Shown here: positions 1 through 64,000 of the stretch, in pieces
Layout: each line of letters starts with the position of its first letter
How positions within the stretch are numbered: position 1 is the stretch's first letter
From: an uncultured virus (IMG/VR IMGVR_UViG_3300037225_000630)
Lineage: Duplodnaviria; Heunggongvirae; Uroviricota; Caudoviricetes
Strand: one strand, 5' to 3'
Length of the DNA stretch: 64,000 nucleotides
IMG/VR virus record: IMGVR_UViG_3300037225_000630
Position numbers and translations under genes: made by a program
Notes under the pieces: generated by a model
What the model saw: only the letters and a program-made list of their open reading frames with translations
Database searches by the model: none
What the model was told of the DNA's origin: nothing

Positions 1-150
1 TGAATAAGATGGGGTTCAATGCTCCATCTAAAAGTTCCGTAGAGAATCTAACAGTATCTTTAGAGAAGAAGGATACTGACAGGGAAGGATTTATCTCACG
101 TTTTTTGGGTAGGAAAGGCGGTGGTAGGTAGTACTTGACTTTTTTATTTT

Positions 151-1140
151 TTGTCTTATACTCTATGTGAGGACTATAAATTGTCAAGATTGAATACCAA
201 TGATTATTTTGAATTTATTAAACTTCTCATTCGTCATAAGGGCTTGAAAGTAAAGTCAATAAGTCAAGATACTGCTGTAATTGAATGTCCTTTTCATGAG
301 GACTGGAATCCTTCATTGAGTGTTAGTTTCAGTCGAGGGCAATACTATTGTTTTCAATGTGGTAAAGGTGGTAGCCTAAGTGCGCTCTCTCGTGAATATG
401 AAGCCTTTGGTAAACCAATAACAGTAGTTTTAAATAAAATGGATGATTGGGATACTTTAAATCCCTCTGAACCCTATGAGAAACCATTAGTTAGAAAAGT
501 ATTTTCTTCTCTTGATATTCGAGGTAGGTTTATTCCTTACTACAATTCTGATAAGGCTTTAGGATATATAAAAAGACGAGGCATATCTAAGGATGTAGCT
601 GATGCTATGCAGTTTATGTATTGTAAGGAGGCATATATAAATGGTACTCATTTTGTAGATAGAATTATCATTCCTGTCTATGATGAAGATGGCAACTATA
701 TAAATGTGGAAGGTAGAGAAATTAACGGGAGTGATACTCTAAAATGTCTTTATCCTAAAAAAGGAATTAAACCTTTATATGAGTGGTATAGACAAAACTG
801 TGCAGAAACACTATACTTATTTGAGGGACTAATAAAAATGGCTGTAGCTCGTACTGATACTTTTTTTGCCAACTCTACTACTACTATGGGATGCTTATTT
901 TCAGATTTTCAACTAAAGCAGCTCCAACAGTTTCCTTCAATTACTTTAGTTAGAGATATGGATGATGCTGGGTATGAAATGGCAGTCAAATTAAAAGAAA
1001 TATATAAAGGTAATTTACATGTATGGTATTTATCTAATCCTGCCATAAAAGATGTGGATGAAATACCAACTATACTAAATATGACAGTGAAAGAGTATAG
1101 GGAACAGGGTGGTTTTGGTGAAGAGATTGAGTTTATGTAA
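151..1140 (+). CDS. DNA primase (CHC2 zinc finger + Toprim)
   Basis: CPFHEDWNPS...YYCFQC zinc finger; FEG and DMDDAG Toprim motifs. True start probably TTG at 181 (after GAGGA), because 151 lies inside a TTGACT/TATACT promoter. Confidence 0.9.
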   Translation: MSYTLCEDYKLSRLNTNDYFEFIKLLIRHKGLKVKSISQDTAVIECPFHEDWNPSLSVSFSRGQYYCFQCGKGGSLSALSREYEAFGKPITVVLNKMDDWDTLNPSEPYEKPLVRKVFSSLDIRGRFIPYYNSDKALGYIKRRGISKDVADAMQFMYCKEAYINGTHFVDRIIIPVYDEDGNYINVEGREINGSDTLKCLYPKKGIKPLYEWYRQNCAETLYLFEGLIKMAVARTDTFFANSTTTMGCLFSDFQLKQLQQFPSITLVRDMDDAGYEMAVKLKEIYKGNLHVWYLSNPAIKDVDEIPTILNMTVKEYREQGGFGEEIEFM

Positions 1141-1275
1141 ATAAATATAAGGAGGAAAAATGAAGATATTATCTGAGAAAGAGCGAATAAAGGAAACAAG
1201 AGCGTTTGGCTATCCTCTCAATATTGAAGTGGGTAAGCCTGAAAAACATTTAAAAATGGAAAATAAGCCTATACA

Positions 1276-1632
1276 ATGGCGAAAATTAAGGAGAAGGATA
1301 AAATAATGGAAGAGATACATGCTGAAGTAATAGAACCTACTATTGAGGTAAAACCTCAAGAAAAAGTAGAAATAAAAACTCCTGAAGAAACACCAGAAGA
1401 AGAAGCTTCAAGATTACAACTTGAATTGGATATTAGGAATACTCATTTACCTAAATCAGTTCGCAAGGGTAGAACCCCACAAGAGATACAAAAACTACGA
1501 AACAAGACTCATGCTAAAAGAGTAAAAGAAATAGAGAGACAAATATATAAAATAGAAGAAGCAAAAAGAAAGAAGGAAGAGAAAGAAAAAATATTAGATT
1601 TAGAAATAAAGGAGGCACAAAATTCACTATAG
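1276..1632 (+). CDS. hypothetical Lys/Glu-rich protein
   Basis: 118-aa ORF in a + strand gene run. Confidence 0.6.
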   Translation: MAKIKEKDKIMEEIHAEVIEPTIEVKPQEKVEIKTPEETPEEEASRLQLELDIRNTHLPKSVRKGRTPQEIQKLRNKTHAKRVKEIERQIYKIEEAKRKKEEKEKILDLEIKEAQNSL

Positions 1633-1981
1633 AAATGGGCGTGAAGCAGTAGTAGGAGATAGAGTTATTGGTAAAGGCTACAATTATGGTATTGTAGCAG
1701 GTACAGTATTATCAATAACACCAGGGCATGATACTTGTAATTGTATAGTTGGATTCTTAAAAACAATTCCAATAGATCAACATTTTGGGTTATTAGTGGG
1801 ATTGAGACGAGATTCTGATGGTGGTTCAACAGGAAATATGAATGCTATTGTATATCAAGAAGAATATACTCAATGTGATAATTTACTGCATGTGGATGAT
1901 GCTTGGGGGAGAGCGGTAGGTACCTCTGAGCCTGATGAAGAAAAAGGAGATAAAGATGATAAAGATGATAGTACCATTTGA
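1622..1981 (+). CDS. hypothetical protein, probable ATT start
   Basis: Open frame after TAA at 1607; SD AAGGAGG at 1609-1615, 6 nt before ATT; extends ORF 1796..1981. Confidence 0.65.
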   Translation: MHYRNGREAVVGDRVIGKGYNYGIVAGTVLSITPGHDTCNCIVGFLKTIPIDQHFGLLVGLRRDSDGGSTGNMNAIVYQEEYTQCDNLLHVDDAWGRAVGTSEPDEEKGDKDDKDDSTI

Positions 1982-2207
1982 TTTTAATGATGATCTTATT
2001 GGTAGTAAAGTTATAGGAACATGGATTCAGGAGGGTCTTCCTCCAAAAGTAATTAAGACTATGGTAATGGCTCAAGATGAAGACAGTGTAAGGACATTTA
2101 ACTGGGTTAGCTATAAGGATTTTATGGAGCATTATATTTTTTCAGATGGAAGTTCTTGTGGGAAGGAAATACAAAAAGATGAAGCTATAAAAGGGGAGGA
2201 AGAATAA

Positions 2208-2675
2208 ATGACACAAATGAATGTAGAGGATTTTGAGAAGACCTATGCCGATCCTGTGCCTGTGAATGGAGCTGTATTAGTAGAGGTAGTAGAGAAAGAC
2301 ACAACACGAACTACTAAAGGCGGTATCATAGTTCAGGAAGATGCTATGAGCACTGGTATCGTAGTCAACCCTTATCTTGTAGTGTTGGCTTTAGCAGAGG
2401 ACATTGATGAAGCTGTAAGGGGTAAAGTGGAAGTAGGGGATATCATACAAATTTCTACTAATAGGGTGAATGCATTCTTAGGGAAAGATATGGTTAGATT
2501 AGGACTTGTGGCTAGTGAGGATATCTCTGCTATCCATAAGCACCTTGTAGGAACTAAAATAAAAATAACTAAGAAGGAAGCAAAGCCTAAGCAAGCTATT
2601 CTAGGTGGTGAGGGCAGAGCACAGCCTAAACAAAGTATTATAGGTGGTGATGGTAAAATAATTATTGCCAACTAA
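2208..2675 (+). CDS. groES: co-chaperonin GroES-like protein
   Basis: PVNGAVLVEV...RTTKGGIIV mobile-loop motif, VEVGD. Confidence 0.75.
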   Translation: MTQMNVEDFEKTYADPVPVNGAVLVEVVEKDTTRTTKGGIIVQEDAMSTGIVVNPYLVVLALAEDIDEAVRGKVEVGDIIQISTNRVNAFLGKDMVRLGLVASEDISAIHKHLVGTKIKITKKEAKPKQAILGGEGRAQPKQSIIGGDGKIIIAN

Positions 2676-2693
2676 TTTATAAAGGGGCAATAA

Positions 2694-3272
2694 ATGTTAT
2701 GTTCAAAAACCGACTCACAAACGTATATCTCAGCCTTTAGAAGGAAGATGGATAATTTTGCCGAAAAGGCACCAATGCGGATATCCTATGCTACTTCTCC
2801 TACAGGAGTAGAACTATTGAATGAGGATACAGATAATATATTTTCTTTTGAGTGGGACTTTTCTATACCTATAAAGACATTTATTTATGGAATAAAACAA
2901 ACCCTCATAAAGGCAAAATGGTATCCTATTATTACTAGAATAGAAAGGGTAGAGGTTCCTTTAACTAAGGATGAACAAGTTCAGATGGCGATAGCTGGTA
3001 CCCCTGTAGTAGAAGTACCTACAAAAAAATATGTACGAAAGGAATATTTATTTTTAATAGATAAAGTTATTTCATACAAAGATATCTTTATTGTGGAGGA
3101 CTTGCAGACGCATCAAAAATTTAGATATCATATGAAAAGAAGCTGTATTTTTTTTCTTACTGATATGCGAAAGGGAAGATTAGATTCATATACAGGGGCT
3201 GATTTTTTCTTCAAGAATAGTGAGTTAATGAATGAAATTCAAAGTAAGTCTGAGATGAATAGTGATGCGTAG
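2694..3272 (+). CDS. hypothetical protein
   Basis: 192-aa ORF with AAGGGG SD. Confidence 0.7.
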   Translation: MLCSKTDSQTYISAFRRKMDNFAEKAPMRISYATSPTGVELLNEDTDNIFSFEWDFSIPIKTFIYGIKQTLIKAKWYPIITRIERVEVPLTKDEQVQMAIAGTPVVEVPTKKYVRKEYLFLIDKVISYKDIFIVEDLQTHQKFRYHMKRSCIFFLTDMRKGRLDSYTGADFFFKNSELMNEIQSKSEMNSDA

Positions 3273-3666
3273 AGATAAAGATGATGAGCAATGGCAAGAA
3301 GCCAAAAAAATTGTCTTTGCTCGGGATAAGAGTTGTAGAGTAATACAAGTTCTAACAGCAGTAGAGTTCCTTATTCTACAAAAAAATGCTGGTATTATGC
3401 TTAATCGATTTGACCCAGCTCATGTATTCGGAGTAGGCTCTTACCCTAAACTTATATATGACATTAATAATATAGTAAAATTAAATAGGTATAGCCATGA
3501 ATGTTTAGATACAATGCGATGTCCTATTGATGGTAATCCTATTACAAAAGAGGAAAAAAGAGTATGGTGGGAGCGAATCATTGGCACCCAAATGTATGAA
3601 TCTTTACTAAATAAATTGAAGGAGAAAGAAGATGGAAGAATTGAAGGAAGTAGTGATAAAGATTAA
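3262..3666 (+). CDS. HNH-like nuclease (degenerate Zn ligands)
   Basis: VFARDKSC...DPAHV...DINNIVKLNRYSH follows the HNH pattern. Confidence 0.55.
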   Translation: MMRRDKDDEQWQEAKKIVFARDKSCRVIQVLTAVEFLILQKNAGIMLNRFDPAHVFGVGSYPKLIYDINNIVKLNRYSHECLDTMRCPIDGNPITKEEKRVWWERIIGTQMYESLLNKLKEKEDGRIEGSSDKD

Positions 3667-3988
3667 TGGAGTCCCTGTAACCCCTCAAGAGTTAGAGGAG
3701 AAGAAGAAAGACAAGAATATTCGTCTTATCCAGGAGGACGAACAATCCTATCGTGTTCTGACTCGTATGATAGAGTAGTTGACATTTATCTAAAAATAGA
3801 ATACCATCTTCTTATGGTACTCTATAAGGATATAAATCAATTTGGGCATCTTCTCATTAAAACTAAAAATATAATTAATGCTAGACATATTATGCATATA
3901 ACTTCTGATTATCCCCTTAAATTACGATATTTTAAAATAAGTAGTAATTTTCAACGTTTTTATTCATTGTCATATAATAGGATAAAAA

Positions 3989-4942
3989 ATGTATAATAAT
4001 CTTATTTTTGATGCTGTAAATACCGGATATATTATTTTTAATAATACTCAACATGTAAAAGAAAATATATCCGAAATCATTACTTTCCAGGACAAAAGAG
4101 TTTATAGATTTTTCCTAAAAAACTTTATTGAGACAGTAGAAATATTAAAGAATAAATTTCTAGATGAAAATGGACAAATAATATTCCTTTTTGACAATTA
4201 TGAGAGTAGGGATGAACTTAATAGGCTTCTTCGCCCTTTGAAAGAAAGCGATAATAGGCGTAAAGTAAATAAGGAGTATAAATCTACTCGTATTAGACAA
4301 AAGATGGAATTCTATAATACATTAGATGTAGTGCGATATTACTACCTTATACAAACTAAAGAATATCATACTGCGCATATTCCCAATCTTGAAGCTGATG
4401 ATTTAATTCCTCGTTGTTTGGAAAAATGTTTAGGTACTACTCTTTTAATTTCTAATGATTCTGATTGGTGCAGATATATGTCAGAAACTGTTCATACTCT
4501 TCCAGATTTGTATTGGAATCCCCTTGATAGACAAGGTTTCATAGAGAAGAATGGATACGAACCATTAGAAGGAAAGATAATCTTAAATAAGATATTATGG
4601 GGGGACCAAGCAGACCATATTGATGCTGTATTCCCTGACTTAAAGCCAGAACTAAAGAAGTATATTGTAGAACACTTTGATGATGTTCAAGATTTTATGT
4701 TGAATGCTAGTAATAATATTACAACAAGTCCTTTTGTTGTTATGATAAAAGATAGAGAAGCAGATATTAGATTAGCATATCAAATGTTAGTGGCTATACC
4801 TGTGGCTGAAAACCATTTTAACGCTATTTTCACTACAGGGAGAAACTCTTCAGCTATGTTGAAGACTATGCGTAAAAAAGTGTATGGTGAAGATCCAGAT
4901 GAATTTCAATTTGGGGTTACTATGCCTCGGGTGAACCCATGA
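3989..4942 (+). CDS. 5'-3' exonuclease / flap endonuclease (T4 RNase H-like)
   Basis: LIFDAVN, FLFDN, YKSTR, EADDLI, ISNDSD, GDQADHI acidic motifs. Confidence 0.85.
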   Translation: MYNNLIFDAVNTGYIIFNNTQHVKENISEIITFQDKRVYRFFLKNFIETVEILKNKFLDENGQIIFLFDNYESRDELNRLLRPLKESDNRRKVNKEYKSTRIRQKMEFYNTLDVVRYYYLIQTKEYHTAHIPNLEADDLIPRCLEKCLGTTLLISNDSDWCRYMSETVHTLPDLYWNPLDRQGFIEKNGYEPLEGKIILNKILWGDQADHIDAVFPDLKPELKKYIVEHFDDVQDFMLNASNNITTSPFVVMIKDREADIRLAYQMLVAIPVAENHFNAIFTTGRNSSAMLKTMRKKVYGEDPDEFQFGVTMPRVNP

Positions 4943-5899
4943 TACAAAAACGAACACATCGAGTAGAATATATTTCTGATAGTATATATAAAAAAATTCT
5001 TAATGCTCATGCTATAGATGAATATCATAGAGATGATGAAAATAAGTTTTATACTAGACAATTTCTAGCAACTCGTAGATTTTTTGTGTCTCAAAAGCAT
5101 CTTAAAATTATACGGTGTTTTTGGACCGCTGCTAAAGTAATCGAGGATTATTAAATGATTGGAAAAGGATGTCTTCCTATATACTTCAAGGTATGCCCTT
5201 TTACTCCTCTACAAAAAGCATCTGACGTTTTAAGACATTCTTATATTATAAGGTATCCCTGGATAAAAGTAAGTAGTAATCATTGTTTCCTTTCCATTAG
5301 GAAAAATATATGAAAAATAATATTTACAGAAATTTATTAGTTTTTAATACCTCTTCTAAAATGAATCATAAATGTCTAAAATTAGGTTTGTTTACATTCT
5401 CTCATATAAATAGAAGCCCCCTCTCTGTTCATATTGGTGCTTATTATTATGAAAAGTATCCTATTTATAATAGGAACTCATATGGAAACTGAATTTATTT
5501 TTGATAAGATTATACGTAATAAAATAAAGAAGGATTATACATTAGTCCAGAATGAGAATTTAGTTTATACTAGTCTTGACATAAAACACAGAGTATGCTA
5601 TGATAGTTTTGGTAAGGAAGAACTCTATATAAATACCAGAATAATCACTGAGTCACGATTCTGGAAGGATACTTCAATATGGTAATATTTACTAGATTAG
5701 TAAGAGCATCATTATTTTCTAGTACTGCTATGTGGGGGCACTTTAGTGATGAATATAGTATTCATGATTATTTTTGGGCACAGAATCATGCTAATCATAG
5801 CAGGTCATTTCCTATAAAAGTAGAACTGGCTACAGGGAAAGGTTTCAAAACTCTAAAGGACTCTCTTTGTAAAGATTCTGAGGCTGGGGGTATGGGGTA

Positions 5900-5928
5900 T
5901 TGACATTTTTTAAGAAGTTTAGTATACT
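5900..5928 (+). promoter_or_regulatory. sigma70-type promoter
   Basis: TTGACA-17 nt-TATACT upstream of the AAA ATPase gene. Confidence 0.8.
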
Positions 5929-5946
5929 ATAATAAAGGAAGCACAA

Positions 5947-7164
5947 ATGGCGAATAATGATCCTGGCTACTATGTATTGAATTTGTATGGCAAACTTATT
6001 CAAAAAGAATTCCCTGGTGTCACTGACTTTGGCATCGCCTTTCTGGCAGATTCCGAAGATTATGCGGAGGTAATTGAACCTATTGAAGAGGATGTGGGGG
6101 TACAACTTAATAAAGATGGAATGTATCCTATTCGTTCGGGTGTTGAAACGGAAAGCCCCTCTATAACTATCCATGCCCATTTTGATTACAATGATAATCT
6201 TCTTGATTCCATTATCCTTTCTGAAGTAAATCGTTGTTTTATTAAGGGGATGAAGTTTTTAAAAATAATCACTCCTTTATTTGTGGGGGACTCACATGAT
6301 ATTATCCTCGCTCCTAATGATATAATCAAAGATATAATTTTAGCAGCTAAACAGCTTAAAGACAATAAAATAAACACCGCTATCCATGCACCTCTGATTG
6401 ATTTGCCTTTAGATATGCTTAAAAAAGATATCCTAGACTTTCTTATTAATGAGGATTTTGCCAAGTTCTGTAAGCAGTACTCTATCAAACAGAAAAGAGG
6501 ATTTATTTTTTCCGGTCCCCCTGGGAATGGCAAGACCCTTTCTTTAGCTTGGTTAAAGTCCCAAGCTATACAAAATAAAATTGAATTTAGAGCGTATAAA
6601 TCTGCACGAGACTTTTTAGAGAATCAAGAGGGAGATAATCAAAATAAGCGAATCCTTGTATTCGAGGAGTTTGATACTTATGTACAAGAACGAAAACACA
6701 ATGAAGATGATGATAGGGAACAAACCAATTCTAATAATGTTTTGGGAACCCTATTACAAATCTTAGATGGCATTGAAGATGTATCTAATGCTGTTTTTAT
6801 CCTTACTACGAACTTTATCTCTACATTTGATTCTGCCTTGATGCGCCCCGGACGTATTGATAAGGTTATTACCTTTGAGCCTCCTACAGAAGAGAGTCAA
6901 AGAAAATTCTTACAAACATATCTTTCCGAGTATACTAATCATGGGATGATTTTGATATACTTGAAAAAGAAGAATGCTGCCATCTCTTATGCTATGTTGA
7001 AGGCTATTGTAGATAATATTCGTATTCAGGAGTTCTGGCTACAGCAGGAAAAGATAGAGGATACTCATATTGGGGATGAGGCTATCATGAAAATTATTAA
7101 TTCTGTACTTGACAATGCCAATAGGGGAAAAGAAGTGAAGAATACTGAGGAGTCTATACTATGA
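5947..7164 (+). CDS. AAA+ ATPase (classical AAA clade)
   Basis: Walker A GPPGNGKT, Walker B LVFEEFD, SRH TTN...DSALMRPGRID. Confidence 0.9.
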   Translation: MANNDPGYYVLNLYGKLIQKEFPGVTDFGIAFLADSEDYAEVIEPIEEDVGVQLNKDGMYPIRSGVETESPSITIHAHFDYNDNLLDSIILSEVNRCFIKGMKFLKIITPLFVGDSHDIILAPNDIIKDIILAAKQLKDNKINTAIHAPLIDLPLDMLKKDILDFLINEDFAKFCKQYSIKQKRGFIFSGPPGNGKTLSLAWLKSQAIQNKIEFRAYKSARDFLENQEGDNQNKRILVFEEFDTYVQERKHNEDDDREQTNSNNVLGTLLQILDGIEDVSNAVFILTTNFISTFDSALMRPGRIDKVITFEPPTEESQRKFLQTYLSEYTNHGMILIYLKKKNAAISYAMLKAIVDNIRIQEFWLQQEKIEDTHIGDEAIMKIINSVLDNANRGKEVKNTEESIL

Positions 7165-7712
7165 TAAAATTACATGGAACTACAATACTAGCAGTACGCT
7201 ATAATGGGCGTACCACTATGGCTGCTGATGGACAGGCTACTGCTGGAGATATAGTGTTAAAATCTAATGTACGTAAAATCAGGAAGTTCCTTGATGGAAA
7301 AATTATAGTAGGCTTTGCTGGTAGTGTAGCTGACGCTACCTCACTATTAGATTTCTTTGAAAAGAAAATAAATACTACTAAAAACATGGAACGTGCTGCT
7401 GTAGCTTTAGCTAAAGAATGGAGGACAAATAGAATATTTGGTAAACTAGAAGCAGAATTGCTTTTAGCAGATAAGGATAATATTCTTCTTCTTTCCGGAT
7501 CAGGAGATGTCATTGAAGCTGAAAATAATAGTCTTGCTATTGGCTCTGGAGGACAATATGCTCTAGCTGCTTCAAAAGCATTAATGTATGCTTATAATGC
7601 TTTTGATATTCCAGAAAATGCTAGTCTAATTGCACGTAAATCTTTAGAAATAGCCTCTGAAATCTGTATTTATACTAATAATAATATTATTGTGGAGGAA
7701 GTAATTGGCTAA
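7161..7712 (+). CDS. hslV: ATP-dependent protease peptidase subunit HslV
   Basis: HGTTILAVR, AADGQAT, GFAGSVADA, AIGSGG, ICIYTN. Confidence 0.95.
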   Translation: MIKLHGTTILAVRYNGRTTMAADGQATAGDIVLKSNVRKIRKFLDGKIIVGFAGSVADATSLLDFFEKKINTTKNMERAAVALAKEWRTNRIFGKLEAELLLADKDNILLLSGSGDVIEAENNSLAIGSGGQYALAASKALMYAYNAFDIPENASLIARKSLEIASEICIYTNNNIIVEEVIG

Positions 7713-7814
7713 GAAAACAGAGATTAAGTTGAATGATTGGCTTGTCATTAAATATAAAGTAAAACCAAACTGGATACAAAAAATTATACTCAATTGGTTT
7801 TATAGGAATGCATA

Positions 7815-8783
7815 ATGATAGTAGCCTGGGGAGATTTGCATTGCTCAGATGCCCGGTCTTGGTCTTATAATGTATCCAAGGAAATAATAAAAACTATTAT
7901 TGATAGTGAGTATAATGTCAAGGAGAATACACTAGTATTACTAGGGGACTTGACTGAGACTGCATTCCCCTCGGGGCTCATTACTGATTTATTATTAATT
8001 TTATTCTCCAATCTGAACTATAAAGAGGTATATGTATTAGTAGGGAACCACGATAAAAAACCAAATAAACAGGGCAAGCTTGTTTTAAGCTATAAGTTTT
8101 TACAATCTAAATCTGTCAGTAGATTGTTCTCCCGTACTAAAATAACTGTAGTGGATGAATTACTTGAGACTACTATTGAAAATAAGAATATATTGTTTAT
8201 GCCTTACCTGTTTTCAGATTCGAAAATGAAATGGGAGGACTATGAGAAGATAGATACTGATTGTGATATTCTTTTTGGGCATTTTACTGATACTTCTCTA
8301 ATGGATATAAAAGAAAGAACTGTAAACATAAGTAAGATAAAGGCTAAATATATATGTTTAGGGCACCAGCATAATCCTGCTAAACATTATATTGGTTCTG
8401 TAGTTCCTAATTCTACTTCCGAGGCTAATAAATCTAGAGCCTTCTGGGTATTTGATGAAAATAAAAAGATTATACCTTTGCCTACTCTATGCGATTACTA
8501 TACAGTTAGGTTTCCTAATCCTCTGCCTGAAGTAGAAGCTAAATATCCAATCTGGACTATAGAAAATTGCGCTTCGCCCGAGATAGCTCAAGAGCAGTAT
8601 GGAGATATTTATATTCATAAAACACTATATTCTGCTGAGATAGATACTGAAGGTTTGACTGATTTAGGCGTATTAGGAAATAAGGAAGAGTTCACTAATG
8701 CTAAATTATTTGCGTTCTGGAAGAAGGATGCTCAATATGATAAATCTATACTAGATTTAGCAGAAAGTTATATGACTAATTAA
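7815..8783 (+). CDS. SbcD/Mre11-like metallophosphoesterase nuclease
   Basis: GDLH, LGDL, VGNHD, GHF, LGHQH motifs. Confidence 0.85.
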   Translation: MIVAWGDLHCSDARSWSYNVSKEIIKTIIDSEYNVKENTLVLLGDLTETAFPSGLITDLLLILFSNLNYKEVYVLVGNHDKKPNKQGKLVLSYKFLQSKSVSRLFSRTKITVVDELLETTIENKNILFMPYLFSDSKMKWEDYEKIDTDCDILFGHFTDTSLMDIKERTVNISKIKAKYICLGHQHNPAKHYIGSVVPNSTSEANKSRAFWVFDENKKIIPLPTLCDYYTVRFPNPLPEVEAKYPIWTIENCASPEIAQEQYGDIYIHKTLYSAEIDTEGLTDLGVLGNKEEFTNAKLFAFWKKDAQYDKSILDLAESYMTN

Positions 8784-8790
8784 TAGGGTA

Positions 8791-8819
8791 TTGACAATAG
8801 TGAAGTTCTAGTTTACACT
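8791..8819 (+). promoter_or_regulatory. sigma70-type promoter of tRNA-Thr
   Basis: TTGACA-17 nt-TACACT. Confidence 0.7.
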
Positions 8820-8831
8820 AATAATGTAAAT

Positions 8832-8905
8832 GCCATTTTAGCTCATCTGGTTAGAGCGCAGCACCTGTAATGCTGATGTGCCGGGTTCAAGTCCTGGAAA
8901 TGGCT
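8832..8905 (+). tRNA. tRNA-Thr(UGU), C33
   Basis: Cloverleaf; acceptor GCCATTT/AAATGGC; anticodon arm CAGCA-CCTGTAA-TGCTG; T loop TTCAAGT. Confidence 0.9.
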
Positions 8906-8936
8906 GCTGAGATGTATAGTCATAGCGAGAATTAGA

Positions 8937-9476
8937 GTGAAATTATTAGATATTTTAAAGAAAGAGTTTACCTTCTCAACCTATAGTCCAACAGTAGGCT
9001 GGATAGAGGCTACTCGCTGGAATGGAACTATTTTTCTTCATAATATTTTGTCTAACTTTACAGAGGTAGGAAATGAGCAACCTTATGAAACTGCTGCTCC
9101 TACTTATAATGGTGGCATTATTGTATTTGCTGTAGATGTAAATGCTCAAATAGAACAGCAGTACCCTGACGCTTCTCCTATGAAGAAGGCATTAATGGGT
9201 GCATGGGAGTCTATCACTAACAGGATAAATCAAAATTTGAAGCATCCTGAAGTGTTTGGTTATTCTATAGGTAAGCTATTCAAGGGGAAGTATAAAGCTC
9301 AAGATGGGTATTTATATGATGAAAACTCTCTTTCAATAGAAATCATTGATATTCCTTTTGACTTAGTTTGTGTTATTGGGGCTGAGATAGCCCGTTCCTT
9401 TAAGCAACAATCGGTATTAGTAAAAGATAATAGCAGTCATACTATTCTTTTTGTTATACCAAAGGCTGTATTATGA
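8937..9476 (+). CDS. hypothetical protein
   Basis: 179-aa ORF; MKLLDILK N-terminus; FKQQSVLV motif resembles the C-terminal domain of the next gene. Confidence 0.65.
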   Translation: MKLLDILKKEFTFSTYSPTVGWIEATRWNGTIFLHNILSNFTEVGNEQPYETAAPTYNGGIIVFAVDVNAQIEQQYPDASPMKKALMGAWESITNRINQNLKHPEVFGYSIGKLFKGKYKAQDGYLYDENSLSIEIIDIPFDLVCVIGAEIARSFKQQSVLVKDNSSHTILFVIPKAVL

Positions 9477-10639
9477 ACATAAAAGACATTTTATCGGATT
9501 TCCACTCAATGGAGTATATAGGACCCTCAGAGTTTCCCGAGGCTACATTAATGGGGGGTTACTGGGCGCATGGAACTACAGTATATGAAGTATCCGGTAG
9601 CCATCATATCCAGTTTATTGTTGAACATCCAGATTTATTTAATCTTACTATAGATGAGATAAAATCTATATTTAATAAAAATGGAGAAGAGTTTCAAACT
9701 GCGGCTACTCGTGAAGGAAAGGCACGAGAAGAAATAATAAAACTTGTTGCTCAGGATGGCTGGATCAGGGTGCGTCATTATATTAAACCTAGAGACTATT
9801 GGTCTATTCAATGTGATAGAGTAAAGCTTAGAAAAGAGAATTTGAGAGACTTTGTTAATTGGGCTTTAGATAAAAAAGTCATGGGATATCATGATGAGGC
9901 AATTATTTTAGGATATGAAGACGACTATAGAGATTTATATGACTTCCAGTCAGGAGGGATACAAAATTTCTTAATGGAAGAATCTAAAGTAAAAGAATCT
10001 TCTTATAGTACTATTATTAAGCATATAGAAAATGGTACTATGTTCAGTATAGTTTCTGGTTGTAGAGGAATAAATAAGATAAATGGCTGGAACCTAGATG
10101 AGGGTAAATCTGATATTAGTAAAGAAGATGCGCTAAAACTGGATTTAGAAGCAGGAGAAAAATTAAAACTTTATCTAAAAGGAGAGGGATATGGCTATAT
10201 TGAACAGGCGGCTGTATATGATAATGCCCCAGAGTTTTCATACTTTATTTTAGGTATGCCCCTAGATGAATCAATTGAACTTGGAAAAAAGTTTAATCAA
10301 AAGTCTATAATTCATAAGAATACGAAAGTTTTTGCTATTTTTTACACTAAGGATTTTGTTGATGGTAATAAAGAATATCATATTGGGGACAAAGGTGTGT
10401 CCTTTAAACAACGTGTAGCTAAAAATGCTTTAGGTAATTCTGTTATTACCTTTAATCCTGAAGTTTTACAATATGCCAATTCTCAACTACTTCATGCTAA
10501 TAAGAATCAACGTAAACCTTTTGCTTTCATTGCTGAACATAAAATTAAATGGTATGAGTATCATATATTAGAGCGCTGGAATGGATTACAAGCATATAAG
10601 GAAGGAAGACCTACAAAATACTGGGTAAGAATTAGATAA
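9473..10639 (+). CDS. two-domain protein, paralog family GYW...GWIRVRHY
   Basis: N-terminal domain homologous to 10654..11142 and 35295..35819. Confidence 0.7.
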   Translation: MNIKDILSDFHSMEYIGPSEFPEATLMGGYWAHGTTVYEVSGSHHIQFIVEHPDLFNLTIDEIKSIFNKNGEEFQTAATREGKAREEIIKLVAQDGWIRVRHYIKPRDYWSIQCDRVKLRKENLRDFVNWALDKKVMGYHDEAIILGYEDDYRDLYDFQSGGIQNFLMEESKVKESSYSTIIKHIENGTMFSIVSGCRGINKINGWNLDEGKSDISKEDALKLDLEAGEKLKLYLKGEGYGYIEQAAVYDNAPEFSYFILGMPLDESIELGKKFNQKSIIHKNTKVFAIFYTKDFVDGNKEYHIGDKGVSFKQRVAKNALGNSVITFNPEVLQYANSQLLHANKNQRKPFAFIAEHKIKWYEYHILERWNGLQAYKEGRPTKYWVRIR

Positions 10640-10653
10640 AAACAAGGATAGAC

Positions 10654-11142
10654 ATGGACATAAATGATATTAAATCAGATTTTCATCCTATGGAGTATAT
10701 AGGCACTTTACAAGAAGGTACCCTCCAAAAAGGATATTGGGTTAAGGGCTCTAAAATATATAACATAGGTAATAATGATGGACACTTCCAATTTGTGTTG
10801 GATAATCCTTCACTATTTGATATTGATATTTCTATTGAACCCTTATTGCCCGAACAAATAATGAAAAAATTATTCATAGAGGGGTGGTTGCGTATACGTT
10901 ATTATACCATAAGCACAAATAATGGGTTTACGGGTTTTTGGTTGGTAGGGTGTGATGTAGTAGCATTAAGAAAACCAGAAATAAAAGATTTTTGTTATTG
11001 GGCTATAAAAGAAAATATAATGGAATATCATGATAAGATTACCCTGATGAGACAAACTGAAGGGGATGTAGAGATATACGATATTGATTCAGGAGGAGTC
11101 ACCACTCTTTTACAAGAAAAACGAAGTTACACTAATATATAA
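10654..11142 (+). CDS. hypothetical protein, paralog family GYW...GWLRIRYY
   Basis: Shares MxIxDIxSDFHxMEYIG and GW(I/L)R(V/I)R motifs with 9473..10639. Confidence 0.7.
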   Translation: MDINDIKSDFHPMEYIGTLQEGTLQKGYWVKGSKIYNIGNNDGHFQFVLDNPSLFDIDISIEPLLPEQIMKKLFIEGWLRIRYYTISTNNGFTGFWLVGCDVVALRKPEIKDFCYWAIKENIMEYHDKITLMRQTEGDVEIYDIDSGGVTTLLQEKRSYTNI

Positions 11143-11784
11143 GGAGATAGAAATGGCAGAAGCATTAGATGTGAAATTGACTGATGAGGAACTAGAGAGT
11201 ATCAGGATGATTGTATCGAAGAAAGTCACGGCAGACTCCGCTATGAATAGAACGGAATTTCCAAAGGAAATGGAAGCTAATTTAATTTCAGCCTTTTATA
11301 AAGCTGCTGGTGAGAATCTAGCAGAGGCTAAGTATCAAGAATCAAAGTGGTGGAAATTAGTAACGGCTAAATATAATTTAGGCGATACCTCTTTGGATAT
11401 GGCAAGTGGTACTCTATCTAAGGTTGAGAAAAAGGAGTAAATATGACACAAATGAAGGCATTTAGCATTGTAGAGACAGGTGGCTTAGCTAAAGACATCA
11501 ATGATTTTATTGATGTTGGTAGGACTGCTACAGGATATGCTCATGTAGCGTTTGTAGATAGGGTAGAAGTACATCCTGCTGTTAATACTGCTTTTCTTGT
11601 TTATAGTGATTGTGATCCACGTTAATGAATGGGCAGCATTGATAAAAGATATCACTGCTAGAAGTAAGATGGAAGGACACCAGTTTAGTGACTGCTGGCT
11701 AAGAGTAGTTCGCTTAGTCTAACTTCCTTTTATACTAATTAATTACCCAGTTGCACTAACAACTTAAAAGGTAAAGGAACTACA

Positions 11785-12384
11785 ATGTATGGTATTATTT
11801 ATTATGCTCTTAATATACTTAATAATAAAAGGTATATAGGGCAAACTGTAAGAGCTTTAGAAAAAAGAAAGTATTTTCATATTTATGAGTCTAAACACAA
11901 AAGATTAGATTATCATTTTTATAGGGCTATTCGAGAATATGGGGAAAATTCTTTTATTTGGGGGGTATTAGAAGAAACAGAAACAAGAGAAAAACTTTTA
12001 GAAAGAGAAATATACTGGATAGCCTTTTATGACACCACAAATATAGATAAAGGTTATAATATGACTAACGGGGGAGATAATTATGGAATACCCACCCTAG
12101 AAGTAAGAAAAAGGATGGGAAGGTGTATGATAGGTAAAAAGAATCCTTTTTATGGTAGGAGGCACTCTTTAGCTACATTAAAAAGAATATCTAAAACTAA
12201 AAAAGAAAGAAAATGTGGAGTAAAATCTGTATTTTGTATTGAAACACAAGAAGTTTTCCCTTCTATTGATAAAGCTGCTATTAAATATGGTGTACACGCT
12301 AGTAATATTTGTATGGCATGTAAAAGAAAAATAAAGACTTCAGGAGGTTTTCATTGGGAATACTATAAAGAAAATAAAGACTAA
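11785..12384 (+). CDS. GIY-YIG homing endonuclease (NUMOD3/NUMOD1)
   Basis: GIIY...YIGQT, GYN, KNPFYGRRHS, SNICMACKRKIKTSGGFHW. Confidence 0.92.
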   Translation: MYGIIYYALNILNNKRYIGQTVRALEKRKYFHIYESKHKRLDYHFYRAIREYGENSFIWGVLEETETREKLLEREIYWIAFYDTTNIDKGYNMTNGGDNYGIPTLEVRKRMGRCMIGKKNPFYGRRHSLATLKRISKTKKERKCGVKSVFCIETQEVFPSIDKAAIKYGVHASNICMACKRKIKTSGGFHWEYYKENKD

Positions 12385-12392
12385 TTGAGTAT

Positions 12393-14996
12393 ATGGAAGA
12401 ATTTGATGAATTTAGCCTTAGAGACCTTTCTAAGAGAAAAGATTTTGATTTAGCCTCTGCTACTACTCGGTGGTACTCAAAAGAAAGAACATCTATTGAG
12501 GGTGATGCACCAAAAAGTACGAAATTAATTGAAGTAAAATTAAATAAAGAGAAAAATACTATTGAGTGTTCTCTTCTTGTTACTGCTACGGAAAAGTATG
12601 GTCCCACCCATATATATAAATCTGTAAACCCTCAGAAAGATTTTGCTATAGAAAGAGACCCTTCAGGACTTTACACTATTTATATTTCTTTTTTGGGGTT
12701 AAATAAGTTATATGCTTTAGCAAAATCAAGACAGCAAAAAAAGAAATTTAATCCCCAAGATACTCGAAAATCTAATACTCCAGTAAACAACATCTCTATA
12801 GAGGAAATTAAGGCGTTCCTAACAGATACTGATTTTAAGATTTTTTGTGATGATGTTTCTTGGCAATATCAGGGGGCTAATTATAAATTATCACAGTTAG
12901 GGGGGGCTTTATGGCCTACAAATATTCCTCCAACACATAAACATTTAGGTCCTGATGGTAAAACAAGAATGGGATGGCTGGATATTCACCCTATGAATAG
13001 TATTCTAACAAAGCATACATTAGAGTTTTTTGTTCATATTAAATTTTTCCTAAATCAAATAGCGGGGTCCGTGCTAAAACAAATTAGGAACCCTAATTTG
13101 CCAGGGGAATCAAACCCTACCCCTCCACCTACTGCTGCCCCAAAAGCCCCTATACCATCTCAAAATGGGCATGGGTCAAGTGTGAAGCCTATAGTAGATA
13201 TAAACCCTACTGATACCCCTGTGAATCAGGCCAAGACACAAGCTTTACAGCAGAAAGACCCCGCACAGCAAATAATGGCTAATAGGACAGTTAATAGTCC
13301 TGTAAATCAACAAATTCAGCAATCCCAAGCTTATCCTGGGAACCCCAATGAGAATCCGCAGCAGTATAATTTAGATAAAGAGGAAACACCTATGCCAGAA
13401 AGTACAGTTCAATCACCTTATGGTCCTATGCTTATACAAGAAGTAGAGGGAAAGCAATATAGAACATGGTTTAATAATACTGTAGAGCACCTAAAACATC
13501 GTGTTTTAGAGTTAGACTCAAAATATGAGAACTATGAATTTGAGCTCCCTATGAAATTAAATGTAGATACACGAACTTCTCTCTATGAAAGCCTATCTAA
13601 ACTCAAAGAAATAGTTATCCAATTTGAGACGGGAGCTGAAGAACAACGCTATCAACAGATGATACAGGAGACATTGAATTTCATCAAAGAAAATAGCCCT
13701 GATATTATTACCTTTGAGTCTACATTACTTGAATATTCTCATGCCCATATGTCTAAAGTATTGGCAGAAACTATTCAATTAGCATTTCCAATTTATAATA
13801 AGATTGTAGCTAATAGTAATAATTCTAATGATTTTACCCTTTCTTTAATCAAAAGAGATAGAAACCCCCTACATGAAATAGATTCTTTTCCTGGTAATAA
13901 AGAACAGACTGGTGAAGAGAATCCTGAAGAACCTAAAGGTAAGGCAGATATGGAAGACCCTAACAAGGGGTTGCCAGCTCCTCCAACCGAAGAAGATAAT
14001 AAGGTTCCAGGTAAAAAATTAGTATGTGCCTTTGGTTCATTCAATCCTCCAACTAAACAACACTTTGAAATGCTGAAGAAAGTAAAAGCTACAGCAGACC
14101 ACCAGCAGGCAGAGGCTATAGTGTTTTTACAAAGGGATAAGACATTTAGTGGTGATGAAGTTTCAGTGAAGCAAAGAGCACAAATAATAGAGGAGTTGAC
14201 TAAAATAAAATGCTGTTTTGATAAAGAAATTACTGATTTCAATGCTGCTATGGATTGGGCATATACCCACCATTATAATGAGGTAATGGTTATAGCTGGC
14301 TCTGATGAAACTAAAGATATGCTAGAAATTGGTACTACCAACAAAGGACAGCATACTGCTCAGGGCTTCTTTGACTTTGAGCATTTTAGAGTAGCATCTT
14401 ATGGTGGTAATAATCCTGATAACTCTGAAGAGTCCATTGAGGCTGTAAATGCTATTATGAATAATGATGAACAAGGATTTCTAAAGGCTGTTGATTTACC
14501 TTATGTAAAACAGCTAAAAAAACTATTTGCTATTTGTAGGTATGAATTACAGAATAAGATGGGGATGAATGAGAGTGCCCACCTCCAAGAAGCAAACCTC
14601 CAATTATTATATAATATGTTGATAAATCCAAAGAAACAACAAGATTTAGTGGGATGGTATAATGATGGAACATTAGAAGGAAGACTTTTTCATGACCCAA
14701 CCCCAACTAATGGAACAGATAAGATTCCGTATAAACAGGCAATTAATATTTTCAAAAAGTTATATAAACCCACAAGAGATACAACAAATATTGGAAGAAA
14801 CGAGGGTGGTGAGGAGCTTCAAACATATATATGTGGTATAATTAGATGGGCATTAATAAAATGCTATGGTAAAGAAGTATCTCCAGAGCAAATAGGTAAA
14901 GATTTAGATTATGGTATAGTGAATACTACTGGTGGTATGGAAACAGCAGGGGAAACCTCAGATACTTCTCCAAAAGACCAGGGATTGAATTGGTAA
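12393..14996 (+). CDS. large multidomain protein with cytidylyltransferase-like domain
   Basis: CAFGSFNPPTKQH (variant of FGRFNPPTxGH) and VIAGSD; Pro/Gln-rich linker. Confidence 0.65.
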   Translation: MEEFDEFSLRDLSKRKDFDLASATTRWYSKERTSIEGDAPKSTKLIEVKLNKEKNTIECSLLVTATEKYGPTHIYKSVNPQKDFAIERDPSGLYTIYISFLGLNKLYALAKSRQQKKKFNPQDTRKSNTPVNNISIEEIKAFLTDTDFKIFCDDVSWQYQGANYKLSQLGGALWPTNIPPTHKHLGPDGKTRMGWLDIHPMNSILTKHTLEFFVHIKFFLNQIAGSVLKQIRNPNLPGESNPTPPPTAAPKAPIPSQNGHGSSVKPIVDINPTDTPVNQAKTQALQQKDPAQQIMANRTVNSPVNQQIQQSQAYPGNPNENPQQYNLDKEETPMPESTVQSPYGPMLIQEVEGKQYRTWFNNTVEHLKHRVLELDSKYENYEFELPMKLNVDTRTSLYESLSKLKEIVIQFETGAEEQRYQQMIQETLNFIKENSPDIITFESTLLEYSHAHMSKVLAETIQLAFPIYNKIVANSNNSNDFTLSLIKRDRNPLHEIDSFPGNKEQTGEENPEEPKGKADMEDPNKGLPAPPTEEDNKVPGKKLVCAFGSFNPPTKQHFEMLKKVKATADHQQAEAIVFLQRDKTFSGDEVSVKQRAQIIEELTKIKCCFDKEITDFNAAMDWAYTHHYNEVMVIAGSDETKDMLEIGTTNKGQHTAQGFFDFEHFRVASYGGNNPDNSEESIEAVNAIMNNDEQGFLKAVDLPYVKQLKKLFAICRYELQNKMGMNESAHLQEANLQLLYNMLINPKKQQDLVGWYNDGTLEGRLFHDPTPTNGTDKIPYKQAINIFKKLYKPTRDTTNIGRNEGGEELQTYICGIIRWALIKCYGKEVSPEQIGKDLDYGIVNTTGGMETAGETSDTSPKDQGLNW

Positions 14997-15563
14997 ATTT
15001 ATTTCACCTTAAATAGTTCCTCCACTTCCAGTGAGCAGGTATACTTAGGATACTTTTTTACTTTGATACCATGGATTCTAGCAAGAAATTTAAGTCTGTT
15101 CCAACTGAGTATATCATATAATAAGTTATTCACTTTCCATAATTTTTCTTTATAGACTTGTAAGTTCAACTTATAGTATATACTATTCTCATCGCCTAAA
15201 TGATTATTTGAAACCATTTGATGAATACATTCCGTTGCCATTGTTTGTAGTATATTCCTAAAAAATTTCATATTCTCCTCCTCACTCATCATAATCTAGT
15301 AACTGGGGATTCTTCTCCAGTTCATCTAAAGAAATCTCAGTCAAGTGGTAGTAATCAATTTGAGGTAGAAATGCTTCTTCCTCATATTGAAAGCCCCACT
15401 TATCACCAATGATATTATAGAGAGTAGTTCTTGTTTCATTGCATGTTCCAGCAATCTTCACAAATCTACTCTTCAAGAGAGGCTGCTTGAACATAAATCT
15501 AAAATACCAGTTCATATTCCCTCCTATAAGAAGTATACTACCTATAAAGGTAAATATCAAGAA

Positions 15564-15953
15564 TTATCCTGATAAATTTTGTATTAGTTCAGGGAAGGGG
15601 TATATTATACCTTTTGGAAGTATCACCTGCATTGCTTGAGCCCCTACTCTGTTTTGAGTATGAAAATATACTTTAGTATTATTAAACTCTTCATGAGCTT
15701 GGAGGAATTCTGCTATGCGGGTACCTACATTAGAATCATCAGAACTAACATAGACTCTACCACCTAAGTCATGATCAAGGAAAATAAAATCAATATGGAT
15801 ACCTTCTTTTAAGATATACTCTAAAGTTTTTTTACCCTGTTCTACATCTTTAGCAATGTAAAGAGTATGATTTTGTAGCTTCTCTTGAAATAAGGGTATT
15901 CTATAGTTGCTAGGGTCGTCCTCTAAAATAAATACATTCACTATTCTCTCCAC
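15564..15953 (-). CDS. stand-alone receiver-like domain (cyclic-phosphate-processing type)
   Basis: FILEDD, FLDHDLG, HTQNRVGAQAM motifs. Confidence 0.7.
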   Translation of the reverse strand: MERIVNVFILEDDPSNYRIPLFQEKLQNHTLYIAKDVEQGKKTLEYILKEGIHIDFIFLDHDLGGRVYVSSDDSNVGTRIAEFLQAHEEFNNTKVYFHTQNRVGAQAMQVILPKGIIYPFPELIQNLSG

Positions 15954-16608
15954 TCAGGATGATTGTAAGGAGTTGCTATTTTGGAAACCTCTCCTGGCTG
16001 CCTTTCTATTAATATATCTTTAGGATATAAGTCCTCTATACTCAGTTCCCCTGATTCAATAAGGAATTTTAAGTTTCTCTCATCATCATTCATAGTATTT
16101 CTCCTTAGTTTTCATCCACAAAATTAAAAGAACATAATGTAGTATTACACATAGTGAGTATCTTCAGTAAATCTGGGGGCATTTGTGATGCTTGAGGATC
16201 AGAAATAAGATCATTCAAGCTTTGTTTTACATTTATTAATTTTAGTAGAGCTTCTGGCACTTCGCTAAACTGAGCTTCTATTACTTTTTTCTGAACCTCT
16301 ACAACATCACTCATATTATGTTTCCTCTGCTCTTTGCTTTTGCTATAGCTTCTTGTGCCAATTGATATGCTTTATTAAGCCCCTTATTCCCATCAGTTTT
16401 CATTGCCTTTACAAATGCCCTACACGCATCATATAATTCTATTGAAGCAGCCATCAGATAGGCATTATCCCAACCCTCCTCTGATTTTTCATTATCCACC
16501 TCAATACAGACTTCTGCTAATGCCGCCCATTCAGGACTATGTATGCCTACATACCCTTCCCTCTGGCCTTCATAGCTATCCCCTACCCACCATTTTCCAA
16601 CAGTATGT

Positions 16609-17058
16609 TTATTTTTCATGTTTAACCTCCCAATTATAATACTTGATAAATAGAATTCCGTCAAGATGGTCATATTCATGTTGGATTACCCGTGCTAACA
16701 TACCTGATGCCCACATACCCTGTTTTTTATTTTCCTCGTCATAATACTCAATCATTATCCCTTCCGGCCTTTCTACAGGAAAATAGATTCCAGGAAAAGA
16801 CAGACAGCCTTCCTCCATGCTACAAGTCATAGCAGAGATAGATGTTATTTTAGGGTTTATGAATATTCTTTTTTTATCTCCCACTACGTCTGTAATAAAT
16901 AAACGTAGTGAAACTCCTACTTGAGGAGCAGCCAAACCTATTCCTCCTTTATCTAAAACTTCAAACATGTCTGATACCAGTTTAGGGATTACAGTAAAGT
17001 CTGTAACCTCTTTAGCTTTACGAGTTAGAATTTCATTACCAAATGTAAGTATTTCCAT
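16609..17058 (-). CDS. def: peptide deformylase
   Basis: GIGLAAPQVG, EGCLS, QHEYDHLDG. Confidence 0.96.
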   Translation of the reverse strand: MEILTFGNEILTRKAKEVTDFTVIPKLVSDMFEVLDKGGIGLAAPQVGVSLRLFITDVVGDKKRIFINPKITSISAMTCSMEEGCLSFPGIYFPVERPEGIMIEYYDEENKKQGMWASGMLARVIQHEYDHLDGILFIKYYNWEVKHEK

Positions 17059-17241
17059 AGTTATTTAGTCATGCCCCACTTCTCTTCCTGTGTTACCTGC
17101 TTATAATACTTATAACTAGAGCATGCCAAATTTCCCATTTTTAAGTTCTTTATGCATTCAGCAGCATAATTAGGATCATCCTGATACATACAGTCTACAT
17201 AGAGAAAACCACAAGTAGAACAGGGATTAGGTGTATTCATA

Positions 17242-17649
17242 TCAATAATCCTCCTCTTCTGTATAATCAACAGGATAGATGAAGTCATTCAATGTTTCCT
17301 CTACTAGCTTTATCTTTTTGAGACTAGGATTCTCTTCCTTCAGTTTCTTCTCTATACCATACAGATTATCCCCTATGGACCCTATGAATATGCCAGGACG
17401 ATGAAGTTGAATGGTAAGAATACCATCATCTTCATTAAACTGAAATCGAGTTATACCTAGCATAAGTATATCTTTATCAGCTTTAGCATAAGCAGAATGA
17501 TACTGATTTATTTGAGCATAAGTAAGAGTGCCTTCTGGAACTGACTCAAAGTTAGGCATATACTTGTCTAAATAAAAATAACCAAACTCCCTCAATAGGA
17601 CCTTCTCTGTCCCAGTATAGCGCCCTGGTTTAACTTCTTTGATTTCCAT
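17242..17649 (-). CDS. KH-domain protein (ribosomal S3-like motif)
   Basis: LHRPGIFIGSIGDNL resembles the S3 KH motif RPGxxIGxxG. Confidence 0.5.
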   Translation of the reverse strand: MEIKEVKPGRYTGTEKVLLREFGYFYLDKYMPNFESVPEGTLTYAQINQYHSAYAKADKDILMLGITRFQFNEDDGILTIQLHRPGIFIGSIGDNLYGIEKKLKEENPSLKKIKLVEETLNDFIYPVDYTEEEDY

Positions 17650-18124
17650 TTCTTTTCTCCTTATAGATTAAACTGAAGTCCTTTAGTGATAATACTACTA
17701 TCCTCTTCTCTTGATTCTACTCCAAGCCCTGTTGATTCTCCATAACAAAGAGCCCTTAAACAAAGATTCTTACAGTCATCTTCGTAGGTATCAAAATTTA
17801 CAAACCCAGCAGAAATTACTTGAAACCCTAAAGTAGTATGAGGCATAAAAATAGGAATGAGAACAAAAGTGTCATTTTCATTCATTACATACTTCATTTT
17901 CATTTTCACTTGCATTTTCTTTTCTCCTTATATCCAAACTTTTCTAACTATATGCCCAGGGTATTTTGTTTGTGCATTCTCAAGATTCCAAGCAATAAAA
18001 TACCTCTTCTTTCCCTGAAGATAGACTTCATAGATTTTTTTATGTTCTTTGATGGCATATAAAACCCCTATAAAGTCTATCTTCATTTCTTTAGTAAATA
18101 TTCTGTGAAACAGAAAGTGCAACA

Positions 18125-19036
18125 TCATACAACTCCATTAAGTGCAGCTAACTTCCAGTGGCCATCAGTGCGCTTATCCTGATAATCCAGAAAGCAATCT
18201 ATCGACACGTTGTAGAAGAGATTGAAGTCCACCCTGGGGAACGAGGCAAGATTAGAAGCGAAGAAGTTGTAAACCTCTATCCTCACCGAAAGGGGAATCT
18301 CCTTCATGAAGGTTCCAAACTTGCTCTTGATATAGTCTAGAACCTGCATCTTAGAGGTATTGAAACCCATGATTTTGCAGCGGGACTGAATAGCAGCGTC
18401 CAATCTACACTTGTTAGAGATGAAGATAATGGAGGAGGTGAACTCGAAGTTCTCAGGAAGCTTGTCTCCCTTCGTCCTCTTGGTTCCGTCCATCCAGGTA
18501 ATAGTCCTTACAGGCTTGTTCTGGAGTGCTATCTTCAATACGTCTACCTGGGTTTGGGTCTTGAACACAGAGTCAAAGTCGTCAAATATCAGTACCTTAC
18601 CTTCCCTGTTATTGTAGAGAATCTTAGCAAGTTCATAGCTACCTTTAACTCCACCAGAGAAGTACTGATACTTGTCATTGGTCTTGGGAAGAAGCTTCTC
18701 CACTGTCAATGTCTTGCCTATTCCAGGCTCTCCATGAACGTAGAGAGCTTTAAGAATTCCGCTGTCCACTATCTTCACATACCTCTCCAAAAGGTCAAAC
18801 TGCTCAGTGAGGCTCAGAAGGTTTTCCTTCTTGACGGGAGCTTCAGGAGCCTCGAAGGTATGGAGAAAAGAGACGTAGGACACTTCTTTCTTTCCAGTCA
18901 TTTGAGCCCAATCCCGATAGAGATTGTAAGCGCTCATTATAGAAGTGTCAGTAAAGTCCACATGGGAGTTGGCAATTTTGAACTGCTCAACAGCCTCAGA
19001 TACAAAAGGCTTCCTACCCATTCCAACAGTATTCAT
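18125..19036 (-). CDS. phage AAA-type ATPase
   Basis: GEPGIGKT, LIFDDFD, IFISN, IQSR; GC-rich codon usage; start at MNTVG after GGAG. Confidence 0.8.
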   Translation of the reverse strand: MNTVGMGRKPFVSEAVEQFKIANSHVDFTDTSIMSAYNLYRDWAQMTGKKEVSYVSFLHTFEAPEAPVKKENLLSLTEQFDLLERYVKIVDSGILKALYVHGEPGIGKTLTVEKLLPKTNDKYQYFSGGVKGSYELAKILYNNREGKVLIFDDFDSVFKTQTQVDVLKIALQNKPVRTITWMDGTKRTKGDKLPENFEFTSSIIFISNKCRLDAAIQSRCKIMGFNTSKMQVLDYIKSKFGTFMKEIPLSVRIEVYNFFASNLASFPRVDFNLFYNVSIDCFLDYQDKRTDGHWKLAALNGVV

Positions 19037-19337
19037 ACACTCTCCTTCATCTAAGCTAATAATAATATACATCTTATTAGGAAGGGTGTCAATATAATTC
19101 GTATTATTTTTTATTGTTTCACGACGATTTTAAATCTCCTTGACATAATAAGAAAAAAGGGATTAATATACCCTCGTTCTATCAATTCATCCAGTTTATT
19201 ATTTTCCTGTTTGGTGATCATAAGAGGATAATGACTATCAACAGCTTCATATATCTTGTCTTTGAATTTTTTGTCTTCTGTTGTCATATTATTCTCCTTA
19301 AAAAATAGGGGAAGTTTCCTCCCCCTTTATACTTACT

Positions 19338-20261
19338 TTACCTTACGTTGAAGGCTCTGGCGATCCTGCGGTCCAGAACGTCCTGCTCCACAGCGGAGGT
19401 AATCTGATGGGTGGAAACATCGGTAGCGACGTTGTAGACTGCCCAACCGGAAGCATTTGTTTTGATGCTCTCAATTTCCAGCACTTCCCTCTTCTCGCCC
19501 TCTACCAGGGGCCTTCTAACGCTCTTGATGGTGGCATAGGGTGTCATTTTCTCAATAACAGCGAGCTTAAATTTGGCAGGGAAATCGCCATTGATGAGGT
19601 TCTGAAGATAGTTGATGCCCTTCTCCTGATTCAGGCGAGCGTAGACCTTCTCCACGAGGGAACTGTTCTCTTGGATTCGCTCGAAGAGAACATTCTTGAT
19701 TTTCTCAAGGTCGAATTCCTGATTGTGGCGATAGAACAGGGAAGTCTCGGAAACGAGAAGAGCCATGCCATTGGTGCAGCGGAGGCGAGCGCATCCGTAC
19801 CCAAATCCGAGGCGTTCCGTCTTGTTGTAGGAGTTCCGGGCCTTGACGAAGGGAACCAAAACTTCCTCATCGAGGAAATTGTGACCACCAATGTCAAGAG
19901 CGGTGGAAGGAATTCCAAGGTTCTTCGCAGGGTTGAAAGACAGGTCGGGGAAGTAGATTGTCTGGAAGAAACGGGCTCCCTTGGTTCCAACCCGAATATC
20001 CTTGGGATCAGAGGTGAACTTGATGCCAATGTCGGTGAAGAGGTTCTGGATAGTGTCGCTAACTTCTTTGTGGGTAACGACTTTGTAACCCTCGGAAATC
20101 CTGCCCAGGGTGTCCTTCGTGTTCATATTGACGATAGCACGGAGACCATCATCAGTACCATCTTCTCTGATATACTTCTGGGTTTCAACGGGGAAGAAAG
20201 CATCCATGTGGGCGCTCTTGTCCGTCCTGGTGTGCATCGGAATGTGAATTGTCGTATTCAT
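19338..20261 (-). CDS. DUF932/DUF945-like protein
   Basis: LGRISEGYKVV, NSYN, RLRCTNGM, GWAVYN; own TTGACA promoter and downstream terminator. Confidence 0.7.
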   Translation of the reverse strand: MNTTIHIPMHTRTDKSAHMDAFFPVETQKYIREDGTDDGLRAIVNMNTKDTLGRISEGYKVVTHKEVSDTIQNLFTDIGIKFTSDPKDIRVGTKGARFFQTIYFPDLSFNPAKNLGIPSTALDIGGHNFLDEEVLVPFVKARNSYNKTERLGFGYGCARLRCTNGMALLVSETSLFYRHNQEFDLEKIKNVLFERIQENSSLVEKVYARLNQEKGINYLQNLINGDFPAKFKLAVIEKMTPYATIKSVRRPLVEGEKREVLEIESIKTNASGWAVYNVATDVSTHQITSAVEQDVLDRRIARAFNVR

Positions 20262-20838
20262 ATTAGCTCCTTTGACTGTTTAGGTTGTCAACCTCTCTTA
20301 ATTAGAATATACTACTCTTTTATTATTATGTCAAGCATTATTTTTATTATTTTTTAAAATCAGATTTTTTATATCCAGTAATCATTGCTTCTTCTAGTAG
20401 ATACACCACGAGGTTAGCTAAAGGTGATTCATTATCTATCGCTAAAGTAGCTCTAAGTTCACTCATAGCCTCTAAATAGAGCTTTTTAGGAAATCCTAAA
20501 TAAGAACTCCTCTTTATGATGATACAATCACAATCATCCTCTAATTCAGAAAGGTTCATATTTTGAATAAAATTTTCCTTTCTTTCTTTTAACGTCATAG
20601 TATTCTCCTTTAGTATTTCAAATTCCTTACATACCGCTCATTATTATAGTTAGCTTTTCTTTTCCTGCCCATAGAATAGCTATTTTCATACTTGAATGCC
20701 CCTGCTATGTATGCACGTAGTTCTATTCCATCCCATTCCTCAGGGAACTTTTCTATTTCACTAAGGAATGTGTTCCTCATGCTATTGAGGAAATTATTAA
20801 TAAATAGTTCTTTGTCTTTAACAGTCATATTCAACTCC

Positions 20839-21978
20839 TTATTCATTCGCCTTGAAGCTATATACAGGCTTTAAAGTATACTTTATATCTACAGTATCCC
20901 CTATCAAATCCTGTATTTCCTCATAAGGCTTATAAGCCATTGGGGATTCATCAATAGTATCCTTAGAAACGCATGAAGTCCATATTCCCTTCATTGAATC
21001 CTCAAAGTCAGATAATTGTAATGATTTCTTTGCTACCTGCCTACCCATGATACGACCAGCACCATGAGGAGCACTGAAATTCCAGTCTGGATTGCCCTTT
21101 CCCGTGCCTATAATCAATCCATCTCGCATATTCCAAGGAATAATCACAGGCTCATTTAGCATAGCTGATATTGCTCCCTTACGGATAATTTCATGGTCAA
21201 GATCAATATAGTTATGGACAGACTCAACAGAACGACCATCACCATAGACTAAATCCATCTTCTCTTGAATCTGCTGTAATATATACTCTCGATTCTTATG
21301 AGCATAAATTTGAGCTATCATCATATCTGTCAAGTATCCTTGATAGTCCTCATCCTTTAAATACTCCAACCCATTCATGGTACCTTCAGTACCATGAGTT
21401 TTAGCCTTCGCTATAGATTGCCAGTAATTGGCAATCTTCAAACCAAAGTTACGAGAGCCTGAATGAACAGTAAGCCAGAGTAGGCCATCTTGATCCTTAT
21501 CTACCTCACAAAAATGGTTGCCTCCCCCACTCGATCCTAGTGAAGCCATAACTCGATTAAAATCCTGATCTTGCTTCTCACATATTTTTCTGACATCATC
21601 ATAGATGGAAGATTTCTTAAAATCTTTTTGAATCCATTCACCACCAGATTGAGAAGTATGTACATTGTGACCTGAAGGTACATAGGTATGAATGATGTCA
21701 TCAAGTTTCTGGAAATCTATATCCTTTTTTCCTATACATATAGAAGTGATTCCACACCCAATATCAACACCTATTAAATTTACTATTATTTTATTTGTAA
21801 GAGTTGCAGTATACCCTATGACACACCCTGCTCCTGCATGAACATCTGGCATAATACGAATTTTACTTCCAATAGAAACCTCATTATTTAGAAGAGCATA
21901 AATTTGAGATAAAGCTGACTGTTCCACATTATCATTATAAATGATAGCAGAATTGTATTTTCCACGAATTTCTAACAT
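20839..21978 (-). CDS. rtcB: RNA-splicing/repair ligase RtcB
   Basis: MPDVHAG, GVDIGCG, GGGNHF, HSGSR, HNY, RKGA, PHGAGR, DESPMAYK. Confidence 0.96.
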   Translation of the reverse strand: MLEIRGKYNSAIIYNDNVEQSALSQIYALLNNEVSIGSKIRIMPDVHAGAGCVIGYTATLTNKIIVNLIGVDIGCGITSICIGKKDIDFQKLDDIIHTYVPSGHNVHTSQSGGEWIQKDFKKSSIYDDVRKICEKQDQDFNRVMASLGSSGGGNHFCEVDKDQDGLLWLTVHSGSRNFGLKIANYWQSIAKAKTHGTEGTMNGLEYLKDEDYQGYLTDMMIAQIYAHKNREYILQQIQEKMDLVYGDGRSVESVHNYIDLDHEIIRKGAISAMLNEPVIIPWNMRDGLIIGTGKGNPDWNFSAPHGAGRIMGRQVAKKSLQLSDFEDSMKGIWTSCVSKDTIDESPMAYKPYEEIQDLIGDTVDIKYTLKPVYSFKANE

Positions 21979-22715
21979 AATAAACTCCTAATATAGGACA
22001 AAGTATTTTCTTTATCCTTTTTATATTTCTCACTCCATATAATAATAACAGTATACCCTAGTTCTGTCAAGACCTTTTCTCTTATTTTATCTTTGCTCCA
22101 AATATCTTTAGCCTTTACATTATGGTGAACAACATCTTCTTCTTGGTAACGATCAGAGTGAGCGTGCCAATATTCACCATATAATTCTATTATTATTTTT
22201 TTACTTTCAATGTAGATATCTGGTAAATACCATTTTTCAGTAGTTTTAATAGTATAGTGTTCTTGTGCTTCTGAACAAAATTGTTGTATATCATATAATA
22301 GAGATTTTTCTATTTTACTGCTATTGTAAGAAGAATGCTCATTATAGGAAATACTCCCAGACTTCCAAGATTCTTTCATAGCCTCTCTTCTTATATCTAA
22401 CTGCTCTGGGTTATCTCTATACCATTGAGTTATTCTTTCACTTTGCTCTTTTTTAAAACCCTCTCTTCGAGGTTTAGAGATAGCTTTTATTACTTTTTCC
22501 CTATACCCCTTATCTTTCCATAAATCTTTAGATATTTCTTTTAATTTTATTTTTGTAGCTTCAATAGTTTTCTTATCATGATGCTTACCATAGAAAGGAT
22601 TATTTTTTCCTGTTCGATCTCTATGGAGAGAACACTTTCCACCTTTATTACTATCTATTATTTGCTTTCCACAAATAGAACAGGTTTTCCCTAACTTATA
22701 TGACTTATTGTTCAT
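21972..22715 (-). CDS. NUMOD3 + Vsr/DUF559-like endonuclease (putative homing endonuclease)
   Basis: NNPFYGKHH; PDIY...IIELYGEYWH...D...LGYTVIIIW. Confidence 0.8.
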   Translation of the reverse strand: MNNKSYKLGKTCSICGKQIIDSNKGGKCSLHRDRTGKNNPFYGKHHDKKTIEATKIKLKEISKDLWKDKGYREKVIKAISKPRREGFKKEQSERITQWYRDNPEQLDIRREAMKESWKSGSISYNEHSSYNSSKIEKSLLYDIQQFCSEAQEHYTIKTTEKWYLPDIYIESKKIIIELYGEYWHAHSDRYQEEDVVHHNVKAKDIWSKDKIREKVLTELGYTVIIIWSEKYKKDKENTLSYIRSLLC

Positions 22716-22763
22716 AGATAATTAGTGGTTTCCACCTTCCAGAGTTTCTAACCAATACAAATA

Positions 22764-22793
22764 AAAAAGGAGGGTGTTTAACCCTCCCTTTAT
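22764..22793 (-). terminator. intrinsic terminator
   Basis: AGGGAGGGT/ACCCTCCCT hairpin with U-tract after 22813..24234. Confidence 0.8.
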
Positions 22794-22812
22794 TTTTACA
22801 TAGTATTTTTAT

Positions 22813-24234
22813 TTATTCTGATAGATGAGAATAGTCTCCATTCATCAGTTTTTTAAAATCCAGTTCTTCATCCAACACACTTACTTTTCCATCCGGTTTT
22901 ACTATTGCTGACTCTTGCTGTCTACGAGCTACACGAGCCCTCTTAACTGCCTCTAAGCGGGCCTTTGTGGTAGTAGTGCTCTCACCTGCCCGAGCTGTCT
23001 TAGCCATCGTCATTACAGTAGTATCTGATACCGGGTTAGCATCCTGTTTAGACTGCTTTCCAGGGTTTCCCATTCCTACCATTTCTGGTTGTGCTGGGTA
23101 ATCCTTTGGGTCTAAAGGAGAAATGGGTGTTACCTGTCCAAACAAATCCTCTTTATTAAAATCTTGAGAATCCTTTCCAGGATCATTTTGACCATCCTCA
23201 GCCCCTACCTCTTCCTCATTTAAATACGTACTCTGAAGCCACTTCTTGAAGGATTCTACAGTAGGAGCAGCAAGCTTATTTACTTTACCACCACCAGTCT
23301 GTCCCTTAGAATCTGACCCAGGCTCATAAGGTGATTTAGAATCAGTAACAGTGTATTGATCACCTGTAGCAGCACGAGCTACAACAGCATACTTAGTATC
23401 ACCAGTTACTGGTTTGAAGTTCATTCCTGCTAATCCACCATTCTGACCTTTAGTTACAACATAATCACCAGTGAAGAGTTCTTTTAATTCTGATTCAGCA
23501 AAGTCCTTCATTTTCAATAATTTTCTAACATAGTTAGCTTTCTCTTTCTTTGACTTTGCACTCTCTTTCATTACTCTTTTACGTGGAGCAGCTTCAGGGA
23601 ATTCAACATCGTCGTCCTCAGGTTCAACTTGGCCCATAGGAGGAGGCTCTGTATTGAGTCCTTGTCCACCTTCATCACCAAATTCCTCATCACCAAATTC
23701 ATCCCCTTCCATCCCCTCTTCGGGCTCTTCTGGAACTAATTTGAATCTCTGTCCTTGGATTTCAACGGTAACCTCATCAGCTACTTCGTCGCCACCTTCG
23801 CCTTCGCCTTCCATTCCCTCTTCATCTCCGAATTCATCATCCATGGGCTCTTCCATCTCTGGGGGAACATCATCATCTATGCCCTCTCCACCCATGCCCT
23901 CTCCCTCAAGATTGTCCATTCCCTCTTCATCTTCAAACTCTCTCATTCTTCGTTCTTTTACTGAGAGGTCTTTAGTATCAGCAGCGCCTTTCTTTGGCTT
24001 TGAAACTTCTTGATTATCACCGCCATTGGCACCAAGTTTATCAAAACGAGCTTCGCCTTTCTTAGCATATAATGTCTTTACATCGGGGCCATTTCTACCA
24101 TCATATCCTGGCTTTAATCTTTTAGGATCATAAGCCTCTTCCAATTTACTACCATCGTGAAGAGACTCTTCGTTCTCATTCATCCACCATAAATGTTCTC
24201 TCTTTCTTTCTTCAATTCTCATAAAATCCTCCAT
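22813..24234 (-). CDS. highly acidic protein, possible prohead scaffold/core protein
   Basis: Glu/Asp/Gly-rich low-complexity 473 aa; divergent from the terminase operon. Confidence 0.5.
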   Translation of the reverse strand: MEDFMRIEERKREHLWWMNENEESLHDGSKLEEAYDPKRLKPGYDGRNGPDVKTLYAKKGEARFDKLGANGGDNQEVSKPKKGAADTKDLSVKERRMREFEDEEGMDNLEGEGMGGEGIDDDVPPEMEEPMDDEFGDEEGMEGEGEGGDEVADEVTVEIQGQRFKLVPEEPEEGMEGDEFGDEEFGDEGGQGLNTEPPPMGQVEPEDDDVEFPEAAPRKRVMKESAKSKKEKANYVRKLLKMKDFAESELKELFTGDYVVTKGQNGGLAGMNFKPVTGDTKYAVVARAATGDQYTVTDSKSPYEPGSDSKGQTGGGKVNKLAAPTVESFKKWLQSTYLNEEEVGAEDGQNDPGKDSQDFNKEDLFGQVTPISPLDPKDYPAQPEMVGMGNPGKQSKQDANPVSDTTVMTMAKTARAGESTTTTKARLEAVKRARVARRQQESAIVKPDGKVSVLDEELDFKKLMNGDYSHLSE

Positions 24235-24373
24235 TTGATTTTATTGTAATAGGTAATACAAAGCCTTTAGCCTATATTCAGTGCTATTAGTCCTATTATT
24301 TACAATAGGATAAGCTTATACATATGAAATCCCCTATTCAACTAAATAATTAGTTATTAAGGAGACTAATAAG

Positions 24374-24895
24374 TTGGAAGTTAATAGTAATGTTATTAAA
24401 TGTGCTTTAATGAGTTTTTATAGATTTAAAAAAGGGTATTTATGTTGTTCTGAATTAAGTTACTCTCAGGGAATAGCAGATGTTATCGCTATTAATGATA
24501 TTACAGGAGAAGTCATAGAGATAGAAATAAAGATATCAAAGTCAGATCTATTGAATGAAAGTAAGCATAAGAAAGAAAAGCATCAAAAATTTGTAGAAGC
24601 AGCACTTTATGATGAAACTTCAGACCCAATAATATGCCCTAATAAATTTTATTTTGCTGTTCCATCTTACCTTATTGATGATACTAAAGAATATTGTTTA
24701 GCAACAAACAAAGATTATGGAGTATTAGAGTTTGATTGTAACCATTATTATAAATTACCGGAATATTCAATATTCTATCGTAGACAAGCGCATAAATTAC
24801 ATACTGCTGAAGTAGGTTGTTATTTCAAGCCTAATTTAATTAAACGTATATGTAATGATAATATTGTATTTTATAGAGATGAATATTGGAAATGA
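24374..24895 (+). CDS. PD-(D/E)xK nuclease-fold protein (MmcB-like)
   Basis: ADVIAI...EIEIKISKSDL...NKFYFAVP...YGV. Confidence 0.7.
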   Translation: MEVNSNVIKCALMSFYRFKKGYLCCSELSYSQGIADVIAINDITGEVIEIEIKISKSDLLNESKHKKEKHQKFVEAALYDETSDPIICPNKFYFAVPSYLIDDTKEYCLATNKDYGVLEFDCNHYYKLPEYSIFYRRQAHKLHTAEVGCYFKPNLIKRICNDNIVFYRDEYWK

Positions 24896-26985
24896 ATACA
24901 AATTTAATAGATATAAATAAACAAGAGAATTTAAATGACATTCTTTTTGATGTATTAGAAGGGGATACTGAGCTTATAGATATGTTTGATGTTTATAATC
25001 AATTAGATATCAGTAAGATACAGACAGCTTTAGACTCAATAATAAGTAATGATAATTTAAATGCTAAAGCCAAATTGGATTTATTAAATAATAGTTGGAG
25101 AGTAAATTATAGATTAAAACCCCCTACACCAGAGGAATTTCTAACTGCTAAGTATCTAGGACCTGTCGCTGAATCCATTTATCCACGAGTACGAAAATGG
25201 TTTATTGAATTCATGAACGACAAGGAACCCTATAGAGATGCTGTTTTATATACCTACATTGGTTCAGGCAAAACTACATTATCAGTATTGATAAATCTCT
25301 ATATGACTGTTCATTTAGCATTAATGCGGGACCCAAAGAAATATTTTGGAATTATGTCTTCAGAGACATTGAGCTTTGTATTATGTTCTTATAATTTACG
25401 TAAAACATCAGAATTATTGTTATCCCCTTTCATAAATATGCTTGAAGGCTCTACCTTCTTTTGTAAGGTACGAACTAGAGAGGATATGATAAAAAGAGAA
25501 CGGGATTATCAACGGGAGAAGAAAATAGATACTCTATATTGGACTACAGCCTCCCGGTATGGTGTATCTGCTTTACAATTCTCTAATAATCTTCACTATA
25601 AGTTAGCTTCAAATCCTGTTACTATACTAGGGCTGACTATTATATGTGGTACTATGTCAGAGATAACATTTTTCCGACAAGCAGGAAAGAGTGATGAGTT
25701 TGTTATGCGACTTTTTAATGATATGAAGCGTCGTGTTGATTCTCGTTTGATGGGAAACTACTGGGGTAGAACTATTTTAGACTCTTCACCTAATGATTTG
25801 GAATCCCCTATTGATACTTATTGTATGTTTGATGCACCTAATAGCCCTAAAAATTTTATTATAAAAGGGGCTAAATGGGAATGGCAACCAGAAGAATTTT
25901 CTAATCTAGAACATACATTTCCTGTATTCAAAGGAGGATCGGGAAAACCCCCCACTATTCTCAATAATATTCAAGGATATGATGAAAGTGATATTATTAG
26001 GGTTCCCTATGGAACTATTAGTGACCCTAATGGTATGTATCAATTATTCCATGATGATTTACATAAATCATTAAAGGACTTTGCTGGCATACCACAAGGA
26101 AATTTGGATAAATTATTCTATGATTATGATAAAATAAATAATTGCTTTGTACCACAGATGAAATCTATAGAACATTGTCTTCATGTTGATGCTCGTATGG
26201 AACCTCATGAACTGATATGGAAAGTCATACGGGATACTCTTTTTGAGAAAGCAGGATTTGGTTATCATTTTTACTATAAACCGGGGATTCCTCGGGTGTT
26301 TCATATTGACCAATCAGTATCTAATGATATGTCTGCCATAGCTTTTGTACATGTGGAAAGAAAGAAAACTGATAAAGCATTAGATATAGAACATGATATC
26401 ATGTATATAGTAGACTTTGTTTTACCTATACATCCTTTCGGAGGAAGAATCAATCTAGATGCTATTAAAGAATTCATATTCGATGTATTTACTAAAGGAC
26501 AAATGCCAATAATAATGGGTTCATACGATACTTTTCAGTCCGAAGCAGCATTACAGCACCTAGAGAGAGCGGAAATTGAAATGGACCATATATCCGTAGA
26601 TGAAACTATGGACCCCTACCTATTTCTAGCGCAACAAATAGAACAGGGGAATTTGAAGATGGGACGAAATGTATTCATAAAAAATAATCTAAAGTCATTG
26701 AGAATCACACAGCGTCCTCGGAGTAAAACTCTCACTATAAATCATACTATGGGTGATTCCCCCAATCCTGCTACTGCGGATTATGCCTGGGATACCTCTG
26801 TACTAGGTATAAATGCCAAGGACTGTAGTGATGCTGTTGCTGGTGCTGTTTATCTTGCTCATAAGTATTTAGCCACTGATGGACAATCATTATTACAGAT
26901 TTGGGATGAAAATAAAGTAATCCTAACTAACGATGATATAAAGAAAAACACCGAAGACTTGATTAGAAAATTAGGGTTTCAGTAA
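24886..26985 (+). CDS. terL: terminase large subunit
   Basis: Walker A YIGSGKT, Walker B-like GTMSE, C-terminal RNase H-like domain FHIDQS...SYDTFQS...KDCSDAVAG. Confidence 0.85.
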   Translation: MEMNTNLIDINKQENLNDILFDVLEGDTELIDMFDVYNQLDISKIQTALDSIISNDNLNAKAKLDLLNNSWRVNYRLKPPTPEEFLTAKYLGPVAESIYPRVRKWFIEFMNDKEPYRDAVLYTYIGSGKTTLSVLINLYMTVHLALMRDPKKYFGIMSSETLSFVLCSYNLRKTSELLLSPFINMLEGSTFFCKVRTREDMIKRERDYQREKKIDTLYWTTASRYGVSALQFSNNLHYKLASNPVTILGLTIICGTMSEITFFRQAGKSDEFVMRLFNDMKRRVDSRLMGNYWGRTILDSSPNDLESPIDTYCMFDAPNSPKNFIIKGAKWEWQPEEFSNLEHTFPVFKGGSGKPPTILNNIQGYDESDIIRVPYGTISDPNGMYQLFHDDLHKSLKDFAGIPQGNLDKLFYDYDKINNCFVPQMKSIEHCLHVDARMEPHELIWKVIRDTLFEKAGFGYHFYYKPGIPRVFHIDQSVSNDMSAIAFVHVERKKTDKALDIEHDIMYIVDFVLPIHPFGGRINLDAIKEFIFDVFTKGQMPIIMGSYDTFQSEAALQHLERAEIEMDHISVDETMDPYLFLAQQIEQGNLKMGRNVFIKNNLKSLRITQRPRSKTLTINHTMGDSPNPATADYAWDTSVLGINAKDCSDAVAGAVYLAHKYLATDGQSLLQIWDENKVILTNDDIKKNTEDLIRKLGFQ

Positions 26986-26997
26986 GACTAATTATAT

Positions 26998-28224
26998 ATG
27001 CTTAATGAGACTATTTATGGTAATGTAGCTACGGTATACCATAGAACTAATGAAGAAAAACTAATAGACTCAATAAATAAAGAAGGATTTAAAGTAGGAG
27101 GAGGAGACTACTATGGTAGAGGCTTCTATGCCACTTATGATTTAGAGTCTCAGCTTACTTCAGACATGCAATCCAAATATGGACAATATGTAGTAAAGTT
27201 TGGAGTAAATTTAAGTCATTTCTTTTTCTTTGACTATAATGAGTTTGTGAAAACACCCCTATTTAGAGAGCATAATAAACGATATCCTAATAGACAATTC
27301 ACTGAACAGAATTTTATTGATTATCAATTCCTTTACTATAAGATGTTATTAACCCCTAAAGAACGAGAAGAATATCAAAGAAAAACTAATAATACCAAAT
27401 TTACCTCAGATGTGGCTCGTGAGTGTACTCGCAATATAAAAAATTTCACTTTATTATGCGCAGGTATAGTATTTACAGGTAGACAAGATGGATTAGTTTT
27501 AGTCGCATATAGAACAGGACAGATAAAACCATTATCTTATGTAGAAACAGAGGATTTACAGCCTAAGATACTCTATCTTGAATGTAGTCTTTACGGTGAA
27601 ATAAAAGATGAACCTTCACCACATTTTGCTGGTTATTGTCAATATAGTTTATATTATTTCCAGGGTGATGATTATGATATAGAAGAAAATGCTACTAACG
27701 AAACTTCTTCTTCATTTGATATATATCAATTATTACCAAATGAAGAGCCTTTACCAGATCACTTAGATATGTTAAATGAATTTGAAGGATTTAATATCAA
27801 TAATGGTAGAGGGCTATATATAGAGTATACAGAAGATTATACTATGGAAGATGCAGAGAGAGAAGCAAGTAGAATATGGACTTATGATGAGAGTATGGAT
27901 ATTGACTCTTCCGAGTTAGAGTTAGAAAGAAATTTAAAAGAGTATCTTGATCATCCTTCTTATGATTATATCATAGTAAAACAAGAAGCATTAGAGTCGT
28001 GGATGGAAGATTTTTTGAGCAATAATTTTAAGTTCTATAATAAAGAGGAATTCAAACGAACTAAAGCATATATAGAGCTAGACGTTGAGGATTATTCTGG
28101 TAATACCTATAATATTTATTACCAAGAAGAATATAATAGAACAAAGAGAAATAATGATGATTGGGTATCAACAGCAGCACAGAGAAAATATGACCATCAA
28201 TTGGATTTAGATTATGGATTATAA
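26998..28224 (+). CDS. protein with N-terminal ADP-ribosyltransferase-like domain
   Basis: VYHRT...GF...YGRGFYAT...YG.YVVKF pattern; C-terminal module shared with the next gene. Confidence 0.6.
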   Translation: MLNETIYGNVATVYHRTNEEKLIDSINKEGFKVGGGDYYGRGFYATYDLESQLTSDMQSKYGQYVVKFGVNLSHFFFFDYNEFVKTPLFREHNKRYPNRQFTEQNFIDYQFLYYKMLLTPKEREEYQRKTNNTKFTSDVARECTRNIKNFTLLCAGIVFTGRQDGLVLVAYRTGQIKPLSYVETEDLQPKILYLECSLYGEIKDEPSPHFAGYCQYSLYYFQGDDYDIEENATNETSSSFDIYQLLPNEEPLPDHLDMLNEFEGFNINNGRGLYIEYTEDYTMEDAEREASRIWTYDESMDIDSSELELERNLKEYLDHPSYDYIIVKQEALESWMEDFLSNNFKFYNKEEFKRTKAYIELDVEDYSGNTYNIYYQEEYNRTKRNNDDWVSTAAQRKYDHQLDLDYGL

Positions 28225-29584
28225 TACACTATTACAAGAAACAAAAGAAGCTATGATAAACATGATACCTTCTTTAAGTGATGAACAGAAAAAACAGATA
28301 AAGGATTTCTTCAAAATACATCCAAACTATGAATCTAAAATAGATTGGAATGATTGGCGTACTTTAACCTATAATGATTTTGTTCCATTATTATCTCAAA
28401 TTAGTAAAACTGCTAGACAGAAAATGGTAAAGAATACTGGTATTAACGGATTAGATGAAGGAACTGATTATATTATTGCCTATAACAGTGGTACTATTGT
28501 AGGATATTGCCCGCTGGATTGGGAAGCATCAAAAATGATAGCATCTTCTTATGTGGGTGCTAGTAAAACAACAGGTAAGTGGTGTGTTGCACTGCACAAT
28601 AATAGAAACTTTTGGGATAATTATGTATCTGAAGAGGGCGATAATAATAATCGTTTTCTTTATCTTGTAGACTATAATCCTGATTCCACATGGGGTAAAA
28701 TAGCAATAAGAATGTGGCTAAATCTTGACTATCAAGCCTGGAATTGGAAGGATGAAGTAATATTTAGTTCAATGTCAGCTACCGCTAGATATAATGTTCC
28801 TAACAAATACCCTAATTTTATCTTTAATGTAGATAAGATGAAATCTTTGATTGATAAAGCTTTAGTACTAATAATGGATGCAGGGGACGCCCGCTCTGAG
28901 TTAGATAAAGAGTATTTTATTGATTGTTATATACAGGAGGAAATTGAAAATGATATTCTAAAAGGGGGGGTTTCTTTTGTTCAACTAGTTCGAATTGGTG
29001 ATGATATTGAGGATGAAGATACTAGTGTTGAAGGTTTATCTTCTTCATTCGAAATTCAAAGGGTAGGAGAAGGTATAGATAATGCTGATTTAGGTTTCCT
29101 AGATGAGCTGACTATGGATGATGGGAGAAAATTTGCTACCGGCAGAGGTAGAGGTATATATATTGTGTATGAGAATGATTATACTCCTGATGATGCTCAA
29201 AAAGCTTCTAATAATTTACGAGGGGACATCACCGATATTGATGATTATGAAATAAAACGAACGGCATTGAGATTATTAGATCCAATAAATGCTAAAAAAA
29301 TTCTTCATCATCTAGATGCTGATTCCTCTCTGCAATATAGTTATATTTTAATTAAAAATGATATTTCTATTGATGAGTACTTAATGAATATTCTGGGTCG
29401 CTATATTAAAGTAAGTAAATGTAAACAAGACACTTTATATGATTCTGCTGAAGTATCTTATTATGTATACTATAGGGATGATTATGACTGGGAAACCCCC
29501 GACAAATATGCAGGGACTGACTGGGTATCAACACCAGCACAAAGAGCTTATGACCATCAATTGGACTTAGATTATGGATTTTAA
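28214..29584 (+). CDS. modular hypothetical protein
   Basis: N-module (IDWNDW...EASK...KWCVA) shared with 29574..30860; C-module shared with 26998..28224. Confidence 0.7.
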   Translation: MDYNTLLQETKEAMINMIPSLSDEQKKQIKDFFKIHPNYESKIDWNDWRTLTYNDFVPLLSQISKTARQKMVKNTGINGLDEGTDYIIAYNSGTIVGYCPLDWEASKMIASSYVGASKTTGKWCVALHNNRNFWDNYVSEEGDNNNRFLYLVDYNPDSTWGKIAIRMWLNLDYQAWNWKDEVIFSSMSATARYNVPNKYPNFIFNVDKMKSLIDKALVLIMDAGDARSELDKEYFIDCYIQEEIENDILKGGVSFVQLVRIGDDIEDEDTSVEGLSSSFEIQRVGEGIDNADLGFLDELTMDDGRKFATGRGRGIYIVYENDYTPDDAQKASNNLRGDITDIDDYEIKRTALRLLDPINAKKILHHLDADSSLQYSYILIKNDISIDEYLMNILGRYIKVSKCKQDTLYDSAEVSYYVYYRDDYDWETPDKYAGTDWVSTPAQRAYDHQLDLDYGF

Positions 29585-30860
29585 TATGATATTAACAGAA
29601 AAGAAAGACCATATAATAAGTAAAATTCCTGCATTGTCTCCTGAGCAGAAATCACAAATAATTCAATACTTCAATGTTTACCCAAATGAGGAAGGACAGA
29701 TAGATTGGAATAATTGGAAGAACCTAAAATATGAAGATTTTACTTCCCTTATCAATAGTGTATCAAGGACAGCCAAAAAGAAAAATGTAAAAAATAGTGG
29801 TATTGAAGGTTTAATTCCAAATGAGGACTATGTTGAGGTATATAATCAAGATAATATAATAGGATATGTTCCTCTCACACATGAAGCCTCTAAATTGATA
29901 GCATCTAAATATATAAATGGTATAGAGGGTACGTGGTGTACTGCTGAAAACAGTGCTTTTGCCTGGAAGTCATATTGTAAAAAGCTAAATAAATTTCTAA
30001 TTTATTTTATTAACTATAATCCTAAATTCAAATGGAAAAAAATAGCTATCTTAGCTAATAGTAAGAAAACTTCTGTTTTTGAAGATTATACTTGTTATAG
30101 TTCTACAGATCTTATTATAAATTTACCCCTACCATTCACTCTTACGGATATGACATCTATTATAGCTCATGCTAGAGTAGGGATACAAAAGTGTGGTGGT
30201 ATTAAAATGCCCCCTGAGAAAAAAGTTTGTGTAACCCAACAAATAAATAGACTAGACAAGTATACTATAGAGGTTATTCACCATTATGATATACGTCAGA
30301 AAGAGAAAAAGGAAGGCAAAAGGCACTGGAGCATACTACCAGGGCAGGAAGTAAACGAAAAGATTATAATAAAACAAATAGGTAAAGGGGTAGATGTAAG
30401 GAATAACGCTGATTTTCTATATTTAGATTTTTCTATTATGAATGGCACTGGATTCTATATTAATGATAAGGAATATAATAAAGGGGAAGAAGTTAGGAAA
30501 TTATGTAAATTAGCAGGTAGTACTGTTGATGATATGGTTTATATGACATATCAGTATTATATAGCAAGCATAATACAACGTATGATTCCCCCCCCTAGTG
30601 TAGACTTTGTTATATGGGGCGATGATAGACGCATCTATAATGGGCAGCTAAACTATGGTTTTATGGCAAATTTGTCGAGATACCTTTTTAGTATATCGTG
30701 GAGTGATATAAAGGATAAAGTATTTCATGATAGATTATCCAGAGAGGGATATACTATTTATTATGATAAATATTACGATTTTCATAATAAAATATTTGAT
30801 ATGGTAATGCTGCCTTCTCAAAACATTTTACAAGAAAATACAACTTTATTTGGATTGTAA
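29574..30860 (+). CDS. modular hypothetical protein
   Basis: N-module IDWNNW...EASK...TWCTA paralogous to 28214..29584. Confidence 0.7.
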   Translation: MDFNMILTEKKDHIISKIPALSPEQKSQIIQYFNVYPNEEGQIDWNNWKNLKYEDFTSLINSVSRTAKKKNVKNSGIEGLIPNEDYVEVYNQDNIIGYVPLTHEASKLIASKYINGIEGTWCTAENSAFAWKSYCKKLNKFLIYFINYNPKFKWKKIAILANSKKTSVFEDYTCYSSTDLIINLPLPFTLTDMTSIIAHARVGIQKCGGIKMPPEKKVCVTQQINRLDKYTIEVIHHYDIRQKEKKEGKRHWSILPGQEVNEKIIIKQIGKGVDVRNNADFLYLDFSIMNGTGFYINDKEYNKGEEVRKLCKLAGSTVDDMVYMTYQYYIASIIQRMIPPPSVDFVIWGDDRRIYNGQLNYGFMANLSRYLFSISWSDIKDKVFHDRLSREGYTIYYDKYYDFHNKIFDMVMLPSQNILQENTTLFGL

Positions 30861-30887
30861 AAAAGCCCTTCATTACAAAGGGCTTTT
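30859..30887. terminator. bidirectional intrinsic terminator
   Basis: AAAAGCCCTT/AAGGGCTTTT hairpin between convergent genes. Confidence 0.8.
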
Positions 30888-30890
30888 AAT

Positions 30891-31358
30891 TTATTTCATG
30901 CTTTGAACAGCAGCATCAGCAGTATCAACAGTAGTATCTACAGTAGTTCCTACTTGTACAGTTACATTTTCTGTAGTTACAGCTACTTTATCAACTTCCT
31001 TAGTTGCATCTACAGCTACAGTAGAAGCTTCTTTCTCTACATCAGAAGCAACAGCAGCAATACCTTTATCAATATCAGCAGCTACCTTAACTTCTTCAGC
31101 TTTTATAGTAGCATCAATAGCATCAATCTTAGCCTTAGCTTCATTAGATAACTTTACTGCCTCTGCTTTGATTTTAGCATACAATTCGTCTTTGGCTTCC
31201 TTGGTTAGAAGATGGAACCTCTCGGCTACTTCTCCCCATAGATGAATAGCTAAACTCTTACCATTGATTAGAAGCGTTTTACCACCATCGGTAAGCTCTA
31301 CTAAGTCCTTGTCCATATCAGCTTTAAGCCGAGTAAATAATTCATGACTAATAAACAT
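30891..31358 (-). CDS. Ala/Val/Thr-rich hypothetical protein
   Basis: 155-aa ORF with AAGGAG SD and an upstream ACTAAATA motif. Confidence 0.7.
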   Translation of the reverse strand: MFISHELFTRLKADMDKDLVELTDGGKTLLINGKSLAIHLWGEVAERFHLLTKEAKDELYAKIKAEAVKLSNEAKAKIDAIDATIKAEEVKVAADIDKGIAAVASDVEKEASTVAVDATKEVDKVAVTTENVTVQVGTTVDTTVDTADAAVQSMK

Positions 31359-31762
31359 ATAAATCTCCTTATTTAGTTAGTTATAATCCTGAAAATGGAT
31401 TGTCTTTATTTATTGTTTGACTTCCTTCGTCTACTAAATCCCAAGTAAATTTAGGATTATTGTAATCCAAAGTATCGCCTTTATCTTCTAATAAATCTTT
31501 AACAATCGGTATTAAATTCGTCTGATTCGTCTGAGTCTCCATGTTCAGTTAGTTCCTCAGAGCATTGTGGACAAAAATTATTAGTCCAACCCAACTCTAA
31601 TAAAGACTCTTTTATCGAATCTTTTATTTTTTGCCCATCATCACCAGAAAACTCTATACTGAAGGAAGTGTCGCATTTATTACACTGTACCTCTGCTACA
31701 CCCTCATAGTTATACTCTGTTATTGTATACATTAAAACTCCTGCATACTTAGTATTAGAGGA

Positions 31763-32095
31763 TTACTGAATGATTATAGTGTCTCCTGGTAATTTATTAC
31801 CGTATATTTTAGTACTATATTGTACAGTAGTAATAGAGGGAGGAGGTATAACAAAATAATTCTGATTTATAGCTGTAGTTATATCAGTAGAAATAGCTGA
31901 AACAATATAATTTTGTAATAACAAAGTTAAATTAGTAAAATTTTCTATTTCAGATTGGAACACTGTAGGAATAAATACTATAGGTATATTGGTTCCTGAT
32001 TGTAATTCAAAAGTAGTGCCATGATTTATAAGTTTTACTGTATAGGCAGGAAATGAGTTTTTTATTCTGTGTAGAAACGTTAAGCTTATCATCAT
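31763..32095 (-). CDS. hypothetical protein, tandem paralog
   Basis: QSGTxxPxxFIP...E.E.F.NL...LQ shared with 32104..32457. Confidence 0.65.
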   Translation of the reverse strand: MMISLTFLHRIKNSFPAYTVKLINHGTTFELQSGTNIPIVFIPTVFQSEIENFTNLTLLLQNYIVSAISTDITTAINQNYFVIPPPSITTVQYSTKIYGNKLPGDTIIIQ

Positions 32096-32103
32096 TTAAT
32101 ATC

Positions 32104-32457
32104 TTATTGAATAGTCATAGGATCACCAGTAATGCCATCAGAACCATTATTTACAACTAATAATGAGTTATTTACTAATACTGGAGCATTGATAGAAGCT
32201 TGAGAGGACGTAAAGTAGTTGGAAGCTGCTGCTGTAGTGATAGTAGAAGTGAAATCAGTTAGGATTGCTGTTTGCAATGAGGATTGCAAATTAGGGAAGG
32301 TCTCCATTTCATTGATCCACTTTTGAGGAATGAACGCCACTGGGGAGTATGTTCCTGACTGTACTAGCATAATAGTACCACTAAAATTTATCTTAAATGT
32401 ATATGCAGTGTTACCATTATTTCTCAATGCACGTACAAAGGCTGCTGAAACCATCAT
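32104..32457 (-). CDS. hypothetical protein, tandem paralog
   Basis: Homologous to both neighbours (WINE, LQxxILxD). Confidence 0.7.
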   Translation of the reverse strand: MMVSAAFVRALRNNGNTAYTFKINFSGTIMLVQSGTYSPVAFIPQKWINEMETFPNLQSSLQTAILTDFTSTITTAAASNYFTSSQASINAPVLVNNSLLVVNNGSDGITGDPMTIQ

Positions 32458-32495
32458 AAAATCTCCTCTCTATATAATTAGTAGGTAAAATGAGA

Positions 32496-32711
32496 CTATC
32501 TATTCATAAATACAATAATATCGCTAGTAATATCATTGAGTATTTGTTCTTGTAACCCTAAAGTTAATTGTGAATACATGCCTATTTCATTTATCCATCG
32601 TGACGGATTATAGGGAGTTCCATCTATAGAGAGAGTAGTCTCATCAAAAGATTCAATATCATTGTTAGAGAAATTAGATTGGAGCTGGGTAACAAACATC
32701 ATATCTATCAT
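32496..32711 (-). CDS. hypothetical protein, tandem paralog
   Basis: PSRWINEI...LQEQILNDITSDI matches 32104..32457. Confidence 0.6.
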   Translation of the reverse strand: MIDMMFVTQLQSNFSNNDIESFDETTLSIDGTPYNPSRWINEIGMYSQLTLGLQEQILNDITSDIIVFMNR

Positions 32712-32789
32712 AAAAATACCTCTACTTATTTAGTAATAAAAAAGGCTACCATTTCTGGTAGCCTAATTAAAAAGGGCATGGGGGAGCCT

Positions 32790-34064
32790 TTATGCCTGTT
32801 CTTCTATATCGATAACCTCTTCTTCATGTGCCTTTGACTCCTTCAAGAGGAATGCTTCAGACTTCAGCTTGTAAGCCTCGATGTTCATACCCTCGATCCT
32901 GATAACGATACCCTCATCAGGGTTACCATCGCAATCTTCGGCCTTTTTTTCCAAATAATTAGCCTTCAATTCATTAATAAAATAGCTAACCCAATACTCA
33001 GGATTGGTAGGATTGGAGTATAGAGGGAAATCGGAAGCCTTGCCATAGTAGAATTCCTCTACCATAGGCACCTGAAGTTCTTCGCAGCGCTGTTTCATTG
33101 CTTGCCATGAATACTCATACACAGTACCATCAGTACCAGTAGCAGTAATCCTATAGACAGCAACTTTATACGTATTAGGTATACAACCATAACGATATCC
33201 CTTCTGGATAGCATTGCCAGAAGGGAGGAATCCCACTATCTCATAGTAGACAGTTTCACCAGCATGAAGTTTAGTTAGGAAATATTTTTTTCCAGCCTCA
33301 GTCCAGATATCTTCCTTGTAGAAGCCAGAAGTAGTAGCATCGTTCTTGACTACTGACCTGGATGCATAGAGATAATCGTACTCAGTATCCTGTATCTTTA
33401 TTCCTATACTCTTTGCTATTTTCTCCAGCAGGTTTAATTTCCTCTTTACTAGAGCATTAGCACAGATAGCTGAAGTTCCGTGTATTTTCCGACTGATACT
33501 GATTATCTGGTTAGGATTAAACTTATGTACATTTCGCAATAGTTGTGAAGTATCAATATGGAAATGAAACTGATCAGGGATTAGACGAGAAGTTTTCTTT
33601 ACTTTCCTTCCCTTCTTACCTTGAACCTGAATCTGCTTCTGTGGAGGCACATATTTGTGGCAGACATCAACACCATTAAGGGAAGTAAAACTATTCCCTT
33701 CCTCAAGATCAACATTGTAGGGCTTAAACTTGCCTACCCCTATTGCAAGCCCCAGTGAAATAGTATTTTTGAGTCTCACTACCTTTACCCGATTACCTTT
33801 GGATAAATAGCTCCCGATTGACTTAAACTCCTCCTTACCATAATCAGGAGATTGCTTATCTACTACCTTAATAAAATCTAAGTTTAATATCATATTGGAG
33901 TCAAAAAATACTACATTATTTTCTTCATAAAAATCATTTTTACCTACTACTACCTGCCCCTGCTCTATTCCCTCTAGGCTAAGTATAGCTTTGACAATGT
34001 TATCTGCTCCTACTATAGGTTCTATCCTACTAATTTTCATCACTACTGCTGTGTTATTCTGCAT
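32790..34064 (-). CDS. ATP-dependent RNA ligase (Rnl2/DRB0094-like)
   Basis: N-terminal IEPIVGADNI OB-like domain; motif I RKIHGTS; YYEIVG; DEGIVIR; YKLKS. Confidence 0.88.
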   Translation of the reverse strand: MQNNTAVVMKISRIEPIVGADNIVKAILSLEGIEQGQVVVGKNDFYEENNVVFFDSNMILNLDFIKVVDKQSPDYGKEEFKSIGSYLSKGNRVKVVRLKNTISLGLAIGVGKFKPYNVDLEEGNSFTSLNGVDVCHKYVPPQKQIQVQGKKGRKVKKTSRLIPDQFHFHIDTSQLLRNVHKFNPNQIISISRKIHGTSAICANALVKRKLNLLEKIAKSIGIKIQDTEYDYLYASRSVVKNDATTSGFYKEDIWTEAGKKYFLTKLHAGETVYYEIVGFLPSGNAIQKGYRYGCIPNTYKVAVYRITATGTDGTVYEYSWQAMKQRCEELQVPMVEEFYYGKASDFPLYSNPTNPEYWVSYFINELKANYLEKKAEDCDGNPDEGIVIRIEGMNIEAYKLKSEAFLLKESKAHEEEVIDIEEQA

Positions 34065-34995
34065 ATTTACTCCTTAAAAATAAAATTTTAGATTGGAAGA
34101 ATTCCCACCAATCTTTATCATTTCCTAAGAAATTATACTTAAAAAATTGATAATTGTCAATACCAATTTCTCGTAGAAGTGTTCTAATATTATGAATAGA
34201 AGCCTTCCCTACAGGGATATCTTTGTAAGAGACTCCCTTATTATTACTAAGATAATCTAGAACCTTTATTCTTATCTTTAGTGATTCTTTTTTGATATTG
34301 AACTGTCTTTTAAGGCTAACTTCTACTTTTTTATCCTTCATCACCTTAGCAGTTGTGATTCCATATATCTCTTCATATGTCTTTCCTCTACGAGCAACGC
34401 TCATTTTTTGCTTATCCTCATTAGTAAGATGATACCCATGATTCCCTCCATGGTGTATAGGGGGCTTATGCCCAATATTTTTTAAGGTTCTACTTATTTT
34501 AAGCTTGATAGCATCAGAACGATCCTTTCCATAAACTTCCTCAAAGGTCTTTCCTTTCAGATGTTTACCTAATTTTACCCTATTCTCAGGTAATTGATTA
34601 AAATGTTCTACCCCTAACTTTTGAGCAGATTTCTTTCTTTTCATAGCTTGTTTCTTATACAGTTCTTTTTTATTTTCTTCTGACCATCCTTCTAGCTTAT
34701 TACATTTCTCTCCACCACCAGTCATATTATAGCCAAAATCCCTATTAGTGGTGTTATATTGTTTTATCCAATACTGTTCCTTTTCACTACAATTCTCTTT
34801 ATTACACTCTTCCACTTGGTAAATAATAAAATTATCTATACCATATTTATTCATAGCATCATACAAAACTTGATTCTTTCTTCTAATCATGCATTTTTTA
34901 TGGGCACAAAATCTTTCTTCAATAGTTTTAGATGTTTGCCCTATATATTTTTTGTGGTTTATTATGTTCTCAATACAATAAATGAAATACGCCAT
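34054..34995 (-). CDS. GIY-YIG homing endonuclease
   Basis: FIYCIEN...YIGQT...GYN; repeated GKT(F/Y)EE(V/I)YG modules. Confidence 0.9.
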   Translation of the reverse strand: MAYFIYCIENIINHKKYIGQTSKTIEERFCAHKKCMIRRKNQVLYDAMNKYGIDNFIIYQVEECNKENCSEKEQYWIKQYNTTNRDFGYNMTGGGEKCNKLEGWSEENKKELYKKQAMKRKKSAQKLGVEHFNQLPENRVKLGKHLKGKTFEEVYGKDRSDAIKLKISRTLKNIGHKPPIHHGGNHGYHLTNEDKQKMSVARRGKTYEEIYGITTAKVMKDKKVEVSLKRQFNIKKESLKIRIKVLDYLSNNKGVSYKDIPVGKASIHNIRTLLREIGIDNYQFFKYNFLGNDKDWWEFFQSKILFLRSKYAE

Positions 34996-35294
34996 GTATA
35001 GTTAGTGAGACTATCCGCCAAAGGTTGATAACTCTTATCCTTAATAGGCTGGATATTATCAAGATAAACTATCATTTGCTCTCTACTCATTTATTTCTCC
35101 TTATATTGAACGTTTTAATGTTCCACTCAACCCCAATATCTTAACATGTCCATCCTTTAATGTCAATATCACTTCATCATTCTGGATTAATCCTGATACT
35201 ACATTATCATAAAAATAAGTATTATAATGAGCACCATGAGTATCATATCGATGGGCTTTACCATTCTGGATTTTAATTACATAGTTTTTGTCCA

Positions 35295-35819
35295 TTATTT
35301 ATACTCCCTTAGCAAATCATCTAATTTTACTTCAGAGTTTTCCTCCATTCCTACCTTTCTAAGGAAAGCAACAGCCCCACCTTCCTCAGATTTGTATATA
35401 TCCATTTCATCATTAGAATCCAATCCAATGATAATCAATTTAGCATTATATTCCATAAGCTTATTTTTAAGAGCAAAATCTTCAATAAAATCTCGTATGG
35501 TTCTTTCTCTAAGCTTAATTTTATCACATTGAATAGACCAAAAATTTTGTGGAGTAATATAATGACGAACCCTAATCCAACCTTGTTTACATGCAATGAA
35601 AATTAACTGTTCTCTCGTTATTTTATCATGCTCTAGAGTTTCATTATTAGCTTTAAACATATTAAGAATTTCTTTGGTAGTAGTATCAAAATAATCAGGG
35701 TGCTCCATCATAAAATCAACATGGTGACTTCCTGTTACTCCCCATACTTTGGTACCACGAGCCCAATATCCTTGCTCATTCTCCATCTCAACTAATTTTC
35801 TTTCACTCATATATTCCAT
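35295..35819 (-). CDS. hypothetical protein, paralog family GYW...GWIRVRHY
   Basis: GSHHVDFMMEHPDYF, GWIRVRHY, WSIQCD as in 9473..10639. Confidence 0.75.
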   Translation of the reverse strand: MEYMSERKLVEMENEQGYWARGTKVWGVTGSHHVDFMMEHPDYFDTTTKEILNMFKANNETLEHDKITREQLIFIACKQGWIRVRHYITPQNFWSIQCDKIKLRERTIRDFIEDFALKNKLMEYNAKLIIIGLDSNDEMDIYKSEEGGAVAFLRKVGMEENSEVKLDDLLREYK

Positions 35820-35885
35820 TAGACTCCCCCTTCTAATGAGTTCTTCATAATAGGAATATACTATGTAATATAATAAATGTCAATA

Positions 35886-36647
35886 CTAAAAGGAAGATAA
35901 ATCGTATAATACTTTTACTTCAAATCCAGACTGTATAGTACCAGGGAGACTCACCATGCCCTGACTATTGTTCATAATATCTTGAATTTTTGTTGAATCC
36001 TTTTGGATTTCTTTCATTATTTCCATATAATTAAAATGAATAGTATTTACTTTTATTAAAACATGATATCCACCATGAGTTTCAATGACAAAGAATTGAA
36101 CATTTTTCTCTCTCAATACATTAAGGATAACTTGTAGTGATTTTATATCTTTAGCCCCATCAAAAAAATCAATATCTAAATCAATATAATGTTTAGTCCC
36201 CCTACTATGATGCATAGCAGTCATTAGATTATGTTGAACTCTTTTAAAGTAATCTGGTGATGATCCTCTGCCCAATGCTAATGCCATCATATTTTTTGTT
36301 GAATCCATGATGAACTCTTCATAGGCTTTAATAACATCGCAGGGGTTGAAATTCATATACACTATCATAGCATCATTAGGATACGGTTCTCCCTCTAATG
36401 ATATATAAGCGCCATCATTGCATTCATAACGTCTAATGGTTCTTAAAAATAGATTCCAGTCTTTCTTTTCTATTAGTTTCCGTTCAAACATCTCTGAAGA
36501 ACCATCAAGGATATCTCTCATATCCTCGGGTAAGTACTTTTTACGGGCTGAAAGAGATATAAAGTAAACTTCATTATCATTCAGTGGAGGCAATATTATA
36601 TCATAAAACGTATGTAATTCCTCTTCAGAATAAATGAATTTATACAT
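35886..36647 (-). CDS. hypothetical protein, possible AEP primase-like fold
   Basis: IDLDID and ETHGGYHV motifs. Confidence 0.45.
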   Translation of the reverse strand: MYKFIYSEEELHTFYDIILPPLNDNEVYFISLSARKKYLPEDMRDILDGSSEMFERKLIEKKDWNLFLRTIRRYECNDGAYISLEGEPYPNDAMIVYMNFNPCDVIKAYEEFIMDSTKNMMALALGRGSSPDYFKRVQHNLMTAMHHSRGTKHYIDLDIDFFDGAKDIKSLQVILNVLREKNVQFFVIETHGGYHVLIKVNTIHFNYMEIMKEIQKDSTKIQDIMNNSQGMVSLPGTIQSGFEVKVLYDLSSF

Positions 36648-36649
36648 AC

Positions 36650-36937
36650 TTACTCTCCTATTTTATCAGCAACAAACTCTTGGATAAAAGCAATAATACC
36701 ATCAACTTCTTGAACCTCTTCTGGGTTTTGAATTGAATTAACCCATTGCTTATATGCTTTTCTAATATGTAAAGGTTTCACTTCCAACTTTTCTGCTGTG
36801 TTCTTTATCATTTCTTTTTTAGAATTATTATAAACTTTTATAGACTCTTTCAATGCTTCTACTTCTTCATCAGAAGTATAAATACCTCTGAATAAATTCA
36901 CTACCTCTGTCTGCATCTGTTCATCTAACTGTTTCAT
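36650..36937 (-). CDS. small helical protein, possibly a T4 DsbA/GapR-like DNA-binding protein
   Basis: Coiled-coil, size and KPLHIRKAYK pattern; weak similarity only. Confidence 0.4.
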   Translation of the reverse strand: MKQLDEQMQTEVVNLFRGIYTSDEEVEALKESIKVYNNSKKEMIKNTAEKLEVKPLHIRKAYKQWVNSIQNPEEVQEVDGIIAFIQEFVADKIGE

Positions 36938-37653
36938 AATACTCCTTATTTGTGTTTATTGAAAATTCTCAAAGCATAGTCTGCACGATTATCTGGTGCT
37001 GGTGCTAATATGTATGCTTGATGAGCCTCAAGTATAATTTTAGTATCATACTTATTAAAATCAATCCCAGCAGTACTCATAGCTAATACAAAACTTTCTG
37101 TATATGTTTCATTCTTCAATTTTAGGCTCCTCATAGAGTGGTGCAAACTTACCATTCGTCATGGTACCTACCACATCCATATTCACAACATAACTCTCAT
37201 ATTCTTGAAAGTCAAGTACTACCATATCTTTTGCTATTCTGGCAGACTTTACTGTCAATTCCTGTTGTTGTACTCCCCCTGTGAGTAAGGGCATATAATA
37301 GATGACTTTTTTACCTATGAAGCTCTGGGCTATCTTGAATTTAGTTTCTAGCATTATGCTCCCTTATATGCTGCATTTCTTATGTTCAAAACAGTATGAA
37401 TAAACTTAGTGTGTACTTTGCTATATGAAAACCATTCACTATTATTATAAATATCATAAATATTAATATCTATATAGTCTCTATAGAATCCCTTTCTTAT
37501 TCTATAAGGAGTAATATCTAGCTCATCTTTTATCATATTCCATCCTTAATAAAAATGGGGGCAGAATAAATGTAAGGTATTAAACCCTGATTTTACCTTT
37601 TCTGCCCCCGCAGCCATTAATCCTATGAATGCCATTCAAGGCAGGATTAGCTA

Positions 37654-38082
37654 TCAATAAGGTTTATCAGGGTTCACCTTCTTTACCTTATTTAGTATGT
37701 CCCAGAAAGACTGGGGTAAGTATACGTTCTCAAGTATAGCTGCTTTCTCAAAGAGGGTAGCAATCTTATCAGGCTTGTAATGTGCTCGTCCACACCCTAT
37801 CTCAGTGACAAGAAATGTCTTGTCAGGAGTATCTTTGGCATACTGTGTAAACTGCTCCACATATCCTTGTATTATCTCAATAGAAAGTGTTTCAATATAC
37901 CTATCCCTCGTTGGAATCCCATAGGATTGCCCTTGGATGCCTATTCCTTGCCCCTGAATGGCTCCAAAGTGCTCCTTGGCATATAAAGCAGCCCCTGCAC
38001 CATGGGAGCCCCTTTCGTTAGAACCAAAGACAAATATTTCATTGAATTGGAGTTCTTTTATGTTATCAGATGCTATTCTCAT
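37654..38082 (-). CDS. macrodomain-like protein (A1S_2505-like)
   Basis: IFVFGSNERGSHGAGAA, GQSYGIPT, VTEIGCG. Confidence 0.8.
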   Translation of the reverse strand: MRIASDNIKELQFNEIFVFGSNERGSHGAGAALYAKEHFGAIQGQGIGIQGQSYGIPTRDRYIETLSIEIIQGYVEQFTQYAKDTPDKTFLVTEIGCGRAHYKPDKIATLFEKAAILENVYLPQSFWDILNKVKKVNPDKPY

Positions 38083-38083
38083 A

Positions 38084-38518
38084 CTATCCTCCTAGATACG
38101 GTTGAATTGCCCTATACAATCTAGGTATAGTATACTCTTTAACTTTAATAATGTCAACCCATTCAAATTTATCAATTTCAGGAAAAGGCTCAAAATATCC
38201 ATAATTACTAAAATCACGTTGAGGATCATATTCTACCATAGAATCACAATGTAAATTTGTATACTGTTCTGGAGCTTCATATTTGAACAGATAGAGGATT
38301 TTATGGGGGCCATAGTCTCGAAAGCCTATTTCTTTAATAGCATCTTTATTTTCTATTTTTAACGAGGTTTCTTCATACAGTTCTCGTTCTGCTGCTTCAA
38401 GAAAGTTCTCACCTTCGTCTTTTAGTCCTTTAGGGATATCCCCGTGATTCTGGTGTGTTACCCTCCCAAGAAGGAGAGTATTTTTACAGGTGAGAATAAA
38501 GCCACAACTAATGCTCAT
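38084..38518 (-). CDS. Nudix hydrolase
   Basis: Nudix box PKGLKDEGENFLEAAERELYEETSL. Confidence 0.9.
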   Translation of the reverse strand: MSISCGFILTCKNTLLLGRVTHQNHGDIPKGLKDEGENFLEAAERELYEETSLKIENKDAIKEIGFRDYGPHKILYLFKYEAPEQYTNLHCDSMVEYDPQRDFSNYGYFEPFPEIDKFEWVDIIKVKEYTIPRLYRAIQPYLGG

Positions 38519-38524
38519 TCTAAA

Positions 38525-39559
38525 TTAGTCCAACTCAAAAGGATTTTTTTGGTTTGCTAATAGCAGATTAGATATAATTCTATAAGCTAAAGCAAAATCA
38601 ATTCTTTTTCTAGCATAGGACACAGTAGAATTTCTAAAATTAGTTAAAAATAGGCTATGATACCTTTCCCTATATCTTTCTAAAGTTTTATTAAATTTCC
38701 ATATTATATTTAATTCTTCTAAGTAAGTTAGCCTTTTAGAAAACACTAAAGTAGCAAATCCTCTATCTGTACTTTTACCATAAAAATGATCAGGCTCATA
38801 CTCTAGTCTAATCCTACCTTTAGTAGACCCAGAGTCTATAGCATATAACTTGATATTGCTAATATACCCAGAGGATTCCTTATCTTTTAATAGTCTACTT
38901 ATCTTTACCCCACTCTTAGGTAGATTATATATTTCATTACCTATAGTATAACTATTCTCCTCTAAAATCTGTATATTTTTATTCTCCAATGAGGGAAAAA
39001 AAGTAAAAGAAACAGAAGAAGGTAACTCTGCAAAAGACTTTTCTACAAAGGAAAATGAACATATAGTATAGGTTGTATCCGAAAATATTTGTTCTTCAAA
39101 AACATTTACTTTTATTACTCTGTAATTGTTTAAGAATTGATTTCTTACTGAACCATCTCTACAAGAAAAGAAGTTAAGAGGAACTACTAAAACCCCTCCT
39201 TTACACCCAATAATAGTTTTTATTGATATTTTATATAAATCGTCTAATTGATACTTATTAAAAAGCATTTTATTTTTAGTTTTATTCTTGGCTAAATATG
39301 GTGGATTTGTTAATATCCACTTGTTTTTGTAATTAGGAGGATTTAATAAAGTATCTTGTCTTATTGTAGTACCTCTTTTAGGATCAATATCATATTCTTC
39401 AATTACAGAGAAGGGAAGGAGACGTATTAAATCCCCTTCCCCTGCAAAAGGGTCTACAATAGTAGCAGTACTGGGAAAAATAGATAATAGATTTCCTACA
39501 ATGTACTCTGCATTTTTTGTATAGAATTGACCTAATTCTTTTTTTTCAGTACTGCTCAT
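38525..39559 (-). CDS. amino-DNA methyltransferase
   Basis: LGQFYT, DPFAGEG, TNPPY. Confidence 0.9.
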   Translation of the reverse strand: MSSTEKKELGQFYTKNAEYIVGNLLSIFPSTATIVDPFAGEGDLIRLLPFSVIEEYDIDPKRGTTIRQDTLLNPPNYKNKWILTNPPYLAKNKTKNKMLFNKYQLDDLYKISIKTIIGCKGGVLVVPLNFFSCRDGSVRNQFLNNYRVIKVNVFEEQIFSDTTYTICSFSFVEKSFAELPSSVSFTFFPSLENKNIQILEENSYTIGNEIYNLPKSGVKISRLLKDKESSGYISNIKLYAIDSGSTKGRIRLEYEPDHFYGKSTDRGFATLVFSKRLTYLEELNIIWKFNKTLERYRERYHSLFLTNFRNSTVSYARKRIDFALAYRIISNLLLANQKNPFELD

Positions 39560-39562
39560 AAC

Positions 39563-40318
39563 TTATGCTAGTTTTTCAATAAAAGTGGAAAGATCATTGA
39601 TTGATAATGCCACTACCCGTGTAGTACCAAAATTCCTGTTAAGAAACTCTATTCTTTCTTTAGTATAGTACTCCCCATCTACCAAAGCAAGAAAATACAT
39701 TGAAGGTGACTTATTGAGTTTAGCATACATCATAAAATTTGCCATTTCTATTTCATAGTCCTTCTGTGCTCCTCCTACTTCTTTAGTAAACTTTTGAGAA
39801 GAAATTACTGTAGTATTTCCTACCTGAAAGCCAAAATCAAGGGCTTTAGTAATGTTGTTTTCAGATTTATCTTCCTTGAAAACAATCTCCCCCTCTTCTA
39901 TATAGAGAGCATCAGAACCAAGATCAGGAAGTTTAAAGGAAGGATAATCATAAAGAGGAATCATATTATATTTTTTACTGAGTTTATTAATCCACTTTTC
40001 TGCTTCTTTTTCATGAGGCTTCTGTCGGGTTGGATTAACTGCCAATGCTATTGCTAGATGTATATTATTAGCTGCTTCTGCCCTAAGAGTCTCTACAGTA
40101 GAGTTCTCTGGTAAGGAATTCTTATTCCTATCTAGATACTGTGATATCTTTTTTGTTGATTCCTCAGAATCTAGCTCCTCTTTAAATGTCTGAACATTTA
40201 GTGCTCTTTGTTCTCTAACCTGTTTGTTGACTACACTTGTAAAATCTTTCATTTCTTCCTCCAGTAAATCTGTCATAAAACTTCCTATAACCTCAACGAG
40301 GTTTAATACAATATACAT
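39563..40318 (-). CDS. putative restriction endonuclease
   Basis: KALDF...SQKFTKEVGGAQ...LVDG nuclease-like pattern; 3 nt upstream of the methyltransferase. Confidence 0.55.
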   Translation of the reverse strand: MYIVLNLVEVIGSFMTDLLEEEMKDFTSVVNKQVREQRALNVQTFKEELDSEESTKKISQYLDRNKNSLPENSTVETLRAEAANNIHLAIALAVNPTRQKPHEKEAEKWINKLSKKYNMIPLYDYPSFKLPDLGSDALYIEEGEIVFKEDKSENNITKALDFGFQVGNTTVISSQKFTKEVGGAQKDYEIEMANFMMYAKLNKSPSMYFLALVDGEYYTKERIEFLNRNFGTTRVVALSINDLSTFIEKLA

Positions 40319-40565
40319 CTATATTGTAAACAAAGTCAAGCTCCTGTTTTTATTTTTATCATCTGTCCCACAGGCTGCTCTGGATACTCATCCTTGCACA
40401 CTGTAAATACTCCTTCTACAGCCATTATATTATATCTCACATCTTTATGTGAAACAATAATACCATCAGCCTTAAAATGGTTGAGAAAGGTAGCCACACA
40501 TGATGCTAAAATATAAATAGCATCATTAGGATTCAAGTCTACTTTTTCCATATAACTCCTAAATT

Positions 40566-40650
40566 CGGAAGTAGGAGGTCTCGATCCCCATACCTTTTCA
40601 GGCACAATCGCATTTCAAGTGCGTTCCAGAACCCCACTGGTTCGACTTCC
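40566..40650 (-). tRNA. tRNA-Ser(UGA)
   Basis: GGAAGT acceptor, loop CTTGAAA, long variable arm, G73. Confidence 0.85.
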
Positions 40651-40690
40651 CTGTAACGAAACATAAGAGATTCATCCATACTAATTTAGT

Positions 40691-41311
40691 ATGCTGAAAT
40701 ACCGTTGTTCCGTTTGTTCACAATCCTTTGAAACTTCTCAGAAACTGGCTAGTCACGTAGTATGTACACACAAACCACATCGACTTCTATCAAAAGTAAT
40801 TCAACAAAGTAATATTGAGAAATATTTACAGAATCCTTTTTACTGTAAAAACTGTAATCAGTTAATTTCATATTCTCAGTATAAACAAGCAAAACATTTC
40901 CCCTCTTTTTGCTCTCATTCCTGTTCAGCCTCCTTTAGTAATAAGCACAAAACAAAAGGAACCCGCATATCTAAAGTAGAAAAGTATCTTCAAAATTCCC
41001 TTCTCTCATTATATCCCACTACTATTTTTCTTTTTAATAATAAACAAACCATAGGTTCAGAATTAGATATTTATCTTCCTCAATATTCCCTTGCATTTGA
41101 ACTTAATGGCATATTCCATTACGAACCTATTTTTGGAAAAGAAAAACTATCCTCAATACAAAGCAATGATAATAATAAATTTAAAGAGTGCCAAATAAAT
41201 AATATCTCTCTTTGCATTATAGATGTTTCTTCTCAACGCCATTTTACCAAAGAATCCTCCTTAAAGTATTTATCTATTATTAAATCCATAATAGATAGTA
41301 GGCTTCGATAA
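40691..41311 (+). CDS. zinc-finger + PD-(D/E)xK putative homing endonuclease
   Basis: C2H2 finger, CKNC, FCSHSC, ELDIYLP...AFELNGIFHY; opposite strand next to a tRNA. Confidence 0.8.
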   Translation: MLKYRCSVCSQSFETSQKLASHVVCTHKPHRLLSKVIQQSNIEKYLQNPFYCKNCNQLISYSQYKQAKHFPSFCSHSCSASFSNKHKTKGTRISKVEKYLQNSLLSLYPTTIFLFNNKQTIGSELDIYLPQYSLAFELNGIFHYEPIFGKEKLSSIQSNDNNKFKECQINNISLCIIDVSSQRHFTKESSLKYLSIIKSIIDSRLR

Positions 41312-41498
41312 CTTTACTTCTTCAATATACTCTTTAGTTCCTTCATTGTAGCTACTACAAATAAGAATACAGGAACTAATAATATTAATCCACTAAAACG
41401 AACAATAAGACTATCAAAATCCATTAACTGTGGTATTACAAATAAAATAAGAATAAGTATTACCACCAGATATTCAAATACTCTCAAAATAGATTCTC

Positions 41499-42062
41499 TC
41501 ATTTCATTTCCTTTTCAATCTTTTGTAAAATCCCTGGAACTACATTCCAGTTTGAAAATCTATAATCAGGATTACAATTCTTATTGTAAGGCTGATCATG
41601 GCATATAGTATACATAACTGAATTACATTTGTCAATAGTCTCTGGCTTATCTTCAATAATAACATCCCCAGGGATTTCCCATTTTTTCTTACAGAGTATA
41701 ATCTGATGAGAATCAATGAAATTAAAATACTTTTTCATCCATTTTATTTTATCTATTTTATATTTATCATCCTCGCTCCAAGGAGCAGTAGCGATGAATA
41801 TATTATATTTTTTATTCAATTCTTTCATTACAGGAATAGCAGTTTTATCAGGAGGAATTGTAGCCCAAAAATTCATATTAACACAAATATTATCCATTAT
41901 TTTTTTACCTTTTTCAGGGGCTATAATGAACTTATCTATTTCCCAATCGCCATTATGGGTATATTCATACTCATCAAAATCATAGCCTAAATTTTTTACC
42001 CAGGCAATGAAATGATCATTCCAGAGATTAAGAACTCCATCCATATCCACCAGTATTCTCAT
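41499..42062 (-). CDS. 5'(3')-deoxyribonucleotidase (HAD family)
   Basis: MRILVDMDGVL, ATAP, IIEDKP, PYN; start corrected to exclude tRNA-Cys. Confidence 0.9.
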   Translation of the reverse strand: MRILVDMDGVLNLWNDHFIAWVKNLGYDFDEYEYTHNGDWEIDKFIIAPEKGKKIMDNICVNMNFWATIPPDKTAIPVMKELNKKYNIFIATAPWSEDDKYKIDKIKWMKKYFNFIDSHQIILCKKKWEIPGDVIIEDKPETIDKCNSVMYTICHDQPYNKNCNPDYRFSNWNVVPGILQKIEKEMK

Positions 42063-42074
42063 TATCCTTCCTTT

Positions 42075-42158
42075 AGGTCCCAGAGGGATTTGAACCCCCG
42101 ATCCTTTCGGAACCCTCCGATTTGCAGTCGGGGGCCTTTCCAACTTGGCTATGGAACC
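42075..42158 (-). tRNA. tRNA-Cys(GCA) with long variable arm
   Basis: GGTTCCA/TGGGACC acceptor, U73, loop CTGCAAA, 16-nt variable region. Confidence 0.85.
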
Positions 42159-42778
42159 ATTTATTTAGTCAAAAATTGATAGTCCTTTATGTTTCATTTC
42201 ACCAAAGGGAGCATCGGTGATATATTCCATTAACTCCTCATCATCATAGATAATAATATCTCCAATCATAAAACGAGAAACACTACCAAAATATATGAAA
42301 GGAACTTTATCTTTTGTACCTATAAAAATAGGATGAATCCACATATGCTCATCATCTTCTCCTAAATAGAGAGCATAGTTTTTATTTTCTTTAGGGGCTT
42401 TGAGAGAATAAAACTCTTGAGCAGCAGTTCTGATAAAATACTGAATTAATTCTACTTTCATAATCTAAGCTCTCCTTCTATAGGCGTAATAGGAATAGTA
42501 GCATCTACTAACTCATACTGGGATATATCAATAAATTGTAGTTGTTCTAATTTTTCTTCAGCTTCCTTTACTTCCAATTTAGCTTTATTTAAAGCATAAT
42601 CATAGAGTATCTTTACTGCTTCCTTTAGTTGTAATTCTTCACAACTGATTCTATAGCGGGAGCACCACTCTCTTGGAATCATCATATCTGCCTTTTCTAT
42701 CCTTCGTCCTTTAATGGCATAGATTTTTCCTACATCAGAATAAATTTCGATTTCATAGATAATCATATTCACTCCTTA

Positions 42779-42863
42779 CGGAAGGTGCAGGTAACGATCC
42801 TGCTCTAGTTTAACCTAGCTCTCAGTTTAGCAAACTGGGCCGATTCCTATCCGGCAACCTTCC
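42779..42863 (-). tRNA. tRNA-Ser(GCU)
   Basis: GGAAGGT/ACCTTCC acceptor, loop TTGCTAA, long variable arm, G73. Confidence 0.88.
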
Positions 42864-43033
42864 TTAATTTTTTTAGTGTATTACCACCCCCACATTTTTT
42901 AGTATTCTTATACTCACAATGTGCACATGCTGAAAGTCCTTCGAATTGAATTCCCCAGCAGTCAGAAGTTAATGTGCTTTGATCTATAACTTTTACATTA
43001 AGCCCTTCTTTAGCTAAATTTCCATACATCATA

Positions 43034-44818
43034 CTAAACCTCCAGAATCTGATATTTAGGTAACTCATAATCTGAACCTACGTTTAACACCTTTGTAGTT
43101 CCGTTTTTAGCAGTACCAGCAAAAGCACTATGACTATGACCATACAACATATAATCAACTTTGTCAAGATAATCTTCATACTTTAAATTAGCACCGAAAT
43201 ATTGAGGTTCTTGAAGTTTACCAAAAGGACCCTGTGCACTTCTAGATTTCCAATCATTCTCAGCATCCTCTGCAATAAAGCCAAAATGAGTTACTAACAT
43301 TGTTATATTCCCTTTGTCTTTAGCCTCTTTCAGACTCTGTATGACTTCCCCAAATTGAAAATGAGAGCGTTTCTGTAACCATTCCATACCTAACGTCTGG
43401 AATCCAGGAATATAGTTTTTATCATTAGTGTAAACATCATCTCTGTACCATCCATCGAAACCTTGAATGAGTAAAGTTTTCTTTTCCTCTTGTAATTCCA
43501 TACCATCAAAAAGATAAACAATATCAAACTTCTTTAATATCTCCATATTCTGTAAATATACTTCATAGGGGTTTTTAGGAGAAATATATGGAATATCAGT
43601 AGATACTGTTTTAGGCAAACTCCAACAATTACCAGTGAAATAAGTAGTTCCTCTTCTTCTTACCATAAAGTTTGTTAGAGGTACTTCTAAGCACCATACT
43701 GTTTGTTTCTGCTCAATAAGCACATTATGATAAGTAGCATCAAATTGAACTGAATCTTTATTTGTAATATATAGTCTTGGATCTCCTCTTGAATCAATTT
43801 TGTATAAAGTTCTTCTATTATGAAGAAGGCATAAAATCTGAAAATTTTCCAAAAATTCTTCAGTACCATAAAGCATATAACTTTCACCACAGGTAGATTT
43901 AGAGGCATTAGCCTGTAAAACTGAAATTAAAAATAATTCAAATTGTCTATCACTTAAGGAATACACCCAATCAGGAAATATTTTTGTATAGAGATATTTA
44001 GAAAAATCTTTAGCTGAAGCATTAGATAATATTATTTCTTTTTGTGGCAAGCATTTTTTAATTAATTTTTTACCACATATTTCTTGTATGTTTCTATTTC
44101 TCTCATAAATAGTATAAGTATAATGTAAAGAAGTAAGAATAGTGAGTATATTATCAATAGGTTTTGATTGATAGATAATATACTGTCCTGTATGTGTATC
44201 TTTTTTTCTTCCAATATATCCATCAGTGAGTATCCATGCTGCTAATTGGATAATTCCATCGGGTATATTATAGTCTTCTTTTTTTTCTGTGGCACATGAC
44301 TTTATTTTTATTCTTCCCTTTATATTCTTTGCAGGAAGATAGTCATATTCTTTAAACTCTCCTTTCTTTCTAGTAGAACACAATACTCTATGTCCTTCAG
44401 TTCCAACAAAAGAGTATTGCTTTACTTGAGTAGATAGTACTTTATCGGTTTCTCTAATAATGATATTATTTATTTTATCCCATTGTCCTTTATCTTCTTG
44501 TATATTATAGCTATAAATACTATCTTCTTTGCTAATGAAGGAGTAGTTAACCCACCCTCTTTTAGTTAAAAGTTCGGTTTCTCTATCAAGACAGTCATGA
44601 TTCCCCATAATAGTTCCAATAGGTAAATCCTTACCTAGTCTATCTCTAACTGTTTTCCAGTAGTTATAGCGATCAGCAAAAGAGACTGAGCCCCAGTCTC
44701 CACAGTGAATAAGAGCATCTGCTTTCTCTTCTTTCATGTTTTGGAGCATGACTAAATTAGCCTGGTCGCCTTTGACTGAGAAGCCCCAGTGCGTATCTGT
44801 TGTCACCATAATCTTCAT
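43034..44818 (-). CDS. calcineurin-like metallophosphoesterase containing an intein
   Basis: DTHWG, HCGD, GNHD, VTH, YGHSH motifs split by an intein. Confidence 0.9.
   Translation of the reverse strand: MKIMVTTDTHWGFSVKGDQANLVMLQNMKEEKADALIHCGDWGSVSFADRYNYWKTVRDRLGKDLPIGTIMGNHDCLDRETELLTKRGWVNYSFISKEDSIYSYNIQEDKGQWDKINNIIIRETDKVLSTQVKQYSFVGTEGHRVLCSTRKKGEFKEYDYLPAKNIKGRIKIKSCATEKKEDYNIPDGIIQLAAWILTDGYIGRKKDTHTGQYIIYQSKPIDNILTILTSLHYTYTIYERNRNIQEICGKKLIKKCLPQKEIILSNASAKDFSKYLYTKIFPDWVYSLSDRQFELFLISVLQANASKSTCGESYMLYGTEEFLENFQILCLLHNRRTLYKIDSRGDPRLYITNKDSVQFDATYHNVLIEQKQTVWCLEVPLTNFMVRRRGTTYFTGNCWSLPKTVSTDIPYISPKNPYEVYLQNMEILKKFDIVYLFDGMELQEEKKTLLIQGFDGWYRDDVYTNDKNYIPGFQTLGMEWLQKRSHFQFGEVIQSLKEAKDKGNITMLVTHFGFIAEDAENDWKSRSAQGPFGKLQEPQYFGANLKYEDYLDKVDYMLYGHSHSAFAGTAKNGTTKVLNVGSDYELPKYQILEV
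43628..44593 (-). mobile_element. intein (322 aa) with LAGLIDADG-like domain
   Basis: GNHD|CLDRETELLT...TEGHRV...AAWILTDG...VWCLEVP...FMVRR...FTGN|C. Confidence 0.9.
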
Positions 44819-44871
44819 AGTTATAGTATACAGATAAAAATACTAAATGTCAATATCTTTTTTTACATTGA

Positions 44872-44993
44872 TGGAGAGTTCGGGTTTGGCCCCGAGTCTT
44901 AAACTAATGCATCCGTTTAAGGAACAGACCTGTTCGATTTTTAGGCATATCCGTTAGGTCTAATCATCAGCTTAATCGAATCAACAACTCCCC
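44872..44993 (-). ncRNA. mini-tmRNA-like RNA (tRNA-like domain with only a 55-nt interior)
   Basis: Acceptor GGGGAGT/ACTCTCC with G3.U70 and A73; GATTCGA D-loop equivalent; 11-bp helix 2; GAC linker; T-arm. Confidence 0.8.
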
Positions 44994-45003
44994 TTGTATT
45001 AAT

Positions 45004-45032
45004 ATTATACTTTACATTATTACTAATGTCAA
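45004..45032 (-). promoter_or_regulatory. consensus sigma70 promoter of the mini-tmRNA
   Basis: TTGACA-17 nt-TATAAT, 10 nt upstream of the predicted mature 5' end. Confidence 0.85.
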
Positions 45033-47530
45033 GCCACTTTCTCCCATGGTCCCATGCTAAACAAATGATCAAAATCTATATAAAGTCCCTGTTTATTTTC
45101 TCTTTGTAAAGTTACTCCGTCTATATATGTTTTTAAAACTTCATATTGTTCCTGATTAGCATCTCGTATTAAGTCTCCCACAACTACTTCTTTTATATCT
45201 ACTGGTGCCCATTGAACAGGACCAAACGTATCGTTTAGGTTTTCTTCAGCACCTTTTCTTTGGGGTTTGTAATAATAATTAGGATATTCAGCAAATAACC
45301 TAGAATTATATACAGCAGAAGTACCATCATTCCAGTCAATATCTACATCATCACCCTCAATATTTTTAATTATACCAGTACTCTTATTGTATGCATAATC
45401 AGGTACAGCTTTATCATAATACATAGAAATATCCCCAAAAGTAAGATTATCAGTATCTGTTATTAGAATCCAGCCATCATCAGCAGGATCATACTCAGAT
45501 TCAATCTCATTATAGTCTGAAAGAATAAGCAATCGTGGTATTCCCGCAGATAGTAAGTCTTCATTAGTAATATCATTATCACTCCATTTAACTCTTATTG
45601 GGCTGCTATACTCAGGATTAAAAGAAAGTATTGTAGCAGTAAGAGTATATATATCATCCTCTGGGATAGAGTTTTGGAATACATAGTCAGGATTCCATCC
45701 TATTGTCATTCCTACTTTAACATTTTTCATAGTGAGAGGTATATTTTTAAGAGGAGAAGTAGTTTCTTCTTTAGGAACTAATAATTCAAACTTTCTTTTC
45801 CCTTCTTTTAGTAATTCTATTATATCATAAGCATCATAAGGAGTTTCTGTATTAGTAGATGGAGTCTCATCATACTTAATAGATACAGTTAATCCTGTAT
45901 TCTTTGTTATTACACCTGTGTATTCTTTATTCTCTAGGTTAGTAAATATAATTTTTTTACCCACTTCAAACTCATCAATAGTATAAATCTGTTTTCTTAT
46001 TAACCCTTCATCCCCTACTTGTAATTCATTAGTCGTTTTCTTTTTATTATCTTTATTTTTGGAAGGTTCAGCAAATATAAATGTAGACATTCCCCCTACT
46101 TTATCCCACCAAATAGAATGAGTATCATTTCCTTTTTCCCATTTAATTGATATATATCCAGGTTCTAGTTTTATTACCTCTCCTACTTTTTTATTTTCTA
46201 TTTCTGTAGCAGGATTATATTGCACCATATCCCCTATACTAACATTCTCTGGCGTAACTGGTATTGATTTTTTAGATGTAGTGTTCTCAGTAGTATCCTC
46301 TATCTCCAATGTATTTTCAGGAGCATAAAATAAAATAGGTTGATGAATAGGTTGATGAATTGAATTATTAGCTACAACAAAATAATACTCGGAGAAATAA
46401 GCCTCTCCTAATCCTTCCCAATATACCCTAAGCTTAGGACTAGCTTCAGTAATTTGTCCAACTTTACCTTCATATTGTTTTAAATTAGGTTTAATTACTA
46501 TATAATCAGGATTTAAAATAACATCTTTTCCTACTTTAACAGTAGAAGAAGTAACAGGAACTTTTATTTCCTTTTTGGCTCCCTGTACTGCTTTGCCTTG
46601 AATACTTTGTTTTATAGTTGCTATTACCTTTTTTTCTTCTGGTGGGAGTATAGTATCCTCATATTTATATTTGCTTACATATGCAACTACTGGTTGTAAC
46701 TGTGTTGATACTTTATCATAAAATGCTTTTAATGATGTATTATTTCGTTTCCAATCCAACTCATCTTTTATCCATCCAAAACTACCATTTTTTGAGAATT
46801 TTTCCAGTTTATTGAATACAATTCCTGTGTTATGCTCTAAATCATAAGCATGGTCACAATAAATTATTTTTTCTCCAATTTTTTTTGCTCTAAGTAAATC
46901 CAACATACATTGTGCTATTTTTTGCCACGCATGTCCACCAAATGCTCCATTCCATCCTTCATCATCATCAAACATCTCTACGAATACTATAGCTATATCT
47001 GTATCGGAATAATTCAGAGCACGTTGAGTAGCTATTACAGCCTTGAATTGGTTTAAATATTTTCCTGAATCTTTATTTATGGGAAACCGAGAGTTACGTT
47101 TATTCAAGTCTAAACGATGATTAAATTTAGTATAAGGACTAACATTGTCCGCCCCTGAGGCATTATAAAAAAGAGGAAAGATTGAAAGATATTTTACTAG
47201 GAACTTAAAAGTGCGAGGAGAATAATGTTCTTTTAGTGCTTCTTGTGCTTCTTCAGGGGTACTTTTTCTGGCAGCGCTTTTTAATGCATTACAATATTCT
47301 GTAATGTGTTTTAGTTCAGCAGAGCAACAATATTTCAGGGATTTTATTAAAAACTTTGAATGAAGGTCAACACAGTCTTTGACAGCTTCTTTCATTACCC
47401 AATCAACAACATCATCCTTAAAGTCAGTACCATAGACATAGCCTACCATAAAATAAAAGTCTATCATTATTTGTAAAGGGTCTTTAGGCTGATGGTAAAC
47501 AAACTGAGAAAAAATTTCTTGTATCCTCAT
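45029..47530 (-). CDS. large hypothetical protein with C-terminal KOW/SH3-like repeats
   Basis: Repeated VKVG/IGD...G.I...V.W.DG units after a helical N-terminal domain. Confidence 0.65.
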   Translation of the reverse strand: MRIQEIFSQFVYHQPKDPLQIMIDFYFMVGYVYGTDFKDDVVDWVMKEAVKDCVDLHSKFLIKSLKYCCSAELKHITEYCNALKSAARKSTPEEAQEALKEHYSPRTFKFLVKYLSIFPLFYNASGADNVSPYTKFNHRLDLNKRNSRFPINKDSGKYLNQFKAVIATQRALNYSDTDIAIVFVEMFDDDEGWNGAFGGHAWQKIAQCMLDLLRAKKIGEKIIYCDHAYDLEHNTGIVFNKLEKFSKNGSFGWIKDELDWKRNNTSLKAFYDKVSTQLQPVVAYVSKYKYEDTILPPEEKKVIATIKQSIQGKAVQGAKKEIKVPVTSSTVKVGKDVILNPDYIVIKPNLKQYEGKVGQITEASPKLRVYWEGLGEAYFSEYYFVVANNSIHQPIHQPILFYAPENTLEIEDTTENTTSKKSIPVTPENVSIGDMVQYNPATEIENKKVGEVIKLEPGYISIKWEKGNDTHSIWWDKVGGMSTFIFAEPSKNKDNKKKTTNELQVGDEGLIRKQIYTIDEFEVGKKIIFTNLENKEYTGVITKNTGLTVSIKYDETPSTNTETPYDAYDIIELLKEGKRKFELLVPKEETTSPLKNIPLTMKNVKVGMTIGWNPDYVFQNSIPEDDIYTLTATILSFNPEYSSPIRVKWSDNDITNEDLLSAGIPRLLILSDYNEIESEYDPADDGWILITDTDNLTFGDISMYYDKAVPDYAYNKSTGIIKNIEGDDVDIDWNDGTSAVYNSRLFAEYPNYYYKPQRKGAEENLNDTFGPVQWAPVDIKEVVVGDLIRDANQEQYEVLKTYIDGVTLQRENKQGLYIDFDHLFSMGPWEKVA

Positions 47531-47577
47531 GTGTATCCCTATCCCTAATTAGTTAGAAGATAGGGGAATAAACTACT

Positions 47578-47829
47578 TTAGGATAATAATGCCTCTAAAT
47601 CTTCAAGCTTGGGTACGCCTAAATGCTGTTTTGTAGTTCCGTCTTCCTTTTCTGCAATGAAATTAGGGATAGACATTACTGAATATTTTCTACCAATGGG
47701 ATCATCAGTATCAGCATCAATATCATGGAATTCTACCTCTGGATGTAGTGATTTGAATTTTAGCCATATTGGCTCTGCTACCCTACAGGGCATACACCAG
47801 GAAGCCCACCAATGGTACATCGTTATCAT
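47578..47829 (-). CDS. thioredoxin
   Basis: WASWCMPC, VMSIPNF. Confidence 0.9.
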   Translation of the reverse strand: MITMYHWWASWCMPCRVAEPIWLKFKSLHPEVEFHDIDADTDDPIGRKYSVMSIPNFIAEKEDGTTKQHLGVPKLEDLEALLS

Positions 47830-47843
47830 ATATTATCTCCTTT

Positions 47844-47914
47844 TGAGCCTATAGGGAATTGAACCCTAGTTCCCGTGTTTAGAGGACGGTGCTTTACCAC
47901 TGAGCTATAGGCCC
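47844..47914 (-). tRNA. amber suppressor tRNA (CUA)
   Basis: Canonical cloverleaf; anticodon arm CCGTC-CTCTAAA-CACGG (C31/C39 mismatch). Confidence 0.82.
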
Positions 47915-48357
47915 TCTTTTAGTTCCTTTCTAATCTGCATTAAAACTAAACCTAAATAATTCTTGCCAATTCCATCTACCTGTCCCCAGAAGGTATCTCC
48001 CCACGTATTGCCTTCTACAAGTTCTTCTTCACCTGTAGCTAGAAGTTTCTCCTTAAGCTCAGGATATGTTTCATATTTAGTCATATTCACATCATACATA
48101 ATACCTATTTTTATTCCCTCCCAATCAGAACGTAATGTTACTGTCATTCCTGCTCGTTTAGCCTTACCACAAGTAGTAGCCGTTCTAATAAACTTTCGTT
48201 CCTGAATGTCTAAAGTTTTAGCAGCCTGAAATGCATATTCGGTAGAGGGGTAAATGAGCCCTTCAAAAGGAATTTCACAAAGATGGAAATTACTTAAAAA
48301 GCTATACTCACCAAAAAAACCGTAAATCATGGTACTTCCTTTAAAGGTTTTCTCCAT
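47905..48357 (-). CDS. NADAR family protein
   Basis: FLSNF, STEYAFQAAK, LLATGEEELVEGN.WGDTFWG, GKNYLG. Confidence 0.92.
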   Translation of the reverse strand: MEKTFKGSTMIYGFFGEYSFLSNFHLCEIPFEGLIYPSTEYAFQAAKTLDIQERKFIRTATTCGKAKRAGMTVTLRSDWEGIKIGIMYDVNMTKYETYPELKEKLLATGEEELVEGNTWGDTFWGQVDGIGKNYLGLVLMQIRKELKEGL

Positions 48358-48595
48358 CGTTCCTCACTGTGATTAATAATATCAATCTTTGCTCCAAAGA
48401 TTTCATTATCTACTATTTCTTCCCATTCAAAAATTTCTTTTCTTAGTTTATGCTCTACTTCTAGAGCCTTTAATTGAGGCCATCGTTTCTCCATCCACTC
48501 TTTTTCTGCCTGATTCATATCTTACTCCTAAAAAATAGGGAGGATTACTCCTCCCTACTATACTACTTCATATTTACAGTAATGTCAACCCATGA

Positions 48596-48958
48596 TTATG
48601 CTAATCTAAGTTTATATGGTTCCAGAAAGGAAAACTTTGATTCTTCAGAGGGCTTTAAAGCTAGAGCTGTAAGAATACCATCATCCTCTATCATTGGGTA
48701 AACAGGGATTCCTTTATCTTTAGAATAAACTAAAATAGATATTAGCTCATCCTCAGATTTAGCTTTATACACTATTTTTGTAAAGGATTCTTTCATCCAA
48801 TAAAGCATTTCTTCATCCAGATTCCTAATAATAAAAGTATTCCCCTCATACTCTCCTTGATGGAGGATACTCATAATAGATGCATGGGCGCACTGAGCCA
48901 TCATCCTACCTTTGCTGTATCCTGTATCTGGGTTGATAATAATGATTTGTTTTACCAT
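48596..48958 (-). CDS. peptidyl-tRNA hydrolase, Pth2 family
   Basis: KQIIII...SKGRMMAQCAHAS...W...TKIV...IEDDG. Confidence 0.85.
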   Translation of the reverse strand: MVKQIIIINPDTGYSKGRMMAQCAHASIMSILHQGEYEGNTFIIRNLDEEMLYWMKESFTKIVYKAKSEDELISILVYSKDKGIPVYPMIEDDGILTALALKPSEESKFSFLEPYKLRLA

Positions 48959-49446
48959 ATCCCTACCACCTTAGATAAAATAATGTCAATTTCTTTTGAT
49001 GATAATCCATACTTTTGTCCATAATATTTGACATTACCTTTATGCAAGAATTCATTGTCTGTATTGAGTTCATTACCCTTACGAACCTTCTTTTCAATAG
49101 TTTTATATTCCCTACCTTTTATAATACCATAAATAACATTCAAATAACGAGCCTCATGCTTCCCTATTTTATAAGGTACTCTTGTTTCTGTAAATTCAAA
49201 TCCTTCATAGACATCTCGTGAGGTATAATGTCCATTATCATTATTTTGATAATAAGGATCATCATAGGGGATAGGTATACCTTTATTTTTATAGAATGTG
49301 CGGCGAGCTTGGTAATATTGATTGATGGCATCTTGATTGAGTTTGCCATAAACTCCGATCTGTATTTGAAGGGCTTTTAACTCTTCATACTTTTGACGAC
49401 TAACAATATAGTCCCTAATTACTGTCTGTTCAATAATTTCACTCAT
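48952..49446 (-). CDS. hypothetical protein overlapping Pth2
   Basis: 164-aa ORF with AAGGAG SD; ARYLNVIYGIIKGREYKTIE. Confidence 0.7.
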   Translation of the reverse strand: MSEIIEQTVIRDYIVSRQKYEELKALQIQIGVYGKLNQDAINQYYQARRTFYKNKGIPIPYDDPYYQNNDNGHYTSRDVYEGFEFTETRVPYKIGKHEARYLNVIYGIIKGREYKTIEKKVRKGNELNTDNEFLHKGNVKYYGQKYGLSSKEIDIILSKVVGIW

Positions 49447-49493
49447 TGTATTCTCCTTTTATTTGTCAGTACTATATATTATACTCCTGACAA

Positions 49494-49526
49494 TTAAGGA
49501 GGGCTTCTATTAGAAATCTACTTCAT
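49494..49526 (-). promoter_or_regulatory. putative leader ORF M-K-amber-I-S-N-R-S-P-P-stop
   Basis: AAGGAG SD, 6 nt, then ATG AAG TAG ATT TCT AAT AGA AGC CCT CCT TAA. Confidence 0.55.
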
Positions 49527-49592
49527 TTGAACTCCTTTATATATTAGTATTATTCCTCAGATTATTACCGCTAAAATTCTTACCTTTCATAG

Positions 49593-49676
49593 TGCGCCGT
49601 GATGGAGTCGAACCACCCGAGTCTATCGACACCTGATCTACAGTCAGGCCCGCTGCCACTTACGGTATAACGACGC
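49593..49676 (-). tRNA. tRNA-Tyr(GUA)
   Basis: CCTGA-CTGTAGA-TCAGG, long variable arm, A73. Confidence 0.9.
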
Positions 49677-49692
49677 ATATCTATAAAAAAAC

Positions 49693-49765
49693 GCAGGGAA
49701 TCCTATTCCACTTAGACGACTGGGCGGTACCACCACTCATGGGAGTCGAACCCACATCCCCCTGC
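49693..49765 (-). ncRNA. circularly permuted tRNA-like RNA (YrlA-like topology)
   Basis: Order T-arm, closed acceptor-like stem, D-arm; ends paired GCAGGG/CCCTGC. Confidence 0.6.
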
Positions 49766-49767
49766 TC

Positions 49768-49843
49768 CGACTCTAGAGGGTATCGAACCCTCCTGTTCTT
49801 CAGCGTGACAAGCTGATGTCCACCCCATGCAGACCCTAGAGCC
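49768..49843 (-). tRNA. tRNA-Asp(GUC)
   Basis: TCAGC-TTGTCAC-GCTGA, G73. Confidence 0.9.
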
Positions 49844-49844
49844 T

Positions 49845-50399
49845 CTAATCTACATTAAACAAAGTAGGAACATGAGCAGCTTTCCAAAGCTCTTTATAAG
49901 TGTTCTCAACATCTTCTGTAGATTTACTCATGTAATCCTCAGGCAAATCATTCTCCTTTATTAGATTCTTAACATCACCAAAATCATAATATCTACTCTT
50001 ATTATATAGTTGGGCTTCAATCTTGAAATATACTAACCAATATAAATCAATAAGATTATTCTTACTTATTTCTTCTGGATAAGGGTATGCTTTTCCTTTA
50101 ATACCATTCAATTTATCCCCAGAATATATAACTTCTATTTTAGTTATACCCTCCAACATAAATACTCTGCCTCTACCATTAGATTTATCCTTCAAATATG
50201 AAGGAGGAATCAATAATAATTTTTCCTTATCCTCCCTCGCTACTAATATATCTATGTCCTCAGTAGTCCTACTAAACCCATAATAAGGTAATGAAGCTCC
50301 ACCTAATACACAAAAATGAATATCATATTTAAGTAGTATAGATTGTAATCTCTCTACAGTAGTATGTAGAGAATCTATAAACCTTTCCATGAAATTCAT
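49845..50399 (-). CDS. minimal nucleotidyltransferase (Pol beta superfamily)
   Basis: VLGGAS...RTTEDIDIL. Confidence 0.8.
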   Translation of the reverse strand: MNFMERFIDSLHTTVERLQSILLKYDIHFCVLGGASLPYYGFSRTTEDIDILVAREDKEKLLLIPPSYLKDKSNGRGRVFMLEGITKIEVIYSGDKLNGIKGKAYPYPEEISKNNLIDLYWLVYFKIEAQLYNKSRYYDFGDVKNLIKENDLPEDYMSKSTEDVENTYKELWKAAHVPTLFNVD

Positions 50400-50737
50400 T
50401 ATTCCTTCTCCCTCGTCCAGAACAAGTCTTTAAATTTCTTGTTATTCTTGATGAGCTTACGGGCATAGAATGAAGTGTAATTGTTGTTAAGCTTAAACAC
50501 ATTCACAGGGTCCTCAATACCCATCATGTATTCCCACCTCAAACGCTCGAAGAAAAATTTCATACCAATATGCCTTCTACCAGCATTGTAAGCCTGGGTT
50601 GAAAGCAACTTTAAATTGGCATAAATGTGAGGATTCTTTTCATGGAATTCCTCAAACGCCTCTTGAATAGGACGATCCTTGGTAGGGATACGCACAATGG
50701 GAGAGAGATTTAATGTCCTTAGCCCTTTCATATTCAC
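50399..50737 (-). CDS. hypothetical phage protein
   Basis: 112-aa ORF with its own promoter; ERLRWE...LNNNYTSFYAR. Confidence 0.7.
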   Translation of the reverse strand: MNMKGLRTLNLSPIVRIPTKDRPIQEAFEEFHEKNPHIYANLKLLSTQAYNAGRRHIGMKFFFERLRWEYMMGIEDPVNVFKLNNNYTSFYARKLIKNNKKFKDLFWTREKE

Positions 50738-50796
50738 TCCTTATAAAATGTATACTACTTGTAGGTTGAAATGTCAAGTAGTATCCCTTCCTATTT

Positions 50797-51339
50797 TTAT
50801 TCCTTGTTCTTATTCATGTTTGTATCATCAGGTGGAGTGGTTCCTTTTCCTGACGATAGTATGATGATATCTCCCTCATTTGTGTATATCTGCTTGCCAT
50901 CAGCAGTAATACTTTTTGGGGATAATATTTTACCATTATAAGTAATGGTAAAATAATTAGCACCGCTAGTAGTGCCTAGCACTAAAGTATAATGTGTATC
51001 ATTTCCATTACTATTTGGAGTAATAACAGCATTTATATAATAATAAAAAGGTGAAGTATATGGACTATAGCCATAATACATATTTTCAGCATCAGTCCAA
51101 CTACTATTGCTTACGTCCCATCGTATCCACCAAGTTCCATTATTTACTTGATAGTAAGTATTTCCACTCCATCCAGGAGGGAACCCCATTCCATTTTGAA
51201 CCACGGCATAGCAATAGGAATAACTGGTAGTTATCTTAAGATAAGTATTCCCACTCCCCCCCCCTACAGAAGGACTACAACCAATTACCAATACTGACAT
51301 CGCCAGTATTGCCATGAACAAAACCAAAAACTTCTTCAT
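50797..51339 (-). CDS. lipoprotein
   Basis: MKKFLVLFMAILAMSVLVIG-C signal peptide II. Confidence 0.75.
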   Translation of the reverse strand: MKKFLVLFMAILAMSVLVIGCSPSVGGGSGNTYLKITTSYSYCYAVVQNGMGFPPGWSGNTYYQVNNGTWWIRWDVSNSSWTDAENMYYGYSPYTSPFYYYINAVITPNSNGNDTHYTLVLGTTSGANYFTITYNGKILSPKSITADGKQIYTNEGDIIILSSGKGTTPPDDTNMNKNKE

Positions 51340-51544
51340 GTAAAAACCCCTTTGGTAGTCTACTACCATTACACAAAAATATCTATATTCTGCCCTAAAG
51401 CCTCATCCTGAATCTTATTTACTTCAACCTCACCAGTAATAGGCTTTATTATTACGTCTCTCATGTAAACAATACTACATTCTTTTCTATAAGTCAATAC
51501 CTTTCTCTCATCCTCACTAAAGGCTCGTTCAAACTTTACTTGTG

Positions 51545-51712
51545 TCATACAGCCCCCACAGCAGAATGACTATCAGAGGCTTGAAGCAGCCTCTGGTGGA
51601 AATCATCAGCATCAATTCCCTTCTCGAACAAGATATCAGTATAGATACCTTTCTTCATCTGTTCAAAAATAAGGTTCTTTTCAGCTTCAGTTATCTTACT
51701 GTAGTTCTTCAT
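51545..51712 (-). CDS. small MKNYS-family protein, copy 3
   Basis: MKNYSKITEAEK...DILFE; hand translated. Confidence 0.6.
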   Translation of the reverse strand: MKNYSKITEAEKNLIFEQMKKGIYTDILFEKGIDADDFHQRLLQASDSHSAVGAV

Positions 51713-51870
51713 ACTGTTTCCTTCTTATCCTGCTTTTTCTGTACCTGCTTCGCTACCCTCTGCATCCAGTCTTCAAAATCCTCAGAGGACTCAAAAATAT
51801 GCCCACCACGAGAGGAGTTACTTACGTCCTTTTGCTTCTGAGCCTCAGTCATTCTACTGTAGTTCTTCAT
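51709..51870 (-). CDS. small MKNYS-family protein, copy 2
   Basis: MKNYSRMTEAQKQK...IFESSEDFEDWM. Confidence 0.65.
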   Translation of the reverse strand: MKNYSRMTEAQKQKDVSNSSRGGHIFESSEDFEDWMQRVAKQVQKKQDKKETV

Positions 51871-52061
51871 ACTGTTTCCTAGAAATATACATCCTCTCAA
51901 TAAACTCGTTCTCTATTTTAGCATCCTCAGGAGAGAAGATAATGTTCTCAAATATACCCTTATTCATATTATCAAAAAGCTGAACTTTCTGATTCTCAGT
52001 AAGAATGGCATACCTAATGTCCATGTTTATCCTCCTTAAGATAAGTATATCATAGTATTTC

Positions 52062-52529
52062 TTATGAGGTTGCTCTAGTATTAGGATGATTGCCTATATC
52101 TAAAAATGTAATATACTTAACTGGTGGTTTAACACGAATGTTCTGCTGTATCTGTATAGTGATTATATCGGCTCCTGGTATATGAAAATCATATTTTCCT
52201 TGTCCTCGTGGTGTCCATTCATGATAGTCTAAGGTTTGGGCACCACCACTAGGGAGGGGAATAGTGTAAGGCAAACCATTCCCATCCCCATGTTCTACCA
52301 GATATTGTTGAACGTAGGCTATTGTATATATAACCTCCTGTTTTTCTTTTTCTGTAGAATACTTTTCTAATACTTTTTCAAGATTTTTTGTATAAGTATT
52401 TGCATGGATAATCTTAACTATAGGCTTTGGTTTTATTTTTTGAGATACTGGAGATTTTTGATGCTTTGGTTTTTTCTTGTCCCCTTCCATAAGAGGATTG
52501 AAGTCATTGAGAATATCAGTTAACTTCAT
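52062..52529 (-). CDS. RelE/YafQ-like ribonuclease-fold protein
   Basis: YHEW...YDFHI...ITFLDIGNH resembles the YafQ/RelE C-terminal pattern. Confidence 0.5.
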   Translation of the reverse strand: MKLTDILNDFNPLMEGDKKKPKHQKSPVSQKIKPKPIVKIIHANTYTKNLEKVLEKYSTEKEKQEVIYTIAYVQQYLVEHGDGNGLPYTIPLPSGGAQTLDYHEWTPRGQGKYDFHIPGADIITIQIQQNIRVKPPVKYITFLDIGNHPNTRATS

Positions 52530-52680
52530 TTTTCTCTTTATCTTGCTTTTCCTGTACCTTTTTCACCAATCGTTTCATCCAATCATAAGCATCATCAGAA
52601 GATTCAAAAAGAATATCCCCAGAAATCTTGGTAACACTCTTCTGCTTCTGAGCCTCAGTCATTCTACTGTAGTTCTTCAT
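52516..52680 (-). CDS. small MKNYS-family protein, copy 1 (antitoxin-like position)
   Basis: MKNYSRMTEAQKQK...LFESSDDAYDWM; overlaps the start of the RelE-like gene. Confidence 0.65.
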   Translation of the reverse strand: MKNYSRMTEAQKQKSVTKISGDILFESSDDAYDWMKRLVKKVQEKQDKEKNEVN

Positions 52681-52757
52681 ACTATTTTCTCCTATCTATA
52701 GATAATATATACTATAAAATTAGTTTTGTCAAGAGAATAATAAAGAATTATTATTTT

Positions 52758-52829
52758 CAGGCCCACCAGAATTCGAATCTAGTCTAATAGTTTTGGAGAC
52801 TATTGTGCTACCAGTTACACCACGGACCT
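52758..52829 (-). tRNA. tRNA-Trp(CCA)
   Basis: ATAGT-CTCCAAA-ACTAT, G73. Confidence 0.9.
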
Positions 52830-52917
52830 ATGATTGTTCTACCCCGAGTCGGACATTGAGCCCTCCTGTATGTTACACAAACAGAAGAAATCCTGATAGT
52901 TATAATGCCTTTTCATG

Positions 52918-52990
52918 TTGTCCCACTAGGGTTTGAACCTAGAACCTGAAAATTCAGAATCTTCCACTCTACCAGTTGAGCTATGAGACA
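52918..52990 (-). tRNA. tRNA-Gln(CUG)
   Basis: U1-A72 acceptor, GAAGA-TTCTGAA-TTTTC. Confidence 0.85.
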
Positions 52991-53655
52991 ATGAATTCTG
53001 GATAATTTTTATTTATCCACCTTCGTACCTCTGTATGAGAAAGTTTCCATTCTTTTGCTACCTTCTCTACCCATCCCCATTCTTTTTTTATAGTTAACAA
53101 AAAAGGAACCCTTTCTTTTAGGAGCCTAAGTCTTTTTTCTTCTTTAAGCTGCTCTCTCATTTGTTTACGTGCTTCAGACTCTTTCTTAAAGTTATCACTC
53201 TTTCCACAAAAGGTATCAGTTTGACTATGACAATTAGGGCACAAGAAACATAAATTTTCTATTTTATTATCATCAGAAACCCCGTTCTTATGCTCAAGCT
53301 GCAATACAAGCTTCTTTCCTTGCCATTCCCCTTCATTTCCACAAGTACATTTATAGGGTATTATTTTAGCTAATTCTTTTTTTACAGTATGTCCTTTAAC
53401 TTTACTATGCTCACAAAAAATTTCTTCAAAAGGAGTCTGTCTTCTAGAAAAAACTAATTTTCTTCCTTTTTCTTTAATTTCCCTTATTAAAATAGGATCA
53501 ATCTCTTTTTTAATAAGCATTTTATTAAATGTTCTGTAATTACCCCCTTTAGTAGGTAAACCGCATTTAATCATAACTTCTCGTAATGAATCTTCTGTCT
53601 TTAATAAATATTCAATTTCTTCTTTACTCAGAGCATATACAAAACTTATTGTCAT
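52981..53655 (-). CDS. HNH homing endonuclease in the tRNA array
   Basis: LQLEHKNGVSDDNKIENLCFLCPNCHSQT. Confidence 0.92.
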   Translation of the reverse strand: MTISFVYALSKEEIEYLLKTEDSLREVMIKCGLPTKGGNYRTFNKMLIKKEIDPILIREIKEKGRKLVFSRRQTPFEEIFCEHSKVKGHTVKKELAKIIPYKCTCGNEGEWQGKKLVLQLEHKNGVSDDNKIENLCFLCPNCHSQTDTFCGKSDNFKKESEARKQMREQLKEEKRLRLLKERVPFLLTIKKEWGWVEKVAKEWKLSHTEVRRWINKNYPEFIVS

Positions 53656-53694
53656 TGGAACCTCTAACTAATTAGTTAGGTTTGTTCCAATTAG

Positions 53695-53765
53695 TTCCTC
53701 TTGATGGTACTGCCCCACCTCCCTAAGTTTCAAAAACTTGTATGCCACTTTTACACAAAAGAGGA
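53695..53765 (-). tRNA. tRNA-Gln(UUG), atypical T-loop GGCAGTA
   Basis: TCCTCTT/AAGAGGA acceptor, loop TTTTGAA. Confidence 0.75.
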
Positions 53766-53770
53766 AAGTA

Positions 53771-53871
53771 CGAGCCGAGCAGGAATCGAACCTACAACAA
53801 GGTGGTTACTAAAGTACTCTCGTAAGAAAGTATTTTACAGCCACCCGCTCTACTGTTGGAGCTATCGGCTC
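53771..53871 (-). tRNA. tRNA-Asn(GUU) with 28-nt intron-like insert (53809..53836)
   Basis: GAGCCGA/TCGGCTC acceptor, G73, GGTGG-CTGT[insert]TAA-CCACC. Confidence 0.85.
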
Positions 53872-53877
53872 AAAAAA

Positions 53878-53952
53878 TGGGAAATGTAGGAGTCGAACCT
53901 ACGACCCTCTGCGTGTAAAACAGATGCTCTAAACCAACTGAGCTAATTTCCC
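53878..53952 (-). tRNA. tRNA-Val(UAC)
   Basis: TCTGT-TTTACAC-GCAGA, canonical cloverleaf. Confidence 0.95.
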
Positions 53953-54186
53953 TTATATGTCTTGTATTAACTCTCTATAGCAATCAGGACAGAACCAATG
54001 CATTTCATGATCATCAAGTATTTCAGAATTATAGGGGTCTTCTACATACTCAGTATTCGTAGCTCCACATCTTTCACAGGGATGTGGTTTATAGAAGGGA
54101 TTCCATTTAGGACCAAATTGTACATTGTCCTCCTCGTTCTCCTCATGTTCCGACTCCATAAAATCAAAATTAAGCATACTTCCTCC

Positions 54187-54621
54187 TTATCCTACTATCA
54201 TATTATGAAAGAATCCTGGTGTCAAGCGTAAAGCATTAATAATAGCTCCCATTGTTTTATTATTAAATTCGAAGGTTCTATCGGTAGCATAATCCAAATA
54301 AAGGGTTTTAGTTCTACCATCATATCCATAATAAAAAGTGCCTTCAGTGCTTTCTCCTGGCTGCATCTGCTTCTTCAATTCAGCATGAGAGGTACCACAG
54401 GAGCCTACTACGGCGTCGAATCTGCCTTGATAGGATATAAGTAGTCCCCTGCCCCAATGGGTTCCAAAGACAGGCACTGATTGGTGTGCGTCCATTATAT
54501 TAACTCCAGGGATTACCTGCTTGAAGCCAAGTTGTAATCGGGCAACCCTTAATGCTTCTTCTAATACCTCTTCTTCAATCATCATTCCTTCATCAAGTTT
54601 CAAAATGTTTTCTGTTGTCAT
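54187..54621 (-). CDS. hypothetical protein
   Basis: 144-aa ORF with ACTAATTA 3 nt upstream. Confidence 0.65.
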   Translation of the reverse strand: MTTENILKLDEGMMIEEEVLEEALRVARLQLGFKQVIPGVNIMDAHQSVPVFGTHWGRGLLISYQGRFDAVVGSCGTSHAELKKQMQPGESTEGTFYYGYDGRTKTLYLDYATDRTFEFNNKTMGAIINALRLTPGFFHNMIVG

Positions 54622-54999
54622 GTATAATTAGTATTTAGAAAATCAAAGGGAATGTTGAAATAACTTGCATTCTTTTAATTGGATCTATAGCTCTAAATGC
54701 TATATCATATGCGTATTGTTCTAACATAATAGAACCCTCTATATTTTTTTGAAAAGAATATAGTGATTCTCGCTGTCCAATAACTGTTTCAGAATAGTCA
54801 AAACCTTGTGAGCCTTTCCTACCTATAATATTAAGTTGTATACAGTCTATTATTTTAAATTCTTTTCTTTTTTGTTGCTCTTTTTGTTTTTCTTTAAGTT
54901 TTTCAAGTTTTGTTTCAAGCTCTAATATCTCTTCTTGTATTGTCATAGTCACTCCTTATCCAAAGCAGGCTCAATGCATAATAAAAACTAAAATATTAT

Positions 55000-55449
55000 T
55001 CATTTTAATTCTTTCTTAGCACGAGCTAAAGCAAATCTTTCACCTATTGCTTTTCTTTGTTCTTCAGTAAATTCTCTTTTCTTTCTTATTTTTACAGGTT
55101 TAGCTTTGATTATATTATTCTCTACTATATCAAAAATTTCTTGGAGTCTATTTAATACTAATCTTACATTTTGCCATGTAGGAGAATGGGAAAGCTCTAT
55201 ACATATATCATCACATTCTTTATTTCTATAAAGAGGGCGTAAAGACTCTCTAATACTAGGAAAGAAATCCAATGCATCTTTTTCTTTTCCAGTAATATAT
55301 AGCTTAGGTTTACCTTGGGATTGTACTGTCTTTTGTTTTCTTGATACTCTCAAAGGTTCACCATTGGCTATCTTTTCTGCTCTAGCTCTTTCTCTACCTT
55401 CTTTCATTGCTTTCTTGTGCTCATCAGTAATAATACCTTTAGGCATCAC
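55000..55449 (-). CDS. basic hypothetical protein
   Basis: 149-aa ORF with AGGAG SD. Confidence 0.65.
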   Translation of the reverse strand: MMPKGIITDEHKKAMKEGRERARAEKIANGEPLRVSRKQKTVQSQGKPKLYITGKEKDALDFFPSIRESLRPLYRNKECDDICIELSHSPTWQNVRLVLNRLQEIFDIVENNIIKAKPVKIRKKREFTEEQRKAIGERFALARAKKELK

Positions 55450-56037
55450 ATTCTCCTATTTAGAAAAAATATGAAGTAATCCTATCAATGCATAGATACA
55501 TATAACTATACCTATTATACCTATTACAATCAACAATGGACTTAACACCCACCACCAGCTCCAAGCAATAGCTTTTGTAAGTTTTAATACAACAAATATA
55601 ATAGTTAATATTGTTGTCCATGGTAAATAACAAACATTCTTTGTTTCCATTCTAAGCTCCTTATTCCTTTTCCCAAAATTTAACTTGTATGCTGTCTATA
55701 AGAACTTTCTTTGCTTGTTCCTTTATATCTTCATTAAAAGGAACCTCATTAAGAGGAATTTTAGGATAAGGATAACGTCCAGAGAGTCTATCATATCCTC
55801 GTTGAACACACCAGTGATGCCTTTTTGTTTGTTTGGATACTTCATAATATCCATCCAGGTAAAGAGTATTATTATTATCATAAAACCAAAAATTGTATTG
55901 ATACTGATGAAGATCATCAACAGGAATAATAACAGATATGTTCATTTTCTTCTCCTTGTAAAAAGTATGGTTTTATCCTCCAGCTATCTCATATATAATC
56001 TACCATATTTCATTAAAAATGTCAAGTAGAAAAGATA

Positions 56038-56067
56038 AAAAAGAGAGAGAAGGCATCCTCTCTCTCT
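56038..56067 (-). terminator. intrinsic terminator
   Basis: AGAGAGAGAG/TTCTCTCTCT hairpin followed by a U-tract. Confidence 0.75.
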
Positions 56068-56378
56068 ACTGATGCTGCTGGATTTTAGCAACCACGCCAA
56101 TATTACGCTCAGGGCCTTCAACAGACACCCATCTCAGGTTGTTCCCCTAATCCTTGGTAAGGACTCGACCTCTCCACCCAGCAGCACTAGTCGTTCGCAG
56201 CAATCCCATATCCACCCTCTAGATTAGGTAGGTAATAATAGTATGGGAACTATTCCCGTAGGGTTGGACTTAGCCCTAATAAATATGGTACTTATAGTCA
56301 ATAGCATGGCCTTATGCCTCGTACAAGCTACAACCCTATAAAGAACTTAACTAATACAATCCCTCACTATTTACCTCC

Positions 56379-56906
56379 TTACGCCTGAAACATTTTAACC
56401 CTATGGGAGCGGTCAATCATTTGGGTGATGGCTTCTCTCATATAGCTGTTCAGAGGGCGATCCCATGGATGAGTAAGCCATGATGCTACTTTGAAAGTTC
56501 CATTGACTGCCATTTCAATAGCCCTACGAAGTCCTTCTTCTCTATCGAAGGAAGGAACCGGAATCTCACTAGTTGCATCCCAGTTAGTATCACGCAACAT
56601 ATCCAAGTACAGGCGATATGCTTTCGACTTGAAAATGTCTATCTTGGGGAAAGGAATTTCCTTTCCATTCTTGTCCAGCACTCCAGGCTTGTAATCTTTC
56701 ATGCGCTGCAACATTTTCTGGATTGCGGGAATTTGGTGGGGCTTAAGATACCTCTTCTCATAATCGTGTCGATGGTTTACAAGAGACCATCCAATTTTGT
56801 CTTGACCTATAGCCACGACAATTCCTATCTTGAAACCAAGGTCGTTTCTCACGTAGGTGATAATAACCTTGTTCTTTTCAAGATACTCCTTAACCATACT
56901 GTACAT
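56379..56906 (-). CDS. hypothetical protein, GC-rich codon usage
   Basis: 175-aa ORF, AAGGAG SD, upstream TTGACT/TATACT promoter. Confidence 0.75.
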   Translation of the reverse strand: MYSMVKEYLEKNKVIITYVRNDLGFKIGIVVAIGQDKIGWSLVNHRHDYEKRYLKPHQIPAIQKMLQRMKDYKPGVLDKNGKEIPFPKIDIFKSKAYRLYLDMLRDTNWDATSEIPVPSFDREEGLRRAIEMAVNGTFKVASWLTHPWDRPLNSYMREAITQMIDRSHRVKMFQA

Positions 56907-56991
56907 ATTAACTCCTTAGATTAGGTAACCGTCTAGCAGTTCCTATCTATAAATAGTATACTATGGTTTTTTAAAAAAGTCAATAGGAAAA

Positions 56992-57064
56992 TAGCCGATG
57001 CCAGATTTGAACTGTGCCCTAGCATCCCAAATGCCATGTGCTGCCGGATTACACCACATCGGCT
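56992..57064 (-). tRNA. tRNA-Pro(UGG), irregular T-stem
   Basis: TGGCA-TTTGGGA-TGCTA; AGCCGAT/ATCGGCT acceptor. Confidence 0.7.
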
Positions 57065-57476
57065 ATAAATAATCTTTAGAGAAATGCTCTTTATTATGAC
57101 AATTAGAACATAAAACCTCACATTTATCAATTTCTTTTTTTATATTTTTAAGTGAATACCCTCCTCTTATCATATCTGCTATATTATTTTCTTTTATAGT
57201 ATCATCTTTATGATGAAATACCAAACAAGCCGGATGACTTTCTCCACACCGTAGACATACTTTTCCTTTTTTGTACTCCTTTAACCAGAATCTTCTACTT
57301 TCTCTATATTCTTTTTTTTGTAAAAGAATAGTGTATCTTTTGTTTATATGACGATTATGATCATAATCTTTTACACATTCCTTACACCAAGAATGTAATT
57401 TATCAGGAGTCTTTTTGGATTTTGAGAAGGAAGATATATCTTTATAAGCATTACATCTAAAACATTTCTTTTCCAT
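57063..57476 (-). CDS. HNH homing endonuclease
   Basis: CFRC, CKEC, CLRC, LVFHH...KCEVLCSNCH. Confidence 0.9.
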   Translation of the reverse strand: MEKKCFRCNAYKDISSFSKSKKTPDKLHSWCKECVKDYDHNRHINKRYTILLQKKEYRESRRFWLKEYKKGKVCLRCGESHPACLVFHHKDDTIKENNIADMIRGGYSLKNIKKEIDKCEVLCSNCHNKEHFSKDYL

Positions 57477-57496
57477 ACACAATTAGTGTTTTGAGA

Positions 57497-57578
57497 AAGG
57501 GAATGTATTCCCAAATCAGAATTCTCTAGTCAACTGATGGCCCCAAACCACCCGCTCTACTATCTGAGCTACATCCCG
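57497..57578 (-). pseudogene. degenerate tRNA-Pro(UGG)
   Basis: CGGGATG-TAGCTCAG, intact D-arm and anticodon arm, no T-arm; abuts the HNH gene. Confidence 0.6.
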
Positions 57579-57851
57579 ATATATTACCAATCTCTCTGAA
57601 GCATATGATCTTTCATAATTTGACTCTCTGGGGTTACAGGTGGCTTTACATAATTAGGATCAGCCCCCCATGCTGCTTTTGCTTTTGTTCTCTGGTCTAC
57701 AGGCACATCAATGGGAGTGCCTAACATTACATTGATTTCAATATACAGCTTAGTCAATTCCTCTGTCAAGTCCCTCTGTTGGTTTAGTCTGAGTCTAAGT
57801 AAATCCAATTTAGCTGCTATTTTGTTTACATCTATATCCATATAAATCTCC

Positions 57852-58772
57852 TTATTTCATATTAGTGCCAAGCATATGTTCTCTATTTAATCTTGATACT
57901 ATTTGTTGCTTAAAATTATTAAATGCTTGCTTATGTATAGCATCCTTTTGAGCATAGGACATTACTACATCTAATCCAGGGTCTATTTCAAATAAATCAT
58001 CTATTGTTAGATTATTCCACTCATCCTCCCCCATCATTTTCTTTCTTTGAAGTAATCCATGGATATATGCATTAAGTTCCACAGTAGAAAATATTATATT
58101 AGGAACTTTGTAATACTTAGCAGCCCTTTGATACGAAGAATCATGCCTATTTTTTATATAATTACTATTAGTAGTATATAATGTTTCATATATCCAATGA
58201 GATATTTCATGATATACTCCCGTTTGATATTCCTCTAAAGTAAAAAGTTTTTTATCTTTAGCATAAATTATATCTTGGTCAATTCTATTCATAGAACCAA
58301 TATGTCTATTAGGTACTATTGAAGTATATACATCATTAAAATCAGTAAAAATTTCATTAGAATAATACCATTTCTTCATTAAGTCATACATCACCATAGG
58401 ATAGCCAACACTAATATAATCCAAAGCACCATCATAAAACCAATTACAATATGGTATAAAATATATTGAAATAGGATGCTTTCTATGAGTCTTAGTACAA
58501 ATAGGAGAGAGTAATTCTTCTGACTTAGTTATATGCTGATACCTATAAGGCACTTGCATGATATCTAATAGTTTACTTTTATTATTGCTTATAGCAATAG
58601 AATCTAAGAGTTTTGTAAACCGAATAAAAGGTAAAGATAATATTTCTATATCTTTATCATCTATATCAAAAACTTTTTCATACAGATGTGAGTTTTCTAC
58701 AAACTCCATACAACTCATTCTTGAGCCTTCAAGTAATAATGTGTATTCTTCCTCTTCTATAAGCCTAACCAT
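57852..58772 (-). CDS. HExxH zincin-like protein
   Basis: YHEISHW...ELNAY. Confidence 0.55.
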   Translation of the reverse strand: MVRLIEEEEYTLLLEGSRMSCMEFVENSHLYEKVFDIDDKDIEILSLPFIRFTKLLDSIAISNNKSKLLDIMQVPYRYQHITKSEELLSPICTKTHRKHPISIYFIPYCNWFYDGALDYISVGYPMVMYDLMKKWYYSNEIFTDFNDVYTSIVPNRHIGSMNRIDQDIIYAKDKKLFTLEEYQTGVYHEISHWIYETLYTTNSNYIKNRHDSSYQRAAKYYKVPNIIFSTVELNAYIHGLLQRKKMMGEDEWNNLTIDDLFEIDPGLDVVMSYAQKDAIHKQAFNNFKQQIVSRLNREHMLGTNMK

Positions 58773-58797
58773 ATGTAGTTAGTGAAACTAATTATTT

Positions 58798-59244
58798 ATG
58801 GAACTACACAATCAAAAACGCTCCCCAGAATGGCATAAAGTAATGCATGATTATCTCTCTAAGCATCCAGCCTGTGAAGCTTGTGGTAAGACTGAAGCAG
58901 TTAATGTTCATCACGTTGCGTCTTTCGAACTTATTATAAATTTTGGCAGACCAGAACTTGAACTCGATGAAAACAATCTTATCACTTTATGTGAAACAGA
59001 ATCGGGTAAGCCTGAGGAGAATCACCATATTGAAATAGGACATGCAGGGGATTTCAAGAAAACAAATTTGAATGTTAGAGAAGATGCTAAGAAATATTAT
59101 GGAGAAACATTAGTCCAGCTTAAAGAGAATACTCAATTCATGGAAGAAATAAAGGCGAATGCATTGCCTCCACTAGATGAATTGACACCAGAACAAAAAA
59201 TATATTTTCAAAATTGGCTTGACATAACTTACCCTAAAAAATAA
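58798..59244 (+). CDS. HNH endonuclease
   Basis: CEACG...VHHV...PELELDENNLITLC...HH. Confidence 0.85.
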   Translation: MELHNQKRSPEWHKVMHDYLSKHPACEACGKTEAVNVHHVASFELIINFGRPELELDENNLITLCETESGKPEENHHIEIGHAGDFKKTNLNVREDAKKYYGETLVQLKENTQFMEEIKANALPPLDELTPEQKIYFQNWLDITYPKK

Positions 59245-59315
59245 TGGAGCTAGAGACTTTGACATCTCGACCTGTAGAATGCAGATCTACCGCTCTACAA
59301 CTGAGCTATAGCCCC
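59245..59315 (-). tRNA. tRNA-Ala(UGC), C33, reduced D and T loops
   Basis: GGGGCTA/TAGCTCC with G3.U70; loop TCTGCAT; T-loop GTCAAA. Confidence 0.85.
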
Positions 59316-59320
59316 TTGTG

Positions 59321-59698
59321 TTACTTTACTGCTACCTTCTTAGCCTTTACATTTCTTAGTAAGGTTTTTAATCCTATAATAATACCTACCAATGAAGCAA
59401 CAATACCAAAAATCTGATTAGCATCATCTAATAAATTCTTTACCTTCAGGTGCTTCAGCCTAAGAGCCTCAATGGCTTGTCGCTCTGCTGATACTGGTGC
59501 TGATTCTCTTGACTTTAATGATTGTAACATCATTTCTGTTTTAGCAGGAACTGCTGCCACTAAGCCTATATTTAATTTTTCTTGTACCCAAGGAACAACA
59601 TAGGGCTTTATAGCAAACACATATAAGCCTATAGCTAAGCCTACACTAATAACAATAATTTCCCATACTTCAATTACTTTCTTTTTTTTTGCTGCCAT
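59321..59698 (-). CDS. membrane protein
   Basis: Two hydrophobic segments. Confidence 0.6.
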   Translation of the reverse strand: MAAKKKKVIEVWEIIVISVGLAIGLYVFAIKPYVVPWVQEKLNIGLVAAVPAKTEMMLQSLKSRESAPVSAERQAIEALRLKHLKVKNLLDDANQIFGIVASLVGIIIGLKTLLRNVKAKKVAVK

Positions 59699-59720
59699 AC
59701 TATCCTCATATAATTAGTTA

Positions 59721-59820
59721 TGGGACTAATAGGAATCGAACCTACCACAACCGGCTTTTTCAATACTCTATTAAAAAGTATTCAAAAAGGCCGGTGCCTA
59801 AACCAATCGGCCTTAGTCCC
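59721..59820 (-). tRNA. tRNA-Lys(UUU) with 27-nt intron-like insert (59758..59784)
   Basis: GGGACTA/TAGTCCC acceptor, A73, CCGGC-CTTTT[insert]AA-GCCGG. Confidence 0.85.
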
Positions 59821-59822
59821 TT

Positions 59823-59924
59823 TGATCCTGGCCCGGTTCGAACGGGCTACCTACTGCTTCTTTATTACTCTACTGCTAAAGTAAAAAAGAGGGCAGTTGC
59901 TCTGTCCATTTGAGCTACAGAACC
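59823..59924 (-). tRNA. tRNA-Arg(UCU) with 28-nt intron-like insert (59860..59887), C33
   Basis: A20 in the D-loop; ACTGC-CCTCT[insert]AA-GCAGT. Confidence 0.85.
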
Positions 59925-59926
59925 AT

Positions 59927-60000
59927 TACCTTTGGCAGGGTTCGAACCTGTTACATCCTCTTTCGTGGAGAAGTGCTCTGTCCATATGAGCTACAAAGGC
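59927..60000 (-). tRNA. tRNA-Arg(ACG), C33
   Basis: A20; CTTCT-CCACGAA-AGAGG. Confidence 0.9.
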
Positions 60001-60004
60001 ACGA

Positions 60005-60086
60005 TGGGTCCAAAGGGAGTTGAACCCTCAATCCTTTCGGCATTGGTTCCTAAGACCAACGTGTATGCCAGTTCCACCACGGACCC
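60005..60086 (-). tRNA. tRNA-Leu(UAG)
   Basis: TTGGT-CTTAGGA-ACCAA, long variable arm. Confidence 0.95.
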
Positions 60087-60099
60087 TTATTTTTTATAG

Positions 60100-60172
60100 G
60101 GTGGCTGGAGGGAGTCGAACCCTCTATCTCTACCTTCACAGGGTGGCGCAACACCAAATCTGCCTCAGTCAC
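60100..60172 (-). tRNA. tRNA-His(GUG), no encoded G-1
   Basis: Loop CTGTGAA, C73; position -1 is T. Confidence 0.88.
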
Positions 60173-60174
60173 AG

Positions 60175-60247
60175 TCCACGGTCTCCGAGTCGAACGGAGG
60201 ACAACTTGGTCTTCGGCCAAGGGCTCTACCAACTGAGCTAACCGTAG
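60175..60247 (-). tRNA. tRNA-Phe(GAA), C33
   Basis: CTTGG-CCGAAGA-CCAAG. Confidence 0.88.
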
Positions 60248-60616
60248 ATTAAAATTAATTTGATGTATTTAAAAGATACTCTCTTTTCCCCTCTAAAGCA
60301 GTAAGCTCTGAAGCTATGTGACACTCAGAAACATCTATAAGCTTTGTAGGGAGTGACGACTTGAATACTTGTACCCATCTCTCATGCCCCTTTTGAGCCT
60401 CTTCTTTACTATCATACTGCTCCACTACTACCCATTCCCCATTATTGTAATGACTGCATTTAATAGCAGTTTCATAAGGCTGAGTAGAATCATTAACGGC
60501 GCATGTATCAATAACAGCATCAACACTTGGAATAATAGTGTTATCTACTTTGCGCTCCTCATAGTTAACCTTCATTTCAAAAAATTCAAACATATTCATA
60601 TTCATCTCCTTTATAA

Positions 60617-60688
60617 AGCGGCATATCGGATTCGAACCGACGACCCCGAGTTTGGAAAACTAGGACTCTACCCCTGAGCTAATACCGC
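60617..60688 (-). tRNA. tRNA-Gly(UCC)
   Basis: GCGG acceptor start, U73, loop TTTCCAA. Confidence 0.92.
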
Positions 60689-60708
60689 ATATTATCTAAT
60701 TCCCAATG

Positions 60709-60784
60709 TGCGAGTTGGAGGACTCGAACCTCCCTGCACCTACTACCCTTTCAACACCTTATCAGAGTGAGGAGATACACTCGC
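60709..60784 (-). tRNA. atypical D-armless tRNA-Ile(GAU)-like RNA
   Basis: GCGAGT/ACTCGC acceptor, loop CTGATAA, perfect T-arm, no D-arm, about 20-nt variable region. Confidence 0.6.
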
Positions 60785-61258
60785 TTGAATAATTTCATTG
60801 AAGAAATACTGCTGCAAAAGATAGCATCATTAGTAGTACACCCAATGAATAATATGAAGTCAGAACAGGACGAGAATAAATCTCAAACTCTGACCTTGAT
60901 ATATACCAGCATACTAATCCTGCTCCTATTGCAAATACAATCTGAAACAGCCCTTCCATTGAAAGAGCAAACGTGCCTAGAGCAATAGAACCTAGAATGC
61001 CCAGTATAATTAAAACAATAACTTGATACTTAACAGTGAACTTTTCCATCAGATCATTCGCATCCATTTATTCTACCTCACAAAATTCTGCCATTAAACA
61101 TAGAGCGTGTTCATACGAACTCGCCTCCCACAACTTCTCCCCCAGCTCCTTAGCCTTATCCCTCTGCCCTGCCTCTTTCAGGGCTTTAGTACAGATGCTC
61201 AGTAGATTGAATACATTGCCATCAGCACCAGTCAATACTACTTTAGGCTTTTCCATTT

Positions 61259-61906
61259 CTACTCCTTTAGTTCAATCATCCTCACTGTTGACATACTAAG
61301 CATACTACTAAAAATACTTTTAGTCAAGTATACATCATAAGAAGATTGATGTAATTCTGCTTCATCAGTAATAACATCATAGTCAGGGGCTACTTCTTTC
61401 AGCTTCCTATACTTACCATTTTCTAGAGCAGCCTGAACTACCATTATATCCAGAGAGTGAGGAAATATCATATAGTCCTCAAGAAATATATTATCAAATC
61501 CAGTATTATTAAATCCAAGGAATACAGAGGTATTACCACAAAAGGTTTTAAAAGAAGCAATGTCATCTAAAAAATAATCAGTGTAATCATCAAAACTACC
61601 ACAAATTTCAATCCGTCTTTTATTTATTTCATCATCAATGAGTCCATTTACTTTTGTAGCTTTAGGGTTATATTCCTCTTTACAATAATAGAATCTATTA
61701 TAAGTATCAATAACCGATATAGTCTTATTGGAGTTTAATTTACATAATTCTGCTGATATTGATAATACTGAAGGCATTGGGTTAGCTACAAATCCATTGG
61801 TTTCCAAGTCATAGACAATAAATCTATTATTGTCCTTCATATACTGAATAAATTGGACAATATAATTATTAAGTACTTGTAGCTGTTCCTCTAATATCAT
61901 ATTCAC
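61259..61906 (-). CDS. DEDDh 3'-5' exonuclease (DnaQ-like)
   Basis: YDLETNG, GFNNTGFD, LHQSSYDV. Confidence 0.85.
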   Translation of the reverse strand: MNMILEEQLQVLNNYIVQFIQYMKDNNRFIVYDLETNGFVANPMPSVLSISAELCKLNSNKTISVIDTYNRFYYCKEEYNPKATKVNGLIDDEINKRRIEICGSFDDYTDYFLDDIASFKTFCGNTSVFLGFNNTGFDNIFLEDYMIFPHSLDIMVVQAALENGKYRKLKEVAPDYDVITDEAELHQSSYDVYLTKSIFSSMLSMSTVRMIELKE

Positions 61907-62402
61907 TCCTTAATTTAATACAAAACTCTTCATAGTCATATAAAAATTCAAATTGTTCATTTGTTTCTAATATTTTTCTTTTTTTAGATATCATTTCATA
62001 CGCATTCTCTACTGACATCCCCGTTCTCACACAAATTCCTACTGTCATAATTCCTGTTCTACCATGCCCACCCCAGCAATGTACTAGCACATTATTATTT
62101 TTTATATAACCACATACTGTTTCTACAGCTTGATTAAATTTACTTATATCAGCAGGAACCTCAAAGTCTGGTATGGGATAGGATAATACTTTGGTTCCAT
62201 AGGAAGAATAAACTTTGAATAAAGAAACAGTATCTCCATATAATCTTTTTAATTCTTCTTCCCCTAATAATACTATTGCTAATTTAATCTCATTTTCTTC
62301 CATTTCCATTCCTAGCATTTCTGCCATATCTAGATTATTCGGAGCTGATGTCATAAATACTTTCACGTTATTTAATGTAAAATAGTCCATATTACACCTC
62401 AT
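61869..62402 (-). CDS. protein-tyrosine/dual-specificity phosphatase
   Basis: PIPDF, VHCWGGHGRTG, ETNEQ. Confidence 0.92.
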   Translation of the reverse strand: MRCNMDYFTLNNVKVFMTSAPNNLDMAEMLGMEMEENEIKLAIVLLGEEELKRLYGDTVSLFKVYSSYGTKVLSYPIPDFEVPADISKFNQAVETVCGYIKNNNVLVHCWGGHGRTGIMTVGICVRTGMSVENAYEMISKKRKILETNEQFEFLYDYEEFCIKLRSEYDIRGTATST

Positions 62403-62416
62403 ATAATTAGTCTAAT

Positions 62417-62858
62417 AAAAAGAAGGACCGGGGGTCTTACCTTCCCCCGGCCCGATTAATAGTTTTCAAGACTATTGTAAGTGCTGCTAGTATCCTTTCG
62501 GGCCGAAGTCACCCAATGATTTTTACTAAAAACGCCGAGTCTGCCACCGACTCTCCTCTCCCACAATAAGCTCTTTAATAAAGCTTACAGTGGGAAAGAT
62601 TGGATTCGAACCAATGCCTACGTTAAATTATATCATTGTCGCCAATGCCTCTGTCACGATATAGACTTTAAGAAAACTGCCAAGCAATAAACTGATGGAA
62701 TTACGTAGACTCTACTTGGGCGGCCCTAACGGGTATGCCCATTTACTGATACTACTACTAGCTCTTAAGGAGTTACCCCCCAGAGCAATACTTATGCTAT
62801 TGCGAAATATCCTCATGGATTAGCACAAATACTGCCATGGTGGAAGTAACTCCAATTT
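62417..62858 (-). ncRNA. long structured non-coding RNA with a permuted tRNA-like module (62531..62624)
   Basis: About 440 nt without an ORF; several helices; T-arm, acceptor, D-arm order; terminal GC-rich terminator. Confidence 0.7.
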
Positions 62859-62860
62859 AT

Positions 62861-63613
62861 TTAACTGTTGATATAGGCGAATATTTTATCACCTAACTTG
62901 ACGTTTATTACCTGTGCCTGATTAGCAGCTTGACGAGCCTGTTTTACAGCTTGAATCAGAGTGTCAATCTTTGACAAAAGGTTTGACTTCTCTATAGGCT
63001 GTAGCCTACCTGACGTATAGGTAGTTTCGTACTTACCTACCTGGACCTCGTTCTGTACCATCTCAGTCTGTGCAGGGAACTTATCCGTTGCAGCTACTTT
63101 GGTGATAACCTCAAGCTTTTTGATAGAACGGAACTTAGTATCTACAGGAGCCACATAGATAGCTCTAGCCTGTGTAGAATCCTTAGTCCATGAACGAGCA
63201 GGGTCTACCGTTGGAATGTCCTTGTAGACTTCTCTAATCCTGACAAGATACTTCTCTAACGCAATCAGAGAAGTAGCAGAAAGGGTACCAAAGTCAGTAC
63301 CATCATCAAGCATGAGAGGGGCTTTAGCAGTACCAGAAGCATTCGTCTCTTCCTTGCTGATACTGGCATCAATGGCCTTGATAACCGCACCCTGAGCATA
63401 CTCTATCTTCTCTGCTACTGTGGTTACAATTTCTTTACTCTCTGGAGGAATTTGTTCCCCAGCAGCATCGAAAGAAATGTAATTCTTCAGTACACCATCG
63501 AACAAATCCTGCTTTTTAGTGAAGGTGTTTTTGCACTCCACATCCAAAATGTTCCTTGACTGCTGTACTAAATCTTGCTCCACGGCCAATAACTGATGTA
63601 ACATATTCCCCAT
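62861..63613 (-). CDS. coiled-coil hypothetical protein directly upstream of the ncRNA
   Basis: 250-aa ORF (LHQLLAVE...AVKQARQAAN) with AGGAG SD. Confidence 0.75.
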   Translation of the reverse strand: MGNMLHQLLAVEQDLVQQSRNILDVECKNTFTKKQDLFDGVLKNYISFDAAGEQIPPESKEIVTTVAEKIEYAQGAVIKAIDASISKEETNASGTAKAPLMLDDGTDFGTLSATSLIALEKYLVRIREVYKDIPTVDPARSWTKDSTQARAIYVAPVDTKFRSIKKLEVITKVAATDKFPAQTEMVQNEVQVGKYETTYTSGRLQPIEKSNLLSKIDTLIQAVKQARQAANQAQVINVKLGDKIFAYINS

Positions 63614-64000
63614 TTCTCTACTCCTACTATCCTCCATGCTTTGATAACATGGATTCCTTACAGGAACGGTTGGTTTTGTTCCAACACCTACTCCGGGTTT
63701 AGCCTTTGTAGTTCTCCACTAAACTACGTCCCTAAAAAAAGAAGGGGATTAAAACCCGCTAAGGTTTTTCACCACTATGAAACAAACCACCATTACTTGT
63801 TTGTCTCTGCCCTCATCTAGCATACTTTTTCGTCTAATTCCTGGTTTATAAGAACTATTGGGCATTCATCAGGAAGCTATCCTGATTAGTCTAGCGCTAC
63901 CCATGGCAGGTTTTGCCCTTGCACCTCATCTTTTTTACAGGACACCATCGACTACTTTTCTGCTACTCCCGGTCCCTTCTTACTAATACTATACTGCTCT

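What the first reader, a model, noticed from the sequence alone, without database searches (positions are those of the whole stretch)
44872..45032. 122-nt mini-tmRNA: intact alanyl tRNA-like domain with almost no mRNA-like domain
Seen: GGGGAGT-TGTT-GATTCGA-TTAAGCTGATG-[55 nt]-CATTAGTTTAA-GAC-TCGGG-GCCAAA-CCCGA-ACTCTCC-A, behind a perfect TTGACA-17-TATAAT promoter. G3.U70, A73, the stemless D-loop ending in ATTCGA, the 11-bp helix and the GAC linker match the SmpB-binding tRNA-like domain of tmRNA. The interior has only a TAGACCT/AGGTCTG helix and no clear degradation tag. Known: bacterial tmRNAs are about 350 nt, and tag-less versions are known from some mitochondria. Inference: either an SmpB decoy that blocks host trans-translation, or a rescue RNA that takes the peptide without tagging it, possibly working with the phage Pth2. 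Its 6-nt T-loop GCCAAA resembles GTCAAA in the phage tRNA-Ala.
Basis: partly seen in the sequence, partly recalled or inferred. Interest (0 to 1): 0.85.

Follow-up and report, generated by a model that had tools for sequence, protein, structure and literature searches.

The report
Phage mini-tmRNA with conserved inner module
A large uncultured phage carries a real, conserved 122-base RNA gene that copies the alanine-accepting, tRNA-like head of the bacterial ribosome-rescue RNA (tmRNA) plus a small conserved inner module; cut-down phage tmRNAs are already known, and this longer form most likely competes with the host's rescue system, with a smaller chance that it is a one-codon tagging RNA.

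Summary
In detail: a 122-nt tmRNA-like gene at 44872-44993 (-) behind a 12/12 sigma-70 promoter. I found three distinct 122-nt versions in related large phages (84-95 of 122 identical; the most distant phage has a 67% identical capsid). 19 of 34 base pairs change on both sides, so it is a conserved RNA, not a recent ssrA deletion. One loop holds A-N3-GCC-UAA, a possible Ala-Ala tag, but with a weak resume context. A covarying hairpin holds a natural-scoring resume-like word but no conserved stop. The T-loop has six bases. Best reading: an alanylated, SmpB-binding competitor of host tmRNA (0.45); one-codon tagger (0.22). Transcription, charging and SmpB binding were not shown; the host is unknown. 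The scan found this before: e1-5831814 (same sequence) and e1-5732520 (the distant member). Verdict: new variant of a known kind, interest 0.45.

The parts
45004..45032 (-). sigma-70-type promoter, 12/12 consensus; the -35 box overlaps the stop codon of the upstream 833-aa ORF
   Evidence: 10/12 site at the same place in the sister phage; no such site in the 1.4 kb around the distant member
44872..44993 (-). 122-nt mini-tmRNA gene (whole RNA; CCA not encoded)
44987..44993 (-). acceptor stem 5' strand (nt 1-7, with G3)
   Evidence: pairs 5-7 change on both sides, pairs 1-4 including G3.U70 never vary
44976..44986 (-). stemless D-loop (nt 8-18), one G short of the E. coli GG
   Evidence: invariant in 3 of 3; E. 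coli sequence
44965..44975 (-). helix P2a 5' strand (nt 19-29), pairs with 44899-44909
   Evidence: 7 of 11 pairs change on both sides
44956..44961 (-). inner helix 5' strand (nt 33-38), pairs with 44926-44931
   Evidence: 4 of 6 pairs change on both sides
44932..44955 (-). conserved 24-nt loop (nt 39-62) holding A44 and GCC-UAA
   Evidence: 19 of 24 columns invariant against 9 of 34 in the two P2 helices, Fisher p = 1.4e-4
44941..44946 (-). site A: GCC-UAA (nt 48-53), candidate one-codon reading frame (Ala-Ala tag), 4 nt after invariant A44 (44950)
   Evidence: invariant in 3 of 3; resume-context score -1.5/-3.1/2.7 bits, below the natural range 4.8-12.1
44912..44923 (-). 3-bp hairpin (nt 71-82) with invariant loop UUAAAC; site B, a resume-signal-like or PK1-loop-like word
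   Evidence: the only two variable columns of 67-85 are the pair 71-82; score 8.1 bits in 3 of 3, no stop in 2 of 3
44896..44898 (-). GAC linker (nt 96-98)
   Evidence: invariance is forced by the search patterns for the distant member
44880..44895 (-). T-arm: 5-bp stem and 6-nt loop (GCCAAA here, GUCAAA in the other two)
   Evidence: 4 of 5 pairs change on both sides
44872..44879 (-). acceptor stem 3' strand with U70 and discriminator A73
44825..44853 (-). second promoter-like site (11/12) right behind the RNA, before the metallophosphoesterase gene; no terminator found between them
   Evidence: also in the sister phage
59245..59315 (-). phage tRNA-Ala(UGC) with the same odd elbow (single G in D-loop, 6-nt GUCAAA T-loop)
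   Evidence: the distant phage's tRNA-Ala has an ordinary T-loop
48596..48958 (-). Pth2 peptidyl-tRNA hydrolase, possible but unproven partner
   Evidence: PF01981 E 3e-16; relatives at 72% and 35% in the two other phages

Best explanation
A phage-encoded, functional cut-down tmRNA of the DS6A 'TLD-only' kind, in a longer form. It is made from its own strong promoter (or from a tRNA array in the distant phage), trimmed and given CCA like the phage tRNAs, charged with alanine through G3.U70/A73, and binds the host's SmpB. It then competes with host tmRNA for SmpB and for stalled ribosomes, so less ssrA tagging occurs during infection. The conserved inner module is under sequence selection; it most likely makes further contacts with SmpB or the ribosome (the hairpin loop copies the word that sets the reading frame in real tmRNAs) rather than being read as a tag. 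Shown: the sequence, the fold, selection on it, absence of a pseudoknot ring. Inferred: transcription, processing, charging, SmpB binding, inhibition and the role of the inner module.
For: Fold: 101 of 102 cells paired, 19 of 34 pairs change on both sides, 0 of 500 shuffles reach it, slid controls 31-50% paired; RNAalifold finds the same helices unaided. G3.U70 stays fixed while neighbouring pairs 5-7 change. Same length in phages whose shared proteins are mostly 25-49% identical, capsid 67%. No SmpB match in 4 of 4 records, so a host SmpB would be needed (records 13-71% complete). Precedent: PMC4131195 passage on DS6A and inhibition 'perhaps by titrating SmpB'; PMC2481249 Discussion reports that TLD plus SmpB alone enters ribosomes and transfers Ala in vitro. 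Neither candidate frame is a good tag: site A has a poor context, site B lacks a stop in 2 of 3 and lies 2 nt before helix P2a. DS6A's RNA also has a natural-range resume-like word without a stop (5.4 bits).
Against: A pure decoy does not need a 24-nt loop with an invariant Ala codon and stop. The elbow is non-standard (6-nt T-loop starting with G, one D-loop G missing), and PMC3968760 says D-loop/T-loop contacts are needed for SmpB binding; all 25 of 29 natural tmRNAs that my script parsed have a 7-nt loop starting with U. A phage with many tRNAs, RtcB, an RNA ligase, Pth2 and a deformylase looks built to sustain translation, not to block rescue (inference). No expression data cover the gene. 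Only three distinct sequences; the host is unknown.
Confidence: 0.45

Rival explanations
1. A complete but minimal tmRNA: after taking the peptide on its alanine, the ribosome resumes at GCC (nt 48-50), adds a second alanine and terminates at UAA, leaving an Ala-Ala C-terminus. With only one codon to read, the RNA needs no pseudoknot ring.
For: A44-N3-GCC-UAA is invariant in 3 of 3 apart from the -3 base, and the distant member was found with a pattern that did not use the interior. Among the invariant interior adenines, A44 alone gives the same stopped product in all three. An A-N3-GCN-stop arises in 1.5-2.0% of loop shuffles (motif chosen after seeing it). GCC-UAA is predicted unpaired (0.96-1.0 in two members, 0.65-0.97 in the third). 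A at -4, U at -1 and GC at +1/+2 fit natural tmRNAs (30/30, 20/30, 26/30). In E. coli U85G is harmless and A86 sets the frame (PMC2481249). 25 bacterial tmRNAs with an Ala-Ala tag are reported (PMC11915505); the terminal Ala-Ala is the main ClpXP signal (PMC7652416).
Against: Context score is below all 29 natural sites: G at -5 where 29 of 30 have U, and A at -3 in only 1 of 3 where 27 of 30 have A. A site that good followed by a stop arises in 13%, 15% and 3% of interior shuffles. The -1 triplets score 0 (UAU, this copy), 40 and 90% survival at high stringency in the E. coli table. No synonymous change (GCN or stop swap) is seen. Only 9 nt follow the stop before the helix, whereas loading in E. 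coli is helped by a downstream strand on uS3 (PMC13692277, simulation). The same letters resemble the H2d/PK1 words of E. coli tmRNA, so they may be inherited words; the loop-to-natural-tmRNA alignment test was mixed (p 0.62, 0.22, 0.035).
Confidence: 0.22
2. Tag-less rescue: the RNA takes the stalled peptide, adds one or a few alanines without a template, and the peptidyl-RNA drops off or is hydrolysed (phage Pth2 or host release factors), freeing ribosomes while sparing phage proteins from the full host tag.
For: TLD plus SmpB makes polyalanine in vitro (PMC2481249 citing Shimizu and Ueda). Pth2 is in all three phages and in 1 of 5 records with other mid-size TLD RNAs (the only complete one). 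Tag-less organellar tmRNAs are thought to help with broken mRNAs (PMC11915505). Pth acts on dropped-off peptidyl-tRNA (PMC8012679).
Against: Pth2 is not adjacent (3.6-18 kb away) and its background rate in large phages was not measured. It does not explain the conserved loops. Drop-off of long peptides is unlikely (recalled, no call).
Confidence: 0.17
3. A tRNA-like RNA that works outside trans-translation, for example a decoy or backup against host tRNA-cutting defences, or a ligand for AlaRS or another protein. The odd elbow shared with the phage tRNA-Ala would reflect that pressure.
For: Both alanine acceptors of this phage share the single-G D-loop and GYCAAA T-loop. The gene lies among tRNA genes, with RtcB and an RNA ligase in the window.
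Against: The distant phage keeps the GUCAAA loop in the mini-RNA but has an ordinary T-loop in its tRNA-Ala. The invariant D-loop end and GAC linker are tmRNA features, not tRNA features.
Confidence: 0.1
4. A dead relic: a recent deletion of a full ssrA or an integration-site fragment.
For: One record of this phage is classed as a provirus; tmRNA gene fragments arise by island integration (PMC4131195).
Against: Both gene ends are present and pair; 19 of 34 pairs covary; no indel in 122 columns across three versions; promoter kept in the sister phage; no full tmRNA over cut-off in 4 of 4 records.
Confidence: 0.03

Closest known systems
'TLD only' tmRNA of mycobacteriophage DS6A (tmID 11587; PMC4131195 Table 2; JN698994, 80 nt read)
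   Same: Phage-encoded; 7-bp acceptor with G3.U70 and A73; stemless D-loop; short helix 2 closing on itself; no pseudoknot ring; no CCA-independent tag ORF of normal length.
   Different: 122 nt against 80; a three-way junction with a covarying hairpin and a conserved 24-nt loop holding GCC-UAA; 6-nt T-loop against DS6A's 7-nt loop; the family model does not hit DS6A at E <= 1.
Standard one-piece bacterial tmRNA (Rfam RF00023)
   Same: TRna-like domain, GAC linker and first helix of H2; words resembling the resume signal and PK1 loop.
   Different: 230-400 nt with four pseudoknots and a tag ORF (PMC3968760); none of that is here. The window copy is not hit; the distant member scores 28.4 bits (cut-off 47), which ordinary tRNAs can exceed (44.7 bits).
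Bacterial tmRNAs with a 2-aa Ala-Ala tag (25 sequences, e.g. Fermentibacter daniensis; PMC11915505)
   Same: Would give the same tag if site A is read.
   Different: Their length, fold and resume context could not be retrieved (supplement search for 3 terms found nothing), so no direct comparison was made.
Tag-less mitochondrial tmRNA (RF02544) and ~65-nt Mallomonadaceae plastid tmRNAs (PMC11915505)
   Same: Alanine-accepting head without a normal tag frame.
   Different: Organellar, usually permuted (mitochondria) or much shorter; no Rfam hit of this RNA to them.

Membership tests
standard tmRNA (RF00023) | 7-bp acceptor stem with G3.U70 and A73 | tested here: met
standard tmRNA (RF00023) | stemless D-loop ending in UCGA, helix 2a, GAC linker, 5-bp T-stem | tested here: met
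   natural examples
standard tmRNA (RF00023) | 7-nt T-loop beginning with U | tested here: not met
   6-nt GYCAAA in 3 of 3 (the distant member was selected for it); 25 of 29 natural loops parsed are 7 nt and start with U
standard tmRNA (RF00023) | pseudoknot ring, 230-400 nt | tested here: not met
   122 nt, simple three-way junction; size range from PMC3968760
standard tmRNA (RF00023) | tag frame: natural resume context, sense codons, stop | tested here: inconclusive
   site A has codon and stop but sub-natural context; site B has natural context but no conserved stop
standard tmRNA (RF00023) | model score over the gathering cut-off or ARAGORN call | tested here: not met
standard tmRNA (RF00023) | alanylation, SmpB binding, trans-translation | not testable with these tools
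   needs biochemistry
DS6A-type TLD-only tmRNA | intact TLD in a phage genome | tested here: met
   head, helicase, clamp-loader and tail genes in the records
DS6A-type TLD-only tmRNA | little more than the TLD (about 65-80 nt) | tested here: not met
   55-nt interior under stronger sequence conservation than the helices; DS6A 80 nt
DS6A-type TLD-only tmRNA | no tag reading frame | tested here: inconclusive
   invariant GCC-UAA with weak context
DS6A-type TLD-only tmRNA | inhibits host tmRNA when expressed | not testable with these tools
   reported for the known kind in PMC4131195 and PMC11915505
Ala-Ala-tag tmRNAs (Fermentibacter type) | single Ala codon followed by a stop, four bases after an A | tested here: met
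Ala-Ala-tag tmRNAs (Fermentibacter type) | same fold and resume context as those RNAs | not tested
   their sequences were not obtained
tRNA, including tRNA with an anticodon-loop insert | D-stem and 5-bp anticodon arm with 7-nt loop | tested here: not met
   no D-stem in the consensus fold; not called by ARAGORN with introns allowed or RF00005

The most novel reading that the evidence does not exclude
A 122-nt, pseudoknot-free but fully working tmRNA that reads a single codon from a closed loop and ends rescued proteins in Ala-Ala: about half the size of the smallest one-piece tagging tmRNAs described in the review seen, and a way for a phage to run its own ribosome rescue and rewrite the host's degradation tag using host SmpB.
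Probability: 0.22. Interest if true: 0.8.

Novelty: new variant of a known kind. Interest (0 to 1): 0.45.

Why it matters
Why phages carry cut-down tmRNAs is open. This family is a compact natural test case: evolution has kept a 122-nt scaffold with two invariant loops across phages whose proteins have diverged to 25-67% identity. If the loop is read, it shows that the pseudoknot ring and most of tmRNA are dispensable for template switching and termination, and that phages can change the tag on stalled proteins. If it is not read, the loops mark contacts that could make a stronger inhibitor of trans-translation than a bare tRNA-like domain. Either answer comes from one simple reporter experiment. 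Standard tools (ARAGORN, Rfam) miss the gene, so such RNAs are under-annotated.

Tried and rejected
Detection: ARAGORN -m at relaxed thresholds never called the element; Rfam cmscan gave no tmRNA hit on the window copy or the sister copy. The 28.4-bit RF00023 match on the distant member is not used as support, since tRNA-sized matches in a bacterial genome reach 44.7 bits. Homologue searches: no GenBank phage record covers 80% of either query (16 and 6 short matches); 0 matches in GTDB genomes to the family interior pattern; metagenomes 1 of 34 matches real and it is the distant member's own contig; viral scans gave family members in 1 of 1, 4 of 5, 4 of 6 and 4 of 17 matches, all the same three sequences. 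Searches returned other 103-136-nt TLD-type RNAs (L002-L005, L008/L010) that do not share the loops; none has a natural-range resume site followed by a stop. Expression: 3 RNA runs of one study were laid as contigs; run X1 holds five pieces of this phage with no differences (44370-44518, 44585-44735, 45553-45736, 55554-55822, 56068-56342) but none over the RNA; contigs cannot show absence, so this says nothing either way. Host: no own genome is held; one 12-kb contig with a 64% identical capsid lies in a MAG titled 'Eubacteriales bacterium', which has no match to the family model; too thin to name a host. No CCA-adding enzyme match in 4 records. Considered and dropped: a pseudoknot between the loop and nt 71-73 or 80-84 (broken in the distant member, where the hairpin covaries instead); antisense pairing to host tmRNA (longest match to the E. 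coli RNA 5-7 nt); protein-coding constraint (stops in all six frames of this copy); site B as a real tag start (no stop in 2 of 3).

Full report
1. Observation. The minus strand from 44993 to 44872 reads as described: 7-nt acceptor strand, 11-nt stemless D-loop, 11-bp helix, 55-nt interior, GAC, 5-bp T-stem with a 6-nt loop, acceptor strand and A73. The MFE fold recovers these helices (z -2.76, 2 of 200 shuffles as good). A 12/12 promoter ends 10 nt upstream; perfect copies number 2 in the window against 0.04 expected. CCA is not encoded, as for the 18 window tRNAs checked. No terminator-like site follows; a second promoter-like site does. ARAGORN and Rfam do not call the gene.

2. Setting. 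The window is part of a large tailed phage: 15 ARAGORN tRNAs plus 3 more from Rfam, Pth2, RtcB, RNA ligase, peptide deformylase, primase (13 further families; 63 ORFs scanned), and head, helicase and clamp-loader genes in overlapping records (76 ORFs scanned). No own genome is held. No SmpB, CCA-adding enzyme or tmRNA over cut-off was found in the 4 records searched each time, which are 13-71% complete.

3. Relatives. A Pth2 search found a syntenic sister phage (L012, Pth2 72% identical) with a 122-nt version at the same place and a 10/12 promoter. A pattern using only TLD features found a third version (L015 = L016 = L039) in a tRNA array of a 170-kb phage, with no sigma-70-like site in the 1.4 kb scanned. 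That phage shares 56 of 193 ORFs with ours at E < 1e-8, capsid 67%, most others 25-49%, Pth2 35%. The three RNAs align without gaps, 84, 85 and 95 of 122 identical. All other searches returned the same three sequences or chance matches. The patterns need exact matches, so more distant members may be missed.

4. Structure under selection. On the consensus fold 99% of 102 cells pair, 19 of 34 pairs change on both sides, 0 of 500 shuffles reach this, and slid controls pair 31-50%. RNAalifold predicts the same helices. With three sequences these are counts, not probabilities, but the effect is large. G3.U70 is fixed while pairs 5-7 change. This rules out a recent deletion or an integration-site fragment.

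5. The interior. It is a three-way junction: helix 33-38/63-68 (4 of 6 pairs covary) closing a 24-nt loop, and a 3-bp hairpin 71-73/80-82 whose closing pair accounts for the only two variable columns in 67-85. Unpaired columns are 51 of 58 invariant, paired ones 23 of 64; the loop is 19 of 24 against 9 of 34 for the P2 helices (p 1.4e-4). So the loops do something sequence-specific.

6. Is anything read? Taking every interior A as a possible frame-setting base, only A44 gives the same stopped product in all three: GCC then UAA, i.e. Ala-Ala with the charged alanine. Loop shuffles give such a motif in 1.5-2.0% of cases (chosen after seeing it). To test the context I took the 30 best of 57 tmRNA matches from 61 genomes of one phylum (centred on the MAG) plus E. 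coli; ARAGORN called 30 of 31, and I dropped L128, whose tag start looked miscalled, leaving 29. Natural sites score 4.8-12.1 bits. Site A scores -1.5, -3.1 and 2.7: it has A at -4, U at -1 and GCC, but G at -5 where 29 of 30 have U. A site that good followed by a stop appears in 13%, 15% and 3% of interior shuffles. The hairpin loop (site B, UUAAAC|GGW) scores 8.1 in all three (3% of shuffles) but has no stop in 2 of 3 and lies 2 nt before helix P2a; the same word is the PK1 loop in 5 of 29 natural RNAs and the resume signal in 9 of 29. The sample is from one phylum that may not be the host's. E. coli genetics cut both ways: G at -5 is harmless and the A at -4 dominates, but this copy's -1 triplet UAU gave no survival at high stringency (CAU 40%, AAU 90%; most dead triplets recovered at low stringency) (PMC2481249: abstract, Background with Table 1, first parts of Results and Discussion). 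The A is gripped by SmpB Tyr55/Tyr24 after translocation (PMC8363625, passages). A simulation finds that a downstream strand on uS3 speeds loading about 12-fold (PMC13692277, abstract and one section); a closed 24-nt loop offers little of that (inference). I therefore put the one-codon reading at 0.22, lower than my first guess of 0.40.

7. Elbow. The T-loop has six bases and starts with G, and the D-loop has one G where E. coli has two. The window's tRNA-Ala shares both traits; the distant phage's tRNA-Ala has an ordinary T-loop. D-loop/T-loop contacts are needed for SmpB binding (PMC3968760, passages), so binding must be measured. The G-C elbow pair looks retained (inference from position).

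8. Mechanism. Most likely (0.45) an alanylated, SmpB-binding RNA that competes with host tmRNA, the inner loops adding contacts. Rivals: one-codon Ala-Ala tagger (0.22), tag-less rescue with Pth2 (0.17), a role outside trans-translation (0.10), dead relic (0.03). Only the sequence, fold and selection are shown.

9. Known kinds. PMC4131195 (passages) lists DS6A as 'TLD only' and says a similar molecule strongly inhibits tmRNA, perhaps by titrating SmpB, citing Mao et al. 2009, which I did not read. PMC11915505 (passages and part 3 of 5) words this as the DS6A form itself being inhibitory, adds ~65-nt plastid forms, and reports 25 tmRNAs with an Ala-Ala tag; its one supplement gave no occurrence of three terms. 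The C-terminal Ala-Ala is the main ClpXP signal (PMC7652416, passages). PK1 can be cut down without loss of tagging, though the H2-PK1-linker segment has constraints (PMC4236655, passages). Pth background is from PMC8012679 (passages). The RNA fails the standard-tmRNA test (size, ring, T-loop, model score) and fails the 'little more than the TLD' feature of the DS6A form, but works like it on present evidence.

10. Novelty. Library searches found no paper on this form: 'phage' + 'mini-tmRNA' 0 papers; tmRNA + phage + tRNA-like domain + DS6A 2 papers, both above; listings showed nothing closer by title. The library lacks most subscription papers and the tmRNA database itself was not searchable. 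This scan has reported the same sequence (e1-5831814, which also raises a one-codon frame; I had noted it before seeing that entry) and the distant member (e1-5732520). Verdict: new variant of a known kind; interest 0.45; 0.8 if the single codon is really read.

Noticed in passing
window 53771-53871 and 59721-59820 (-): Two tRNA genes with 27-28-nt inserts in the anticodon loop that resemble each other and can form a hairpin (Rfam tRNA hits; ARAGORN intron calls). Similar long tRNA-like genes occur in L079 c1865-1978, L073 15155-15273 and L074 1772-1889. RtcB (20839-21978) and an RNA ligase (32790-34064) are in the window: possible spliced phage tRNAs.
   Followed up: no
window 59245-59315 (-): tRNA-Ala(UGC) with a 6-nt GUCAAA T-loop and a single-G D-loop, missed by ARAGORN, found by Rfam; shares its elbow with the mini-tmRNA.
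   Followed up: partly
window 47844-47914 (-); L012 3631-3702; L074 10189-10261: Amber (CUA) tRNA in all three related phages, although ORFs read normally under table 11.
   Followed up: no
window 43034-44818 (-): Metallophosphoesterase whose catalytic motif is followed by a long insert starting with Cys and ending Gly-Asn before Cys, intein-like (read from the translation; intein label recalled, not tested); same insert in L012 7397-9199.
   Followed up: no
window 5947-7712 (+): AAA ATPase next to a proteasome/HslV-type subunit: a possible phage-encoded protease that could bear on the fate of tagged proteins.
   Followed up: no
L002 2001-2123, L003 2001-2103, L004 2001-2105, L005 2001-2110 (-), L008 1501-1636 (-): Other phage TLD-type RNAs of 103-136 nt with normal T-loops and different interiors; L002 has what looks like a PK1 remnant; L008 and DS6A have natural-range resume-like words without a stop.
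   Followed up: partly
window 34132-34160 (-): The only other perfect TTGACA-17-TATAAT site, inside the end of the GIY-YIG ORF just before the RNA ligase gene.
   Followed up: no
L012 2146-2979 and 9217-10158: The sister phage has GIY-YIG-like ORFs inserted after Pth2 and after the metallophosphoesterase, where the window has none (family label from the sequence motif, not scanned).
   Followed up: no

Follow-up and report, generated by a model that had tools for sequence, protein, structure and literature searches.

The 64,000-nt stretch of phage DNA analyzed here (the window) contains three minus-strand tRNA genes whose anticodon loops are interrupted by 27-28 nt, raising the question of what these inserts are and how functional tRNAs could be made from such genes. 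To our knowledge, established tRNA introns are of two kinds only, self-splicing group I introns and bulge-helix-bulge (BHB) introns cut by EndA/Sen, and the mini-intron family described here fits neither. We consider it a real possibility, if somewhat short of probable, that these are protein-spliced mini-introns of an undescribed class, cut by the RNase III of the host and sealed by an ATP-dependent RNA ligase of the phage.

Three interrupted tRNA genes in the window

The three precursor tRNA genes of the window are as follows.

53771..53871, minus strand: precursor tRNA-Asn(GUU), 28-nt intron at 53809-53836, site 35/36
59721..59820, minus strand: precursor tRNA-Lys(UUU), 27-nt intron at 59758-59784, site 36/37
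59823..59924, minus strand: precursor tRNA-Arg(UCU), 28-nt intron at 59860-59887, site 36/37; position 33 is C

Re-reading of the minus strand returned the inserts exactly as they had been given in the original prediction: AAAA-TACTTT-CTTACG-AGAGTA-CTTTAG in Asn, TGAA-TACTTT-TTAAT-AGAGTA-TTGAAA in Lys and TTTT-TACTTT-AGCAGT-AGAGTA-ATAAAG in Arg. Each consists of 4 nt, TACTTT, a loop of 5-6 nt, AGAGTA and 6 nt. The pattern TACTTT N3-9 AGAGTA occurs three times in the window, always inside a tRNA (shuffle mean 0.25; three or more copies in 0 of 100 shuffles). Excision 4 nt before and 6 nt after the helix (the 4/6 cut) leaves the predicted 7-nt loops with anticodons GUU (Asn), UUU (Lys) and UCU (Arg), and the identity marks that had been read in the tRNA bodies are present: G73 in Asn, GGG/A73 in Lys and A20 in Arg. 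Only the 4/6 cut turns the Asn precursor into Asn GUU.

When introns were allowed, ARAGORN identified tRNAs at 53770-53872, 59721-59820 and 59822-59925, with ambiguous intron placement. The Rfam tRNA model gave 46.4 bits for Asn and 47.9 bits for Lys, both above its cut-off; Arg scored below it. In all three the minimum free energy (MFE) fold is the cloverleaf (z -4.88 for Asn, -5.52 for Lys and -4.28 for Arg).

A family of mini-introns in peat and Aeromonas phages

Searches brought the number of distinct introns to 13, each 26-29 nt long; the genes they interrupt are those for tRNA-Leu(UAA), Arg(UCU), Lys(UUU), Glu(UUC) and Asn(GUU). They are carried by the window phage, which is from peat, by two relatives and by three short contigs. 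Cultured T4-like Aeromonas phages, Aeh1 and PX29 among them, account for the other six carriers. Model R2 gave one strong match in each intron-bearing Aeromonas genome (6/6), none of them a seed, and no match in the intronless phiAS5; it also scored the window Lys arm, whose sequence had not been used in building it, at 48.6 bits. Model R1 was too Leu-specific and missed the Arg and Glu introns, and MAFFT alignments A2, A5 and A6 came out of register.

Outside these carriers the searches were largely negative. An IMG/VR scan for the exact motif plus a T-loop gave 28 loci, with tRNAs only at the two from the window's own contig, which hold the three known genes. The Leu-intron pattern matched six IMG/VR loci, real only in two records of the window phage lineage (G002 and G003), six metagenome loci, of which four were real, and, among 185,579 species genomes, two chance matches with no tRNA. 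The 306-aa ORF of the array, used as a protein query, found only two IMG/VR loci and nothing in metagenome contigs. Among RtcB-bearing phages, 506 tRNAs (20 array stretches from 15 records) included no such intron, and R2 had no match in those 20 stretches or in 48 further whole records. LR745206 was rejected as a carrier, its three motif matches equaling the control count and lying outside tRNAs. The window phage genome is incomplete, with about 147 kb seen in two pieces of 48% and 62% completeness by CheckV.

The introns were present and unchanged in contigs from two DNA runs; two metatranscriptome runs yielded no contig over the intron tRNAs and so are silent on splicing either way. GenBank labels the Aeh1 copy as tRNA-Glu and the PX29 copy as a two-piece tRNA-Lys. 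Our literature search found no description of the present family or of any route by which phage tRNA mini-introns are spliced. Table 4 of the Aeh1 genome paper (PMC1524935) has no Arg-UCU and three pseudo-tRNAs.

Architecture and covariation of the anticodon arm

Conservation of the helix and of its 4/6 spacing in homologues had been set beforehand as a test, and all 13 distinct introns, across five tRNA species, retain the same build: 4 nt, a helix of 6 positions, a loop of 4-7 nt, the return strand and 6 nt. The apical pairs U-A and U.G are invariant in 13/13 arms, usually with C-G beneath. In addition, the 3' end of each intron pairs with the anticodon of its own tRNA, resulting in a covarying helix of about 19 bp. 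In the 13-arm covariation set, which omits Asn owing to its register shift (an earlier version used 8 arms), 95.7% of helix cells were paired, compared with 68.1% in shuffles (0/500 reached the observed value) and 42-53% in slid controls. Both sides had changed in 13 of 18 pairs, including those of anticodon positions 35-36 with the last two intron bases.

The MFE structure of each of the eight precursors folded was a cloverleaf with a long anticodon arm (z -4.1 to -5.6). The helix of this arm is continuous (5 + 5 + 8-9 bp), with C32 as its sole bulge and at most one mismatch. Among the arms a mismatch at -3:+3 is frequent, the PX29 helix has two mismatches at its base, and the Glu and AsFcp_4 arms are fully paired across both cut sites. 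In the MFE fold of Asn the predicted 3' cut falls inside an internal loop and G34 is unpaired. These mismatches and the Asn fold weigh against the proposed RNase III route. The 14-nt apical motif also has one extra copy per genome, in an intergenic hairpin, in PX29, AsFcp_1 and AsFcp_4 (controls 0).

Intron junctions and intronless alleles

Alignment of PX29 with the intronless phiAS5 showed a clean gap between exons of 34/37 and 34/38 identity; intronless alleles such as that of phiAS5 fix the junction at 36/37. A clean gap of 28 columns also separates the window tRNA-Arg from the tRNA-Arg of cyanophage S-CAM8. In a relative, L007, the Arg, Lys and Asn genes lie at syntenic places without an intron, and its Asn-GUU adjoins Val-UAC. 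In eight of nine precursors tested, no cut other than 4/6 combined a purine at position 37 with an anticodon consistent with the tRNA body; under the 4/6 cut the ninth became Asn GUU, which fits its G73. It had also been proposed that the insert, and not the tRNA, is the reference from which the cut distance is set. This has the support of one case, Asn at 35/36, but a scan for further 35/36 introns returned only the window's own Asn.

Candidate enzymes for cutting and sealing

Two genes of the window had been suggested to encode the sealing enzyme, and profile matches confirm that both are real.

20839..21978, minus strand: RtcB RNA ligase, the alternative sealing enzyme (Pfam PF01139, E 2e-57)
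32790..34064, minus strand: ATP-dependent RNA ligase with an N-terminal OB fold, distantly DRB0094-like, the candidate sealing enzyme (Pfam PF21189 and PF09414)

The second ORF also matched TIGR02306 (E 6e-9, below the cut-off) and PHROG 968, 'RNA ligase' (E 4.6e-49); no solved relative was found by sequence. RtcB joins a 3'-phosphate or cyclic phosphate to a 5'-OH. In five complete Aeromonas phage genomes tested, four of them intron carriers, RtcB was absent from 5/5, and Rnl1- and Rnl2-type ligases were present in 5/5. RtcB is therefore dispensable for the intron family. Wherever the genome of an intron-bearing phage could be checked, it contained an ATP-dependent RNA ligase gene. A so-called RNA ligase beside the Aeromonas intron tRNA was discarded as a candidate, being Acb1 (PF23474), which phiAS5 also has. 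The window phage further encodes several phosphoesterases and an RNA-repair-type DSP phosphatase near the tRNA array.

For the cutting step, an RNase III-like staggered cut had been predicted, and the deduced sites do lie in duplex, 2 bp apart and in the 3'-overhang sense, a geometry read from DNA alone. RNase III cleavage leaves 5'-P and 3'-OH. The MFE folds and covariation indicate the roughly two turns of mostly regular duplex expected of an RNase III substrate, and the 4/6 rule and intronless alleles, rather than mapped RNA ends, point to a cut of both strands with a 2-nt 3' overhang. RNase III sites are described as being set by a distal box beside the loop and a proximal box, with 2-nt 3' overhangs produced (PMC1540722).

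No phage RNase III was found in the phage genomes searched, and the EndA domain (PF01974) was found in 0/3 records of the window phage lineage (G001-G003; controls positive in six genomes). The peat phage has almost no proteins in common with the T4-like Aeromonas phages: tblastn gave five weak matches, to two homing endonucleases (one in PX29 only), a dUTPase, a Nudix hydrolase and a phosphoesterase. Among proteins common to the peat phage and Aeh1 or PX29 and absent from phiAS5 there was no candidate nuclease. As no nuclease common to both phage groups was found, a conserved host enzyme is indicated; the hosts of both groups presumably have RNase III or RtcB. The missing part of the incomplete window phage genome could hold a phage nuclease.

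Proposed route of splicing

The hairpin of fixed build looks made for excision by a double-strand-specific nuclease and resealing by an RNA ligase. Splicing itself, the chemistry of the cuts and the nuclease and ligase acting in it we infer as follows. In the precursor, the 3' part of the intron would pair with tRNA positions 33-36 and its 5' part with the intron 3' part, so that the 5-bp anticodon stem, with C32 bulged out, would extend into a hairpin about 19 bp long and capped by U-A / U.G. An endonuclease specific for double strands would cut at a fixed distance from this cap, after 10 nt along the 5' strand and 12 nt along the 3' strand. The freed intron would be a hairpin ending in a 2-nt 3' overhang, and the tRNA would be left with a nicked 7-nt anticodon loop. 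The likeliest cutter would be host RNase III, the apical pairs serving as its distal box. The 3'-OH and 5'-P ends would then be joined by a phage ATP-dependent RNA ligase, putatively the 32790-34064 enzyme in the window phage and Rnl1 or Rnl2 in the Aeromonas phages.

Mobility of the introns and alternative explanations

Two endonuclease-like ORFs lie close to the interrupted tRNAs of the window.

52981..53655, minus strand: HNH homing-endonuclease-like ORF, 115 nt downstream of the intron tRNA-Asn (weak Pfam HNH match, E 0.0037)
58798..59244, plus strand: HNH endonuclease ORF, some 480 nt away from the interrupted tRNA-Lys and tRNA-Arg (Pfam PF01844, E 5e-4)

The first has 34% identity to an HNH ORF abutting an intron-bearing tRNA-Leu elsewhere (L152); we rejected this similarity as evidence of kinship, the gene being mobile. 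Homing endonuclease genes are dense around the tRNA arrays, and intron presence or absence differs among close relatives. Between Aeh1 and Ah1 the arm is identical at 47/48 positions and the flanks at only 16/28 and 15/27; apparently the cassette travels between differing tRNA-Arg bodies and takes about 10 nt of each exon along. The introns thus look mobile. An origin by target-site duplication or from a MITE was considered and rejected, the junction sequences being unsuitable.

These observations would also suit hairpin cassettes that are not spliced but are small mobile or selfish elements, or else inserts that confer immunity by interrupting the target of a homing endonuclease. The tRNA genes would then be disabled or repurposed, and their RNAs would be pseudo-tRNAs or tRNA-like RNAs with another role. 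The variable presence among close relatives, the apparent transfer with exon flanks between Aeh1 and Ah1 and the crowding of the arrays with homing endonuclease genes all favor such an explanation, as do tRNA look-alikes with larger inserts in other phages and the tabulated Aeh1 tRNAs, with three pseudo-tRNAs and without Arg-UCU (PMC1524935). We nevertheless consider it unlikely. The intron 3' end fits its own anticodon in five tRNA species, a perfect 7-nt loop with A37 is recovered by 4/6 excision in every case, the bodies are intact, with cloverleaf MFE folds and Rfam scores over the cut-off despite the insert, and by our reading of the sequences no target-site duplication fits the junctions. 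A dead gene is unlikely to hold such features across 13 diverged versions; a kept cloverleaf, a restorable loop and an insert that covaries with the anticodon are not the marks of a pseudogene or insertion scar.

If the introns are spliced, the cutter may differ from RNase III. Sequence-specific recognition is unusual for bacterial RNase III, and we know of no need of that enzyme for a conserved U.G cap; the strict conservation of the cap could instead signal a dedicated protein. Such a hairpin-recognizing endonuclease, of phage or host, would read the U-A / U.G (C-G) cap, measure about one helical turn and leave 2',3'-cyclic phosphate and 5'-OH ends, which RtcB would seal directly or Pnkp would heal ahead of sealing by Rnl1. 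The cap unvarying in all 13 arms, the RtcB, phosphoesterases and DSP phosphatase of the window phage, and the apical motif in intergenic hairpins, which may be a general recognition module, are consistent with this proposal. Against it, RtcB is missing from the five Aeromonas phage genomes, and the comparison of the peat phage and Aeh1/PX29 with phiAS5 left no nuclease-like protein. The cut sites, moreover, are paired (fully in Glu and AsFcp_4), and metal-independent RNases that leave cyclic phosphate mostly cut single strands. We therefore judge a dedicated endonuclease improbable. Far more remote are archaeal-type BHB introns with cleavage by an EndA-like enzyme, or ribozymes that splice themselves. 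The location in the anticodon loop, the pairing of the 5' exon end with the intron 3' end and the RtcB of the window phage would fit the former, but the helix is continuous with no 3-nt bulges, the sites are 36/37 and 35/36 and the EndA domain is lacking in G001-G003; 26-29 nt is far below the size of a group I core, and an Rfam scan of the window gave tRNA matches only. The original prediction, which saw inserts far too short for group I introns and no clear BHB, is upheld on this point.

Significance and comparison with known systems

Host RNase III cleavage followed by phage ligation, if true, would constitute a new RNA-processing pathway in phages, ruler-built, duplex-cut and ligase-sealed. 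Phage ligases (Rnl1, Rnl2 and the OB-fold type) would then have a regular substrate in addition to damaged RNA, and the maturation of wobble-U tRNAs (Lys, Glu, Leu and Arg) would depend on the phage's own enzymes. The original prediction as a whole is partly supported; the functions it suggested, hiding the anticodon from anticodon nucleases or protecting the DNA from targeting, may apply. The broader proposal, of a third tRNA-splicing route native to bacteria and viruses in which mobile mini-introns with a two-turn duplex arm are cut by host RNase III and joined by a phage ligase, is possible but more doubtful. Bacterial-mode tRNA finders miss or misname such genes, leaving phage Arg, Lys, Leu, Glu and Asn tRNAs undercounted. 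Since the same build occurs in cultured phages with a culturable host, ordinary phage-host experiments can decide these questions.

Group I tRNA introns have a catalytic core (P1-P9) of roughly at least 200 nt. BHB introns have two 3-nt bulges separated by a 4-bp helix, are cut in the bulges by EndA/Sen and are sealed by RtcB or Trl1. Like the proposed route, archaeal and eukaryotic BHB splicing is a protein cut-and-seal process in the anticodon loop with the 5' exon end paired to the intron; unlike it, the arms described here have no bulges, a stagger of 2 bp (versus 4 bp plus bulges), sites at 36/37 and 35/36, and no need of RtcB in the Aeromonas phages. The intervening sequences of bacterial 23S rRNA, which are excised by RNase III, likewise form an extended hairpin that replaces a loop of a stable RNA, is cut on both strands and is patchy and mobile-looking in its distribution. 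The rRNA fragments stay unjoined, whereas a tRNA cut in the anticodon loop must be rejoined to function and a ligase step is therefore required. Such a step has a parallel in T4, where a PrrC break in the anticodon loop is healed by Pnkp and sealed by Rnl1, and the Aeromonas phages carry Rnl1- and Rnl2-type genes. The T4 break is inflicted by a host nuclease that attacks a single site; the route proposed here would instead involve two programmed cuts, which take out an insert encoded in the gene.

The closest precedent for the introns themselves may be those of the Lak megaphages, described as 'enigmatic', one of which reportedly holds a tRNA-like fold (Devoto et al. 2019, PMC6784885). These are likewise short, non-group-I inserts in the anticodon loop with variable presence and no known splicing route, and the proposed pathway would account for them. 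Compared by description, the Lak introns come without a stated architecture or cut rule, in contrast to the 26-29 nt, 4/6 spacing, cap and anticodon pairing found here. For the cutting step, the nearest counterpart is the minimal E. coli RNase III substrate uR1.1 (Pertzev and Nicholson 2006, PMC1540722), as described there a small hairpin with a box next to the loop, a set cut distance, 2-nt 3' overhangs and 5'-P/3'-OH ends, and its likeness to the mini-introns is one of geometry.

Split tRNA Genes of the Window Phage

The sequence contained the anticodon-loop inserts that the original prediction had placed in three minus-strand tRNA genes, with exactly the coordinates proposed for them:

53809-53836 (minus strand): intron of tRNA-Asn
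59758-59784 (minus strand): intron of tRNA-Lys
59860-59887 (minus strand): intron of tRNA-Arg

This observation was confirmed and has been much extended. The pattern TACTTT N3-9 AGAGTA occurred three times in the window, each time inside a split tRNA gene, versus a mean of 0.25 in shuffled sequence, where three occurrences were reached in 0/100 shuffles. ARAGORN in its default mode detected none of the three split genes, and with introns allowed it called all of them with inconsistent intron placement (Asn or Tyr, 'Phe', 'Lys'). The Rfam tRNA model scored the Asn and Lys genes at 46.4 and 47.9 bits, the inserts notwithstanding, and the split tRNA-Arg scored under the cut-off. No contig from two metatranscriptome runs lay over the split tRNA genes, and contigs from two DNA runs had the introns unchanged. 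A fourth split gene of this phage, Leu-UAA, was found just beyond the window end (L006:3859-3972).

Members and Distribution of the Intron Family

The window belongs to a phage from a peat metagenome, and two overlapping IMG/VR records (G001 and G002) together give ~147 kb of its genome. A relative (record G003, locus L007), one tRNA-array ORF of which is 91% identical to that of the window phage, carries intronless Arg-UCU, Lys-UUU and Asn-GUU genes at the syntenic places; in this relative it is Leu-UAA and Glu-UUC that are split. Further members were sought by pattern scans, the later of which demanded U34 or Leu-UAA. Split Leu-UAA genes were identified in a third relative (L149, L154), where the anticodon stem shows a compensatory change, and on two further short contigs from metagenomes (L152 and L153); the helix of the L153 intron, TACTTT/AGAGTA, is identical to that of the three introns in the window.

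Split Arg-UCU was found once on a 27-kb IMG/VR contig (L174) and also in cultured T4-like Aeromonas phages, where it is flanked by gene 57B and tRNA-Leu. One 28-nt intron is common to Aeh1, Ah1 and avDM12, PX29 and AsFcp_1 have a 26-nt intron, and the AsFcp_4 intron is also 28 nt but different from that of the Aeh1 group. AsFcp_2 was represented by a pattern-scan match only, and the Arg-UCU of phiAS5 has no intron. Over five tRNA species, the introns amounted to 13 different sequences with lengths of 26-29 nt. The family was absent from the 15 and 48 other RtcB-bearing phage records examined, and the patterns used, which are narrow, gave no copy for any of 185,579 bacterial or archaeal species when applied to their representative genomes; as far as such patterns reach, the family is therefore rare or patchy.

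Where the scan was unbiased, in two phages, introns favoured wobble-U tRNAs of the class that receives xm5U-type modification in E. coli. In the window phage, 3/5 tRNA genes of this class were split versus 1/20 others (Fisher p 0.016, post hoc), and in G003 the counts were 2/6 versus 0/15 (p 0.071, likewise post hoc). The later pattern scans could not be counted towards this preference because they required U34 or Leu-UAA. The preference may simply reflect the pairing of U33-U34 with A38-A37, which lengthens the helix.

Anatomy and Covariation of the Introns

Every intron had the same build, consisting of 4 nt, six helix positions, a loop of 4-7 nt, six return positions and 6 nt. The two loop-adjacent pairs were U-A and U.G in all 13 aligned arms, the third pair from the loop was U-A in 11 and A-U in 2, and the fourth was C-G in 11 and U-A in 2. 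Below these four apical pairs the helix covaried freely. In the flanks, intron bases +5 and +6 form pairs with positions 36 and 35 of the carrier tRNA's own anticodon, and tRNA position 34 pairs with 37 and 33 with 38.

In the 13-arm alignment, which was fitted to the model, though ungapped outside the loop, 95.7% of 234 cells were paired versus 68.1% in shuffles, none of 500 of which reached the observed value. Controls with a slid register gave 42-53% paired, and both-sided changes were present at 13 of the 18 pairs. An 8-arm version of the alignment gave 97.9% paired versus 71.5%. The Asn intron was left out because its register differs by one. The minimum free energy structure of all eight precursors folded was a cloverleaf with a long anticodon arm (z -4.1 to -5.6). 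A bulge-helix-bulge was ruled out as the helix is continuous, being fully paired in the Glu and AsFcp_4 precursors.

Junctions and Cut Positions

Excision was assessed with the 5' flank of the helix set to 2-6 nt and the 3' flank to 4-8 nt, in all combinations. Among the outcomes with a 7-nt loop, the proposed removal from 4 nt before to 6 nt after was the sole one that both placed a purine at 37 and produced an anticodon fitting the tRNA body in 8/9 precursors. In the ninth, the window Asn, the same cut gave Asn GUU, and cuts of 3/7 or 2/8 gave Tyr GUA. Asn is favoured over Tyr by the G73 discriminator and the short variable arm, and also by the presence of a separate class-II tRNA-Tyr (49592-49676) and of a syntenic Asn-GUU in the G003 relative.

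Alignment of the intronless phiAS5 gene with that of PX29 showed a clean gap between exons that agreed at 34/37 and 34/38 positions, and S-CAM8 aligned with the window Arg likewise gave a clean gap at 36/37. At the level of sequence, these intronless alleles directly confirm the 36/37 junction. The prediction that the insertion point varies held, in that the Asn intron lies one base earlier in its tRNA with the hairpin distance unchanged; the accompanying proposal that the cut is measured from the insert has this intron as its single case, since a scan for further 35/36 introns returned the window Asn only. With position -n paired to +n, the predicted 5' cut separates -5 from -4 and the 3' cut separates +6 from +7, so that both would be inside the duplex, 2 bp apart, with 2-nt 3' overhangs on both products.

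Candidate Enzymes

The window phage encodes RtcB, a 424-aa ATP-dependent RNA ligase with an OB fold, and phosphatases of the RNA-repair type, and no RNase III or EndA domain was found in the ~147 kb seen. The beginning of the RtcB gene shares 7 nt with a homing-endonuclease-like ORF (21972-22715, minus strand; NUMOD3, I-TevI zinc finger, DUF559). The Aeromonas survey covered five complete genomes, four intron-bearing and the intronless phiAS5; Rnl1- and Rnl2-type ligases were present in 5/5, RtcB and RNase III in 0/5. Thus, of the sealing enzymes originally proposed, an ATP-dependent ligase or RtcB, both are real in the window phage, and RtcB is not required. The gp57B protein, an RNA ligase by its RefSeq name (L176:3555-4049 and counterparts in L177, L180 and L182), was rejected as a ligase candidate; it is the anti-CBASS protein Acb1 (PF23474, E 1e-35), with only a faint match to the 2'-5' ligase superfamily.

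Hardly any genes are shared between the two phage lineages. The five weak tblastn matches between them were two homing endonucleases, a dUTPase, a Nudix hydrolase and a phosphoesterase, and included no common phage nuclease as a candidate cutter. That phages so unrelated carry the family, yet have no phage nuclease in common, suggests a conserved enzyme of the host as the putative cutter and ATP-dependent ligases as the putative sealers. As far as is known, RNase III is near-universal in bacteria.

Mobility

The tRNA-Arg bodies of Aeh1 and Ah1 differ (16/28 and 15/27 positions match), whereas the anticodon arm and intron are nearly identical (47/48), which is the pattern expected if a cassette moved together with a short stretch of exon on either side. 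In addition, the 14-nt apex of the PX29 intron had exactly one extra copy per genome in three phages (reversed-pattern control, 0 matches), in an intergenic hairpin whose lower stem has 12 bp and which lies directly after a terminator-like hairpin (L191-L193):

PX29, 57187-57226
AsFcp_1, 203477-203516
AsFcp_4, 181513-181552

The tRNA arrays are crowded with homing endonuclease genes; no link between any of these and the introns was established.

Other tRNA-Like Genes and RNAs

Several other features of the window were observed:

47844-47914 (minus strand): tRNA with anticodon CUA, ARAGORN 'Pyl', which would read TAG
56040-56400 (minus strand): ORF-free stretch inside the tRNA array, closing with a strong terminator-like hairpin
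56991-57065 (minus strand): whole tRNA-Pro
57063-57482 (minus strand): HNH-like ORF
~57535-57580 (minus strand): tRNA-Pro(UGG)-like gene, 5' half only
59245-59315 (minus strand): tRNA-Ala(UGC)-like gene, G3:U70, 50.5 bits with Rfam, missed by ARAGORN
59926-60001 (minus strand): ARAGORN 'tRNA-Ser(cga)' without a long variable arm

Reading through TAG made ORFs downstream of the window only slightly longer. RNA-library contigs were identical to 56068-56342 and 55554-55822 (word depths 36.6 and 16.6), and 56040-56400, which had no Rfam family match at E <= 1, may be an abundant phage non-coding RNA. The tRNA-Pro/HNH arrangement suggests that a homing-endonuclease gene inserted here and that part of its target was duplicated. 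By eye, the tRNA-Ala-like gene has an unusual T-loop and position 33, and 59926-60001 is better read as tRNA-Arg(ACG) with C33, there being an Arg-ACG at the same place in L007; on that reading both Arg tRNAs of the window phage have C33.

Elsewhere, IMG/VR huge-phage arrays (L129, L130, L133, L139, L141) held many tRNA-shaped genes with anticodon-arm inserts of 36-60 nt, a larger, different family with a common motif ending GGTTACTTAG. The tRNA-Glu(UUC) of phiAS5 (L218:18281-18377) is 97 nt long because a tandem 21-nt duplication spans its anticodon arm. Aeh1, phiAS5 and PX29 each have two tRNA-like genes of ~120 nt with ARAGORN 'introns' of 26-49 nt, which we take to be possible counterparts of T4 small stable RNAs C and D.

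Comparison with Known Systems

The GenBank record of Aeh1 annotates the 105-nt split gene as 'tRNA-Glu, UUC anticodon', and that of PX29 annotates its split gene as a two-piece tRNA-Lys. Table 4 of the Aeh1 genome paper has no Arg-UCU, one Glu-UUC and three pseudo-tRNAs (PMC1524935), and the tRNA passages of a review of T4 relatives are silent on tRNA introns (PMC2993671). 'Enigmatic' introns in Lak phage tRNAs were reported by Devoto et al. 2019 (PMC6784885). Full-text literature searches returned neither this intron build nor a splicing route for it, and the finding is new in kind. As cultured phages carry members of the family, the question of splicing is open to testing there.

The best fit to the anatomy is putative protein-dependent splicing with an RNase III-like cut. 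The stagger first proposed agrees with the predicted geometry, which would be the product form of bacterial RNase III, namely 2-nt 3' overhangs with 5'-P and 3'-OH ends (PMC1540722). In a 34-nt minimal hairpin substrate of that enzyme, a loop-adjacent distal box and a proximal box suffice for the choice of cut site (PMC1540722).
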